From positions 186,001-250,000 of the forward strand of contig PDIP01000001.1 of NCBI GenBank assembly GCA_002811645.1: DNA of 64,000 nt, in the 5' to 3' direction. This DNA comes from Corallochytrium limacisporum Hawaii (lineage: Eukaryota > Protista > Pluriformea). Below the pieces are notes generated by a model, which worked only from the letters and a program-made list of their open reading frames with translations, searched no databases and had not been told where the DNA came from. A program made the position numbers and the translations under genes. Below, piece by piece: positions 1 to 64,000 of this stretch (positions are counted from its first letter, which is position 1; every line of letters starts with the position of its first letter).

Positions 1-201
1 GCCATTGGTAGACGGGTGCGAGTACCCAAAAACCAGGGAGAGGACCCATTCGTCGGCTCCATCTAGCTTGTGTGTCCGTGCTCCACACCCCAGGTACAAA
101 CGAAGATAACATGCCGGAATTATGCCACTGAATTGGCGTCATAGCGGTGCAACTCACGAGCAGTTCACAGAGGAAGGAATTTCGATCTCAGACTTTCAGT
201 C

Positions 202-1662
202 ATGGGCGTGATCAGGCTTTTACTACTCATTTTTCTTGTGTGCTTTTCCGTCTTCGTCGCACTCTATTGGGGTTTTATTGCTTATATCGGAGCCGGATAT
301 ACTGCAAAGGTTGGATGTAGCGGATACTTTGTTGGCAAGAGACCATACGATCACATCCGTGCAAACGAGTTCCGAGTTTTAGGAGTCCACAGTGTTGACG
401 TCATTGATGACATCGCAAAAACTTTCACATCGACAAGCTTTTGGGGATTGGGTAAAACTCGCACTGCAAGATATGTGAATGAGTACTACGGTTGTACTCT
501 TGGTGACGAAGAGTTGGTCCAGAAACTGCGGGCTGTTCCGGTACCCCCCACTGATCCTAAGTACGATGAAATTGAATGGCCAGCCGGAAACAAGGTTACA
601 CCAAACAGTGATCCCAAGTATGAAGCACTTCGCCAGGTTTTAAGAAAGTGGACAGAGCACGACGAAGAAGGTCTCTTCCACCACTCCACCCGTGCCGTGG
701 TGGTCGTACACAAAGGCAAGATTGTTGCAGAGTCGTACCAAAAGGACATTACTCCCCAGACCCGTTTGATTGGATGGAGCATGACCAAGAGCTTGCTTCA
801 GTTGATGGTAGGTAATTCCATTTTACAGGGCAAATTGAGCCTTGACGATCCCAGCTTTTCTTCCCCTCGCAAGGCCCATATGGGCGATGGCAAAGATCTC
901 AATGTGAAGATACGTCATCTGCTCAATCATCATTCCGGCTTCAACTATGACGAAGGAATACTTCCGTGGGGCGATACTGCTGTGATGCTCTTTGGTCAGG
1001 ACGACGTGGGTCATTTCTGTAGCCGTGTTGCTGGATTCCGTCCCCCGAAAGCCGATGTTACCAAGCGCTTCGCATACTCGTCTTGTAGCACTAATGTGGT
1101 TAGCGTCGATATTCGCCGCGGCCTACAGGAAGAGTATGGCAAGGAACAAGGTGATCAGGCCTACTGGCTGTGGCCATTCACATTTCTGCGGAGTTTGGGT
1201 ATGGACTCTGCCGTGGTTGAAATGGATCAGGCCGGAAATTTTGCTGGGAGTGGCTTCTCCTTTGCCACCCCTCGCGACTACGCAAAGATGGGTTATTTAA
1301 TGGCGAAGAATGGAATCAGTCCTCGCACTGAAGAACGCATCATTCCCGAGGACTGGGTCGAGTATAGCACCACAGATGCCGGTGACCCTGATTTTTTGGG
1401 CCGCTACGGTGCCAGCTGGTGGAAGAAGACGTTCCAGGACAAATATGCGGATTGGGAGGAAAGCCGTGCCACCGAGTGGCAGAAGTCTGTCCCCGATGAT
1501 ACATTCTGGGCCGCCGGCTTCGAAGGCCAATTTACCTTTGTCAACAACAGGCTTGATCTCGTGGTTGTGCGCATGGGTAGCACTCTAATTATGCCTCTCG
1601 CTGATACTGGCAAGCTCTGGCAAGAGATACTTGAAGCGCTGGGCCCCGTATTGGAGGAGTAA
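202..1662 (+). CDS. Beta-lactamase/AmpC-family serine hydrolase with N-terminal membrane anchor (bacterial-type)
   Basis: 486-aa ORF. SxxK catalytic motif (WSMTKS), YSS motif (FAYSS), TRAVVVVHKGKIVAESY, ATPRDYAKMG, FWAAGFEGQ. Hydrophobic N-terminus. Confidence 0.9.
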   Translation: MGVIRLLLLIFLVCFSVFVALYWGFIAYIGAGYTAKVGCSGYFVGKRPYDHIRANEFRVLGVHSVDVIDDIAKTFTSTSFWGLGKTRTARYVNEYYGCTLGDEELVQKLRAVPVPPTDPKYDEIEWPAGNKVTPNSDPKYEALRQVLRKWTEHDEEGLFHHSTRAVVVVHKGKIVAESYQKDITPQTRLIGWSMTKSLLQLMVGNSILQGKLSLDDPSFSSPRKAHMGDGKDLNVKIRHLLNHHSGFNYDEGILPWGDTAVMLFGQDDVGHFCSRVAGFRPPKADVTKRFAYSSCSTNVVSVDIRRGLQEEYGKEQGDQAYWLWPFTFLRSLGMDSAVVEMDQAGNFAGSGFSFATPRDYAKMGYLMAKNGISPRTEERIIPEDWVEYSTTDAGDPDFLGRYGASWWKKTFQDKYADWEESRATEWQKSVPDDTFWAAGFEGQFTFVNNRLDLVVVRMGSTLIMPLADTGKLWQEILEALGPVLEE

Positions 1663-1912
1663 ATGAGAGACCCCCTTCCCCCCCTCCCCCTGAGTGGGGA
1701 TTTGGGCGCCAAATGTTTGAGCTGGGGATGTGTCTCACCAACTCCAGTCATAGTGTCGGTGTTTTGTCAGTGAAGCATTAAAGCAACCTACTTTGGAATA
1801 CATTGTTCTTCGCCTGATGTAATGGAAAACATAAGCTCCCTCGGAACTGGATACGAATGAGGCATCAGCCTGCATACGATGACCGCAATGTATATACTAT
1901 GGTCCCGCGGTC

Positions 1913-4882
1913 ATGACGATAATTTGGAATCGTCTTCCCTTGCTCTCCCGGGCAAAGACGATTGAAGTGATACGAGTCCACCAGATAAGCACTTTGAGGC
2001 CTTATCAAGAGAATGCAGTCCGAGAGTGTTTGAAATATCTACGGGATAGACAAACTAAAATCAAAAATGGACGCAGTCAAGACAGAGTGGCCAGCGATCC
2101 GGCACCGCGCGGACTTATATCCATGCCGACGGGTACGGGGAAGACAGTGGTAATAAGTCATGTGATCAAACGCCTTGTTGAAAGAGAAATTGATACAAGA
2201 GTATTGATCATGGTACACAGGAAAGAATTACTCGAGCAGATGGCCTCGGCAATCAAGCTTGTACTTCCTATGCATGCCCCATTTCTGATTTCCGGCGGGA
2301 CATTGGGTTCTTCGAAGAAAGCTCATAGTGTGATGATGGAAGGCATACGTACAAGCCCAGTTACTGTTGCGATGGTTGCAACAATCAGTCAATCAAAAAG
2401 ACTCAGAACCATTGATCCTGATCACTTTAGCCACATCATCATTGACGAGGCCCACCATGCGGTTGCAACGACCTATGTGAGGGTAATTTCTCACATAAGA
2501 AATGCTGGTCTCTTGGGTTTCACGGCAACGCCGTTTCGTGGCGATGTGAACTCTCAAAGTGTACCGAAGCGACCGCTTTTGCCCTTAGCGCAAACGGAGA
2601 ACCTCATACCGGAATCATCGGGGCTTGAAGGCGTTTTCCGAGACATGGTCTTCAAATATGACATTCGGGCTGCTGTGCGAGAGGGTTGGTTGGTGAAGCC
2701 ACAGCTGCTGATGCTACACTGTCTGAACATTGAAGAGAATGTCAAGGTCGTCCAAAAGACGCCCACTATGAACAACAAGACTTCTGGAGACTATCAACTG
2801 GCGGCTTTGAGTGAGTTTATGATTGAATCTACCAACATTCTGATTGTGGCTCGAGGCATTCTAGAGCATCTATCCGACAAACAAGCAGTGATTTTCACTG
2901 TAAGTAAACAGCATGCGCATGATCTTGCTCAAATTCTAACTCATCAGAGCGGATATCTCTTCAGCAAAACCATTGCAACAGCTGTTGTAGACTCAGATAC
3001 ACCTCTTGGAGAACGCCAGGCTCTCGTTCACAAGTTCAGGGACAAAAGACTTCAGTTTCTAATCAATTGCAATATCCTCACGGAAGGGTTTGATGCGCCC
3101 AATGTTGAGGCTATAGCTATAGCGAGGCCCACCAGAAGTGCTGTACTGTACACCCAAATGGTAGGGCGTGCTTTGCGCCCATCAAGTTGCGCTGTGCCCC
3201 ACCTGACTGGAACACTTGGGTCTGATCCTGCAACTATGCTTGCGGAAGCTGAGCGAAGACGGCAAGCTCTGTCCTCGAGTGCAAAGCCAGAGGCCTTAGT
3301 AGTAGACTTCACAGGATCGACTGTGCGTCACACTCTGGTGCAGAGCACCGAGCTCTACGACGAAGACGCAATGGACTTTAAAGAAGATCCGTTCTATAGA
3401 GATGTCGTCTCCGACCAAGTTGAGGTGGACGGTACGCGCTGGGATGTTCAGGATATACGATTTGGTGTGAACGATGATAAAATCGCTTTTGATGACTTGA
3501 AACTTTCTCGGGACAGGACGAGGACCAAACAACGGGAGACGTGTTCGTTTTCTGACGTGGAAGTTCAGCACTTTGCAGCTGCAGAAGCACACATTGACCC
3601 AAATACTGTGATTGGCATTCAGGGACTGGGCGATGTAGACGTTGCTTTTGCGGCTGTCCAAGTTGATGCTTTCGATCACACGGCAGATGGTCTGGATCTT
3701 CCTCGCAGTGAAACAGGCGACAGTAGCATTAGTCGCGAGGAGGCGAAGGAGAAGTTACAGATCAGAGAACCTATTCTAAATCGCTTGGGCACATTTCTTG
3801 CGATGGAGCGTCCTTCCCCAACTATGGGCTTGCTCGGGGCCGGTCAGGTTGGGGACGAAATCAGCGTAGAGCAAGTTCGCGAGTTGGAAAGGTTTGGAAT
3901 CGAGGAACAGCAAGTTGACGGCAGTGCAACCTTAGCAAGGGCCGTTCTCGGGTACCTGAATTCGCACCCTGCCCCAACCGTCTCAGACTGTACCCGAATT
4001 GCCAAGGAATTTGACATCGGCCTAAACTCTGACGTAGTCAAGGGAATCAGAACAACCTTAACCTCCAGTCAAGTGAAGGAACTTCTCCGCTACAAGCGAG
4101 TTGGAGGAGGTGATGTCATCCTTGAGGACGCCATTCTCCATGTCGTACGTTCTGACTTGAACTTGGAATCAACACTTGAAGAGCATAATTTCCAATCTAT
4201 GAGCGCCCAGGACATCTTGAGCAGGGTAAGTGAGACGAAAGGCCTCCGCCTTGGCGGGCGCGATCTGCCAGGAAGCAGTATCCGAAAGAGTGCTGAAGGA
4301 TCCTTACGAGCCATGCAGGTCAAGCAATTGAATCCTGGTAAGGAAACTTTCAACGGCCATCCAGATGGAGCAACAGTCGGCCAGATCGACGTCCTTCGAC
4401 GTTGCGGCTATACCGAAGATGATTTGGAGATTATCGCGAGAAGTCTTGACAAGGATCCTATCCATAAGATCACACGACGCATAGTTCTGAGGAATAAGCG
4501 GTTCAGATTTCGGGGACACAGAAAGGTTGTGACATTGAAAAAAATTGAAGATTCACTCAAAGACGCGGCCAAGAAGCGGATAGGGGATCGTGCGCGGAGC
4601 AGTAAGCTGTTGAGACCAGATGGTCCTGGTGGAGACGAACGAAGCGCTGTTGAATTCATGAGGGCAGCACTGGACGTTGGAGCCTTAGCAGAACTGTCAG
4701 ACTGTCGCTCGAGTACAGCGAGGGAGCAGAGAAGGGCACTCACGGTCAAATTTGAACGGCAACTGACACCAGATCTTCTTGATCAGCTCAGCATTTCTCG
4801 ATTGATTTGTACTCTTCACGCTCTGCTACGTTCACATAATGCCGCAATTTCACCACTGCAGTCCTCAGCTGAAATTTCCTAA
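1913..4882 (+). CDS. SF2 DEAD/DEAH-box DNA helicase (Irc3-like / phage-type), probably mitochondrial
   Basis: 989-aa ORF. Q motif LRPYQ, Walker A PTGTGKT, DEAH, GFTAT, LTEGFD, motif VI QMVGRALR. Arg-containing N-terminus resembles a presequence. Confidence 0.88.
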   Translation: MTIIWNRLPLLSRAKTIEVIRVHQISTLRPYQENAVRECLKYLRDRQTKIKNGRSQDRVASDPAPRGLISMPTGTGKTVVISHVIKRLVEREIDTRVLIMVHRKELLEQMASAIKLVLPMHAPFLISGGTLGSSKKAHSVMMEGIRTSPVTVAMVATISQSKRLRTIDPDHFSHIIIDEAHHAVATTYVRVISHIRNAGLLGFTATPFRGDVNSQSVPKRPLLPLAQTENLIPESSGLEGVFRDMVFKYDIRAAVREGWLVKPQLLMLHCLNIEENVKVVQKTPTMNNKTSGDYQLAALSEFMIESTNILIVARGILEHLSDKQAVIFTVSKQHAHDLAQILTHQSGYLFSKTIATAVVDSDTPLGERQALVHKFRDKRLQFLINCNILTEGFDAPNVEAIAIARPTRSAVLYTQMVGRALRPSSCAVPHLTGTLGSDPATMLAEAERRRQALSSSAKPEALVVDFTGSTVRHTLVQSTELYDEDAMDFKEDPFYRDVVSDQVEVDGTRWDVQDIRFGVNDDKIAFDDLKLSRDRTRTKQRETCSFSDVEVQHFAAAEAHIDPNTVIGIQGLGDVDVAFAAVQVDAFDHTADGLDLPRSETGDSSISREEAKEKLQIREPILNRLGTFLAMERPSPTMGLLGAGQVGDEISVEQVRELERFGIEEQQVDGSATLARAVLGYLNSHPAPTVSDCTRIAKEFDIGLNSDVVKGIRTTLTSSQVKELLRYKRVGGGDVILEDAILHVVRSDLNLESTLEEHNFQSMSAQDILSRVSETKGLRLGGRDLPGSSIRKSAEGSLRAMQVKQLNPGKETFNGHPDGATVGQIDVLRRCGYTEDDLEIIARSLDKDPIHKITRRIVLRNKRFRFRGHRKVVTLKKIEDSLKDAAKKRIGDRARSSKLLRPDGPGGDERSAVEFMRAALDVGALAELSDCRSSTAREQRRALTVKFERQLTPDLLDQLSISRLICTLHALLRSHNAAISPLQSSAEIS

Positions 4883-5130
4883 AGTGGAAATCAAGTAAAA
4901 ACCTACCTAATATGTACAATAGTCACGGTTAAGGTGGTCAAATATTGATTTGTTTGAGACCAGGCAGTTCCATGGTTGGTGGTAATGGATACTGCACGTT
5001 ACGAAGCGCACCAACAGCATCACCTTGAACTCTTATTCATAAATATTTTTTTATACACGTGTACGTTTGACAAAGAAAATAGTGAGATACGATCGGATTT
5101 TTGATAATAGACGCAGGAGTAGAACAGCCT

Positions 5131-6654
5131 CTAGGGTGTGTGGATGTAGCCTTCGCGTGTGATGAGATCGACCCATTGGCGACGTCTCTCATCGTCCTCG
5201 CCCTGTACCCGGGCTGTGAACAAGCGACGACGAATTGTGTTCAGATGCTGGGCCAGGTAGTCCTCAGTGCCGTGAGAGAAATTGCAAGTAATGAACCTCT
5301 TGCAGCTATCCACGAGACAGTCTTGAACTTTGAGGCAGCAGCCCCACCGGCCTTGATAAAAGAGGCAGTACAGGTCCTCACCATCATGAAGAAAAGTGCA
5401 GTCATCACCACGAGTGCAAAATCCATCTACCCAAAAGTTCTTGCAAGGCCTCACGGCAGCCTTAGAGATCTTTGTGAGCTCCTTGACCCGGTACTGCTTG
5501 CGCTGCAATCGCCGACGCACTACACTGGGACTTGGGAACATGCATCCGTCTGGGCCGACAGTGTCTGCGTAAGGGGTCTGATTGGTAGAGTGGGTCTCCG
5601 GGGGCGCAGCAGCCGGCGCTGCAGGGGCAGGTTGAGACTCCACAGGAGTTGGCTTCGGAGAAGTCGCAGGTGCAGGGACAGGGGCAGGGGCGCTCTGGGG
5701 CGGATAGTATGACTGATCCTGACCATTGTACGAGCCTTGCCTTTGTTGCTGCGATGCGACCGCAGATGGGTACGAGGCTTGTTGCCGCTGTTCTGTCACA
5801 GTGCCCGCAGCAGGAGCTGTAGTTGGGCGCATGGGGGACTGCATCGTGTCAGATCCAGACGAGGGCATCAAGAACTCCTGTACTTGGTTTTGACCGTGGT
5901 TCTGAAGTGCTTGATGGTAGGCAGTCCCGGACTGCGGATGGTGGTGGTGGTGATGGTGCTGTTGTGAGAGGTGGAAGCTATTGGGTGGCGTCGGTGAGCG
6001 CTGGGGACTATTAGGAATAGACTCCGGGTTAGACATCATAAGCGTGGAGCCAGCAGAGGACGCAGTTGGACTTCCCGCTTGGTATCTGAATCCACCAGTA
6101 GGGGGCCCGAACAGGTAGTTTCCCATCCTGAGTGAGGGATCATTGGTATGGGTCTGCAGTGGAGTTTCACGCATTGCTTCTACGGCAATCTTCAAAGCAC
6201 GGACAGCTTCCAGAATCAAACGTCGCTTTTGATCAATGGAGACTCCTTCACCCTGACGGCCATGACGACTTAGCAGCAGATCCACATCTGACTTCAAATG
6301 GAAAACGAGAGCCGTAGAGTCAATCCCCTTGCTACTCTTAGGTTCATTACTGAACCAGCTGTCATACATATTTTGTTTCCCTAATAACATGTCGTTCATC
6401 TGCCCCACCACGCTCTTACGAAAATCAACTAATGCAAACTGTGTTCTTCCGACAATAAGATCATGAAGATAAGAGGCCACGCCAACAAGCACAAATGGCT
6501 TTTGGCAGCGCCGTCCTAATGTTCCGTGAACATATTTCAAATCTGTGAGAGGCTCAACCACCTGCAATGCCCATTGAACTGCATTGTCCCCATTGCTAGC
6601 AGGTGGTGGCTCTGCGCCAGGTCCGGAGCGGGCCATGCTAGAGGCCTGCACCAT
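5131..6654 (-). CDS. CCCH zinc-finger (RNA-binding) protein with His/Gln/Pro-rich disordered linker
   Basis: 507-aa ORF from ATG in GCCATGG context. Canonical C-x8-C-x5-C-x3-H finger (CKNFWVDGFCTRGDDCTFLH), a second Cys-rich segment ending CNFSH, and a poly-His tract. Confidence 0.8.
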   Translation of the reverse strand: MVQASSMARSGPGAEPPPASNGDNAVQWALQVVEPLTDLKYVHGTLGRRCQKPFVLVGVASYLHDLIVGRTQFALVDFRKSVVGQMNDMLLGKQNMYDSWFSNEPKSSKGIDSTALVFHLKSDVDLLLSRHGRQGEGVSIDQKRRLILEAVRALKIAVEAMRETPLQTHTNDPSLRMGNYLFGPPTGGFRYQAGSPTASSAGSTLMMSNPESIPNSPQRSPTPPNSFHLSQQHHHHHHHPQSGTAYHQALQNHGQNQVQEFLMPSSGSDTMQSPMRPTTAPAAGTVTEQRQQASYPSAVASQQQRQGSYNGQDQSYYPPQSAPAPVPAPATSPKPTPVESQPAPAAPAAAPPETHSTNQTPYADTVGPDGCMFPSPSVVRRRLQRKQYRVKELTKISKAAVRPCKNFWVDGFCTRGDDCTFLHDGEDLYCLFYQGRWGCCLKVQDCLVDSCKRFITCNFSHGTEDYLAQHLNTIRRRLFTARVQGEDDERRRQWVDLITREGYIHTP

Positions 6655-9282
6655 GGCAGGAATTCAATTGTTTTTTATATTAACTAATGCACTTCTTCCA
6701 TATAGGATAATCCTTTAGTTCTTCGGACAACTTGAGGCTCATTCCCGAGGTACACAGAGCTGTGGGAACTATCACCCACTATGAAAGTCTCAATATGTCC
6801 AAGTTTATGTTGTGAAACACTTGTGCGTGAGACCATACGATTACAATCCTTTCTTGGACGCCTGTACCCCGTAAATACCACTGCTTACGCGTACGCAAGT
6901 TTTTGCGAACCCAAGACCATGCGAATCTTCCTGAAAGCATCCCAGTGACGTCCACAAGCCAATACCAGAACAACAACACCCTTCGCCAAACCCCGATCAT
7001 CCCACTTCCGGAACTAAACCTCCCTACCAAGCTGTTCCATCCTTTGCCAGCACACACACGGGTTCAGCACACACTCCAACAGTAGGGGCACGGAAGTATG
7101 GGAAATGCGGAGGGTGGGACCGGTGGATTGGTAGAGAACCCCGCCGTCTCCCGAAACCCCCCCCCCTTTTAGTTGCCCACGGGGTACGTACGAGACGTGT
7201 ACCAGAGCAGGTAGCGGGGCATCCCGGGGTGGTGGACCTGTTACTCACACACACACCCTTCTCCCGTCCCTCTCTTCCCGGTGCCCTCCCCCCCCCCAGC
7301 GGGGGGTCCTCCCGCACCCCACAAAGAGGGATCTCACCGTCTCCGCTTTCTACTCTCTCTGGTGTGGAGTGGTAGGCACTTGCCATTTGGGCTGAGTGGC
7401 CATTTCCATATTATTGTTCGAGTGTTGTCCCCCGAGGTGTGCTTTTCAGTTCTTTCACTAGGTATCGTTGCATACCCTTGATCACCTGCAGGTTTTACTT
7501 TGTTTTGGAATGTGGTTTGTTGCAGGGAAGTGGTAGTACGGTGTGTCAGCCATGGCGGAGAAATTGAAGGGGAAGAAATAAGGGAGAAGGACTGACTGCG
7601 GGGTGCAAGGTTTGACACGAAGACACACCGAGCGGTCAGTCCGTTAGTATGAGTCGTGCACTGGTGACGCGGCTTACGCAGGCATTTTAAAGATTTGTTC
7701 CCGTAGGCATGCTGAGTATATGTATATGTTTTGGCAGTTCCGGACCTTCCTTCGTCCCCTCCGGGGAAAGCGTGAGGAGGAAGGGTGGGGAAATTTAGAG
7801 AGAAAATGGACAGAGGTGTGATTGAGAGCAGTCTCGGGCCATCCACTTTCCGGTCCATCTGCTTCTGATACACAGTGGCAGTGACTTGAAAGTGTACGAG
7901 GCCCCTTGTCAGCCATACCAGTCAGAGCAGCCGCGGTGGTGTCGTGAGACGACAACGAAGGACAGCCAACCGACCCTGTCCGCAATTCCCGTTCTCGAAC
8001 AATGGGAAGACAATTTAAAGTGTCAGCACCATTGCAGGGTCGCAGGTGTAAAAAAAAGGTAAAAAAAAAAAACAGGCTTCCCGCCACGAAGATGTCAATC
8101 ATGTCCGTTCGATGATGATGAGGGAGAAGTATTTTTTGACCGAGTGCGGTAGGGCCCAGCGATGATGAATAGACACCCTGAGAGTGAAGTGGACTGCAAG
8201 TATCGTTGGCCCGGATTCCTTTTCCCATCGGTGGCTGTCCTCCCCCCCCTTATCCTCCCCTGTCACCCAATTATTCTCGCTCGGGGCGCTCTCCTCTTGG
8301 GCTTTCCCATTATTGCCCAGCGCCCACCGCCCCCTGAAAATGTTGCGCTCCAAATCACGCACGTAAACCGGTTTCATCAGCAACAAATGATACCTCCTCC
8401 CCACCCGCACCTCCGGAAGGATAACCCCGTTAGGGATATAGGGAGGAAAACAAGAGAAGAACGGGGCCGGGAGAGCCGCACAGTCAAGTAGCCGCCATTC
8501 GGGAGAAAAGGAGAACGGGATTGGTTTGGAACATTTTTTTTTCTTCTGGTAACACACACGACGGCTGCTGCTGTGCTTATGATATGCCTTTGTGGGGCAA
8601 TCCGTAGTAAATATTAGACTCCCCTTTTTCTGTCATATGCAGGGCATTCGCCGTCGGCTCTACGTTGCGCTTTTTGTTAGCGAATCGACACATTTGTGTG
8701 TGTGTGTCCGTGAGGGGCGTGTGTGTGTGTGTGTGTGTGTTTCCGTGTTCATTTTGCATTGCTGTATATATATTGTATGGGTAGGAGACTGTCAGCCATT
8801 TATGTTGGGGTTGTATATGAGTGGGGGTGGGGGCCCTTTTCCTCGTCCTGAGCTTGGCGCACACTGTCGATAAAATTGACCGTGGCAGGATGTTTGATGA
8901 TATTGATAGATAAACGAGGTATGTAATTGATTATATTATTGATTTTACGACCGGATACTCGGTAGGGGCAGGGGCGGTGGGGGAGGTCCGCCGGGAAAAA
9001 AACTGTAGTTGTGTCCCCTCTTCAACCTGCGCAGTGTGGAGGGCGAAAAGCGCGCCAAACCATCTGTGCCGTCCCCTTGGACGGCACAGGGTCATAGGAG
9101 CCCGCTTAGTTGGAAGCAGTGGTAATTTTACCTGGCGTGTTGGGTTAACTGCAGCTCAGTTTGAAAATTATTTACGGTACTTCAAGTGCTAACATCTGGA
9201 GAAGCCGAAGGAGCAAGCCACCCAGTGTACTGTTCACAATAGGAGCCATGGATCAAAGGCAGGGTGCGAACTGTCCGTGAAA

Positions 9283-11634
9283 ATGCCAACTACAGATGGC
9301 GGCGCAGGTGCCGCATCCAGTGCTCCAGTCACAGATCGGAAATCTGTGCTGAAGAGGATTGGTAGGGCCAACAATAAGGTTACAAATAATGTTCATCAAC
9401 TTCGCAGCCTCCCCTCAGACACAGTGGTGGAGTGTCAGGTTCAACTTATAATGAAGTACCAGTGTCCCCCTGATTTTGAAGGTAAAGATGGTTTCTACAC
9501 CGGCAATATGAACGTAGAGGAAAAGGAGGCCTACACATATTTATACGATCTCTGGCTGAAGCATAGGAATGATCACAGAGTTGCCAAATGTGCGGTCAGC
9601 AGACGGTACAATCAAGTTCTTCTGGATGGAGGCCTCGCCTGTGGATCAGTGGTACTGATTACCAACGTTATCACACGGGCGGATCCTACTGACAGTAAGA
9701 GTACGTCTCCTCTTGTGATCATTACAGGATTAGAGGTATTGAGCACTCCTGCACATGATCTTTTCCGAACGATTCATGAACACTACATGGATTTCCACAG
9801 TTGGTCGGGCGGCCGCAACTTCGGGGATTCCGCAACGCTCGAGCGCAAACCCCGGCCCCTTTTTGGAGAAAAAGTTGTCTATAAATTGCCCTTTTCCGAC
9901 TACACTATTCACAGCGCGGCACAAGCTGGAGAGCGAAGCACACAGGAGGACTACCGATCCCTGTTGGACGTGTGCCTACCAACAAGCCAGGGTGGCCTAC
10001 TAAAGCGCAAGCTCTCCGGACGGCAATCAAATCCTTTGCTCCTAACAGTCCTTGCCAAGTATCGATTGATTGACTTTGGCCACAGGAAGAATAGCAAAGC
10101 TGGATATCCGTACCTTTTGCAACTGGACTGTGCAGATGAGAACCTGGATGAGGGCGGCAAGAAGATTTCGGTCATTTGCTGGAACTACAAGGCGATTGTT
10201 GCGTTCAGGGACATCATTCCGGGAAATCGAGTGCTTTTGACGAACTACGTCGTTAAGCCCATCCGGAGCACACGGCCGGGGTATCAGGACGTAGAAATCG
10301 CCATTAATGTGGACAAGCCACCAGGCGACGTTGTTCCCATTGACAACAGCGCTAACGAATCGATTCAGAATTGGCTAGGAGAGAATCCTGGTACACATCT
10401 TGTGAATCCAGCATATTGTTTTCGGTCTGCGAAACAGTTGCCTTTCCTGGCAGAGAATGCGCGTGTCGATGTCATTGGAATTGTTCACTACATCTCCCAG
10501 ATATTTGTGGAGAAGCAGTCAGTGGACGGCACATTGATGCAGGTGCCGTTCCGATGGCTAGTGTTACATGATGGGTCACCACGGGGCATGGACATGCCTG
10601 TCAAAATTTACAGCCATGATGAAATACTGGATCTGGCCAATGTGGTCATCGGAGACATTTTGGTTTTGACAAATATGATGTTGAGGACCCGTTTGCTTGC
10701 GGGATCTCATTCCAAACGGTACGCTCACGTCACAAGCACGGTCACGACGAGGCTGTATCAGGCGCCTTTGGATAACAGAGATATTGCTGAAGAATGGTTG
10801 GATCATTGGTTAAGCAAGGAAAGTGTTACACGAGAGGTCGCTGACTGGATCTCAGCGGAGCTGAAGCGTATGTACAGCGGCAAAGGACGTATCGGTCTTA
10901 CTGGTGGTATGTTCCATCTGCCCCCTGATCCCATCGATATGGTCGGCTTCGATCGATCTCACTACCGCCCTATCGGGCTTACAGACCTACCCCAATTGAT
11001 TGAATCGATGTCTCTGTACGAGCGTAAGTCTGTGGCGGTTCGTGGTTATATTGTCGGCCTAGAATCATCGGTCCGAATCAATGCGAGACAAGCTCCAGAG
11101 GGACGTCTGACGTATCAGTCTACACTGGGTGACCTGGATCCATTATCCTATGGATTCCATTTGGCAGATCATGCCGATAGTGCCTCATACGCAGCATGCG
11201 GTAGCGACGGCTATCGCAGGGTGAAAGAGAGTGACAAGCTCATGGGACCGAATGGTTACGTGTACGTTGCTCCGGAGCGTTTGGACAAAGAGAAGGTGAT
11301 CAAGTTGATGATTTCTCCAAACTACACAAGTGTTCAAAACGTCTTTGATGGTACCAAGTCCATGTATGCCGCTCAGGCCATCTTCGATTTGTTCACGACC
11401 GAAGACGACCAAGAGCACACAGTCAGGCAGTCAAGACTATTCCAGGGTATCTCCAAGTTTGCACAGCCTATGACTGAAGATCAAATGCAGCCTTTTGGAG
11501 ACGAACATACTGCCATAGCCGATACTCTGATCAACGACATTGGCCAGTTGGAGTTCATTGTCGATCTTTGGCGTGTCAGTCCCGGAGTGGTTGCGGTCTT
11601 GGCCCGCCGCGCCTTCGGCTTAAGGTCCAAGTAG
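9283..11634 (+). CDS. RADX: RADX (RPA-related OB-fold ssDNA-binding protein, CXorf57 family) orthologue
   Basis: First in-frame ATG at 9283 (track starts at GTG). Colinear motifs matching remembered human RADX: YLYDLWL, KPRPLFG, PLLLTVLAK..ISVICWN..LLTNYVVK, EIAINVDKPP, DVIGIV..FRWLVLHDGS, GGMFHLPPDP, ERKSVAVRGYI. Confidence 0.8.
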   Translation: MPTTDGGAGAASSAPVTDRKSVLKRIGRANNKVTNNVHQLRSLPSDTVVECQVQLIMKYQCPPDFEGKDGFYTGNMNVEEKEAYTYLYDLWLKHRNDHRVAKCAVSRRYNQVLLDGGLACGSVVLITNVITRADPTDSKSTSPLVIITGLEVLSTPAHDLFRTIHEHYMDFHSWSGGRNFGDSATLERKPRPLFGEKVVYKLPFSDYTIHSAAQAGERSTQEDYRSLLDVCLPTSQGGLLKRKLSGRQSNPLLLTVLAKYRLIDFGHRKNSKAGYPYLLQLDCADENLDEGGKKISVICWNYKAIVAFRDIIPGNRVLLTNYVVKPIRSTRPGYQDVEIAINVDKPPGDVVPIDNSANESIQNWLGENPGTHLVNPAYCFRSAKQLPFLAENARVDVIGIVHYISQIFVEKQSVDGTLMQVPFRWLVLHDGSPRGMDMPVKIYSHDEILDLANVVIGDILVLTNMMLRTRLLAGSHSKRYAHVTSTVTTRLYQAPLDNRDIAEEWLDHWLSKESVTREVADWISAELKRMYSGKGRIGLTGGMFHLPPDPIDMVGFDRSHYRPIGLTDLPQLIESMSLYERKSVAVRGYIVGLESSVRINARQAPEGRLTYQSTLGDLDPLSYGFHLADHADSASYAACGSDGYRRVKESDKLMGPNGYVYVAPERLDKEKVIKLMISPNYTSVQNVFDGTKSMYAAQAIFDLFTTEDDQEHTVRQSRLFQGISKFAQPMTEDQMQPFGDEHTAIADTLINDIGQLEFIVDLWRVSPGVVAVLARRAFGLRSK

Positions 11635-14600
11635 ACCACCCCCATTCGAATATACGTCTTCTTGATTCATATCCCAATATTTTCAGTGGCTTGCCACCCC
11701 ACCCCCTTGGTGGTGGGGGAGGGGGGGTTCTAATTTTACGCGCCGCGATCCCCGTCATCCCCCACCAAAACTGCACTAACTTACTTGCCAGAGAGAGTCT
11801 TTTCTGCGCACGGCCCGTGTGTGTGTACTTGGCCAACTCGATTGTATCACACAGCTCCGTCTCAACTAGATAGAAAAACTGGCTGAACCCGGGGAGATTT
11901 GTAGGCGGAATTTCTTATTGGTGTGCAGAGCAGAGAAATTAAACCCACTCGGGTTCTGAATGTACTGATCTGTTTGACGTCGCAAAAGCCGGGGCGCGTG
12001 TCTCCGTCACAGAGAAATGACGTGCTTTCGAATGATACTGGTCGCTGATTGGTTACCTGAGATCGGTTTAAAGAAGAATAAGATGCCATGGGTTAAAGGG
12101 AAAAGGGGGAAGGCACTCACCACCCGTGTCACAGAAGACAAAATTTAACCAACCCGGCATCGCATCCGGCAGGAGAGTACTTACTAAATCATCAGCACAT
12201 ATGCCACACGCCACGGTGATTTAGTTGGCTCAAACCAGCGTAAAAAGCCTTTTGTATAGTTTTTTTTGTTTCTCGCTTTCCAGCGCACGCACGTCTCTGA
12301 CAATCGGCAGGCCTCTTTGAGGCAATTGACATACTCATAATATATGGAATATAAGAGAACCGCGCGTCCAATGGCACAAGAGCGAACAGCGATTAGTTCG
12401 CAATTTCTGGGCGGCATTGTTCTGCATTTAAAACCCTCGTCCAGGCAAGTCTATTCTCCAATACCAAATATATGGAGGATAGAGCGATATGGGAATCGGA
12501 GGGGGGAACAGTCTAGAGCAAGCCGTTCGGATGATCTAAGGGTTTAGAAATTTTGAAAGGATTAAACAATTGGTACACAAACGGGTCGTCTTGGTATTAC
12601 ATTGGTAGCGTTCATAATCTGAGCCGCCAGCTGTCTTGTGCACTGTGTGGTGCCCCTTTGGCGACAAGTTGACGGTGAAGACGTGATCCTATTGTGAGTG
12701 GTACACACCCACTGCATATATCACAAACAAGTCCGTAATTGTCCCCGTTCCTGTCATTCAACATTTCCTCAGAGCGCGCAACTGTGAGGTCCATTCCGAC
12801 TCTTTCTGGAATTGTCCATATGACTCCACATACAGCCGAATTCAACAGACATGCACTCACAGCCAATCGTCAGCTTCGTTTTGTTTGCCCCGTCGAAAGA
12901 GGAACCGAGATGTACGATCAACCATTCTGTAGAGTGCCCTTGAGTTCAGGGCAATTGCAACCCTAGGAAAGCCTTGGCACATGGAAAAACTCTCAGATTA
13001 TGTTATGTATTACATTATGCTGGGAGGCCCAATTCTACAAAGGAGATGCCGCGGAACTCAAACCCTTGGGGAGGGCTGAAGGAGCGTTGGCGAACAGGTA
13101 CACATCGATTCATTCAGTTCATCAGTTCGCATTGTATTCTCTACGTAATCCTCGGTGACATCGAGCATCCAGCGCCATCATACAACCGACACTATTTCAG
13201 TGATGCACGAACCGGCGATGAACTGATGATGGTCCTACGAGGACCGGTCCGGCCATCCATCTCTCATTGACAGCCAGCAAATAGCGTTGGCCGTTGGGTC
13301 CAGAAATCACCATTTGTTGTCCGGGGCATATCATGTGCTTGTTTTCAGTGTACGATGAAGAGAGAATTGTGGCCCCATGGCGATGCTCGGTGCGATCACA
13401 GGCTGCCGTGCATGTTCATACTGACCAGCAAATGGATAGGGCGGATCAAATTGACAACGCCGTGCCGTCTGGTCCAGGCGCTGCAGTGTGCCGACACAAC
13501 CCACCATGTTTCAATTTCTTAGTCACAGAACACGACCGCGCACTCCCAAGTGTGTGTGACGAGAAAACAATCGAGGGTAAGTGGTGAAGCACATTAGTTC
13601 GAGATGATTCGATACCTAAAAATCCTGTAACGACGCGAAGAGAAATGTCGGTAAATTCAGGTGAGTTCCACCAAAAAAGCAGTAAGATCTGCGTTGCATT
13701 AAGATGCAAAAGTCATCCCTGTACAAGCAATAGACTTCTAGTTGATGTGATATATTGATCGTATAGGGTGGTTTCCGATTCTAAGTCGAGGGCCCCGCCT
13801 TCGCATTGGAAGAAGCAAGCATGCACCCTGCCTCTTCAGAGAAAAACAACCGAACCATTGTACAGTAAAGAAAGCGTTCGCAACCGGAGTAGCATGTGAT
13901 ATTCACGTCACCCACTCCAAGTGCCCTGTTGCTTACGCGTACGCAATAGAAACAAAAAGCCGGGTTAGAAACAGAAAACGAAAACCCCACCCCTTTTCTC
14001 GACCCCGCGTGGCCTATTCTACTAGCACCAAGAGTCGACTTTTGCCAAAGCCAAAGAAACAGCGAAACGGTACAGGAATGAGCCACAAAAGAGAGAACCC
14101 AGAAGAATAAAGAGATAATCTGAAGGGCAAACGTGAAGAACATGCAGGACAACACAGGCAGAGTTTTGAAACAGTGTACAGCTGAAGGGAGGGGGGGTGC
14201 ACAAGTTCATTGGTGTCCTTGGTGGACCATCGATGTCGAGAACTAGACATCTCAACGGTGGACGAGTCAGATGGTGTTACAGATGGAACCAGTGTGATGG
14301 TTTGGTCAGCGATTATCCTATCGTTTAATATGTGAGCATATGGTTCAGTTGATGATACCCTGCGTACTCCAATGTCCAAGATAGACATCGACCCCCAGCT
14401 ACAGAGTGGTGCCATAAGTGCGACGGTGCGAGTATGTTGAAGCCTTGCCTATCTATCAGCTCCGGGAGAGAAAAACCACATTTACCGCTTGCAAATCTAC
14501 TTAGCCCGTACAAACATCGGAACACAAAAATTGACATTCACCGCACAACTATGGGTCTGTGTCAGTGTTCCCCGTAATTTAGTCTAAGCGATAATATGGA

Positions 14601-15379
14601 AACGAGGAAATGTCGCTTCTGTTCGATTCTGACAAAAACAATGGACAAGAATATGCAGCGCATCCAGGTCTACGTAGATATACACGCGAAGGGTATCCAG
14701 CCAACTGTGGCACCTGTGTGCTCCGCCAAAGACACAAACGTGAAGCATTTGGCTGTGGCACACATCATCCCTAGACGCGATTGGGACAATGAAAAACTCG
14801 TGAGACCAACTCACAGTACATAATGGACCACATAAAGAACCCACTGCTATTCCCGAAAAGGTAAAATGGTTCTGTCAGAGCCGACCAGCAATGAGAAAGA
14901 AGACATAATCAGTTTCTTCCTTTCTCACAGCAACAAGTCTACACGAATGTTAGTCCGACAGGGCTCTATTTATGCAACTTGAAGCATTCGAATGCACTAC
15001 CAAACCCAGTTGCCTCGCGCACAGAGTCCCGATTTATTGTTATTCATGTGCAGTATAAAACGGGTATGGCAAAATAAGAGGTTTGGTGATGCGAAAAAGA
15101 AGGTGCAAAGGACCGGTGACGCGTCGTTCTGCGCAGGACAACACCGCGCGAAGGGTTCTGACTTCAGGAGATTTCCTTTACTCTATACTGAACATTCTAC
15201 AGATAATATTGGCTTGGAGACACTGTCATCAACTCCGCAGTAAAGGGAATGGTGAGCAGTGTCAACCTAAAACGCACCGTCGATGACGTCGCGAACGTAT
15301 CAAGAGTTCGTCGATTATGCTACTCATTTGATAAGGCGCATGAGTACTACCTTCTACCGAGTAACTTCAGCTCTTGTCG

Positions 15380-15380
<1 letters not shown>

Positions 15381-15469
<89 letters not shown>

Positions 15470-15747
15470 GCACACACAACCAAAGCACACAGAAACCATG
15501 TGCCAGGTCACAACGAAGAAACCGCGGCCNNNNNNNNNNNNNNNNNNNNNNNNNNNNNNNNNNNNNNNNNNNNNNNNNNNNNNNNNNNNNNNNNNNNNNN
15601 NNNNNNNNNNNNNNNNNNNNNNNNNNNNNNNNNNNNNNNNNNNNNNNNNNNNNNNNNNNNNNNNNNNNNNNNNNNNNNNNNNNNNNNNNNNNNNNNNNNN
15701 NNNNNNNNNNNNNNNNNNNNNNNNNNNNNNNNNNNNNNNNNNNNNNN

Positions 15748-15811
<64 letters not shown>
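15381..15811. repeat. (CA)n microsatellites flanking an assembly gap (N 15530-15747)
   Basis: CA runs at about 15381-15478 and 15748-15811 read directly. Confidence 0.95.
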
Positions 15812-15812
<1 letters not shown>

Positions 15813-18185
15813 GCATTCTGAACGCTCTCTGCGCAGTCACCGATTTGTAAGCAAACCGGCAAAAACCTTCTGTTCGAACATGATGTGATTGTCACTAAGC
15901 TGATGTAAGTTCCTATGGGGAACTTGCACAGTCATGCGTTTCGATTTCTGGCGGTAATTCGTAGTGCTTGTCTCTCTGATGGTTTCATTCCCTTTTTTTC
16001 GTCTTCTTCCCGCCATTCAGAACTATTCTGCCTAGATCGATTCCAGCATGGTCGAAGAAGAATGGGATATGTGTCCACTAATGAACAATTGGATACTTCG
16101 TCAATGATAGAATTCTTATAGGGTGTGTAGAGAGACTCAGTGCAAGTCTGCAGAACCACATTCCGAACCACAATACGAATGCTCAAATCCGAAATGACAC
16201 ACAGCCGAGTGGTCAGCCCACGGCAGCAACACTGCACAAAGTACTGGAACAGATCCGTTTGAGATATCTATAGATCATAAACCTTCGAATTTTCTGCCAT
16301 ACATACTCATACGGAAACTGCCCATTACCACTGCTCACAGTACACACGGGTTGCTGTTCCCGTTCACGCAGTCTTGCTGCAATCAAGGACACTGCCAGGT
16401 GAACACATGTACATGGGTGATGCTTTCAGTCATAAGATCTGATTCCTTTGCCTGTGTCTATGTACTTGTAGTAGATATGTCATTCAAATCGTCCAGGGAT
16501 AATGAAACTCCAGAGAGAGGAGATCCTGGAATTGGCATGATTTTCTTTCTTCGCGCAGTACACGTCGTGCACACACACACACAGAGAAGATTCAAACTTG
16601 GTTGGGGCCCAGTGTCACAGGGCGATTGCAAAGTGTGTGATGGCGTGGACGGACAAAACACTGGGTCCCCTCCGCGACATTCTTTTTAGAAAGAACACAA
16701 ACAAGGGTGTCACCCCTTTGCGCAGAGAATTTTTCTAAGGTTCAAAAGTAGGGAAAATGTCTGGCACAGCGTGCGTCTGTGTCTTTTCCTTTTTCATGTT
16801 TCCAAAGCCCGGACAACAAACTCAAAACACATGATTTCCAATTTCACCGCCCCGAGTCCGCATTTTGTAATACATAATCCATATTTATGACCTGATCGAC
16901 ATAGAAGGATATTAAATAGTCACGGATCGGGGTAAACAGCAGTGTGTGGTGTGAACACGTCCCCGTTGGTCCGCTTTCAATCCTACTCCCGGGACTCTTG
17001 GTTTCCCACTTCTCTCCATACCGACTGTTCCTATTTCCTTCGTGAAGTGGATCCAGCGAGTCAAGTCCTAAAACCTCCGGTCACACCGCAAATCACCTCA
17101 TCCTTCACAAATTTTTTAGAATGCCTGCTGCTGCGGCCACCCACAAATTGTACACACAAATCCCGGAGAGGAACACAAATCGTTCCATTTGTTCAGTAGT
17201 ACACCAGAGTAGAAAGTGATAAGGTATTCACCATTGAGTAAGCACGAACTGATAATGCCGAAAAGGACCCCACACCCTTTCTTCAATTCTGCGAACACAC
17301 ACGGACGGTGACTCCATGTGTGTGTTTGGTGTGTGCGGTCAGACATTGACGCTTCTATGAGCAGGGAGAGGTCACGCCAATGTACACACCTCTCTTCCTT
17401 GTTGTCCACGGAACGATTTTCTAACATTCAGTATCGTAAACCCCGAGAAAGGTTTAGAAAGAAACTTGGGGCTGAGGCCACAACCCAGTCCGCGGGGGCG
17501 TATCATACTGCGTCTTTTTACATAGTCTTAGTACGGTAGTTTCCTTTCTGACTTTTGTTTTGTCTCGTTCCCATCTCGTTCTCGTCCCTCAGCCACATTC
17601 ATCAACAAGCCAAACATGCCATTGGGATAAACTGGTAGCAGCTGTTGAACCGTGTATAAATAGCGTAGTCGCCCTGGGGCGTCAGTCTCAATATTTTAAA
17701 TCGATGACCTATCTTTCACGGGTTTCCGATCTTTCTGTACGCTAAATTTGGGACGGCGACTGGTGGTGGGGAGAGTGGGGAATTGTTCGCCGGTATGGCT
17801 CGACGATTGAATTACAAGGGGCATTCTCTGGGCCTCTTGGAACTCACGGCGTGAAAACCAGAACCGAAAGGCACCCCGCTTTGGCTCCCGAAATCTACCG
17901 TTCCAAAGCAGGGGAGGTCGCTGGTTACGCTCTGCCAGAGCAAGAACGAAGGAGCGATGGTTCCAAAAAAAAAAGTTGATCGCTCCGTTCGTGGAAAGGT
18001 CACCGAAACGACCGTTGGTGGTGGTTGTTATCCATCCTAAACACCGGGAGACAAGGCTCAACGAAAACACTTTTACCAGGTTCCAGTTAACTCGTATGAT
18101 ACACGGGGCTTAGTGGAGATGTGGGGAGGGGGGGGGGTTTACAGCACTTAGGCGTCACCGCGGGGAGAGACCCCGGGGGGGGGGT

Positions 18186-18189
<4 letters not shown>

Positions 18190-18218
<29 letters not shown>
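18190..18218. repeat. (TG)n microsatellite between poly-G runs
   Basis: Read directly. Confidence 0.9.
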
Positions 18219-18221
<3 letters not shown>

Positions 18222-18519
18222 GTGGCGTGTGCTGGGGGGGGAGGGGGTTTGCCTAGTCGGCGTGCGGCGACTTTTTTTCACTGGACCCCGGTGTCAAAAG
18301 ATTCAGAAAAAAGAGAGAACCATTCGCGGCCATTGTCAGATGTGGAAACCGGGAGTGGTGTGTTGCATTTTATCTTTGTTGGTCGGCTCAGTCCGCACTT
18401 GACATTTTCGGCAATTCGTATTGAATGAGTGGTGAAAAACTACTGACTCCAACGGCGGCAGAGCAATTTCTGTGGTATTGCTCCGTCGAGGAATGCGGAA
18501 GCAAGGAAGAGGAAGACAC

Positions 18520-18548
18520 GGGGGGAAGGGGGGGGAAGGGGGAAAGGG
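18520..18548 (+). promoter_or_regulatory. Potential G-quadruplex upstream of NUDT17-like gene
   Basis: G6-AA-G8-AA-G5-AAA-G3. Confidence 0.5.
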
Positions 18549-18791
18549 ATTGTAACAGTGCTGAGCAGAAGTGAAGAAGGGGGATATTCTTTTGACAAGT
18601 GGTGGTTTACCTTCCCCTCATATTTCTATTAAATTATATGGGGTCCGGCACGCAGTTTTTTCTGGACTCGGTACGGCCCTCCTCCTCTTGAGCTGCGTGA
18701 TCGTCAATCGCTTCTCTGTTCTTTCGGTGTTTAGAATGCTCTGCCAACCTTTTCCCCTTGGGATATCCTCGATACAGTTACGGAATAGCAC

Positions 18792-20165
18792 ATGGCTGGT
18801 TTGAAGATGCGTTCCTTAACCTACTTCATGGTCGTCACCATCCCAAATACAAGGAATGAATCATTCATCGTTAGAGCCGTAGTTTTGAACCAGTACTCTC
18901 AACCAAAATATACAATGGCCCAAGCAATTTCTTTACACGAACAGGCAATTTTGGCCGCGCAGCCTATTCTGCCTCCTCATGCGCGGGAAGATTCGCCAAT
19001 TCACTCACACAATGAAGACAGCGAAAATGATATAGAACCGGGAATGTCAAGTGCTAGCTCGGACAATGAAGACGCAACTATTGTTGACGAGGACCAGTCA
19101 GGCGATCAGTCCCCGCCCCCAATGCCGCGTAGGATGTCCAGTTTTATGAAGAGACTCCTGCCTCGAAAGCCTTCTACACAGAAAATTCCTCCTCAGGTGG
19201 TCACGGGAACAAAGTACGACCCCAAAGATCCTTACAGACTTAGCCAGGCGGGTATGCTGCAATACGCTGAAGTGCCTCGCCCTTCCAATAGTGCTCAACG
19301 AGATGATAGACCCATCATGGTTCAGATGGAAAGTGTTGTACATACACAGATGAGCTTTAGCCGGTGTATATTTATGGAGCATGTTGTCGCAACACCACGT
19401 GGAATCACTCAGGGAACACTTCGTTGCGATATTCATGAAGGTCAAGGAGAAGTGACCCTCAACCTCAGCTCTAAGGGCAAGATCCCCCTTGGTCATAGCC
19501 GGAGCTGTCCGGCAGAGCGCACCTGCGCGCACGGCCTGACTCTGCCGGCAGAGTACCGCCGCCGTCCAGTTAGCCTTGCGGTCTGCTGTATTGTAGAGAG
19601 TGCCGACGGTGCCATCCTCCTAACCCGTCGCGCCAAGAACATGCGTGCCTTCCCCCATGCTTGGGTGCCCCCGGGTGGCCATGTTGACAAGGGCGAGACC
19701 CTGGTTGATGCCATGGAGCGAGAAGTGCTGGAAGAGACTGGCATTGATTTGGCCCAGGATCGTTCCATCAAACCGACGATGCTTGGTGTTTGGGAGTCTT
19801 TGTACCCCGTGAAGCTGTGCGAAGGCCTGCCCTCCAAGCACCACTTGGTGGTCTATTACCACGTAAAGCTGTCGCAAAAGCGCAAGAAGATCGCCCTGAA
19901 GCTGTCTCCCAACGAGACTGATGCTGCTGCCTGGCTAGATGCTGGGTGCATTCAGGATGTTATCCAAAACAAGAGGACTTCTAAGCGATCTTGCAATGGA
20001 TACCTGGTCGACCCACCTCCCTCCGCCCTGCAGGTCAAGGCCAAGTTCTACACCGGAAATTTATTAGGTGGCGTCAGCCGCTACAACTCCCTTGCCAACA
20101 CACAGCATGTCACCGAGGGCACACGCTTTGCTATTCGGCTCTGGTTGGAAAGTAACAACGCTTAG
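18792..20165 (+). CDS. NUDT17: Nudix hydrolase, NUDT17 family (start may be ATG 18915)
   Basis: Nudix box GGHVDKGETLVDAMEREVLEETG. NUDT17-type flanks LLTRRA..FPHAWVPPGG, LGVWESLYP, HHLVVYY, PNETDAAAWL. Confidence 0.85.
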   Translation: MAGLKMRSLTYFMVVTIPNTRNESFIVRAVVLNQYSQPKYTMAQAISLHEQAILAAQPILPPHAREDSPIHSHNEDSENDIEPGMSSASSDNEDATIVDEDQSGDQSPPPMPRRMSSFMKRLLPRKPSTQKIPPQVVTGTKYDPKDPYRLSQAGMLQYAEVPRPSNSAQRDDRPIMVQMESVVHTQMSFSRCIFMEHVVATPRGITQGTLRCDIHEGQGEVTLNLSSKGKIPLGHSRSCPAERTCAHGLTLPAEYRRRPVSLAVCCIVESADGAILLTRRAKNMRAFPHAWVPPGGHVDKGETLVDAMEREVLEETGIDLAQDRSIKPTMLGVWESLYPVKLCEGLPSKHHLVVYYHVKLSQKRKKIALKLSPNETDAAAWLDAGCIQDVIQNKRTSKRSCNGYLVDPPPSALQVKAKFYTGNLLGGVSRYNSLANTQHVTEGTRFAIRLWLESNNA

Positions 20166-20365
20166 AGGAGACAGGAACTAGGACCCTGTCCATTAACATA
20201 ATCACTCCGTTGTGGTTGCATCACGTTCATAATACAACATATATTCTTACAATGCCGACTAACGCTAAACAAAATAAACACCATAGAAAATAGTCAATAT
20301 CAAGGCGGAAATCCACGAGGACACATCTTCGCTTGTGACGACTTGGAATCGAGTGCTGTGGACAC

Positions 20366-22297
20366 TTACCACTCATCATGAATGCAAATCTGAAGACCAC
20401 CGTTCAAGGAACGAATCTCGGACAGCTGTCGTGCAGCTTCATCTGTGATAGCCAACATCAAGCTCGGAGGCAGCTCATTGAGTCTACCATCGTGGCGCAT
20501 AGTGGCGTAGTTATCCAAGATGAAGGAAATACATGCATTCTGCAGTTGGTATGCTCCATGCATGTCTGCTGCAACAAGCAACTCGACAACTGTGTCAGCG
20601 TTGATTTCTTTCGACAGCCTTTCCTCCAACATTTCAGTGAGCCTATTTACAGCATAGTAGTTAGACATACCCAAGAGCAGGATCATTTTGTCCGCGTCGA
20701 GGCCCACTGGCATGCTATCCTTGTACATGAAGTCAATAAAGGCCCTGGCCAACATGGCATCCGCCCCCGGATAATCAAGGACAATTTTGGAATCATTGGC
20801 GTCCATCATTCCGCTATCAAACCGCGCTCGCATCATAGGACAGCGGCGACGGAGAATAGAACGGTGGCACTTTGCCAAGGGCATCTCACCTCCTGCAAGG
20901 AAAATCTCACAATCCTCGAGCTCCCTGGAAGCGTCTGTCAAATCCTTCTGCTCCAAGGCTGTCAGCGGTGGTGTAACATGGATGCGACTGAAGTACAGGC
21001 GCTCGAGCTCAAATCGAGCATGCATGGTCATTGCGCTGTCTGGCGGTACAAGGTCCCCGTATCGAACGTTGGAGATGACTTTGGTTTCATAGCTGTGTGA
21101 TGGCAGGCCAGTACGCATCCTGTTCCACCATGCAATAAATTCCTCTCGGCGTTTCTGTTCCCGCGGATGCCGCACAGCATCATCCTCTTCCCAGTTGTCC
21201 TCTACATCTGTTGAACTTACGGAAATACCCCGCATGCGATTGACATTTTCGCAGTCGTCACCATTTGAAGACGGGCTGGGAACCTTAAGTTTCCGCTTGC
21301 GGAATCCTGTTGAGCATTCAGCCATGTCATCTCCACCTTGTGGTGGTGACCCGACAGAAGCGATGGACGCTGTAGAGTATGTCTCACTTCTCTTTAGAGC
21401 CAGACCATTGCTTCCTTTCCGTGCCTTGTGGCCCCACGGACTGCTAAACTGTAGAGTTCCATCCTTCCGAGTGCATTTTAAAAGTTCTGATCCACAAGGA
21501 AACACCGCTGTACCTCCCTCAGCCAGCAGAATCATGATGGGGCCAATCATCTCGTCAGTGATGGCGGCACTAACATGAATCTTGTCAAACATTCCGTCAT
21601 CAGCAAAATCAAACGTCGGCAGGAGAACATTGTGCAGTCCAATCGACCATCTTGCGGTCGGCAGCAGCTTCCCCAGTGTAGCCCGTACATTACGACGTCC
21701 AAAAGACACAATATCCTGTTGAATGTCAATGCCAACGCAGATTCCCCTGCCTTTACGGGAAGATACAATGTCCGAATCGGCATCGTATTCATAGCAGGCG
21801 AGCCAGCTTCCAAGTGCAGTGAAGTAGCCACACCCACTACCTACGTCCAGGACGCGATCGCCGTATTCAATGTTAAGCTCTTCCAGAACAGTCGCGTACA
21901 TGTGAGGTGCTGAAATGTTGAAGTTGTACCGCGGTAAATGGATGGGGCAATCGTAAAATGCTTCACCCTTCTGGTCTTCCGGTACAAAATCCCCTCGAGA
22001 CAGCCGTGACATTGCGTTCTGCACTCGCGTTGAATGAAGTGCACGGCGCATCCTCAGCTGCTCTAACAGTTCCTGATTTGTGTGGATCTCCGTCGATGCG
22101 CCGACACTTATGAAAGCTGACATTAACCGGATGAATTGTGTATCAAAATGCATGCGCCGGGCCTGCTGGGGAAGGCCTTCCATGTCATCATCTTCATCGC
22201 TGCTACTTCTGTTCTCTGCCCGCAAGGGAGTGCTTTCTTCGGCTCTGTCCTGCTCGTCTAGATGTTGTTGCTGCTGCTGCTGTTCATGCTCACTCAT
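20366..22297 (-). CDS. Protein-L-isoaspartate O-methyltransferase (PIMT/PCMTD-like) domain fused to C-terminal BTB/POZ + BACK-like domain
   Basis: ATG at 22297. PIMT motifs ISAPHMYA, VLDVGSGCGY, FDKIHVSAA, LAEGGTAVFP, VRYGDL. BTB motifs DCEIF, CHRSILRRRCPMMRARFDSGM, FIDFMYKD, LLVAADMHGAYQLQNACISFI. Confidence 0.9.
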   Translation of the reverse strand: MSEHEQQQQQQHLDEQDRAEESTPLRAENRSSSDEDDDMEGLPQQARRMHFDTQFIRLMSAFISVGASTEIHTNQELLEQLRMRRALHSTRVQNAMSRLSRGDFVPEDQKGEAFYDCPIHLPRYNFNISAPHMYATVLEELNIEYGDRVLDVGSGCGYFTALGSWLACYEYDADSDIVSSRKGRGICVGIDIQQDIVSFGRRNVRATLGKLLPTARWSIGLHNVLLPTFDFADDGMFDKIHVSAAITDEMIGPIMILLAEGGTAVFPCGSELLKCTRKDGTLQFSSPWGHKARKGSNGLALKRSETYSTASIASVGSPPQGGDDMAECSTGFRKRKLKVPSPSSNGDDCENVNRMRGISVSSTDVEDNWEEDDAVRHPREQKRREEFIAWWNRMRTGLPSHSYETKVISNVRYGDLVPPDSAMTMHARFELERLYFSRIHVTPPLTALEQKDLTDASRELEDCEIFLAGGEMPLAKCHRSILRRRCPMMRARFDSGMMDANDSKIVLDYPGADAMLARAFIDFMYKDSMPVGLDADKMILLLGMSNYYAVNRLTEMLEERLSKEINADTVVELLVAADMHGAYQLQNACISFILDNYATMRHDGRLNELPPSLMLAITDEAARQLSEIRSLNGGLQICIHDEW

Positions 22298-22939
22298 TGT
22301 GTCTATAAAGATATTCACCCCTCTAGAGGGTTATTTGCTAATGTCTCTCTGTTTCTGTTCCCAAGGACCTTCTAGATTTCAGGCATACGGTTTCCAGCTA
22401 TAGTTATACTTGCCACCTAATTTACTCGATCCCTGACCATAAACCTTTGATTTCGTCGTGTCAGTGGCATTCTTCTACCTTATGACACACCTGGTCGTCA
22501 CATCCATTCAACATACTGTATCCGTGTCTTCTTAGTTGGTGCCTTGGAATGCAAATCAGCCAGCGACGTGCGAGGAGATCTTTTGTTGACATTTTTCGAA
22601 CTCGCCTACGACACCCGCTCTGGCTCGCTCTCGGCCTATCGGGGCTGGGCCTGGCTGGCGGCTGAGAAACGCAGTCCGCAAAAAACTGTGGTTCTTGTGT
22701 ACGGGAACACCCGCCCCCTCCCCTGCGGGCCGGTCTGGCTCTTTGGCTGGCTGGCTAACCCACCTCTTCATTCCCTGTAGGGGATCTCCAACCCGACTTC
22801 TCCCCTTCCCTACCGGCGCCTTGTATCCTTTTGTTTTTGCTGAGCCACCGCTCCCTTGTCAGCGTAACGACGGGTGGAATCGTCGTCTGTGGTTCGGAAG
22901 TCGAAGCGGGAGGGGGGAAATTGAACGACAGAGATTTCT

Positions 22940-22944
<5 letters not shown>

Positions 22945-22976
<32 letters not shown>
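22945..22976. repeat. (AG)n microsatellite
   Basis: Read directly. Confidence 0.92.
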
Positions 22977-22982
<6 letters not shown>

Positions 22983-24088
22983 GAGTGGGGTGGGTGTGTT
23001 TGATAAAGGCTACGGCACGGTACCCAAGGACAGAAACGTAAGCCGTCCGTCCTTCTCTCTTCCCCCGCCTCTCTCTCTCTCTCTGTGGGGCGGTCCACCC
23101 CATTCACCCCATAATCAACGGCGCAAGAAACCCACCAACCATTGCGGGGTGATCATGGCGGCTCCGGCACCCGCACATAACACCCACACGAACATTTCTG
23201 GCCCCTGTTAGAAAAAAGAAAAGGAGAAAGAAAAAAAAAGCGGGTCTCTTTTCTTGGTATGGGGAAACAAGGGGAGACGGGGGAGCTCCGTCGCGGAAGG
23301 GGAGAGGCCCCAGCGGGGAGCGGCTGCAAAGTCGGGAAAGAAAGAGTTTCTTAGCCGACGGGCAGAGAAAAAGGTAGAGTCTCTCTCTCTCTCTCTTGGC
23401 CGAAGGTTAAAATTGGTCGCCCGTTCGCTTTTGAGTTTTACTCCATACGCAAACCTAGCGCGAGATTTTTCATTCGTCCTTCTTGCCAAAACCGCCCAAA
23501 TCAATGACACCTCACCCGCATTTTTAAGTCCTTCCTTTAAAATCAATATTATTGATATACATGAACGGTGCGTAATGGCCGGGAGATTTTTTGGTCCCCC
23601 AACGCCAAAAAAGAAGGAGAAATCGCCGTTTTGGTCCGAACGCATATCGAGGAAAGGGTGGCTGTAAAGGAAAGAGAGCTTCACTGCCCAGGGCCTTCTC
23701 CCGCCCATCCCTTCCCCCCCCCCGGTGCCCAGGGGAGAACTTTCTGTTTGACTCTTTGGCCCCGTCGGAAACCTCAGTGTGTGCGGCAGTGAAAAGGGGC
23801 CGAGACGGGTGGGGGTGGGGTCTGGCGGCCAAGTCCACGACCGGTGGTGCAAGCGATCAGCAGTCGGAGGGGAGAGAGGGGCTCTGAAATTCTTTTGTTT
23901 GTAACGATGGATCGATGGTGAGGGGGGCCAGGGGAGGTCCAGACACCGGAAAAGGTGTTCGCTGCCGCAACCTACCTTGGCACAATGCTGGTACTTGCCA
24001 CGGCAATGTTCACATTGCGTATACATGCCTTCACTAGCATTTACTGAAGACAAGCAGTGGCCTGATATACGTAGTCACAAAGAAAAGA

Positions 24089-24958
24089 ATGGGCAGATCG
24101 TTCAACATGTTTACCGCGCTCGCGGTCTCGGTCGTTGTTGCCATCGCTGCACTGTCAGCGGTCTCCGGTAGTGAAAGCTTGCGTTACTTCACCGCTTCGG
24201 TGATCGGCATGGTTTTGATCTATGTGAAAACGATCCAGGAATGGTATGCGATTGATCTCTCCGACTATAAAAATATTTATCCAACGGACAAGAAGCTGAA
24301 ACCCGTCTCGGCCAGGGGCGATGGTGACTTTTTTGTTAATTGGTTCGAGCGGTTCCTTCGCCCCGTTCATGGCGCCCTGATCAAGAGGATGGATCTTAAG
24401 GAAACAGACAATGTGCTTGATGCTTGCTGTGGAGCGGGAGGCTGCAGTTTGCGGGTGATAAGCAAGGTCAAGAGCGTGACAGGCGTGGATTTGAGCCCGA
24501 GGAGCATTGAAGCGGCGAAGAAGCGCATTGCAGGGAGTGAAGAAACCACAACCAAGGGAAATGAGACAGCCTTGAAATTCATATGCCAAGACGCTGCTTT
24601 TCTGTCGGAATTCAAGGATGGTCACTTTGATGTCTCGTACACGTCGATGGGCATGCACACCATGCCCCCGAGCACCCGGGTTAAGTTTCTTCGTGAACTC
24701 TGCAGAGTCACAAAGCGAAGTATCTATGTCATCGATTTCACAAAGGATGTGACACCCCTCTCGCTGGCTGGGCTACAGGCCTGCTTTTTGGAGTTCCTTG
24801 GCGGTCCGCAACATTTCGCTGGCTTTCTGAGCTTCCGCGACCTCGGCGGTGTAGAGAACCTGGGAACCATTGTGGAAGATGAGACCGACTGGAAATTGAA
24901 GAAAGTGTACTCAACTAAGGTCCAGGTCGTAAGCGTCGCCGAATTGTGCAAAGCATAG
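24089..24958 (+). CDS. Class I SAM-dependent methyltransferase (UbiE-like) with N-terminal transmembrane segments
   Basis: VLDACCGAGG, VTGVDLS, FICQDA, FDVSYTSMGMH, IYVIDF. Two hydrophobic N-terminal stretches. Confidence 0.85.
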   Translation: MGRSFNMFTALAVSVVVAIAALSAVSGSESLRYFTASVIGMVLIYVKTIQEWYAIDLSDYKNIYPTDKKLKPVSARGDGDFFVNWFERFLRPVHGALIKRMDLKETDNVLDACCGAGGCSLRVISKVKSVTGVDLSPRSIEAAKKRIAGSEETTTKGNETALKFICQDAAFLSEFKDGHFDVSYTSMGMHTMPPSTRVKFLRELCRVTKRSIYVIDFTKDVTPLSLAGLQACFLEFLGGPQHFAGFLSFRDLGGVENLGTIVEDETDWKLKKVYSTKVQVVSVAELCKA

Positions 24959-25050
24959 TTTTACATTAACAGATAAACATAGAAATTGCAGGACAGATGA
25001 GTTAGTGCTTCAGTTGTTTTTTAATTTTGTCTGGGTCACCAGAATAGTCT

Positions 25051-28000
25051 TCAGAACTTCATTGCAATGGTGATCAAGGATTTGATTCCAGTTAGCGAGC
25101 TCTTAAACTTGTGCAGATTCATCTGGGTTGTGATCTGACCCGTGTATCTGTATGCAGTCTGGAGATCGTTGGCCTGGATATACTGGATGAGCTGTGTTAA
25201 CATGCCCATCTCAGCATCCGTAATGTTATCCTCCCGCATGAGATCAAACATGGGCTGCAGCTTGCTCTCGACATCCTGAAGTTTGCGGGTGATGGTGGAA
25301 TCATTCTTGGCCTTACCGCGGTCAATCAGACCCTGTAAAACGTCATGGATCGGCTTAAACTTTTCCAAGATTGGTTTCGGTGGTGCAGGCGGCTGAGCAG
25401 GCGGCTGCGGTGCCACGGGCTGAGCAGGACCGCCAGGAGGTGCTCCGGCCACAGCACCGGGGGGTTGCTGACCGTATTGAGCGACGGAACCAGTACCGTA
25501 GGAAGCCGCACCAGGCATCGGTGGAGTACCATAGCCAGCACCGGGAGCTGGAGCGGTCTGTCCCGGGTAACCCGGAGCAGGTGCACCACCTACGGGTGGG
25601 GCGACGGGCGACATGATGGCGGCTGCCTGTGGGCGGTGCGACTGGGACGCCTTCTTCTTGCGTTCAATAATGGGTGGCTCGTTCCAACCTCCCGTGCCTG
25701 CTGGGTTTGTCGGTTGAGACAAGCTGCCACCACCTGCAGCAGGTGGGTGTGGAGCGGCGGACGGCGGTGGGGCACCCGCCACGGCTGGAGGCGGACCAGA
25801 GGGCGGTGGTGCGCTAGCAGTCGGCGGTGCTGCAGGTTGCAGGATGTTGGCTGTCGGGGGAGCGGGCTGGCTGTACGATGAAGCTTGTTGGAAGTGAGCC
25901 GGAACAGCCGGAGCACCGCCAAAGGCCGGGGGAGGCGCAGTTTGGGTCGGAGGAGCACCGTAGGTCGGCGGGCCACCCATGGCCGGAGGCGGAGCAGCAC
26001 CGCCCATGGCCGGCGGAGGTGCTCCGTAGCTGGGCCTTGAAGGAGGCTGTTGTCCATACTGTCCATAGGAAGTCTGCTGCTGGCCGAAGCCTCCATAGCC
26101 AGTCTGCTGTGGCTGCTGATATCCCGTTGATGTACGTGATTGTTGACCATACCCACCAGTTTGTTGCTGCTGCCCGTACTGTGCAGTCTGGGCCTGAGCC
26201 ACTGGTGCATTCTGTACTGTATATGGAGCCTCCGGAGGTCCTCCCACCATCTGTTGCAATTGAGGCTTGAGTGCATGGTAGATGCGATCCCGGATGTTAC
26301 CAAGGTGGTGATTCTGCTCCACCGGCACCGGTCCACATAGCTTAATTTGCTGCATGGCCTCCAGAAGCATGCCTTGGTCAGTCAAGGTTTCCGCATACCG
26401 GATGATATGCTCGACAGCCTCCGTGCTGGTAATGGTTACTTGATCAGAACGCACAGCATTTACCGCACCCGCCAGCACATTAACCTTCTCCATCAATGAG
26501 TGTATGTCCTCGACAGACGGCTTTGGTGGCATCAGACGCAGAAGCATACGCAGCATGCCATCTAGGTTACCACCTGCAATGTAGATCAAGGCTGCGTCCA
26601 CGCTCTCGTTGGCTTCCTCCAGACGCTCAGCAAGCATTATGCAAAGGTTGCTGAATTCTTCAGCCGATCCGTAGGTCACGAGCATGGCAAAGGTTTCACG
26701 CCAATTCTCAAGCTTCGAGAACTGCACAAGGTCACCCCAGTTCCCAGTTAGGACCAATCCCAGCACTGTGGCGAAATCGGTGCTGCAGCTTCCAAGATAT
26801 GCATCTCGTGCACGATTCAATAGCTCAGGACCACCGGCCATCGCCAGGATAAGGGCATCAGCGTGTCGACCGGCCGCAATTGACAGGGAAACGGCAGTCT
26901 GGAAGTCACCTGCAATCAGAGCGCGTAGGATCGGTCCGGTGTCGCCGTCGTGGAGAGCAATGCCAAAGCTTGAAGTAATGGCAGGCAAATGACTGCCGTT
27001 CGCACCGGTTGCAACCTGTTTGCCAATACTGGCGAACACGTCACCATCAGCACCATCTGCTCCCGGCGAAGGACCAGTTCCATTCATTTGTGTTCCCGTC
27101 TGTTCTTCGCCAGTAAGGTCGGCGGTTGAAGCACTCTGCTGGACTGGCTTTTGTGCAATGTTCAGTTCGCTCTGCATGCGGTTAGCCAGAGCATCACCTT
27201 CCAATGCCGCTTCCTTAACCTTACGATACGCCATGGAATCCGTAGAGTAGCCCATTAGCTCCAGCTGCGATTTCCTGGGCTGTGCATCGAAATTAACTTT
27301 CAAGAAACCCCATAACAGCCTCTCACTGTCAGAGTCAGCAGCACGCAGACGGCTGTCGCACAGACTACCGAAGTCCTGGGACTGTTGAGACAACTCGACA
27401 GCCTTGGAAACGAGTTCCTGTTCCGTGACGGTCTGCTGGACCTTGATCTGACCACCAGTTGGCTGCGAAAATTCATATAGCTTGCCACCAAAACCAAATA
27501 CAGCACCACAAGGGCGTTTCAACCACTTTGGCGGTTTCACCTTGGGAGCAGCAGTAGGCTGCTGACCGTACTGTCCCTGTGCCTGGGCGTCACTGGCACC
27601 TCCGCTGGCTTCGAGAATGTCTCCTACACGAACAGTGCCGTCGAAGCTACCGCAACTAAATATCGACGGGTTGCTTGGACACCAGTTCACATCGAAACAC
27701 CAGTTCTTGGCCTGAGGGAGTTCTTCGGTCATTTCAGCCGTGTTCGGATTCCACAGCAGAAGGCGATTATCCTTACCACAACTGAGTAGCATATCGGAAT
27801 CCGCGGGGTTCCATGCAAGGTCCAGAACTCCGCTCTGGTGTCCCTGCATGGTCCGCAGCGGGCTGTAGGCATTGCGCAATTCCCATATCTGAATGACAGG
27901 ATGACGGTCATCCTCGCTTGCAGTGGCCAGTTGAGTCGCTTCATCAGGGTGCCACTGCAGAGCGCTATTACGCATCCGTGCATTGTTGTCGTGGAAGTTT

Positions 28001-28683
28001 ATCACGGCACGGTTTGCACGCAAGTCCCAGACAGTGGACATACCATTGATATTGGTCGAACCGAGAATGTGCTGAACCTGGCGGTTCCACTGCAGAGCTG
28101 TAATGTCAGCCGGCTCGGTGCTACTCTGACCAGGAGCCATAGGCTTGCCTGTGTTCAAGTCCCAAATGAATATTTCAGAGCGGCCAGCACCAGATGCCAT
28201 CAAGTTCGGCATGAATGTGTTGAAGTCTAGAGTGTTTACACCACTGCCATGTCCCCTCAGCTGTGCAACAGGAGCCATTGCTTGCCCGCTGGCATTTCCT
28301 GCGAGGGCCTTTGCATCCCACATTCCAATGCTTCCGTCTGAGAAACCACCGGCAATCACGCCGTACCCGAACCTACCGGCAGACATGCCAAATGAGCCCC
28401 ACTGGAGGGTATTAAATCGTTCCTGGCATGTCGTCTTTCCCAAACACTTGAGCTCAGGTCCCCGGAGCTGAGCTTTTGCAAAGAAGTCATCGCCTCCGGC
28501 TTCAGCAGGCTGGGGAGCAGGAGCATCTCCCGTCTCCAGACTGTACACTTCAAGTTCCGAAGAGGTGCTAAAACTTGCGTCGAGCTGTTTCGCAGCTGTA
28601 CCAGCTGCAACCAATGTCGTGCTCTTCAGCTGCCCGGGGCTGAAAGCAGTCTCACTGCTCTTGTACACTTGTTTAAACTGCAT
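25051..28683 (-). CDS. SEC31: COPII coat protein Sec31
   Basis: 1210 aa. WD40 region with WNRQVQHIL, WHPDEATQL, PVIQIWELRNA; PPKWLKRPCGAVFGFGGKL; solenoid; Pro-rich region; C-terminal helical domain. Confidence 0.97.
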   Translation of the reverse strand: MQFKQVYKSSETAFSPGQLKSTTLVAAGTAAKQLDASFSTSSELEVYSLETGDAPAPQPAEAGGDDFFAKAQLRGPELKCLGKTTCQERFNTLQWGSFGMSAGRFGYGVIAGGFSDGSIGMWDAKALAGNASGQAMAPVAQLRGHGSGVNTLDFNTFMPNLMASGAGRSEIFIWDLNTGKPMAPGQSSTEPADITALQWNRQVQHILGSTNINGMSTVWDLRANRAVINFHDNNARMRNSALQWHPDEATQLATASEDDRHPVIQIWELRNAYSPLRTMQGHQSGVLDLAWNPADSDMLLSCGKDNRLLLWNPNTAEMTEELPQAKNWCFDVNWCPSNPSIFSCGSFDGTVRVGDILEASGGASDAQAQGQYGQQPTAAPKVKPPKWLKRPCGAVFGFGGKLYEFSQPTGGQIKVQQTVTEQELVSKAVELSQQSQDFGSLCDSRLRAADSDSERLLWGFLKVNFDAQPRKSQLELMGYSTDSMAYRKVKEAALEGDALANRMQSELNIAQKPVQQSASTADLTGEEQTGTQMNGTGPSPGADGADGDVFASIGKQVATGANGSHLPAITSSFGIALHDGDTGPILRALIAGDFQTAVSLSIAAGRHADALILAMAGGPELLNRARDAYLGSCSTDFATVLGLVLTGNWGDLVQFSKLENWRETFAMLVTYGSAEEFSNLCIMLAERLEEANESVDAALIYIAGGNLDGMLRMLLRLMPPKPSVEDIHSLMEKVNVLAGAVNAVRSDQVTITSTEAVEHIIRYAETLTDQGMLLEAMQQIKLCGPVPVEQNHHLGNIRDRIYHALKPQLQQMVGGPPEAPYTVQNAPVAQAQTAQYGQQQQTGGYGQQSRTSTGYQQPQQTGYGGFGQQQTSYGQYGQQPPSRPSYGAPPPAMGGAAPPPAMGGPPTYGAPPTQTAPPPAFGGAPAVPAHFQQASSYSQPAPPTANILQPAAPPTASAPPPSGPPPAVAGAPPPSAAPHPPAAGGGSLSQPTNPAGTGGWNEPPIIERKKKASQSHRPQAAAIMSPVAPPVGGAPAPGYPGQTAPAPGAGYGTPPMPGAASYGTGSVAQYGQQPPGAVAGAPPGGPAQPVAPQPPAQPPAPPKPILEKFKPIHDVLQGLIDRGKAKNDSTITRKLQDVESKLQPMFDLMREDNITDAEMGMLTQLIQYIQANDLQTAYRYTGQITTQMNLHKFKSSLTGIKSLITIAMKF

Positions 28684-30212
28684 TTTGTGTATCTGAGTAT
28701 CTATTTATATCGACTGTCCCTAGCACATCATGACTGGTGGCCCAAACACATTCTGCCAGTCGTAGTGTCTCTCCGGTGCTGTGTGATGAGTTTTCAAAGA
28801 AAATTCATCCCCACTTGTGATCCTAGGCTACAAATCTCATGTACCTAGACGTAGAGGTTACAGTCTTGGCAAAATCTTCCACAGCGCCACATCATCGTCA
28901 TCGAGCCCTAGGGAAGTGGGCTTTGAAACAAGAGCAACTTGTCGATCGGCTCAGTACCCACTAACCAACCCCCCCCTTCTCTTCGCCTGTCCTCTGCCTT
29001 GCACTCCCGTTCCCTCCAAAACTCTCTTTCGCTACCGAGGGCGGTTGTTTGGCTACCCAAGGCTCCTACCTACACCCCTCCCACTCTCGCCTCTCCGCTC
29101 AATTGCCACCGAACTTGAAGTCTTCGCCGCTCCTTTTGAAACCAAAACAAAAGTTGTGGCTCCAAATGTACTGCAAACAACGGGAAAGAAAGGGGTGCAA
29201 AACACTTTGCCCCCCCCCCCCGGGGAGGGCCGTGTCGATTGATCTCGTGTAAGTTTTCCGTGGTTGGCCTGGTTCTGGTATTGTGTGCTAGGAGGGGGGA
29301 GAAGGGGGGAGGGGTTGTCGGGCATCTCCCGGGTTTTGCTTTGGGTGTTTTCCAATTACCCGGGGTCTTGATTTTCTCTTGCACCATTGACGCACGGCAC
29401 CAGCTGCAGCTGCTGAACCCTTTTTTTTTGGCCTGCTGATATTACCCTGCACTCCGAGCGCCGCACAGCGCGAACCCAATGTTTTGACTTTGGGACAATT
29501 GGTACTTTCACTACGGACATTGCGTGTGATGGTAGATTCAGAATCCCTTTGTTTTGCCAGTTGCCCTGTGACCGGTCGGTCCTGGGTGCGAGCGAGCGTG
29601 GCTTCAGTACCGGCAACTGTCGAGCCCTTGCTCGTATATTCGTGAGGTCCGTCCGGACTCCTTTGATTCGTGAAAACTGCGCCCCCCTTTGTGCCCTACG
29701 GCCCCCCTCCGGGGGCCCCCTTTTTTTTTTGTTCTCCAGCTCACCGCTCTGCCTCCAGACCGTTCAGGCGCGCGAGGCCTGATCAGACTGGCTTTTTGGG
29801 CACAAATTGCTATACAAATTGGCTTGGGCGGGGAGAGCGCAGGGCGCTGTCCTTCGGTTCCCCGCCCTTTGAAATAACATTGGCACAGAACAAATGGCCG
29901 AGAACGACATCCACGTCACTCGGTGCTGAATGTACCGAGTCAGGGCCCCAGGCCGTTCGGAGCGGGACGGCGGTGCGCCCTTTCTTGTTCCTTGCTCTAG
30001 AACGACGGAGCGACAATGCGTACAAGCGCAAAGCCATAACCAAGGTTTCGGTCCTTTTGTGAGCGATTGACCGGGTCAGTCATTGGAACAGTGAATAAAG
30101 TGACCAGGCACCAAAGCATGGTGAAGATCAGATCGGCTATAAAGGCTCGACATTCGCGCAAATAAGGCAGTATCGAACACTGTTCACAAATACCACATAT
30201 TGAGTGATCACA

Positions 30213-31073
30213 ATGTCGTTGGCAAAGGTAAATTTGACCGGGCCGGTCGAGGGCCCCCTGGTGGATCTTCAGCAGACGAAGGGCGGGTTCAACTTTGAGA
30301 ATATTAAGCGGAATGCTATGCTTGATGCACAAGGACTAACTGGAAGCAGTTCTAAGGGTTATGTTCCTCGGGCCACTAAGACTGGTACCACAATTGCCGG
30401 AGTGGTTTTCAAGGACGGCGTCATCCTGGGCGCAGATACTCGTGCCACTAACGGAACTATTGTGGCTGACAAGAACTGCGAGAAAATTCACTACATTGCT
30501 CCCAACATTTACTGCTGCGGTGCTGGTACTGCCGCCGATACTGAAAATGTCACCAACATGATTAGCAGTCAGCTAGAGCTCCACCGTCTAGAAACTGGCC
30601 GTCAGAGCCGTATGGTGACTGCATGCCGTAAGCTGAAACAGATGCTTTACAAGTATCAGGGATATGTCTCTGCGGCTCTGGTTCTTGGTGGAGTTGACCT
30701 CGAGGGACCTAAGCTGTACACTATCGCTCCGCACGGTAGTACGGACAAACTGCCCTACGTAACCATGGGTAGTGGTAGTTTGGCCGCGATGGCCGTCTTC
30801 GAAGCTCGGTGGAAGCCCGACATGGAGGAAGAGGAGGCCAAGCAACTTGTGCGTGATGCTATCGCCAGTGGTATCTTTAACGATTTGGGCTCTGGTTCCA
30901 ACGTCGACTTGTGTGTGATTACCAGCTCCAAGGTCGACTACATCCGCCCTCATGAAGTCGCCAACCTTAAGACCGAGCGTCAGCAGGCATACAAGTACCC
31001 CAAGGGAACCACTGCTGTACTTACTACGGACATCCAGAAACTGGTGACTGTGTCCGATGGAATGGAAATGTAG
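30213..31073 (+). CDS. PSMB7: 20S proteasome subunit beta 2
   Basis: Propeptide [11 protein letters not shown], cleavage site [42 protein letters not shown] at 30213. Confidence 0.97.
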
Positions 31074-31119
31074 AATGCCAAGATAGATCGCTAATTACAT
31101 ATCAGATACTTATATGTTT

Positions 31120-32148
31120 CTATTGAATAATGCCCACGGCCGCCTTCACATCTCGCATCGTCGCTGTCGCAATCTCGCGAGCAATGAAGCTACTCTTTGT
31201 AGTAATATCTAGCAGATGCTGACGATCTTTCATCAGCCGTTCGCGCTCTTCGCGAATAGGACGGATCGTTTCAATCATCACATCCACCAAAGCACGCTTC
31301 AAATCTACAGTTTCCTTGCCCTTGAAGTCAACAACCAACTCGTCTACCGACGTGCCCGTGCAGGCAGCATGCAATCGGAGTAGGTTGCTGACGCCGGGTC
31401 GATTGTCAGGGTCGTAGGTCACTTCACTGGTCATGTCTGTCACGGCTTTCATGACCCGCTCTCTGATGGTGTCGTCAGAATCAGACAATGTTATCCGGCT
31501 CTTGGGGTCCTCATGACTCTTCGACATCTTTTTTTCCGGATCCCGGAGAGACATAATCTTTGCCGCTTCGTTTAGACGTAGTTCCGGAAGTGTAAGAATG
31601 TCTCTACCATTACCAAATAGCGCGTTGAAGCTGATAGCTGTGTCCCTCGTCAGTTCAAGATGCTGTTTCTGATCTTCTCCAACCGGCACTTCCAGCGCGC
31701 GGTACAGGAGAATGTCAGCTGCCATAAGTACCGGATAGGTGAGCAAACCGGTTCCAACTTCGTGCTGTTGCTTTCGCGGGATCTGTTTCATCTTGTCCTT
31801 GTACTGTGTCATCCGTTGAAGCCTTCCTATGGGTGTGCGACATGCTAAAATCCACATAAGCTCACAGTGTTCCGGAACTTGGCTCTGGACAAAGATTGCA
31901 GACTTTTCTGGTGAGAGCCCACTGGCCACGAGAGATGCAATCATACTATAGGTATCATCTTCCAGGGTGGTTGTGCCCTTCGGTGTCGTGATAGCATGTA
32001 GATCGACGGCCATGTACAAAAGAGGAAGTTGACCTGGTCCACTGTGTTTGTTTTGATATTCTACCCACTGTTTCACGGCACCAAAATAGTTACCCATGTG
32101 AATGACGCCTGTTGGCTGGATCCCGCTCAATACTTTGGCCCGCAACAT
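31120..32148 (-). CDS. WARS2: Tryptophanyl-tRNA synthetase, bacterial/mitochondrial type
   Basis: SGIQPTG..HMGN (HIGH), YPVLMAADILLY, VPVGEDQ, KMSKS. First in-frame ATG at 32148. Confidence 0.93.
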   Translation of the reverse strand: MLRAKVLSGIQPTGVIHMGNYFGAVKQWVEYQNKHSGPGQLPLLYMAVDLHAITTPKGTTTLEDDTYSMIASLVASGLSPEKSAIFVQSQVPEHCELMWILACRTPIGRLQRMTQYKDKMKQIPRKQQHEVGTGLLTYPVLMAADILLYRALEVPVGEDQKQHLELTRDTAISFNALFGNGRDILTLPELRLNEAAKIMSLRDPEKKMSKSHEDPKSRITLSDSDDTIRERVMKAVTDMTSEVTYDPDNRPGVSNLLRLHAACTGTSVDELVVDFKGKETVDLKRALVDVMIETIRPIREERERLMKDRQHLLDITTKSSFIAREIATATMRDVKAAVGIIQ

Positions 32149-32752
32149 GATGAGCGACAACACATAGTCCACATATCTTAAGGATTTCAACACAATTGTA
32201 ATGGGTCTTATTTCTCAATGTCGATAGAGAGCTCAAATATAATATACCTTTTGGCGGCTGGATGAGTGTCGCTCGTGTCAGACACCCAAGCGGACACCCT
32301 TCCCCCATAGGAACCACTGCCGTCACCGAGTCCACGGGGCCTGAGCTTGCCATTTCGTTTCGTCTATAAACTAATAACCTAATAATCGTCATTAATGCGA
32401 TTTAATCCGTGAAAACTTGGGCAATGGGTTAGGGAGCCATGTAAACGGCGTTGACAATTCGCGATGTACTTGGTCTTGTCCTGGAAAGGGAGTCCATTTT
32501 TCTTTAGAAGCTAGGGCACAAAACCCCTTGCCTCTCCCCAAAAACACACACATATTTTTCACACACAAATACAGGTCTTGGAACGGTATCAGAAATTGTA
32601 TGTCTCGATTTTTTCTACATTTACGGCTGTCCACAGGAGAGGGGCAATTTCCATATATTTCTATTGTCAATTGTATTCAATTTATGGTGCATAGTGAATG
32701 TGCTACCATGTGACATTTACAGTACAAACAGTATGGAGCGACGAGAGCGGCG

Positions 32753-32917
32753 CAAGAACTTCCAGGCACTTTGTTCTTGGTGGTTCTAGTACACACGGGT
32801 ATTGTGAAGACAGTGAGCCCCGATGCTGTGGACCAGCTCTTAAACAGCCCTACATTCTCGCTGTTGCGGACGGTAGTGAGCACCGTAACATACATGGAAG
32901 AATGAGTTACGGTGTTC
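32753..32917 (+). ncRNA. Candidate structured RNA (three tandem hairpins) upstream of RPS24
   Basis: Stems CAAGAAC/GTTCTTG; ACAGTGAG/CTCGCTGT plus GCTGT/ACAGC; GAGCACCGTAAC/GTTACGGTGTTC. G-U pairs are valid on the + strand. Confidence 0.3.
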
Positions 32918-33020
32918 GATAGATACATAATGGTATTTCACCTGCGTAAGCAGCTATTTCTATCAGTCGAGGCCTCAGTTTCTTATCGGTTCAACATTTC
33001 GGTCAATAACAAATATCAAA

Positions 33021-33422
33021 ATGAAGACTGCCTCAGAGGGATCCGTTACCATCCGCACCCGGAAGTTCATCACTAACCGCCTGCTTTCTCGCAAGCAAAT
33101 GGTTGTTGATGTCATCCATCCTGGCCGTGCCAACGTGCCCAAGAACGAGCTCCGGGAAAAGATTGCTAGCATGTACAAGACCAACGCTGATGTCGTTGTC
33201 CCCTTCGGTTACCGTACTGCCTACGGTGGCGGCAAGAGCACTGGTTTCGCTCTCATCTACGACGAACTCGATTCTCTGAAGCGCTTTGAGCCCAACTACC
33301 GCCAGCAGCGCCTGGGATACATGGAAGTCGTTCCCAAGTCCCGCAAGCAACGCAAGGAGCGTCGCAACCGTGCCAAGAAGGTCCGCGGTGTCGCCAAGGC
33401 CAAGATCACTGCTAAGAAGTAA
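33021..33422 (+). CDS. RPS24: 40S ribosomal protein S24 (eS24)
   Basis: [59 protein letters not shown]. Confidence 0.98.
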
Positions 33423-33697
33423 ATTAGTCACCTACAATGTGAAAAAGTCAAGGGGGATTATTCCGAACATGCACATTCATTTATTTGCACGAATGGTTGT
33501 ACCGCTTTTGACGGGTCTTGCACAGCATACATCACAACCACATATATCGTATGGCAGAGGCTCCTACGCAGTCAATTCTTTGGATCTGTGGCCTCTTCTC
33601 CATCCATGTTCCTTTACATTTTTGGATCACTCATAGTTTCATAATATAAATTAAACCAATCTCAAAATAAAACTTGCCTATTTTCGAATGTATTCCT

Positions 33698-35332
33698 TCA
33701 GCCGACAACAATATGTCGTGAGAGCCGTGCCATAGGCATGGACGATGGATTGCATGGCAGGATGGTAACGGGATGTGTCCATTTGTATACGCTGATGTCG
33801 ATGCCACTCGGAGCATGCCATTGGATGTCTTTGTCCTCCAGTAGCTGCCTTTTGTCCTTTGGCGCATCTATATCAATTGCAGGATTTGGGATGCCTACTT
33901 CCACGTTCGTTCCTTCCAATTTGGCATCACTGTCACCAAAGATAAAACCGAAAGTCAACTTCCACGAGATGCTGACGTGCTCGGACCTGAAGTCTGGGCA
34001 GCAATTGATGGGTACCTGGATCGACAAGTTTAAAATCTGTGAGTGACGACAAGTCTGGCGCAGTTCGCCCATGGCTGTCACCACAGGGCTAGGAGTTTCT
34101 TTTGAGTCACCGTTCTCAGGCATAAGATCCGACGAGAGCACCTCATGCATTTCGAGTCGAACAACAGTTTCATAACATTTCAATTTGCTCTCCTGGAAAT
34201 CCAAGCGAATGGGGATGTCCTGTCCCAGTCGGAAGGCCTTTCCAGCAATACTCACCCGGCAAATATGACTGTCTCCTGATCCGATTTTGTAATGTCCTGC
34301 GTTCAGCATTACAGTGGGAGACGGGCTTGAGAGAATGGCAATGCGACTCATTGCTTCTCCGAGGAAACTCCGCTCATCCACGTTCAAGTCGTCGGGGTCT
34401 TCCTGAATCAGAGAGAGTCTGAGGGAACCACTACGGAGAAGAGGGTGGCTACTGTCGATCTGGTTTGGCTTTGCGAATGCCCGTTGACGGGCAGTGCGTT
34501 GTACATCAGCAATGCTGATTGACCAAGATTTCCGTAGCTCTCGCTTCCTTTCAATGTCACCGCGTAAAATGTCTGTCCGAAGCTGCTGTTGTGGATCGTC
34601 GAGGCGGGGCTCTTCCATCTCCGGCCCCCCTAGCTGTAATATGTCGTCAAGAAGAACGTGGTCGACAGCGACGACTCGCAGAGGCACGCGCAACATGGAT
34701 TTCTTCACTTGCCCGTTGGATGTCCGAATAGCGATGCCAATCATAGCAAAATGACTGTATCGGAATATCTGTCCGCGGAAAGTCGGAGGCAATGTTGGTG
34801 GGATCTGCGCCGCAAACTTGCAACTTATGGATTCACCCGGGCGCAAGGCTACGTTTGTCCCGAGCAATGTGATTTCACTGCGATCCATTTCAAAGGCACC
34901 AGAATGTGCTGAAAGAAAGATCTCACTCATTTTGTTTGCGTAGTGTATGTAGTCTGACCGATGAGTCTCGTCCGATGGTTCTTCGTTCTTCTTCTGGGTC
35001 TCAGAAGTTTCAGGATCAAAGAACCAATAGAATGGATTCCAAGACGATTCCTGGCCTTCAGATTCACCGGTCGAACTCTGAGTAAACTCTTCTTGAGGCG
35101 AGATCTGCTTAATTCGAGCCTTACTTGCTTCTCTAAGTCCCTGGACGGCGACGTCGTCAACCATCCGCGCAACAGGGGAGGCAAAGCATCCCAATGTTCC
35201 GATTACCCATAAGATATTCTCTTTGTTCACATTCTCATCACCTGTGCAAGCAATAGAGAGTGCAACGGACGCCTTGTCACCCGCAAGTACCGTTCCTGTA
35301 CCCAAAGGGTACGCAATGAGGCTAATTGGCAT
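33698..35332 (-). CDS. RGP1: Rgp1, subunit of Ric1-Rgp1 Rab6/Ypt6 GEF
   Basis: VLAGD near N-terminus, IPPTLPPTFRGQIFRY, FRLGQDI, PDFRSEHVSISWKLTFGF, WTHPVTILPCNP. Confidence 0.8.
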   Translation of the reverse strand: MPISLIAYPLGTGTVLAGDKASVALSIACTGDENVNKENILWVIGTLGCFASPVARMVDDVAVQGLREASKARIKQISPQEEFTQSSTGESEGQESSWNPFYWFFDPETSETQKKNEEPSDETHRSDYIHYANKMSEIFLSAHSGAFEMDRSEITLLGTNVALRPGESISCKFAAQIPPTLPPTFRGQIFRYSHFAMIGIAIRTSNGQVKKSMLRVPLRVVAVDHVLLDDILQLGGPEMEEPRLDDPQQQLRTDILRGDIERKRELRKSWSISIADVQRTARQRAFAKPNQIDSSHPLLRSGSLRLSLIQEDPDDLNVDERSFLGEAMSRIAILSSPSPTVMLNAGHYKIGSGDSHICRVSIAGKAFRLGQDIPIRLDFQESKLKCYETVVRLEMHEVLSSDLMPENGDSKETPSPVVTAMGELRQTCRHSQILNLSIQVPINCCPDFRSEHVSISWKLTFGFIFGDSDAKLEGTNVEVGIPNPAIDIDAPKDKRQLLEDKDIQWHAPSGIDISVYKWTHPVTILPCNPSSMPMARLSRHIVVG

Positions 35333-35965
35333 ACCTTTATCCTAGAGCACTGTCACGTCATGGTCCGTTTCTATCTTTCATCCACTCTACCATGTTTTGC
35401 AGAAGAATCGTTACAGTTTTAAGTTCTACGTTAGAACACTAAGCATGCAGCATATCAGTGCCATACAAGAAATAGGTAGCTGGGCCAGGATGGTTCCATA
35501 ATAAGACCCGCCTCTCTTTGGGAACTCCCATTGGATCCGTACGGCACAACATCCTAAGGGTTTCTCCTTTCGGCACAATTTGGGTTCCCGCCTTACGCTT
35601 GTGGGTGCGGAGCCAACTTATTTTTTTACCGCACCGATGGAGTCCCCTCATCGTTTGGTAAAAAAATAGTCTAACCCGCCGTGCGATTGCAGGACCACCA
35701 CGCTCCGCATTCCCCCTCAGCTGCCCCTCCGCGTGAGTCTCTACCACGGGGAACACTGTGAGGGAACGTTGTGCGGGTCTGTGACATTGGGTGTGTAGTG
35801 TTACACATGATTCTTTGTGTTCGTCATTACAGATGGCTATTTATGAAGAGTTGGGAGCTTAAACTGAGCCATCGTACAACAATTTCTTGTATAGGTGAAA
35901 CTGCGGTCTCAATTACTCAAGAATACAAATCAAGAATATGTGAGTGAGAACGACGAGCAGCAATC

Positions 35966-38743
35966 ATGCCCAAAAAGAGTAAAGGTAAAGGTAAGGCACG
36001 TGCTACTAGCAGTGCCAGGCATGACATTTACGAAGCAGACCAAACTGTGCGGGGTTCAGGTGCAAATTCATTAGACAACGTAGATGTCTACGAATATGAA
36101 CTTCCGAGGGACTACGATCGCGACGAGGAAATTGACGAAGACGAAGCTTTCGGAAGCGACGAAGAGTTGCAGTATGACGAAATCTTGAACACGCGGCGCA
36201 GGACTGCCGCTTCGGGTGACGAAACTGAGGAAGAGGAGGATGAGGATGACAACGAGGACGACCCCACCCTCTTTATGGACCTTTCCGACATGCTTGGAGG
36301 AGGTGGCAAGGCTCTGGTCGCTTCGAGCAAAACCAATGAGCCCGGTCCGTCCAAATCCACTAAGGTTGTACCATTGACAAAGAGTCACAAAACAGATATT
36401 GTATCCGACGAAGATAACAGCGAAGAAGACAACAGCGAGTACAGTTATGAAGATGATGATGATGACGAGGAGGATTTCGAAATCTCGGACGATGAAGACG
36501 GCGATGCGGAAGAGAAGCTCCAGGCCCTCATCAAACTTGTTAAAGCTAGTGAACCAAAGAAGGATAGCAAGAGGCTTGAGAACCGAAACGACGTGCAGAC
36601 AGCGACTAACGAGGTATCGCAGCCCCTTGCATCTGCTTCCGCGGTGTTGAAGCTGAGCGATTTGATGAACCCTTTGAAGGGAAGCAATGCCATCTCATCC
36701 GATGCCAAGCAGATCCTGCACAAAATGGAACATTCCAGGAGCAGTCAACCTTTGGCAAAGCCGCTCAGCAAGCCAGCACAGCAGCGTGCTGAACGTTCTG
36801 TTGCGTACGATAGGGCCAAAGACGAGGTTTCCCAGTGGCAGCCCTTGGTCAAGAGAAACAGAGAAGCCTCTCAGTTGAAATTTCCCTTGCAGCAGGAGAG
36901 GCACAGCAACAAGAGTGTTACAGCACTGACTACGTCCTTCAAGGCGGACGATAGCGGTATTGAGGGTGAAGTACAAAAAGTCTTAGAAAGCTCAGGACAA
37001 ATTCCAGGGCAGGGAGATAAGTCTATCGACCTCCCTGATGCGTCGCGGGTCAAATCTAAGGACGACATTGAGCGCGAGAAGGCAGTACTTGCGAAGGCCA
37101 AGGCCCTTCTGACCTATTATGAGGCAAAGAGAAAACGTATTAACAAGATCAAGTCGAAGAAGTATCGAAAGGTGCAAAAGAAAAGTGAAAAGAAGATCCA
37201 GGAGAAGGTGCTCATGGAAGATGTGGCCAACATGGATCCTGAAGCGTACCAGGAGTATCTGGAGAAGCTGGAGCGGCAGCGCGCCGAAGAGCGCTTGACA
37301 TTGCGGCACAGTAAATCTCGCAAGAAAGACCGGGTCTTGAAGGGCGCAGCGACACACGACACAAGCATCCAGGACCAACTTCTCGAACGCGATCGGATGA
37401 GGCAAGAGCTCAAGAAGCGCATCAATGACGAACAGGAGGACGAACAGGAACAAGATTCCGAGGGGGCGGACGACGACCCCGCTTCGGCTTTGGAGGATAT
37501 CGAAGCAAGTCTGGGCCAAGATCAGCTGGCAAACTATGACGGGCCATTGAAGAACATTATTGGCATGCAATTTATGCAGAGGGCTATGGAAAAACAGAAA
37601 GAAGAGGCGCTGCAGTCCATCAAGACGCTCCGCCAGGAGCTTGGAGAGCTGCCGGGCGACGGTGACGAATCGAATGCACGCATGACCTTCAGCACTAAGG
37701 GAACCGGTTATTTCAGCAATGCTGGCCAGGCTGTCCGTGAACAGGAAACGATGGAAGACAAGACCCTTGAGGCTAAGAAGGGCGAAGAGCCCAACCCGGT
37801 AGAAAGTGAAGTGGCAAAGAAGAAAGAACCGAAAGTTCCAGAGTACGAAGGAGCTGCTGACTCCGACAATCCATGGTTAGTAGGGAACAAGGAGTACGCT
37901 TCTTCTGAGCAGCAAACGACTCGAAGTGCCACTGCCAAGCAGCAGAGCGAAAATGTTGTTATCAAGGCGAAACAGAAAGCAGCGAAGGGTGCCAAGAAAG
38001 GCCAGGAAATGGTGCGAATTGATGCAGACGCAGAGGTAGCTTCCGCCATCAACGCGATCCATGGAGATGACATGAACAGTAAGGCCGCGGCCAATGGAAC
38101 CACCAATGGCGGCCTTAAGATTGGCAAGGATATCACGCAGGAAAAGCTCGTACGTGAGGCCTTCGCTGCTGACGAGGTCACAGTCATGAAGGAGATCGAG
38201 GCCGAGAAGGAGGCAGAGGTCGAGGAGGCCGTTGGTGAAACTCCTGAGTTTGGTGGAATGATGCCTGGCTGGGGTGAGTGGGTTGGTAGGGAAGTCAAGC
38301 CTTCGAAGAAACTCGAACGTGCCCGCAAACGTGCGAAGGAACAACGCGAGGAGGACATTCGCAATGTCAAGAAGAGCCGAAAGGATGCCAAGTTGGCAGG
38401 GGTCATTATCAACGAAAGGGCGCTGGATCGCAAGGCCAATCAGCACCGAGTCCGCGCCTCCGATGTGCCCCATGAGTACGCCAAGGACAAAGCCATTTTT
38501 GAGCAGGCCATGGCTCAGCCTCTAGGTCGCGAGTGGAACACAGAACAGAGCTTCAAGCACCGCATTCAGCCCGCTGTTCAGACTGCGGCTGGTCGAATAA
38601 TTGAGCCCTTGACTGTCAACAAGGGTGTACTCCGTGAGGCTGAAAAAATCCAGCAGCGTAGGGCTCTGCAGAAAGGCATTGCTTCATCCGCATCCCAGCG
38701 TCGTGCTCTTGGTGCCCGCAAGAAAGGTGCTGCCGAAGTGTAA
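35966..38743 (+). CDS. UTP14: U3 snoRNA-associated protein Utp14
   Basis: VAYDRAKDEVSQWQPLVKRNREA, KRINKIKSKKYRK, RAEERLTLRH, MPGWGEW, QPLGREWNT. Confidence 0.95.
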   Translation: MPKKSKGKGKARATSSARHDIYEADQTVRGSGANSLDNVDVYEYELPRDYDRDEEIDEDEAFGSDEELQYDEILNTRRRTAASGDETEEEEDEDDNEDDPTLFMDLSDMLGGGGKALVASSKTNEPGPSKSTKVVPLTKSHKTDIVSDEDNSEEDNSEYSYEDDDDDEEDFEISDDEDGDAEEKLQALIKLVKASEPKKDSKRLENRNDVQTATNEVSQPLASASAVLKLSDLMNPLKGSNAISSDAKQILHKMEHSRSSQPLAKPLSKPAQQRAERSVAYDRAKDEVSQWQPLVKRNREASQLKFPLQQERHSNKSVTALTTSFKADDSGIEGEVQKVLESSGQIPGQGDKSIDLPDASRVKSKDDIEREKAVLAKAKALLTYYEAKRKRINKIKSKKYRKVQKKSEKKIQEKVLMEDVANMDPEAYQEYLEKLERQRAEERLTLRHSKSRKKDRVLKGAATHDTSIQDQLLERDRMRQELKKRINDEQEDEQEQDSEGADDDPASALEDIEASLGQDQLANYDGPLKNIIGMQFMQRAMEKQKEEALQSIKTLRQELGELPGDGDESNARMTFSTKGTGYFSNAGQAVREQETMEDKTLEAKKGEEPNPVESEVAKKKEPKVPEYEGAADSDNPWLVGNKEYASSEQQTTRSATAKQQSENVVIKAKQKAAKGAKKGQEMVRIDADAEVASAINAIHGDDMNSKAAANGTTNGGLKIGKDITQEKLVREAFAADEVTVMKEIEAEKEAEVEEAVGETPEFGGMMPGWGEWVGREVKPSKKLERARKRAKEQREEDIRNVKKSRKDAKLAGVIINERALDRKANQHRVRASDVPHEYAKDKAIFEQAMAQPLGREWNTEQSFKHRIQPAVQTAAGRIIEPLTVNKGVLREAEKIQQRRALQKGIASSASQRRALGARKKGAAEV

Positions 38744-38818
38744 CTTTACTAAAATATCATTTAGAGTCTATTCTGAAACTGTTAATTGTTCATGATTCGT
38801 TTCTAAAACTGTTCCCGC

Positions 38819-39145
38819 CTATGTACTGTACGAAATGTATCCCATTCCTGAATCAATAGCTTCTTCTTCGTCTTTATTCAGTGCCTTGCGCTGAAAGCGT
38901 GCCGGCAATTCCCAGAAGTCTACAGCATCTTCGGAGTACACTAGTACTCTCTTCTTTGGCCCCGCCGTCGTTCCATGGCCTCCCAGGAATTCACCAGGGA
39001 TCTGTCCCGTGGTCAGCACGCTTGTAATGATCTTGGTGAAGTTCTCTAGCGTTGGTTTCACCACTGGTGCCCCGTCAGCAGTACGACGGTTTGGGAACGC
39101 AATCATGCGACTGTGAGGTTTTACCTTCTGTGCCGCCTTCAACAT
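38819..39145 (-). CDS. KGD4: Alpha-ketoglutarate dehydrogenase component 4 (KGD4/MRPS36/Ymr31)
   Basis: N-terminal PHSRMIAFP and C-terminal ELPARFQRKAL..EEEAIDSG signature. Confidence 0.85.
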   Translation of the reverse strand: MLKAAQKVKPHSRMIAFPNRRTADGAPVVKPTLENFTKIITSVLTTGQIPGEFLGGHGTTAGPKKRVLVYSEDAVDFWELPARFQRKALNKDEEEAIDSGMGYISYST

Positions 39146-40683
39146 TTTCTGTATTTATGTCTTTCAAAACTGTGTATGACATCCATATCATAGAGTCTTT
39201 TCAGACTATTCACAGGCTTGACAATTCTATTAACCTTATAATAGCAGGATGACCGAGGCGACAACCAACCGCACGCTCTTGACATCCGGTTCAAGGTCAT
39301 CGCATCACATCCAACAGGTAGCTCCCAGCCCATGCCCCCGTCACAATATACAGGTCAAATAACGATCGGTGCGGAAGCATTTCCGTTGCGGATACGAAAA
39401 AAATTTAGGTGAGATAAGTATTGAGTTGCTGAGCTATATTTTCCAGGCGGGGTGGTTGCTTCGTGCAGAGCTAAAAAAGCGCAAGGATCGCGCCTGTATC
39501 CCGTATGGTCCCGCATCCGCCTGCCCTCCTTTTCCATTGAATCACGGTAGCCAGGAAGACCGGCCCCCAAGAAGCACCAACGCCTGAGACGAGGAGTCCA
39601 AGTACATTCCCCTCCCCCGCCCCCCCGTTTACCATAATACCCCCCAGCGGATGGGTGGTTTGGCCTTGCGCTTTGTTTATGTATGGCCCGTGTACGGCGG
39701 CAGCCCCACCTGATCGTCCGCGAATGGGACATCAGACTGATCAGATCAATATGTATTATTGATTCTCTGTCCCCGAAAATCTCCGGTGGGGTCGCTGTTT
39801 TTGATTGCATTAGGTCTTGTGCGCGGAGGGAGCATTTTGAAATCAGCAGTCATTCAGCCAATCCATGCCATAGTCGATGGTTTGGGTGTTCTGGGTAAAT
39901 GGGCACAACACTCAGGCTCACACACCTCGCAAAAAAAAAAAGTTGCAGGGCGTAAAATTGTGCGTGCTGACATAATTGCATTGTTTATCTTCGGTGATAG
40001 GGAAAGAAACTTCAAGGCCCGCTCCAACCCGTCTGCAGGTTTTCAATTACCCCCCCCCCTTGGTTTGCTTGTGCCAGGTGTGGCACCAGCATCCCCTTGA
40101 CTATCCGGAAGGGGGGGGGTGTTTTTGATCCATGCAATCTACACGTGTATACGTGTCTCGGAAGACAATTCAGTCTCTCCAGTACTTGTTGTTTGGAACT
40201 CAGCTGCTAGTCAGAACGCAAAACGGTCGGAAAATGGGATTTTGTCTTTCAAATCGCAGTGCTGGCATTTGCACCTAGTTTTCGAAGTACCAGCGGAAGA
40301 CGGGACAAACCGAGCAGAGTGTCAAGAAGATTGCAATGGACAAAAAAAGTTGCCTTCCTAGCGGCCCACAGCACTGCCCTCTCTATAGATAAAGTACTGT
40401 CGGGTTTCCCACTTCTCCGGCAGCCACTGTAATCGGCGGGGTCCATTGCCGAAGACCTCAGGAGCACGCTCTACTTTGGAAAGTGGTCCTACATCGGATA
40501 AGGAGGAGATACAGCAAGCAGATTAATCCCGGCGAAGGCCAACCTGAACTGTATCTGTCTTATGGACAGAGATGAGCATGGGAGGTATAAGGTGCCATGA
40601 CCACCAGCAGGGATGAGAGTGGGCCCGAATCTTCAAGTCTTGTACACAGACAGGTGCAACATACACATTCTCAACTAGCAAAT

Positions 40684-41541
40684 ATGTCGTTCGCAAGCGC
40701 TCAGACTGGGGCCGAGAACACCCTTGACTACCGCGTGTTCTGCAAGAAGGACGGTCAAGTCGTCTCCTTCTGGCACGACGTCCCTCTTACCGCAAACGGT
40801 GACCTGGGATATGTCAACTTCATCTGCGAGGTTCCTCGCTACACCAATGCCAAGATGGAGATCTCTAAGGAGGAGCCTCTGAATCCCATCCTCCAGGACA
40901 CCAAGAAGGGCAAGCTGCGCTACGTCCGCAACGTCTTCCCCCACCACGGTTACATGTGGAACTACGGTGCTATCCCTCAGACCTGGGAAGACCCCGCCCA
41001 CAAGAACGAGGATACTGGATGCAACGGTGACAACGACCCTCTGGATGCCTGCGATATCGGCAGTACCATCCCTCCCCGTGGTGCCATCTACAAGGTCAAA
41101 GTTCTGGGCCTGGTCGCTCTGATTGATGATGGCGAGACTGACTGGAAGATCATTGTGGTAAACGCTGACGATCCCCTGGCTGGTGAATTGAACGACATTG
41201 ACGATGTCAAGACCAAGTGCCCCGGCCTTCTCGAACAGACGGTAAGCTGGTTCACCAACTACAAGGTGCCTGATGGCAAGCCCAAGAACCAATTTGCTTT
41301 CAACGGCGAGGCCAAGAACCGTGAATATGCTATCAATGTGATCAAGGAGACCCACGAGGCCTGGAAGGGTCTGGTGGCGGGCACTCTGGACCCGGCCGGT
41401 TGCAACATTGCGTCTGTCATCGCCGAATCTGCCAACAAGATGTCTGATGCTGATGCCACCATGGAGGTGACCAAGCGTGGTGAACCCCTTTCTGGGGAGG
41501 CTGTGCCCAAGGAAATTGACCAGGTTTTCTACGTCGAGTAA
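40684..41541 (+). CDS. PPA1: Family I soluble inorganic pyrophosphatase (upstream in-frame ATG at 40597 also possible)
   Basis: NAKMEI, QDTKKGKLRYV, WNYGAIPQTWEDP, GDNDPLD, LIDDGETDWK, YKVPDGKP. Confidence 0.96.
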   Translation: MSFASAQTGAENTLDYRVFCKKDGQVVSFWHDVPLTANGDLGYVNFICEVPRYTNAKMEISKEEPLNPILQDTKKGKLRYVRNVFPHHGYMWNYGAIPQTWEDPAHKNEDTGCNGDNDPLDACDIGSTIPPRGAIYKVKVLGLVALIDDGETDWKIIVVNADDPLAGELNDIDDVKTKCPGLLEQTVSWFTNYKVPDGKPKNQFAFNGEAKNREYAINVIKETHEAWKGLVAGTLDPAGCNIASVIAESANKMSDADATMEVTKRGEPLSGEAVPKEIDQVFYVE

Positions 41542-42072
41542 ACTGTAAGTTGTGATTTCTGAGAGCGTTGGTAACTCAGTCCATCTGTCATCGAGCTAAC
41601 CGGCATGTCATAAATGAAATACTAAGAAACAGTCTTCCTGTGTCCTGGAGTTCGTCATGCTTCCCCCGGATCTCGCACCAAACCGCCACGTTTAGACGTC
41701 CGCACACAAGACGAGGGCCTTGGCTGTAAGCTTCTGGCTCGACGAGAAATACACCCCTCAGTCTCCCAACACACGCAACCCCACCACCTCCTCTCACTCG
41801 CCCTCTCTCTACTCTCCTGTCCTCCCCCTTCTGAGATGTATTCCAAGGCGCACCGGAGGAAGAAAAAGGGAGACGAAGCTGGAGAGGGGTGTGTGCGATG
41901 GAATGGAACAGGGCTCATGTGGCCCTGTATATGCACAGCAAATGGTGTCATTGAAGTTGCCATAAGGGGCAGCACGGACCACAGAGGTACTTGGTGGTCT
42001 CAAACGTGTTCTGGATTTGATGTTGCACCTAACAGTATTAAGATACAATAGTTCGATTGGCAACTAGTCGCA

Positions 42073-42615
42073 ATGTTCAAAAAGTTTGATTCAGAGGAAG
42101 CCATCAGTGGCTCCAACCAGGTCAAATCCAGTGTTCAGCGTGGTATCACTGCGGGCCTGATTGAAAAATACCCGGGAATTAAGCCTTATATTGAAGAAAT
42201 TCTCCCCAAGAAAGAGTCTGTGACTCTAGTAAAATGTGCAGATCGCATCGAGCTTCTGGCTTTGAACAAGGAACCCCTTTTCTTTCACCAACGCGACGGA
42301 CCTTGGATGCCAACCCTGAAACTGTTGCACAAGTATCCCGACATTCTGCCCCACCAGAAGGTTGACAAGGGCGCAATTCGGTTTATTATGAGTGGAGCAA
42401 ATATAATGGCCCCCGGCCTGACCTCCAAGGGTGGTGAACTAAAACCTGGCAAGGCCGGTGATATCGTAGCAATTATGTGTGAAGGCAAGGAGAACGCAAT
42501 CGCCATCGGTGAGATGAAGCTCGACAGCGAAGAAATTGCTAGCAAAAACAAGGGAATCGCTATCGATCTCATCCATTTCTTGAATGACGGACTGTGGCTG
42601 ACCAAGTCTGTCTAG
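42073..42615 (+). CDS. MCTS1: MCT-1/Tma20 PUA-domain translation reinitiation factor
   Basis: MFKKF, KSSVQRGI, PTLKLLHKYP, VDKGAIRFIMSGANIMAPGLTSKGG, LNDGLW. Confidence 0.96.
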   Translation: MFKKFDSEEAISGSNQVKSSVQRGITAGLIEKYPGIKPYIEEILPKKESVTLVKCADRIELLALNKEPLFFHQRDGPWMPTLKLLHKYPDILPHQKVDKGAIRFIMSGANIMAPGLTSKGGELKPGKAGDIVAIMCEGKENAIAIGEMKLDSEEIASKNKGIAIDLIHFLNDGLWLTKSV

Positions 42616-42719
42616 AACTTACCACCCTCTTGTATACATAAAGAAAACCGCAATAGTGTTGACCTATATAGCTAGAACCCAGTCCTATTTATCTATTTGA
42701 TGTCCCATCATAATGGTAT

Positions 42720-44813
42720 CTACTGAGCTACCTGAGTCAGCTGTTGCAGACTCTGGGCGATGGCACTGCTCATGGCTGTGGGGTTGGTCGCGGGCTCGTT
42801 GCCATTCCACGCGCTGACATTGACATGTACTGCATCGTTGTGGATCATGTAGCCGAAGCCAAATCCATCGTCACAGACAGGTCCGAAACCAAAGAAATCA
42901 AGCGACTTGCCCCCACAGTTGGAGGTGGACAGACGCCAGGTTCCGCTTCGGGCATACACCGGATTCTGATACAAGGCCGGCACGGTTTCACCGTCGTGGA
43001 TCGACATCTTCAAACCGAACAGGTGCCGATCGCAACCCTGTGCAATCTGAGCCTTTTTGGCCACTGCGACATGGGCTTGGGTTGCCTTAGACAATAGATC
43101 GCGGACTTCTGCTCCACTGATATTAGAGTCAATCAGAGCCTGGCACAAAGCCAGAGCTTCTGGCGTGGCACTGCGGATGGTCTCAGTACGACCGTGCAGG
43201 AACCCTTTGGTGGCACAGCTTTCATAGGTGGCACCGAGATGCCCGTAGAGACGGTAGTGTGCCAGCTGGTAGGCCACTTGCACAAATGCATCCGGACTGT
43301 GGCCGAGTTGCTTGATACCGGCAGCTCCCAGGTCGGCGTAGCGCAAGGGCTGTTGGCTCAGTTTGTTGTAAAAGCTAATCTGGCGCTGCTTGCTATCGTT
43401 GAACTCGGCTTGCAGCTCCTCGCTGAGCATCAAAGGAAGGTGCATGCTGGATCCCATGCTTGCCTGACGACTCATGCCACCAGCCCCACCTGGAAGAGGC
43501 GAGCTTGGATCTCCGTGCGTGGCACTGGCTGCTCCAGCTTCCTTCAATGCGACATCCTCCTTCAGCAAGCGCTCACTCTCATCCCAGACGAACTCCACCA
43601 TGCGCAACACCGTGGATCCATCACCGGTGGAGTGCTCAATGTTAAAGCCTGCGCGACCATTGCCAAATACTACAAGCTGGGACTTGTCGAACCAGCGATT
43701 TCCCTGTTCTCCGTCGTGTAGCAGACTATTATTACAGTCGAGCACACTATTGGGCTCCTGATCATCAAGGACAACCACCATGATAGCCCGATCAATGGCT
43801 TCAAGCGTGCTTTCATTCATCATGTTCTCGCCTATCATCTTCTCACGCAGGTCGGCCCAGGTATCACGATCATCCCCAGTGGCAAAGTCGATCAAGGGGC
43901 CTGGTGGCATCTGCTTCGCCATGTCACGAATCTGTGCCAGATCCGCGGCAATGTCCCTCGGAGGCTTCGGATTCCGCTGCATGTCGTAGACCAAGGAGGC
44001 AAAGAAGTGCCCATTGGCAAGTACAACGACGTGGCGAGAGTCCTCGTTGACGTACATCGCTGTGTGACTGCTGTGGTTACGTCCAACAGGCCGCGATTGG
44101 TGGCATACAATCACGTCTCGGTTACGTTTCGGGATGCGCGCAGTAGCAAACAGACGCGGATATTGAACCATACACAGTGGCTGACGGTTGTCACCTTTGC
44201 CGGCCATGTCTGGCGTGAGCACCTCCTGGTCGATCATTTCCCTGAAGGTCAGAGATGAGAAGACCAGAGCCGCAGCGCGCTCGATCTGTCCATGATTTGG
44301 TGCAGGAAGATCTATGGGCTTGTCTGCTATGGTACCAGGCTGCTTCTGCAGATCTGCATCCCCTGTTTCGCGCAGCAAGAACGAGTAGTTGGAATTGATC
44401 ACAATAGGGGAGCGTGTGGCCAGGTATCCATCGTCCCACCATTCTTCTAACCAGCTCGGATGGCGCGGATCCTCAGCGCGATCCAAGAGTCGGCGTTGTA
44501 AGATAGGTGCGGCAGTATCCAGGAAGTCTGCAGCCTGGTTTGACGCCTTCTCGTACTCTTCTGGGGTAGTCAATGCTTTGATGGAGTTCAGCCATTGCTT
44601 GATTGTCTGATCTAGGGGGGGTACTGGAAGCTTCGGAATCTTATCCTGATACGCAAAAGTGGTGACTTGGCCCTCTTCTGTGGAATAGTGCCGTGCAATA
44701 TGCTTTCGAGCCGTGACTGTGGATCCCGTAGCCAGACAAACCCCAGCCTGTGATCTGGCCGTGGCCGGGACCCAGCGGTGTAGTCCTAATCTTGCGAGGG
44801 TTGCTGGTGACAT
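42720..44813 (-). CDS. Carnitine O-acyltransferase (CPT2/YAT1-like), mitochondrial (alternative ATG at 44876)
   Basis: PKLPVPPL, WLEEWW, LFATARIP, NRWFDK, catalytic EHSTGDG, TYESC..FLHGRTETIRS, RLSTS. Presequence-like N-terminus. Confidence 0.92.
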   Translation of the reverse strand: MSPATLARLGLHRWVPATARSQAGVCLATGSTVTARKHIARHYSTEEGQVTTFAYQDKIPKLPVPPLDQTIKQWLNSIKALTTPEEYEKASNQAADFLDTAAPILQRRLLDRAEDPRHPSWLEEWWDDGYLATRSPIVINSNYSFLLRETGDADLQKQPGTIADKPIDLPAPNHGQIERAAALVFSSLTFREMIDQEVLTPDMAGKGDNRQPLCMVQYPRLFATARIPKRNRDVIVCHQSRPVGRNHSSHTAMYVNEDSRHVVVLANGHFFASLVYDMQRNPKPPRDIAADLAQIRDMAKQMPPGPLIDFATGDDRDTWADLREKMIGENMMNESTLEAIDRAIMVVVLDDQEPNSVLDCNNSLLHDGEQGNRWFDKSQLVVFGNGRAGFNIEHSTGDGSTVLRMVEFVWDESERLLKEDVALKEAGAASATHGDPSSPLPGGAGGMSRQASMGSSMHLPLMLSEELQAEFNDSKQRQISFYNKLSQQPLRYADLGAAGIKQLGHSPDAFVQVAYQLAHYRLYGHLGATYESCATKGFLHGRTETIRSATPEALALCQALIDSNISGAEVRDLLSKATQAHVAVAKKAQIAQGCDRHLFGLKMSIHDGETVPALYQNPVYARSGTWRLSTSNCGGKSLDFFGFGPVCDDGFGFGYMIHNDAVHVNVSAWNGNEPATNPTAMSSAIAQSLQQLTQVAQ

Positions 44814-45944
44814 AGTGGATGAGTCTATCGAAGCAAGGGTCAAATCACAGAAAGTGCCTTCTGTATACGTGCCCATCAAACCTTGATAAATAGCTAGAGC
44901 CGCATATCAGGGGTCCTGAATGGAAAACTACAGTCGACAGCCGTCGAAATCGGATGCCCCGTGGCGCCAGTCGTCCGTGTGTGCTTACCACCCCCCCCCC
45001 CCCCCCCCCCGGGGGGGAGGCTCCTACTGCCTCTCTCCTCCACTCCCTCCCCTCGCCCTTTCGCCATGCGTATTTCACGGAGGGACCCATTGATTTCTAT
45101 GGGACCCCACGGAACAACGGGGTTCCCGTCTCTACGGGTAGCGCAGCCAAAAATCGACGCAAAATTTGGCGGACACAAGGAACACAAGGTAAAAACCCCC
45201 TGGGGGCTAAAAGGAAGGGAAAGCGGAGCGGGACGGTCCGGGTACCTTACGTCATCACTAAAATAGGCCCCCTTTCCTTTCGTTTAAATAAATATCCTGA
45301 CTTTTTTGAATTAATGTTTGGGTTCAGTTACTGTAACAGCTTCGGTGGTATACTGTTTCCTATTTCTTAAGGGACTTTGCCACTATAGCCAATGTACCGA
45401 ACCCTCGGACCCCATGCCCCATGAGAAGAAACTCCCGCCGCCATCGCATTTTCGGACCTCCCACAGCACCTCCCGCCGTCAGACTCCCCCACCACACCAC
45501 CGGCCGCGGCCACAGTTCGCAAGAGGCGCGACTCGCAGGCCCCCAAGGCTGTAGTTTGGGGTTTGTTTTCTGACAGAGTGGGCCACCGGACGACTCCCTT
45601 GCAAAGTGGGAAGAGCCGCCGTTCGAAACTTTCTCAGTTCTCCCGTAGCCTGCCCCTTTCCCGGCAGTGTGTTAGTTCGCTTAGTAGCGTGTATCGTAAT
45701 ACTCCCACCACGAGTAGGAGAGGGGCTGCGTCCCAGCCCCCTCTTGACCCGTGGTCTGAAGCACGTCATGATGGTTCATATTTGTGACGAGCAAGATTGT
45801 AGCTACACCTGGCACAAACTGTGGTGCGATGTTTTGTGGGAGTGGTACTTTAGATTATCATTTGGGAACCTGCAGAGTACCAGTGGAACATCCTTGTTAG
45901 GCTAGGTCTGAAGCATTGGCTGACACAAGCGTGAGACTAACACC

Positions 45945-46361
45945 ATGACACAAAACGCAGCAGCCGCGGAGGCGGTGAAGCAGGCTCCCCGGATTTTGCG
46001 TCCGTTCGTTGGAAACCAGAGAATATTTGGAAACCGGGCTGCTCTGGCTATGGAGAACAAGGTCCCTGCTCTGGCCTACGTGAACGATGTCACAAACGCT
46101 GCACCGGGATTCAAGTGGGCACTGAGTATTGTGCCAATTCTGCAGGCCCTACAGGGACAGCCTCCAGTGGAGAATCTGGATCTGAAACAGAGTTGTGCTC
46201 TAGCATTTACTGGATACGTCTGGTCCTACTATGCCACGATCATTAAGCCTCAAAACGCGGGATCACGGGCTCTTATGGCTTGCAATCTAGCCATGGCTGC
46301 TGTGCACTCATACAATATTGCTCGGAAAGTTAACTACATGCGTGCTGAGGGTCAGCTGTAA
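45945..46361 (+). CDS. Mitochondrial pyruvate carrier (MPC) family protein
   Basis: APGFKWAL, PVENL..Q..ALAFTGYVWSYYATIIKPQN, LMACN. Confidence 0.85.
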   Translation: MTQNAAAAEAVKQAPRILRPFVGNQRIFGNRAALAMENKVPALAYVNDVTNAAPGFKWALSIVPILQALQGQPPVENLDLKQSCALAFTGYVWSYYATIIKPQNAGSRALMACNLAMAAVHSYNIARKVNYMRAEGQL

Positions 46362-46435
46362 TTCCAAAAGCCTAAACATTGCAGGATCATGTCCTGCTTA
46401 TTCATTGAATAGTGATACATTGATTATTGTTGTAG

Positions 46436-47455
46436 TCATACGAGATATCTGTCCGTTCGTCCAAGTGTCAGTATCGTGATCGTTTGGTTTCCCTCACCCT
46501 CCTCACTTTTCCACAGCCGACAAGTGTTGTCCTTTGATGCTGACACGAGTAGATCCCCGTTGTAGACAAAATTTGTGGCGAAAACATCAATGGTTACGAC
46601 ACCGATACTACCCTTCTGCGCACCTCCACGTATGGTGGCTGCCGCAAGTAGATCAACCACCGTCTCACGGCCTCCAGGACTGGCGACCAAAGCACAAAGA
46701 GATCCGGGCTCGTCTGCACTAATTACTCGTGTGCACAACGTGTGGCCACCATAGCTGACGCTGCGGTCCACTAGCGTCGCAAGCAAACCGCTGACCGTCA
46801 CCCCACACACGCGGCTTCCGGTGCCACAGAATCCGAGGGCAGTGATGGTACCCCAGTCTCCAGTGTAATGGAGAGGCTGGGTGTCGCTTGCTATGGAACT
46901 TGCAGCTGCCATGCCGGGTCGAACAACGGAGTGGGTCCAACCACTCGCGTCGCAGAGACAGATGGCATTGTGGGAGCCGACAAGGACGATCCTAGGTCTT
47001 GAAGGTCCAGGAGGTAAGGCAACGGCTGTTACTGAGGCTGTCACCACCTGTAACCCGGCCGGCGATGAAGAATTGGGTGTGTTGCGCTTATTTCTGGGCT
47101 CACTCCACATGTTCCGCAAGCTGTTAGTTCCGAGAGATTGGGTGGTGACGGTCTGCATCATGGCAGGACTAACAAAAAGTTGGCGACCACCAAAATCCCA
47201 GATACGATATTTGCTTTCTTCACCACCACTAATGATACGCTGGAATGAAGTACTGGCATCGATTGAAGTGACAACCATGCCTCCGGCACTCACCCAGGAA
47301 GTTTTGTGCTCCGAGTTTGTCTGCAATGGAAGTACGGCGATTTCATGACCAGTTGCTGCCACTAGTGCGGCTGAACTGGACGCCACGGCGATTGATCCCC
47401 AACAAACCGCCCAGTTCCCGCCACAAAGCCAGCCACCGCCGCAGGAAACAGCCAC
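46436..47455 (-). pseudogene. IFT80: Truncated, divergent IFT80-derived WD40 ORF with no ATG upstream of the homologous region
   Basis: AVCWG..IAVLPLQ..W..IISGGEESKYRIWDFGGRQLF and VGSHNAICLCDASGWTH match remembered IFT80 [21 protein letters not shown] and VGSFHTLRLCDKTGWSY. Opens at GTG just after an in-frame TAA. Confidence 0.7.
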
Positions 47456-47863
47456 TGATTTACAAGTTTAATCAAATACTTGATTCATAAATTAGACCTG
47501 AATATACCACAAGAAGAGAATCAGAAGGGTCACACATTCACTATAGGAGTTGACTTGGTATCCAGGTTATTTTTATTGGCGAGTAAAAGGGGAAATCAAT
47601 TCCAGGCAAGAATCGAACAAAAGTGTCGAGGTGAAACAATCAGCAATTTCCCCAGTCTCACCCATTATTCAATTCAGCCCGTGTTCCTTGTCAACCAAAC
47701 ACCAAAAGGAAAAAAAAAAAAATCTTTGATGGGGGATCGTTCGCTTAAAAAGTGTGCGCCCCGCACCGCGGGGTCCTTCTTTTTTGTGGTACATTCCACG
47801 TTTATTTCGATACGTCAAAAATCGTAACGATGGAATTGGGCTCAATAGCGCCAGAAATTTCTA

Positions 47864-49762
47864 TCACTCAAAGAGGTGCCAGAAGCGATCTGGACCCTGC
47901 TCCAGCAGTTCGGACAGCCGCTTTTCGGGGTACATGTCGTAATTGCTGGCATCACCAGGGCTGTCCAGCCGGGGAACGATTGGTGGACGGAGCTGCTGCT
48001 CGTCGACCATGCGCCAGTCCAGGCCTCCGAAGAAGGGATGCTGTTTGACATCGTCGACGCCGTCCACGAGGGCACCGATGCGTTGAGTCGGGTCGCGGGT
48101 CAGCAATTCGCTGATAAACTGCTTGCTGGTCTCCTCAATGTGAGAAGGGAACGAGACCGGGGCGGATAGGATCTTTTCGTAGATGCGGAAAGTGTTCGAG
48201 TCTACAAACGGAGGGTAACCCACCAACATCTCGTAAGTCAGGATTCCCAGAGCCCACCAGTCCACGGCCTTGCCGTGCCCTTGGCTCTGGATAATTTCCG
48301 GAGCTAGGTACTCGGGCGTACCGCACAGGGTCCAGGTGCGATCAACAACGTGTTTTGCGAAGCCAAAATCCGTGATCTTGACGTGACCACGGAAATCCAA
48401 AAGCAGATTCTCCGGCTTCAGGTCTCTGTAAATAATGTTCTGGCTGTGGAGGGAGTCCAGAGCAGAGGTCAACTCGGCAATGTAGAATCGCGCGACGTTG
48501 GGCAGGAAACGACCGGCCCGACGCAGGTGCGTGAACAGCTCGCCGCCTGCGACGTACTCAAGGACAAAGTACAGTCGTTGCGAATCCTGGAAGTTGGCAA
48601 ACATGCGCACAATGAAAGGACTGCGGATGGTGGACAGGAGTTTTCTCTCGGAGTTAAAGTGCTCCACTTGTTTCATGCGCACAATGTGCTCCTTGTGCAT
48701 CATCTTGACGGCAAAGTAGCCTCCATACTTCTTCTCCTGGGCGAGAATGACACGGCCAAAGGTGCCAATGCCGATGGTACGCAACAGCTCGAAGCTGTCA
48801 ACACTAATTTTCGGTGGTGTACGCCTAAGGTGCGACTGCTGCTGTGCTTGAGCCATGGGTGGCATCTTCACAGGAACGGTTGCCAAAGAATGGCGCTGGA
48901 CCCTAACCACATGTCCATGGATGTTGCGCTTAGCACCAACCATCTGGGGGGTCAGACCGTCGCTTGCCTTGCGTTTACGGCTGTCGGACTCGATGATACT
49001 GTTGCTGCTGGACACGCTAAGGCCTTCATGGCTGTCAATGGAGGCTCTTAGGTGCGTCTTCGGAGCAGCAGCGACCCGCGCTGCTGCTGTCTGTGCTTGT
49101 TGCATCTGTGGTTGGAATGCCTGAGGCAAGGAGGTTCGCGGCGATGTGTTTCTGCGGTACTTTGAGAGGAGCTCATGGTTGTCGCTGCTGTGGCCACCAA
49201 CCGTAGGAGGCGGAACGAACGGGGGCAGGATTCCAGGCTGTTGTGTTGTCGAAGATGCCATCATCTGCGGTTGTTGGAAGAGAACAGGTCGATTAATGGA
49301 AGCGGTGTTGCTTCCCTTCCGTGTTGAAGCCGACGAAGAGCCAGAGAGTCTGAGAATAGTCTGTTGGCTGCTCTCTGATCCCGCAATGCTGGTGCGACTG
49401 GCGAAGTTCTTTCCCATCTGGTTGCATACGGCATCCCCCATAACGGACGATAGACTCCCTTCCGATGCCCGGGTAGAGCCATCGGAGGAATCTGTCATTG
49501 ATGTGGAATAGCTCCGCTGGGAGGATGATCTGTTACTCTGAGGGAACATGTATGCGTTGGGTGAAAGCTGATGCCCTTGCTCGGCAGGCTCGTATCCCTT
49601 TCCAAGCGCAGTCGTGCGCTCTGTTGATGTTGTCCCGTCATCACTACTGTTGCTGCGGTCATCACTATAGGAATGCCGGTGCAATATGGTTTCCTGCTGC
49701 GCCCGCGCAGTTTGCCCAGCACCACTGTCGCTTATCGTGTTTTGGTGTAGGACGCCTTCCAT
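47864..49762 (-). CDS. cAMP-dependent protein kinase catalytic subunit (PKA-C/PRKX-type) with long Ser/Gln-rich N-terminus
   Basis: GIGTFGRV, YRDLKPEN, DFGFAK, RTWTLCGTPEYLAPEIIQSQGHGKAVDWWALG, GDASNYDMYPE. Confidence 0.93.
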   Translation of the reverse strand: MEGVLHQNTISDSGAGQTARAQQETILHRHSYSDDRSNSSDDGTTSTERTTALGKGYEPAEQGHQLSPNAYMFPQSNRSSSQRSYSTSMTDSSDGSTRASEGSLSSVMGDAVCNQMGKNFASRTSIAGSESSQQTILRLSGSSSASTRKGSNTASINRPVLFQQPQMMASSTTQQPGILPPFVPPPTVGGHSSDNHELLSKYRRNTSPRTSLPQAFQPQMQQAQTAAARVAAAPKTHLRASIDSHEGLSVSSSNSIIESDSRKRKASDGLTPQMVGAKRNIHGHVVRVQRHSLATVPVKMPPMAQAQQQSHLRRTPPKISVDSFELLRTIGIGTFGRVILAQEKKYGGYFAVKMMHKEHIVRMKQVEHFNSERKLLSTIRSPFIVRMFANFQDSQRLYFVLEYVAGGELFTHLRRAGRFLPNVARFYIAELTSALDSLHSQNIIYRDLKPENLLLDFRGHVKITDFGFAKHVVDRTWTLCGTPEYLAPEIIQSQGHGKAVDWWALGILTYEMLVGYPPFVDSNTFRIYEKILSAPVSFPSHIEETSKQFISELLTRDPTQRIGALVDGVDDVKQHPFFGGLDWRMVDEQQLRPPIVPRLDSPGDASNYDMYPEKRLSELLEQGPDRFWHLFE

Positions 49763-51953
49763 TGTTTGGACAGGTATGTGTTGCCTATTTCTGATATTTA
49801 CAACATGCGTCGATCTACTTCACCTTTTTCATTATTACTTCCAAGCGTTACTTCTCCCTACTCGAATGTCTGTTCCGTTGTACGTTGCGCAGATTAAAAT
49901 TAGGATTTGTAGCTCTTTGCCTTCCCTTCCTATCTTTATCTCAATGGTAGACTCTTGAAAGCTCTCGAGATCTCTCAACCTATACTACTCTGTGCTGCTT
50001 TGATACCCGTGGTGTTTCTAACGTTTCAGCCGAACAATATCGCTATACAAGATTGCCATCAACCTCTTCATACCTGACAAAACTATTCAGAATGACCCAT
50101 ACTTCACCTAAGCATCTGGCCACCTCATCATTATCACAATGTATAACTTTGTAGAAATTTCGATGCAACGGACCCTGGAATCACCGCAGATTGCTATCTC
50201 AGGTCACCCGGAAAAATCTCGTCCGCAAGAAAGCTCACGGGTTACATCAATCCCAAGAGAGTTACCTCCATCAAAAGACTGCGTGTCTGTTTTCAACGGG
50301 CGGTTGTACCGGTGCCTCCTGCACGGGGAGGAGGAGGGGGGCGGTCCACCGGACACAGTTTAAGAATAGAAATCTCACACTCCCATTCATCATCTATAGG
50401 TAGCGGCCTGTCTTAGTGCTTTGCAACCCCTCCTCCCCCTCCCCGCTTTTTAGCGTTCTTGCTTCCCCCCCCCTTCTCCTCCGCTCGCTCTCGCTCTCTC
50501 TCCTCCCTGCACCCCTTTCCCCCCCCCCTCCCCGGGTCTTCTCCCTTCCCCCATGCCTACGAATTCGCAAGATTATTGGGACCGGACAGATACGTCCTCT
50601 TGTCCACTCTAGCATTTTCCTTATCGCAATTTTGGTATTGAGCACATTGCTGAAATGCAGGAACGCATCTGCGGTGCGGGTTAATTTCCGTAACTTCCTT
50701 TTCCGAAAGGTCACTCACCATTTGCGCTCCGTCCCTCCCCCGGGCCGGTGCCTACTTCACCCCCCCTTCCCACTTTCTCCCGGTAAATGAGAGACTTTTT
50801 CCGACGAACCAGGGGCCAATCAAGAAACCATAGCAAAAGCATATTATACGGAAACACAGCCCAAGAAGAAACCAAGGGGAAAACCAAAGAAAAGGAAGGG
50901 AGGAACGGGCCATAATTTATTATTCACAAAAAGAAAAAAGATGGGGACTGTTGTGTTTTTCCGGGAAAGCAAACCAGAAGGAAAAATTAGGGGAAGTAGA
51001 CAAAGGTGGAAAATCTAGGAGAAGGGGAAAATAAAAAGGAACCATCGTACTTATAGAGAGTGTACGCTTAGGACTTGTGCCGCCCGCCCATACGCTCCTC
51101 ACTCTTGTGTCACGCCCGTCGATTAACTATTATTCTGGACGTTCTGTGCTTTGCCCCCCCCCCCTTTTCTTCTCGCCTTCCCCCCACACCTCTCTCTCCC
51201 TCTCGCGGTGGATCCTCCCCGTTCCTTCACGCGAACCGCGGAGCATAGAGATCTACTCAATATTGCGAGTATGTAGCAGATTTGCGTAAATATAAAAGTT
51301 ATATAAGGATGTGGACAACTGACACATCGCTACCTATCATCCATCTGCCAACAAAGTGGCTGGATCTCATCTAATTTTCTTGTCCGCTATTTGTTTCTAG
51401 ATTCTCGGCCGGTGCACCGTCTTGTCGCTCTCTCTCTGTCTCTTCTCTCCCCCCCCCGGGGGGAGGGTGTATCACGGCGTTTTCGAGCGCGTGGGACGGG
51501 CTAATGCACACACACACACACACACCCCAATCCCCCGGTGTGGTAGTTCACTCGTACGCCTGTTACGAATATACGCAATTGATTTAGTATTAAACGTATT
51601 GACCTACTGGACCTAGGGACAGGGTCTGCTTTTGCACATAAATTCCGGGCCGGGCGGCTGCCACATCTTTGGCCTGCGAGAGGAGCAAAGATCTGTCCGT
51701 TGTTCGGCCTCGTTTCAGCTTACCCTGCCAATCACAAACCGATCCTGATTTCGGTACTGAAACAATAGCATGGTTGAAATTTTGATGAATCAAATAGGAA
51801 AACTAAAGACCTGGGGTATCGGGGGGTACACCATTGGAATCTCTGCGTGCTTGGTGGGGGTGGAAGGGAATGGGGGTTTAGCGGGGGGGAGGTGTGGGTG
51901 TGGGATGTGCACTATTTACGCCGAAGGAAACCGGGTCGACCCAGCCGCACGCA

Positions 51954-52012
51954 GTGTGAGTGTGTGTGTGTGTGTGTGTGCCTCTCTCTCTCTCTCGCTC
52001 GTTCTCTCTGCC
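51954..52012. repeat. Compound (TG)n-(CT)n microsatellite
   Basis: Read directly. Confidence 0.85.
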
Positions 52013-53938
52013 TCTGTGTCTCCCGGTGCTCTGTCGCTGTCCTTCTCTGTCTCAGTGTGCCCGCTCTCTTCTCCCCGTTCCCCCCCCCCTGGCCTCCCCC
52101 TTCTCCCGTAAAATGCTTCTCTGTCTCCCGTAACACCACCACCAACCCCAAAATGACAAAAATTAGGATGTTTTGGGCAGGGGCTAGAAACGGCAGCACA
52201 GTAACCACCGAAGCCTTTTGCCCCGAGGCACAGGGCCCGGGAGCACTGAGATACACGCACTCTCGGTCCCTCCTCTTTGCTTGGGTCAGGAGGAAGGGAA
52301 GGAAGCCCTGCCCCCGCCGGGAAGGAAGGGGTAGCGGGGAGAGCGGCAGAGAGACAGAGCCAGCGATCGAAGTGTGTACAATGAGGAGGTGCGCTCAGTT
52401 TCCGGTTCCTTAGAGACACCGTGGTCCTTTTTTTTTCTTTTCTTTGGTGCCACCCCCGTTTTTTATTTTCTTGCCCGGCGATTTCTTTTTTTTTTCATAG
52501 TTTTGTATCTCTTTGTTTTGTTTTCTCCATAATACTTTGTTTTACCCTTTTTCTCCTCTCTATATTCTACACTCGGCGGTGAACCCGTTACACGCCGGCA
52601 TTCTGTTTGTGGTTCCCCCCCCCCTCCCGCGAGAGATTCCTTCCCCTTTTTTTTTCCTATTCTATCCGTCTGCATCCCTTTCGCTATATCATAGAGATTG
52701 ATCTAATATCCTAGGACAGAAGGGAAAAAGAAACAAGGGGATTGATCAATTGTTGGCAAGCGACTGGAACAAACCAACACCGCCCACCCACCACCGTTCC
52801 CCTTTTTGGTTTTATTCTGTTTTCTTGTGCGTGTGTTGGGGGGTTGTTGGGGGTGGCATGTGTTCTCCTCATGGTCTTTGAAAGCAATGGCGGCCTTATA
52901 GTGAGCCAACCGCGTTCTTGATGCGCCCGTTCGTATCCTTGTGCCTCTCCACGGGGAGTTTCTTTCCACTGTACTCGTTGTGTTGGGTGCGCTCCGTCAA
53001 GAGGACTGTATGACTGGATGTTGGTTCGATTCTCTGTTCTTCCCAATCACTCATTTATGGTCCAATTTCTGCTCTGCGAGAGACATAAACGGGTCATTCC
53101 GGCTGGTACCCACCCCAGAGAAGAAAACTCCATAATGACCCGGCCTGCAGAACACAAGTTCGTCAAGGGATTTTGGAGATTGGCAGTGGGGCCCTTCTTC
53201 TGGTCCAACAGCCAACCTCGCTAACCACCCCCCCTTCCTTTAAGATTGTTCCTCTCGTGCTTAATGTCCAAGCTCTTTAAGCGCGTTCATCCATACAAAC
53301 GGGCGTCTCCTACAAACACTTCGCCATGCTGCGCCTCGTCTTCTCAACACTCGTCGGTGTGCAAGTCATGTCTCTGTGTCTTCTCCTCCCGTCTCTTCCC
53401 CCCCTCCCCCGGGCGATGGTTCAAATTTTTCTTCCGATCTTTCTTCTCTGTTGCTTGGAGAGGAGAATCTACCCTACGGATCGCTGGGTACTTTCAGTAT
53501 AGAAATCGCGGTCGGTGGGTTGCTGTCACCTGCTGCTCTGTCCCCTCGCTCGTTTCATCGCTCATTGCCTTTTCGGACGGCGCTTCTCTCCCTCCCTCTG
53601 TAACCACTCAGCAGCACTGTGCCACACACTAGACTTCAGACACCCCTGGTGTGAGAAAAACGCAACCTCACCGCACACACATTCAGTACCGAGGAGCCAA
53701 GCAGCATAGCACCTAACAGGGTGGACCTGTTTAGAAAACATTTACTTCCATCCTCGAGACACACCACCGGACAGAGAGTGACTTGGGCGAGCGAAATTTT
53801 TCCTTTGGGTGTCCCGTCCGCGCTCGTTGTCGGTCCCCTGGTAATTCTTTTTGGTTTTTTTTCAGTTTCCCCATTCCTTCTCTTCTTCAAGGGGCCCTTC
53901 GCCCTTGATGCCGCGAGACCGTTATTCGGACACCTCCC

Positions 53939-54173
53939 NNNNNNNNNNNNNNNNNNNNNNNNNNNNNNNNNNNNNNNNNNNNNNNNNNNNNNNNNNNNNN
54001 NNNNNNNNNNNNNNNNNNNNNNNNNNNNNNNNNNNNNNNNNNNNNNNNNNNNNNNNNNNNNNNNNNNNNNNNNNNNNNNNNNNNNNNNNNNNNNNNNNNN
54101 NNNNNNNNNNNNNNNNNNNNNNNNNNNNNNNNNNNNNNNNNNNNNNNNNNNNNNNNNNNNNNNNNNNNNNNNN
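53939..54173. other. Assembly gap (N run)
   Basis: Read directly. Confidence 0.99.
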
Positions 54174-57100
54174 ACCATACTCGCTTGACCACCCACCCCA
54201 TCCCCGCGGGGCATTTCCTCCTCGTTCCTTTATTTTCTTTTTTTTTCATAGCCTACGTCAAAGACACTCAGACCAATTGCCCAGCATTGGCCACGAGAAC
54301 GCAAGAGAAAACGTGCATGGTGGTGCCTCCATAGCCGTTCGTACGCGCATGGTCCCCTAGTACCTCTCTGTGTGGCCATGGGCCCCCCCCCCCAAACCGC
54401 ACATTTCACCCAGCGCTTCCAGTACAGTGACAATTGCCGCGTCCAGTGGTATCCAACCAACCAAACGCGCCCATCGACTCTCCTTGGCCTCTTGATTCAA
54501 TGCCAGGGAAAATAGCTGGGAGAAACCGCCATCTGCTGCGCCATGGCGTGCAAGCCCAGGGAATAAAGTATGCGGTACGTTGTTGCCAGCACGGCCTGCG
54601 TATAATACCGCTAGATTTTATACGCTGTCCCTAAACCATTGCGCCAGGCCGTGCTCAATCAGGGACAAAAAAAGCAATCTCCATGTTTTTGCGGCGCATG
54701 CTTCGAAGGTCTAGGGTTGCCGGAGGAATGGATCCGTTATGGTGCATTCTCCCATTGGATGCTTGGATGCTTGAAGACACGGAGAAATCCCTTTCCTTCG
54801 TTTGTTCTTTTGGTTTCCTTCCGGTTTCCGGACGGTTTCGGTTGCGTAGTTTTTGTATGATGAAAGCCACTCCTAAGAGGCTATAGAGAGGCACCTAAAT
54901 GGTCATCGACGAAGGCGCACGGGCTGCCGGAACCGGTGATACGCATAGGTAGAGTATGGTAGGAGCACATGTCGGCAACGGACCAGAAATTATGAGGGTG
55001 CGTGCACTCGATATGGATGAGTTGGACATCAAAAACAATAATTGAGGGAACCACTGACTGCTATACCTCTGCTGATGAGCGTAATAGATAGTCCACGTAC
55101 CCGGCTAGGTCCTAGGAAATAGTAGTATTACCACATATGATTCAGGTATTCGTGCATGACACATGATGTTTGGCAATGGAATGGTATGTGCCCAAGAACT
55201 GGTGTACGGGCCCCCAACGGTATCATGGATATGCTAGATCGATTCCAACGGATTGTACGGTATGTGGAAAGGCAATGGAAAACGGCCGCCCAATCATAGT
55301 CGACAGTGGTGGTGGATCTACAAGAAAAGTGGACAGCAAACATCCACCCCATGGATGAGGAGACGAGGTGATGGACAAGGTAAGGAATGCCGCCAACGAA
55401 AGGCCACAGAACAAGTGAATAAGTTATACCAGTAGCTATGAACTGCACGCAGTGCACGGAGCGTCTGTTCGGGGACTCATCGCCGCAGCGAAGTCTAACC
55501 TATTTACGTCTCCCCAACAACGACGCGCCCCTTTTGGTGACCAGCGATAAAGAAGATGAGCAATTTTGGTACTCAATGTACTGTCTGTTTTAGTCATCTG
55601 CTCTCATCATCATTCTCTTGCTTCTCTCGTATTCTCCTTCTGCTGATTGTGTGAATGTTGACCATGAACTCGCCAGCAGAGCTCGGGCAGCACATGCGGG
55701 TCGATCAGCGTATTAAAAGATGTCAGTATATATTATTATTCAATATTTGTATCCAACATTGAATATTTACAACTAGTACGTATGATTAAAAATCTCCCTG
55801 CCACCTCCCCCCCCCCTTCCTCCTCCTCCTCCTTCTCTCTTGTGTCGGCTTGGAGTATCTCCAGGAAACCAACAATATCACCTGTGTTCTTCTCCATTCA
55901 TTCTTCTCCCTCTCTGTCCCCTCCTGTTCAACCGCGTTCCCTGCCCAGCGAATGAAGCGAAGCGCCGAGACGGAGCAGGAGCGGAGAGTTTTTTCGCGTT
56001 GGTTGCCGTGAGGATTTCCTTCGTTCCTCCAAAAGTGAAAACCGCTGAAAATTAATACGCAAGATTGGGAGAGCCTCCCCGGTACCGAGTTTCCTTCCCC
56101 CTGGCAAACTCTCTTATTTTTTTTTCGGTCTGTGTTGCTTTGAGTGTGTGTTTTGGGCGTGTGCTTTTGGCCTTGGGGACCCGTTCTCTCAGCTTGTGGT
56201 ACGGCCAGTTCTTTCCTCTGAGGCCCCTGAAAAATTGCCCCATAAGGTCATAAAGAGTCTATATATTCTTGATAGTGAAGATGATTTTACCATGTCGGAG
56301 GAGGTATGCATGTAATCACCTGCTAATAGATGGAGAATATGCGTAAATGAAGCCGAGCAGGTCAAGATCGAAGGGAGATTATATAGGAGATTAAATAACC
56401 ATCCCATTTCTACGAGGTACCGTAAGTACTAAACGCTGGCCCGTGTTCTCCTCGTAACATTGACTCGGTTTCAACATTTGGCGAGGATGAGGCAAGCGGA
56501 AAATCGTCTGCGGAAGGTCCAAAAAATACCGGCGGATCAGATCAATTCGGTGGCCTGCAAACCTATGCATTAGATACCCAAGTAACACCCCAACAACACA
56601 ACACGGAACAACGACCGGACTTTGGGAGAGCAAAGTTGGGGGGAGGGGGATATCTCAAACCAAATGGCATGACGGCGACCAAAAAAAAAAGTACGGCTTC
56701 AATTTCTCCCGAGGACAAAAATCTTAAGCCGCAAAACTTGACCCCTTACTATCTACCCAGCAATAAAAACAAACGGGAACTCCCAAAACTTATGAACCAA
56801 ACCCAAAAAAGAAAAGAAAAGAAAAAAACAAAAACGTAACAGTTCCCAATCAAAATGGCAAGAAAGGGCAGGCACGTACCTACGGGACCTTCCGGCGGGG
56901 AGACAATCAAACACACAAATATTAAATGATACACACGCCGAGCAGCAAAAAAAAAAGAAAAAAAAAAAGAAAAAAAGAGGGGGGGCCCTATTGACCGCGG
57001 TTACACTGTACTGATTGTTTCCATACAATTCATTGCTCAGCAACCAGCCCGACACGACAAGCTTTAGTGGCAATTTGTGGGCAACCAAGGGCAAAAAGAG

Positions 57101-57839
57101 AGGGAAGGGGGGGGGGCCAAAGGAGATTATCATGAGAAGACGAGGAGAGCCAGCCAACAAAGGGCAAGAAAATCTTAAATGGGGAAGGAGTGAGCAAGTG
57201 GCCAAGGGAGAGAGTGAGGGGGGGGGGGGCCAGGAGACCACCGCCCTACCCAACTCCCGGAGTTCCTCCCGCAGGCCGACCGCGAATCCCCCCCCTCCCC
57301 TCCCGGTCCCTCCACACCGGGGAAACGGGGGAGACGCCGCGGTGTGGTGAAAGCGGAGCGCGACCGTCCGTTTGCCCCTTCTTCATTCAAGTACAGTCAT
57401 GCAAGTTGAGGTGCAATATTATCAGCTTGTACAATAGTAAGCAGTATATTCAGTATATTTATAGGTCTATTCGACTATGTGACACCTATAGAATTCACTG
57501 GAACATGGCCGTCCCCCTTTAAAGTGCTTCGTACCCGGGGGGGGGGCCTGGTGGGCACGATCTGCGTGCGCCGTTGGGATATAAATCCCCTCGGGCGAAA
57601 ATGGACTCCTGATTGATCAAATACTTGCAAAACGCCAGCCAGTCCAACGGGCGTTGACCCGCCATGATGATGAGTAGAACGGTTTGCTCCTGGCCGTGCA
57701 CGGCCATCCCAAGCGGTTGAATGACAAACGGTGTAGGCTCACTCCGAAGGAATCGATGAAGATGACAGGACTCGGACGACACAATCCAGTGTGGCCTCCA
57801 CGAGCATCAAATCCCCTCGTGATCAGGCCGGGCTTAACC

Positions 57840-58472
57840 CTACTCTAGTGGATGGCCAAGCCATGGCTTCCCAAAGTAACTACAGAACGGCGGATTGGGA
57901 AAAGTGGAGTATGCGACTCGGAGAGCGCACGCGAGTGATGGCTTGTCGTCCATCCCATATTCGATGTAGAGTTCTTCGCCAAGGAACCGAGAACCATTCT
58001 GCCCAAAATCCCCACCGAGATAGGAGAAAATAAGGTACAATCCGCAACGAGCAAAGGCGGGACGCATTGTGCCGATGGGGATATTACACACATTTCGGCG
58101 GACGCGAAAGTCCGCAAAGGTCGCTATCAGTGATCCATCGTGTTCACCCATCCCTTTACTTCGTTTTGGTGCTTTCTTACCTGCTTCTTGTCCATCGGAC
58201 CATTGGGGCGTTGCGCTTCCCAAGCTCCGACGAAGCTCGATCGCGGCATCCGAGTATGGGCCAGGCTCTGACGAAACTTTGATGAAGAATTCGTACTTCA
58301 GAGTAAGAAGTCTCGGGCGAGTTCGTGCTTCAGACTTGCCTGCTAGGTCCCCAATCCAGGGGTCACAAGTGCCCAAGGCACTCTTGTGCGCGTGACTCGA
58401 GATTTGCTTTGAACCGCAGGGACAGGATGCGCTCACTGGGACCAAATTGTGAGGTCTAAGCGAGTGGAGCAT
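57840..58472 (-). CDS. Hypothetical 210-aa orphan ORF or pseudogene remnant
   Basis: ATG-initiated ORF in a complex, homopolymer-free stretch. No family recognised. Confidence 0.25.
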   Translation of the reverse strand: MLHSLRPHNLVPVSASCPCGSKQISSHAHKSALGTCDPWIGDLAGKSEARTRPRLLTLKYEFFIKVSSEPGPYSDAAIELRRSLGSATPQWSDGQEAGKKAPKRSKGMGEHDGSLIATFADFRVRRNVCNIPIGTMRPAFARCGLYLIFSYLGGDFGQNGSRFLGEELYIEYGMDDKPSLACALRVAYSTFPNPPFCSYFGKPWLGHPLE

Positions 58473-58768
58473 GTCAGTAGTACATGCCGAGAATGGACTG
58501 GACCACGGCTCCCAACGGGGATCCCAATGACGCTGGCTGAGATAAATAGGCCCCCGGAAATCATGTTGATCATTCCAGATATCTCCACTTCCGCGGCCAG
58601 GCCTGCAAAAGGTTTGGGGAGACGCTGTCGGATATTAACGGGAGTCAAGCCAAAGGCAGCTTCGGTCCGGACAGGGCCCATACTGGCTGTTGATTTATTG
58701 TGTTTACTGAGTGTTACAGGATGGATGCCACGCGGACAAGGGCAACGAACAAATGGATTGCAACCCCC

Positions 58769-59326
58769 TCACGATGATGCCGATGACGTGTCAGCCTTTG
58801 CCTCCTGTCCAAGAGCATGGCGACGGTGTCTTTCAATCTCTGCTGCAGCTTGGTCGAGCTCTCGGATGGCTTGCTTCTCCTCCTCGACGGTTGGCTTTGG
58901 ATCGAGCCCGAAGAGCCGTTGGAATCCGTGCACCTTTGCCTCGATCCCTCCTTTCACTGCAGAGGCTGTTTCGTCCATGTTATCTCCACCATACGTGCGG
59001 TAAACAATGTAAGCCAGTGGTCCCGTGACCGCGAGACAAAGGACGGTTCCATACCCAAGCGCCCGCATCGCCAAGATGTTTAGATTCTCTTCTTTTTTGA
59101 AGGATCGGGGACCCTTCACTGGCTGTGATTCCTGCCGATGCTGCTGTCGTGACACGACTTGTGCGGCATGGCGCACGACTGTGGGAGCTTTCCTCTGTTG
59201 GCGCCGTACCTCGAAGAACAGTCCGCCTGCGAAGAGTGCGCCCGCGCACAGCAGGAAGAGCGGCTTGCTTACAAACACTTTCTCATCTGTAGAAGAGACT
59301 TGTGTGTTCCCGGAGTCAGTCGACAT
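58769..59326 (-). CDS. TMEM242: TMEM242 (DUF1358)-like mitochondrial membrane protein
   Basis: Two TM segments. LAMRALGYGT resembles TMEM242 LALRALGWGS, followed by YRTYGGDNMDE. Confidence 0.7.
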   Translation of the reverse strand: MSTDSGNTQVSSTDEKVFVSKPLFLLCAGALFAGGLFFEVRRQQRKAPTVVRHAAQVVSRQQHRQESQPVKGPRSFKKEENLNILAMRALGYGTVLCLAVTGPLAYIVYRTYGGDNMDETASAVKGGIEAKVHGFQRLFGLDPKPTVEEEKQAIRELDQAAAEIERHRRHALGQEAKADTSSASS

Positions 59327-59866
59327 TTAGGGATTTCTTTAGATTTTCAAAGACGTACCGTTTCGTTTCCACTACATTGTTTGCTCAATTGCCATGGTGT
59401 AGTGTCCTTCAAATGGATTCAGAAATATGCATGAAACTTCACAATGTACTGTAACGTTGTAGGTCGAGCAGTTTTAAAGTACTCATGACACGGGGTGACA
59501 CTCAAAGTAACCGACATTTGGAGCATCCAGAAGTGGATCCTCGAGGTCAAATACCAATTCCAAACAAGACCACCCTCCACATGGTTCCTTGGCTGTTGCG
59601 GCTCGGAGGAGGGCCTTCCCATCCCACCAGAGGGGGTCCCTAAGGTCCCGTCTTGTGTGGGGCTGCGAAATGGGAGAAGCAGGCGCAGAGTGGGCATCAA
59701 AACATCTTCTAAACGAAGAAAAACATATAATCAGACACTAATGATGACCGTATCCACTGCTTTCCGAACAAGATTTGGATTTTACATATATAATTCTTAT
59801 ATTGATGTTGTATACTAATCCGAGTCGTTATATGTTTTGACATTAAATGACCAGCAACGGCCTTCT

Positions 59867-60058
59867 TCAGTGTCCCTTCTTGTCATCCAGAGCACCATCC
59901 CAAGGGTGTCGGATACCTAGCACCTCAGCTCCATCCTTTTTTGCGCGCCAGAAGAGCCAAAACCACATACTTGCTCCAATCGCGACACCCAGAGTTTTGT
60001 GGAAGTTGCTTGCCTGGGGCAGGGGTGTCCTGCGGGTGTACGGTCCTCCGCCGGCCAT
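59867..60058 (-). CDS. NDUFB2: Complex I accessory subunit NDUFB2 (AGGG)
   Basis: MAGGG start, GASMWFWLFWRAKKDG..LG..HPW. Confidence 0.9.
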   Translation of the reverse strand: MAGGGPYTRRTPLPQASNFHKTLGVAIGASMWFWLFWRAKKDGAEVLGIRHPWDGALDDKKGH

Positions 60059-60786
60059 TGTTTACTTAAGTCTATGTGAACGATGTAGATGCTAAAAGCC
60101 CGCCAAGTGCAGAATGTGGATAGCTCTCTAAATTACCCACACAACACTTCAAATCTGTGGAAACCCGTGACTAACAATACTATTCAGGAAGGCGGTTGCC
60201 AATTTCAGCGACACTGCCCAAACAAAAATGGTTTGAATATCACAACAAGAAAAGTATTAAATACCACTCACAGGTGATTCAGGTTGCCAGTTGTATAACT
60301 CCATTTCTGTTATTCCAGATTCGTACGGACGTATAGAGTTCTACGCACCAAAGTCATCAGAGAAAGCGGTGGCCAGAATGTTATGAGCGCACGAAAAGCC
60401 AGTCCAGCTTGGCTGGCACTGCGGCCACTGCGGCCACCGTTGCGCCGATTCCGGTCCCTCGGTTCTTAGAGTAGTAAGGGTGTTCGACCGTGTGTGTTTT
60501 GGCTCTGGCTGACTGGTCGGCACCCCCCGGGGCCCCCAGGGGAGGGGGGCCTTCACCTGAGCTGATCCAGTGTTTGTTTACGGGCCGGGCGGGCCGGTTC
60601 AGTACTGAATGTACCAGGAGGTGCTCTTCCTGGGTGTGATCAATACATGATCGACTGAAGTTTATTGATTTCTTGTGCAGTCCAGTCGGTCACAAGAATG
60701 CAATAATGGTTGCAATAGATAGATGTATATTTGAGGTTCTCTTGTCTGGTTGTTTGTGTTTTTCGCTATTAGTGTAACTCTACGGT

Positions 60787-63000
60787 TTACTCTTCCGTCT
60801 GTTCGAACTTGATGATGACGGCGTTCTGGTTGACAAGGTCGCCAGACTTGAAGTTGACTTTCTCGACCTTGCCACTGATGGGGGCGCGCAGAGTGTGCTC
60901 CATCTTCATGGCCTCAAGCAGAACCAGAGGCGTCTCCTTCTCCACAACAGCGCCCTCTTCGACGAGGATCTTCTCAATCTTACCGGTCATAGGAGCCAGG
61001 ATAGAGTCCATGTCCACTGCATGCGACAACAGACCAACATACTTGGGCTGCGGGACGTTGAACTTATGGGCAGAGTGCTTGTTGAATACGTAGATTGTGT
61101 CACCATCCATGACCACCTTGGCATCGGAGCCACGGTCTCCACACTGCAGGGACATGGCGCCAATTTCGTTGTCGCTGACGGAACCAACGACGGGGAAATC
61201 GTGGGTCTGCTTGGTGACGGGGTCTACGTAGGCGATCTCGTAGTGGTCATAGTCGGAGCGAGTAATGTTCACATCCACATCGCCTGCGGGATGCTCGAGG
61301 CTAATGGTGTGCTTGAATGGACGGTTGGGACGGAAGCTGGAGCTCTTGTTCCAGGGGCTGGTAGCGTCGTGCTGGGCATAGGGGTAGTCCCAGTTGGTAG
61401 CCAAACGCTCGGCGTTCAAGAAGCCGACAACGGCCTGGGCCACGGAATCGGGATCGGGGAAAGGAGGCTGCTCAGGGAAGAGCTCCTTCTCGTAATTGGG
61501 AATGAAACCGGTCTCGACATCACCGCGAATGAAAGCGGGGTGCTTTGCAATAACCTTCAGGAATTCAATGTTTGTGGGCAGACCGACGACGTGGTACTGG
61601 TCCAGGCAGTCGATCAGCTTCCGCAGCGCCTGCTGGCGGTCGATACCGTGGACGACAAGCTTTGCGATCATCGGATCGTAGTAGACGGTTACCTCATCAC
61701 CCTGGCGTACGCCGGTCTCAACACGGACTTCCCTCACGGGCTCCGGGGTGGCCAGGTGCTTCAAGGGACCGGCAGCGGGCAGGAACTGGTTATCCGGGTC
61801 TTCAGCGTAGATGCGGGCCTCGAAGGAGTGACCGTTGATCTTAATGTCCTCCTGTTTGATCTCAAGGGGGAAACCGGAAGCGGCACGGACCTGCCACTCA
61901 ACCAAATCAACACCGGTGATGTATTCCGTGACCGGGTGCTCAACCTGCAGACGAGTGTTCATTTCCATAAAGTAGAAATTCTCCTGGGCATCCATGATGA
62001 ACTCGACGGTGCCGGCACCTACATAGTTGACCGCCTCAGCCGCGCGCACTGCGGCCATACCAATCTCCTGGCGGGTCTTCTCACTCAGATGGGGTGCTGG
62101 GGCTTCCTCAATGATCTTCTGATGACGACGCTGCACGGAGCAGTCACGCTCAAACAGATGCACTGTGTTTCCGTGCTTGTCGGCAAACACCTGGACCTCA
62201 ACGTGGCGGGGACGGCTCACGTACTTCTCGATCAGAACGACATCATCACTGAAAGACTTCATAGCCTCACGCTTGGCAGCCTCCAACATTTCTTGGAACT
62301 TGTCCGCGCTCTCCACAATCCGCATACCCTTACCACCGCCACCGAGGACGGCCTTGATCATGACCGGGTAACCGATACGCTCAGCTTCCTTCTGCAGGGT
62401 CTCGAGGTTCTGGTCCTCGCCGTGGTAACCCTCAATGATCGGCACATTGGCAGCACTCATGATCTTCTTACTTTCGCTCTTGGAACCCATGGAACGGATG
62501 GCACTGCTAGGGGGACCGATGAACTCAATGCCTTCCTTCTTCAGCAGATCCGCAAAATCAGCATTTTCGGACATGAAACCATAGCCAGGGTGCACGGCCT
62601 GGGCACCGCTGCGATGGATTACTTCTACAATCTTTTCCCGGTTCAGATAAGATTCCGCAGAAGGCGCAGGTCCCACACAGTAAGCCTCGTCGGCCATCTT
62701 CACGTGCATACTGTGGCGGTCAGCCTCGGAGTAGATCGCGACAGTCTTGATACCAAACTTCTTGCAAGTGCGCATCACACGGCAGGCAATTTCACCACGG
62801 TTGGCGATGAGAATTTTGTCGAAAAGCTTGGCCTCACCAACTTCTTCCCGAGCTGCCTGGGCAGAGTAGAATCGGCTCTGACGCAGTCCACTGCTCTGCG
62901 CCAGGCTCCAGGCCAGAGGGATACCGACCCTGCCCTGCGTAAAGGCAGTGTTGGTCAGCATCCGTCGGCCAGCGACGCCTAGGAGCATCGCTGTTGCCAT
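60787..63000 (-). CDS. MCCC1: 3-methylcrotonyl-CoA carboxylase alpha (biotin-containing) subunit
   Basis: Presequence, KILIANRGEIACR, HPGYGF, ERDCSVQRRHQKIIEEAP, GHSFEARIYAE, biotinyl EAMKM. Confidence 0.92.
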   Translation of the reverse strand: MATAMLLGVAGRRMLTNTAFTQGRVGIPLAWSLAQSSGLRQSRFYSAQAAREEVGEAKLFDKILIANRGEIACRVMRTCKKFGIKTVAIYSEADRHSMHVKMADEAYCVGPAPSAESYLNREKIVEVIHRSGAQAVHPGYGFMSENADFADLLKKEGIEFIGPPSSAIRSMGSKSESKKIMSAANVPIIEGYHGEDQNLETLQKEAERIGYPVMIKAVLGGGGKGMRIVESADKFQEMLEAAKREAMKSFSDDVVLIEKYVSRPRHVEVQVFADKHGNTVHLFERDCSVQRRHQKIIEEAPAPHLSEKTRQEIGMAAVRAAEAVNYVGAGTVEFIMDAQENFYFMEMNTRLQVEHPVTEYITGVDLVEWQVRAASGFPLEIKQEDIKINGHSFEARIYAEDPDNQFLPAAGPLKHLATPEPVREVRVETGVRQGDEVTVYYDPMIAKLVVHGIDRQQALRKLIDCLDQYHVVGLPTNIEFLKVIAKHPAFIRGDVETGFIPNYEKELFPEQPPFPDPDSVAQAVVGFLNAERLATNWDYPYAQHDATSPWNKSSSFRPNRPFKHTISLEHPAGDVDVNITRSDYDHYEIAYVDPVTKQTHDFPVVGSVSDNEIGAMSLQCGDRGSDAKVVMDGDTIYVFNKHSAHKFNVPQPKYVGLLSHAVDMDSILAPMTGKIEKILVEEGAVVEKETPLVLLEAMKMEHTLRAPISGKVEKVNFKSGDLVNQNAVIIKFEQTEE

Positions 63001-64000
63001 GGCTAATATGATCTAAAGTACAATTGACCCGTTTCTTCCTCTTACTCAACAAGAAATTCTTCAGATTGTACAGAGCTAACCTCTCTAAGAACGGCAAGCC
63101 CTGGTACGTATTTCTACCTTCCTTTCGAAGTATCGTACGCAGATATTGACCCTGATACAGAGCTCGATCTACATTTAGTCATGTAGAAATATGCAAATCT
63201 GTTTATCGCAATCATGTAGCTGTCGTGCGCGCACTCTTCCGTAGTGGAAACATGCCCACGCTCGCACAGCCTTCCCAAGCGCAGTCCGTGAGACTTCCAA
63301 ACGGTCACTCCTGCTCCCGGGGACTCTGTGTGATTCCGTTCTGCGAGAAAATTGGACCCAGACAGACCGTGGGGGCAGGGAGGGGGGCACCCTCCATTCG
63401 GTCACCACCGCACGGAAGGGCAGTGAGACCTTCCGTACATTCACTACCATACGCACACCTCCAGCCGCACACGACGGGGCAGGTCGTGAGAAAAACGACG
63501 TGCGAGAGGTCTGGAGCACAGGAGGGGGGGGGGGGGGGAGTGTTCAGCAGGCCCCAGGCGCAGCAAGCCCCGGGGTCGTAGTTGTGTACGCAAAGAAAAC
63601 AACAAGGAAAAATCAAACGAAATGGGGAAACACAGGGGCTACTGAGTAGGGACCGCAGTGCGCAATCGAGAAAGCACAGTACATTCACTACTGCAGGTCG
63701 GCGCTCTCTCTCTTTGTTTGCCAGTGGAGAGAGAGAGCTATTGCAGACGAAAGGGAAAAAAAAGAAAACGGGGAGAGAACACGAGAAAGCATCTCGCTGC
63801 CCCGTGCGTATGTGTACCTACTACGTCCCCTACTTTATGTATGCAAAGGGAAAGCAAAGCGGAAGAGAGCGCGATGGAGATGTTGTGTGTACCTATCTGT
63901 ATGTGTTTGTGCATATAGATGATGACACCGTCGTGGATCATCACCATCGGTCTTGGAGTCGGTCTGGTTCGGTGTCTTTCCCGCGTAGGGTTGTTGGCCA

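What the first reader, a model, noticed from the sequence alone, without database searches (positions are those of the whole stretch)
20366..22297. PIMT-BTB fusion: candidate Cullin-3 ubiquitin-ligase receptor for isoaspartate-damaged proteins
Seen: one uninterrupted ORF joins a PIMT fold carrying the substrate- and SAM-binding motifs (ISAPHMY, DVGSGCG, FDKIHVSAA, GG..VFP, VRYGDL) to a SPOP-type BTB with its following 3-box/BACK helices (about 20440-20920). Known: such BTB domains are CUL3 adaptors. Animal PCMTD1 couples a PIMT-like domain to CUL5 through a SOCS box and is proposed to route isoAsp proteins to degradation. Inference: this may be an independent CUL3-based solution for degrading isoAsp proteins, or an enzyme that chooses between repair and destruction. 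I do not know of a characterised example.
Basis: partly seen in the sequence, partly recalled or inferred. Interest (0 to 1): 0.85.

Follow-up and report, generated by a model that had tools for sequence, protein, structure and literature searches.

The report
Ancient cullin-3 cousin of PCMTD1
This gene joins a protein-damage-recognising enzyme fold to a standard ubiquitin-ligase docking module; it belongs to an apparently unstudied family in algae and amoebae that is related to human PCMTD1, which suggests that tagging age-damaged (isoaspartate) proteins for destruction is much older than animals.

Summary
In detail: one intronless 643-aa ORF (20366-22297, minus strand) with a PIMT fold (residues 70-421, split by a private ~120-aa disordered insertion) and a SPOP-like BTB/3-box/BACK. 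Two probable RNA assemblies cover it without joints. It is not a one-off: the same architecture occurs in about 140 retrieved sequences (some near-duplicates) from green and red algae, a glaucophyte, Amoebozoa and a heterolobosean, and groups by lineage. I found no paper on it. The PIMT domain forms a clade with animal PCMTD (100/100; a union with canonical PCMT is rejected, AU p=0.002). The channel Thr of active PIMTs, which is His in catalytically dead PCMTD1, is Asn in 108/110 members. The genome (probably Corallochytrium) has CUL3, a separate canonical PIMT, and no detected CUL5 or PCMTD. Relatives of the same domain carry SOCS or RING modules instead. Best reading: a SAM-dependent isoAsp-reading CUL3 receptor from an old PCMTD-like reader lineage whose ligase module was swapped several times. 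Binding, catalysis and ubiquitylation are inferred, not shown. The scan noted only this same stretch before.

The parts
20366..22297 (-). Single-exon gene, 643 aa, PIMT-like domain + BTB/3-box/BACK
   Evidence: contigs of two probable RNA runs cover it with no joints
22169..22297 (-). Acidic, Gln-rich disordered N-terminus (res 1-43)
   Evidence: sequence; pLDDT about 42-53
22103..22168 (-). N-terminal helix (res 44-65), at the position of a conserved helix in green-algal homologues
21449..22090 (-). PIMT-like seven-beta-strand core (res 70-283): SAM motif I (res 150-157, 21827-21850), post-I Asp191, Asn223, motif II/III
21896..21919 (-). Pre-motif I / isoAsp pocket NISAPHMY; Asn127 (21917-21919) sits at the channel position that is Thr in PCMT1 and His in PCMTD1
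21092..21448 (-). About 120-aa Ser/Arg/Gly/Glu-rich disordered insertion in the beta6-beta7 loop, seen only in this copy
   Evidence: motif III to post-III spacing 150 aa versus median 30 in 132 homologues, next longest 73; pLDDT under 50 for 293-376
21050..21091 (-). Last PIMT strand and post-III motif VRYGDL (res 403-416)
20963..21049 (-). Linker helix between PIMT and BTB (res 417-445)
   Evidence: helix 421-437 with pLDDT about 90; P419 invariant in 110 sequences
20603..20962 (-). SPOP-like BTB domain (res 446-565) including the first helix; phi-x-D motif M497-M498-D499 at 20801-20809
20381..20602 (-). 3-box/BACK helices (res 566-639)

Best explanation
The protein is a substrate receptor of a Cullin-3 RING ligase. 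It probably dimerises through the BTB and docks on the CUL3 N-terminus through the phi-x-D/E loop and the 3-box. Its PIMT-like domain binds SAM and, with SAM as a structural cofactor, binds L-isoaspartyl sites in damaged proteins without methylating them efficiently, so that they are ubiquitylated and degraded while a separate canonical PIMT does repair. The reader domain shares ancestry with animal PCMTD1/2: one early-eukaryotic duplicate of PIMT became a reader and was coupled to BTB/CUL3 (algae, amoebae, a heterolobosean, this organism), SOCS/CUL5 (animals) or RING domains (Pelomyxa, a kinetoplastid). Shown: the architecture, its conservation, the clade, the motifs, and CUL3 in the genome. 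Inferred: CUL3 binding, SAM and isoAsp binding, loss of catalysis, ubiquitylation.
For: Architecture conserved in 143 retrieved sequences with both domains, some near-duplicates and one probable gene-model fusion. Named members: Chlorophyta, Rhodophyta (Galdieria, Bangiopsis, Erythrolobus), Cyanophora, Amoebozoa (Acanthamoeba, Heterostelium, Physarum, Arcella, Difflugia, Cavostelium, Flabellula) and Pharyngomonas. Greens, reds and amoebozoans each form one group (100/99, 99/98, 99/95). A profile built only from BTB-family members scores human PCMTD1 180 bits and human PCMT1 117 bits. Trichoplax PCMTD1 hits the window gene (E 9e-8) better than this genome's canonical PIMT (E 9e-4). Careful tree with prokaryote outgroup: Asn-type + His-type clade 100/100; BTB-family + canonical PCMT rejected, p-AU 0.002. 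Shared derived sites: Asn instead of the GDG Asp in 40/42 BTB and 20/25 His-type rows versus 0 of 27 canonical and prokaryotic rows, and loss of the VP of V.YVPL. Channel Thr is Asn in 108/110; in PMC12590147 that Thr is necessary for PCMT1 activity and is His in PCMTD1, which binds isoAsp in a SAM-dependent way (abstract) and does not methylate. SAM motif D-x-G-x-G-x-G has all four positions invariant in 110/110. BTB phi-x-[DE]: M or L 99/110, D or E 106/110, aligned to SPOP's M-E-E; the motif is defined in PMC3616122. The genome has CUL3 with the H2 residues F/Y/Y/L in the human spacing, a separate canonical PIMT, and no CUL5 among four cullins. Sister domains are fused to RING or SOCS modules.
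Against: No binding or activity data exist. Ubiquitylation has not been demonstrated even for CRL5-PCMTD1 (PMC12590147). The effect of Asn at the channel is untested, and a few canonical-clade PIMTs also carry Asn there (P0103-P0106). The post-III half of the pocket is diverged, so the ligand may have changed. As a single sequence or model, the window protein is no closer to PCMTD1 than to canonical PIMTs (phmmer 62 bits Plasmodium PIMT versus 42 PCMTD1; Z 28.2 versus 25.1). The window copy has Asp rather than Glu in phi-x-E, deviates at four family-conserved sites (R120H, G243S, C246I, P247T) and is the longest branch. His-type rows entered the tree as hits of the BTB-family profile, which may bias toward similarity.
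Confidence: 0.5

Rival explanations
1. A CUL3 receptor whose PIMT-like domain reads something other than generic isoAsp: a specific partner protein, D-Asp, a succinimide or a C-terminal carboxylate, possibly gated by SAM level.
For: Both halves of the pocket differ from PCMT1: Asn at the channel and [YF][GS][DE]L in place of YVPL, plus a family-specific Arg at window position 120 (100/110) and R412 (107/110). Red-algal members change SAPH to SAPE or SSPD/SSPE.
Against: The ISAP core is nearly invariant (S 110/110, A 110/110, P 109/110). The sister protein PCMTD1, also diverged at these sites, still binds isoAsp specifically (PMC12590147).
Confidence: 0.2
2. An active methyltransferase tethered to CUL3: it methylates isoAsp and either repairs or, through the ester/succinimide intermediate, commits the substrate to ubiquitylation.
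For: SAM motifs are more canonical than PCMTD1's (motif I Asp in 42/42 versus Asn in 23/25 His-type). SAPHM[HY] is retained (His in 104/110). Asn is smaller than His and may leave the channel open.
Against: The channel Thr is necessary for PCMT1 activity and is Thr in all 27 canonical and prokaryotic rows of the tree set. Restoring Thr in PCMTD1 does not restore activity. A canonical PIMT is kept alongside. All NCBIfam pimt cut-offs are failed (90 versus 159 bits).
Confidence: 0.17
3. The BTB serves only for dimerisation or scaffolding and the protein is not part of a ubiquitin ligase.
For: Many BTB proteins do not act with CUL3 (own knowledge). The window has Asp for the Glu of phi-x-E, and the BACK hit is under the Pfam cut-off.
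Against: Best sequence and structure matches are CUL3 adaptors (SPOP, KBTBD2, KLHL). The phi-x-acidic motif and 3-box helices are conserved family-wide. The same reader domain is repeatedly fused to other E3 modules.
Confidence: 0.08
4. The family is functional but this copy is degenerating or has been repurposed.
For: Longest branch (1.55-1.81), private 120-aa insertion, four conserved positions changed.
Against: Intact ORF, probably transcribed in two strains; of three differences between them in the ORF, two are synonymous and one (Q283H) lies at the insertion edge. The model folds both domains at pLDDT 90 or more.
Confidence: 0.05

Closest known systems
Human PCMTD1/PCMTD2 (CRL5 receptor; PDB 9OMA; PMC12590147)
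   Same: PIMT-like domain of the same clade, followed by a cullin-adaptor module; channel Thr replaced; Asn at the GDG position; V.YVPL altered.
   Different: BTB/3-box (CUL3, direct) instead of SOCS box (Elongin BC-CUL5); Asn instead of His at the channel; motif I keeps Asp; found in algae, amoebae and a heterolobosean, not in animals.
Canonical PIMT/PCMT1 (PF01135, TIGR00080)
   Same: Fold (Z 28, rmsd 2.2), SAM motif I, SAPHM pocket.
   Different: Separate clade; TISAPH becomes NISAPH; GDG and V.YVPL lost; below NCBIfam cut-offs; fused to BTB; the genome keeps its own canonical PIMT.
SPOP / plant BPM and BTB-Kelch CUL3 adaptors
   Same: N-terminal reader domain + BTB + 3-box/BACK; phi-x-acidic motif.
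[quoted passage not shown]
   Same: Concept of a cullin receptor for spontaneous protein damage.
   Different: Unrelated fold, cullin and lesion.

Membership tests
PCMTD1/2 (CRL5 receptors) | PIMT-like domain in the PCMTD clade | tested here: met
   In the wider Asn+His clade (100/100; AU). It is a sister or paraphyletic relative, not inside the animal PCMTD group (98/97).
PCMTD1/2 (CRL5 receptors) | SOCS box (BC-box + Cul5-box) | tested here: not met
   No SOCS hit; BTB instead; no CUL5 found in the genome.
PCMTD1/2 (CRL5 receptors) | His at the SAM-substrate channel | tested here: not met
   Asn127; Asn in 108/110.
PCMTD1/2 (CRL5 receptors) | SAM-dependent isoAsp binding without methylation | not testable with these tools
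   Needs binding and activity assays.
Canonical PIMT/PCMT1 | PIMT seven-beta-strand fold with SAM motifs | tested here: met
Canonical PIMT/PCMT1 | Channel Thr (T-I-S-x-P), GDG, and [YF]VP[LM] | tested here: not met
   N127, N223, YGDL
Canonical PIMT/PCMT1 | Equivalog score cut-off (TIGR00080) and placement in the canonical clade | tested here: not met
   90 versus 159 bits; AU p=0.002
Canonical PIMT/PCMT1 | IsoAsp methyltransferase activity | not testable with these tools
   Needs assay.
CUL3 BTB adaptors (SPOP/KLHL type) | BTB fold followed by 3-box/BACK helices | tested here: met
   Pfam BTB over cut-off; model aligns to SPOP over 167-177 aa, Z 15.7-16.2.
CUL3 BTB adaptors (SPOP/KLHL type) | phi-x-E motif in the alpha3-beta4 loop | tested here: inconclusive
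   phi = Met; third residue Asp in the window, D 58 and E 48 of 110 in the family.
CUL3 BTB adaptors (SPOP/KLHL type) | CUL3 partner in the same genome with conserved helix H2 | tested here: met
CUL3 BTB adaptors (SPOP/KLHL type) | Physical CUL3 binding and substrate ubiquitylation | not testable with these tools
   No complex prediction or assay available.

The most novel reading that the evidence does not exclude
Early eukaryotes already split isoAsp control into repair (PIMT) and destruction (a SAM-dependent pseudo-PIMT reader wired to ubiquitin ligases). The BTB/CUL3 form is the old state, animal PCMTD-SOCS/CUL5 is a later module swap, and single-chain RING forms arose separately. These simpler receptors would allow the first direct demonstration of an isoAsp degron.
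Probability: 0.35. Interest if true: 0.8.

Novelty: new variant of a known kind. Interest (0 to 1): 0.66.

Why it matters
Whether isoAsp is a true degron is open: PCMTD1 binds isoAsp, but ubiquitylation has not been shown, and its authors ask whether other E3s do the same (PMC12590147). This family offers simpler systems (BTB-CUL3 without Elongin BC, and single-chain RING fusions) in culturable algae and amoebae. Repeated coupling of one reader clade to three kinds of E3 module is independent comparative support for the degradation model and would move its origin from animals to early eukaryotes.

Tried and rejected
Gene-model or assembly fusion: rejected (single ORF, contigs without joints, many homologues). 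Independent origin from PCMT1: rejected. Prokaryotic or viral source: the only two genome-contig hits are eukaryotic-looking, intron-containing stretches inside bacterial MAGs; the two best viral hits are canonical TISAPH PIMTs; that scan used one exact peptide pattern, so it is not proof of absence. Transfer from algae into this organism: the window copy falls on the archaeplastid side (99/85; 99/95), but grouping with Amoebozoa is not rejected on two domains (p=0.084; p=0.039 on PIMT alone) and grouping with Bryopsidales is rejected (p=0.017); these groups were named after seeing the trees and the branch is long, so the origin is unresolved. Cereblon-like pocket in the RING-PIMT-Yippee relatives: no match to cereblon; only a weak YPEL5 match. 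Profile A3 versus PDB was set aside as biased because it held His-type rows; one search replaces it. The careful 99-row tree did not finish (quick tree shown); a 48-row careful tree was used. The SOCS-box search of the genome was blank and uninformative. Six literature searches aimed at this architecture or at PCMTD/isoAsp ligases found no description of PIMT-BTB. Warmack et al. 2022 (PMID 35486881) could not be read and may discuss PCMTD relatives.

Full report
Observation. The window holds one open frame at 20366-22297 on the minus strand, 643 aa. Pfam gives PCMT at 73-271 (87 bits) and BTB at 462-563 (37 bits), both over cut-off, and a weak BPM/SPOP BACK hit at 569-594. An AlphaFold2 model from a 110-sequence alignment (pLDDT 79, pTM 0.73) shows a complete PIMT fold whose last strand (403-410) follows a disordered insertion. 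The model aligns to PIMTs at Z about 28 over residues 70-421 and to SPOP BTB/3-box/BACK at Z about 16 over 446-629. Two sequencing runs, guessed to be RNA, each give one contig over 18882 to about 22420 with no joints and empty flanks. That contig also spans the convergent NUDT17-like neighbour, so it shows absence of splicing rather than a single transcript. The second run differs at three ORF positions, two synonymous and one at the insertion edge.

Organism. The genome is 24,109,830 bases in 286 contigs and the protein is in EukProt. Size and near-absence of introns match Corallochytrium limacisporum (24.1 Mb, 0.0 introns per CDS kbp; PMC5560861). This is an inference; no tool named the organism. 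It encodes a separate canonical PIMT with TISAPHMH and VRYVPL and four cullins. Two were checked against the PDB as CUL3 and CUL2; the other two look like CUL1 and CUL4 by sequence (own knowledge). No CUL5 and no PCMTD were found. The CUL3 keeps the helix-H2 F/Y/Y/L residues that contact BTB adaptors.

The family. The first search found the same architecture in Bryopsis, Ostreobium and Caulerpa. Profile searches extended it to many chlorophytes, red algae, Cyanophora, Amoebozoa and the heterolobosean Pharyngomonas. In all, 143 retrieved sequences cover both domains, including near-duplicates and one probable gene-model fusion. The ESM Atlas has an automatically named cluster of 62 members, 98% with BTB. 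No named animal, fungal or land-plant member appeared, but the searches scored only the top 8000 candidates, so absence is not shown. On a two-domain tree greens, reds and amoebozoans each form a supported group, as expected of old vertical inheritance. The window copy is the longest branch and alone has the ~120-aa insertion. It lies on the archaeplastid side, but neither transfer nor vertical descent is established.

Relation to PCMTD1. A profile made only from BTB-family members scores human PCMTD1 at 180 bits and PCMT1 at 117. Trichoplax PCMTD1 finds the window gene ahead of the canonical PIMT in this genome. With prokaryotic PIMTs as outgroup, BTB-fused and His-type (PCMTD-like) domains form one clade: 100 SH-aLRT in the 99-row quick tree and 100/100 in a 48-row careful tree. 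Forcing the BTB family together with canonical PCMT is rejected (p-AU 0.002). The two groups share Asn at the GDG position and loss of the VP in V.YVPL. Whether PCMTD is sister to or nested in the BTB family is not resolved. Against this, the window protein alone is not closer to PCMTD1 by phmmer or by structure, and the His-type rows came from searches with the BTB profile.

Module swapping. The same clade carries other E3 modules: SOCS boxes, PIMT-PIMT-RING in Pelomyxa, PIMT-kinase-RING, RING-PIMT-Yippee in the kinetoplastid Apiculatamorpha and PIMT-BTB-BTB. Several His-type members, for example a diatom-dominated cluster, have C-terminal regions with no Pfam hit. SOCS boxes are described as a later, holozoan addition to cullin ligases (PMC4327156), which fits BTB or RING coupling being older; the order of events is an inference.

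Mechanism. PMC12590147 reports that PCMTD1 binds isoAsp when bound to SAM, does not methylate, and has His in place of a channel Thr that PCMT1 needs; it also states that ubiquitylation was not demonstrated. In the BTB family that position is Asn in 108/110, the SAM motif is invariant, and the SAP core is kept. The BTB has the phi-x-acidic motif (Met-Met-Asp here) aligned to SPOP's Met-Glu-Glu. The most economical reading is a dimeric CUL3 receptor whose SAM-loaded pseudo-PIMT domain captures isoAsp proteins for ubiquitylation, beside a canonical PIMT that repairs (0.50). Rivals: a different ligand (0.20), an active tethered methyltransferase (0.17), a BTB used without CUL3 (0.08), a decaying copy (0.05). 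Architecture, clade, motifs and partner presence are shown; binding, catalysis and degradation are inferred.

Novelty. The architecture sits in public databases under automatic names, such as 'BTB/POZ domain containing protein' for Acanthamoeba and 'protein-L-isoaspartate O-methyltransferase' for algae. My literature searches found no description of it; one key paper could not be read, and most subscription journals are not covered. It fails membership of PCMTD proper (no SOCS box, no channel His) and of canonical PIMT, yet probably works like PCMTD1. I class it as a new variant of a known kind, interest 0.66.

Noticed in passing
P0171, P0173, P0178, P0200: RING + Asn-type PIMT (split by a ~150-aa insert) + Yippee/Mis18 zinc domain(s) in one chain; P0171 is from the kinetoplastid Apiculatamorpha spiralis. 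Weak match to YPEL5, none to cereblon.
   Followed up: partly
P0152 (Pelomyxa schiedti KAH3759527.1), P0149, P0174, P0169, P0185, P0217: PIMT-like domains fused to RING fingers (PIMT-PIMT-RING; PIMT-kinase-RING; RING-PIMT): candidate single-chain isoAsp E3 ligases.
   Followed up: partly
P0240, P0206, P0241, P0244, P0245, P0299, P0300: Non-animal-looking His-type PCMTD-like proteins, including a diatom-dominated Atlas cluster; those scanned in Pfam have C-terminal regions without a hit.
   Followed up: partly
L003:1489-2238 (-), G000:C201: The genome's canonical PIMT ORF starts with a hydrophobic, signal-peptide-like stretch before a second Met at residue 28; it may be dual-targeted or the start may be the second Met.
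   Followed up: no
window 18792-20165 (+): NUDT17-like Nudix gene (E 8e-32) convergent with the PIMT-BTB gene; the contigs of both runs join the two and begin at 18882, downstream of the first ATG.
   Followed up: partly
L018:772-2827: An intron-containing, Bryopsidales-like PIMT-BTB gene lies inside a record labelled as a bacterial MAG chromosome (OZ245997.1): probable algal contamination or chimeric assembly. L019 looks eukaryotic too.
   Followed up: partly
P0235 (L053:2001-5984, GCA_015500005.1): Canonical Thr-type PIMT lacking its last strand joined to Kelch-BTB in one gene model; probably a fusion of two neighbouring genes by the annotation.
   Followed up: partly
P0103-P0106: B-box + PIMT proteins in the canonical clade that also carry Asn at the channel position.
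   Followed up: no
L020:2998-3663, L021: Giant-virus MAG contigs encode canonical TISAPH-type PIMTs.
   Followed up: no
window 24089-24958 (+) and 25051-28683 (-): Neighbours: a methyltransferase with a hydrophobic N-terminus and an intronless Sec31-like WD40 gene; no evident functional link.
   Followed up: no
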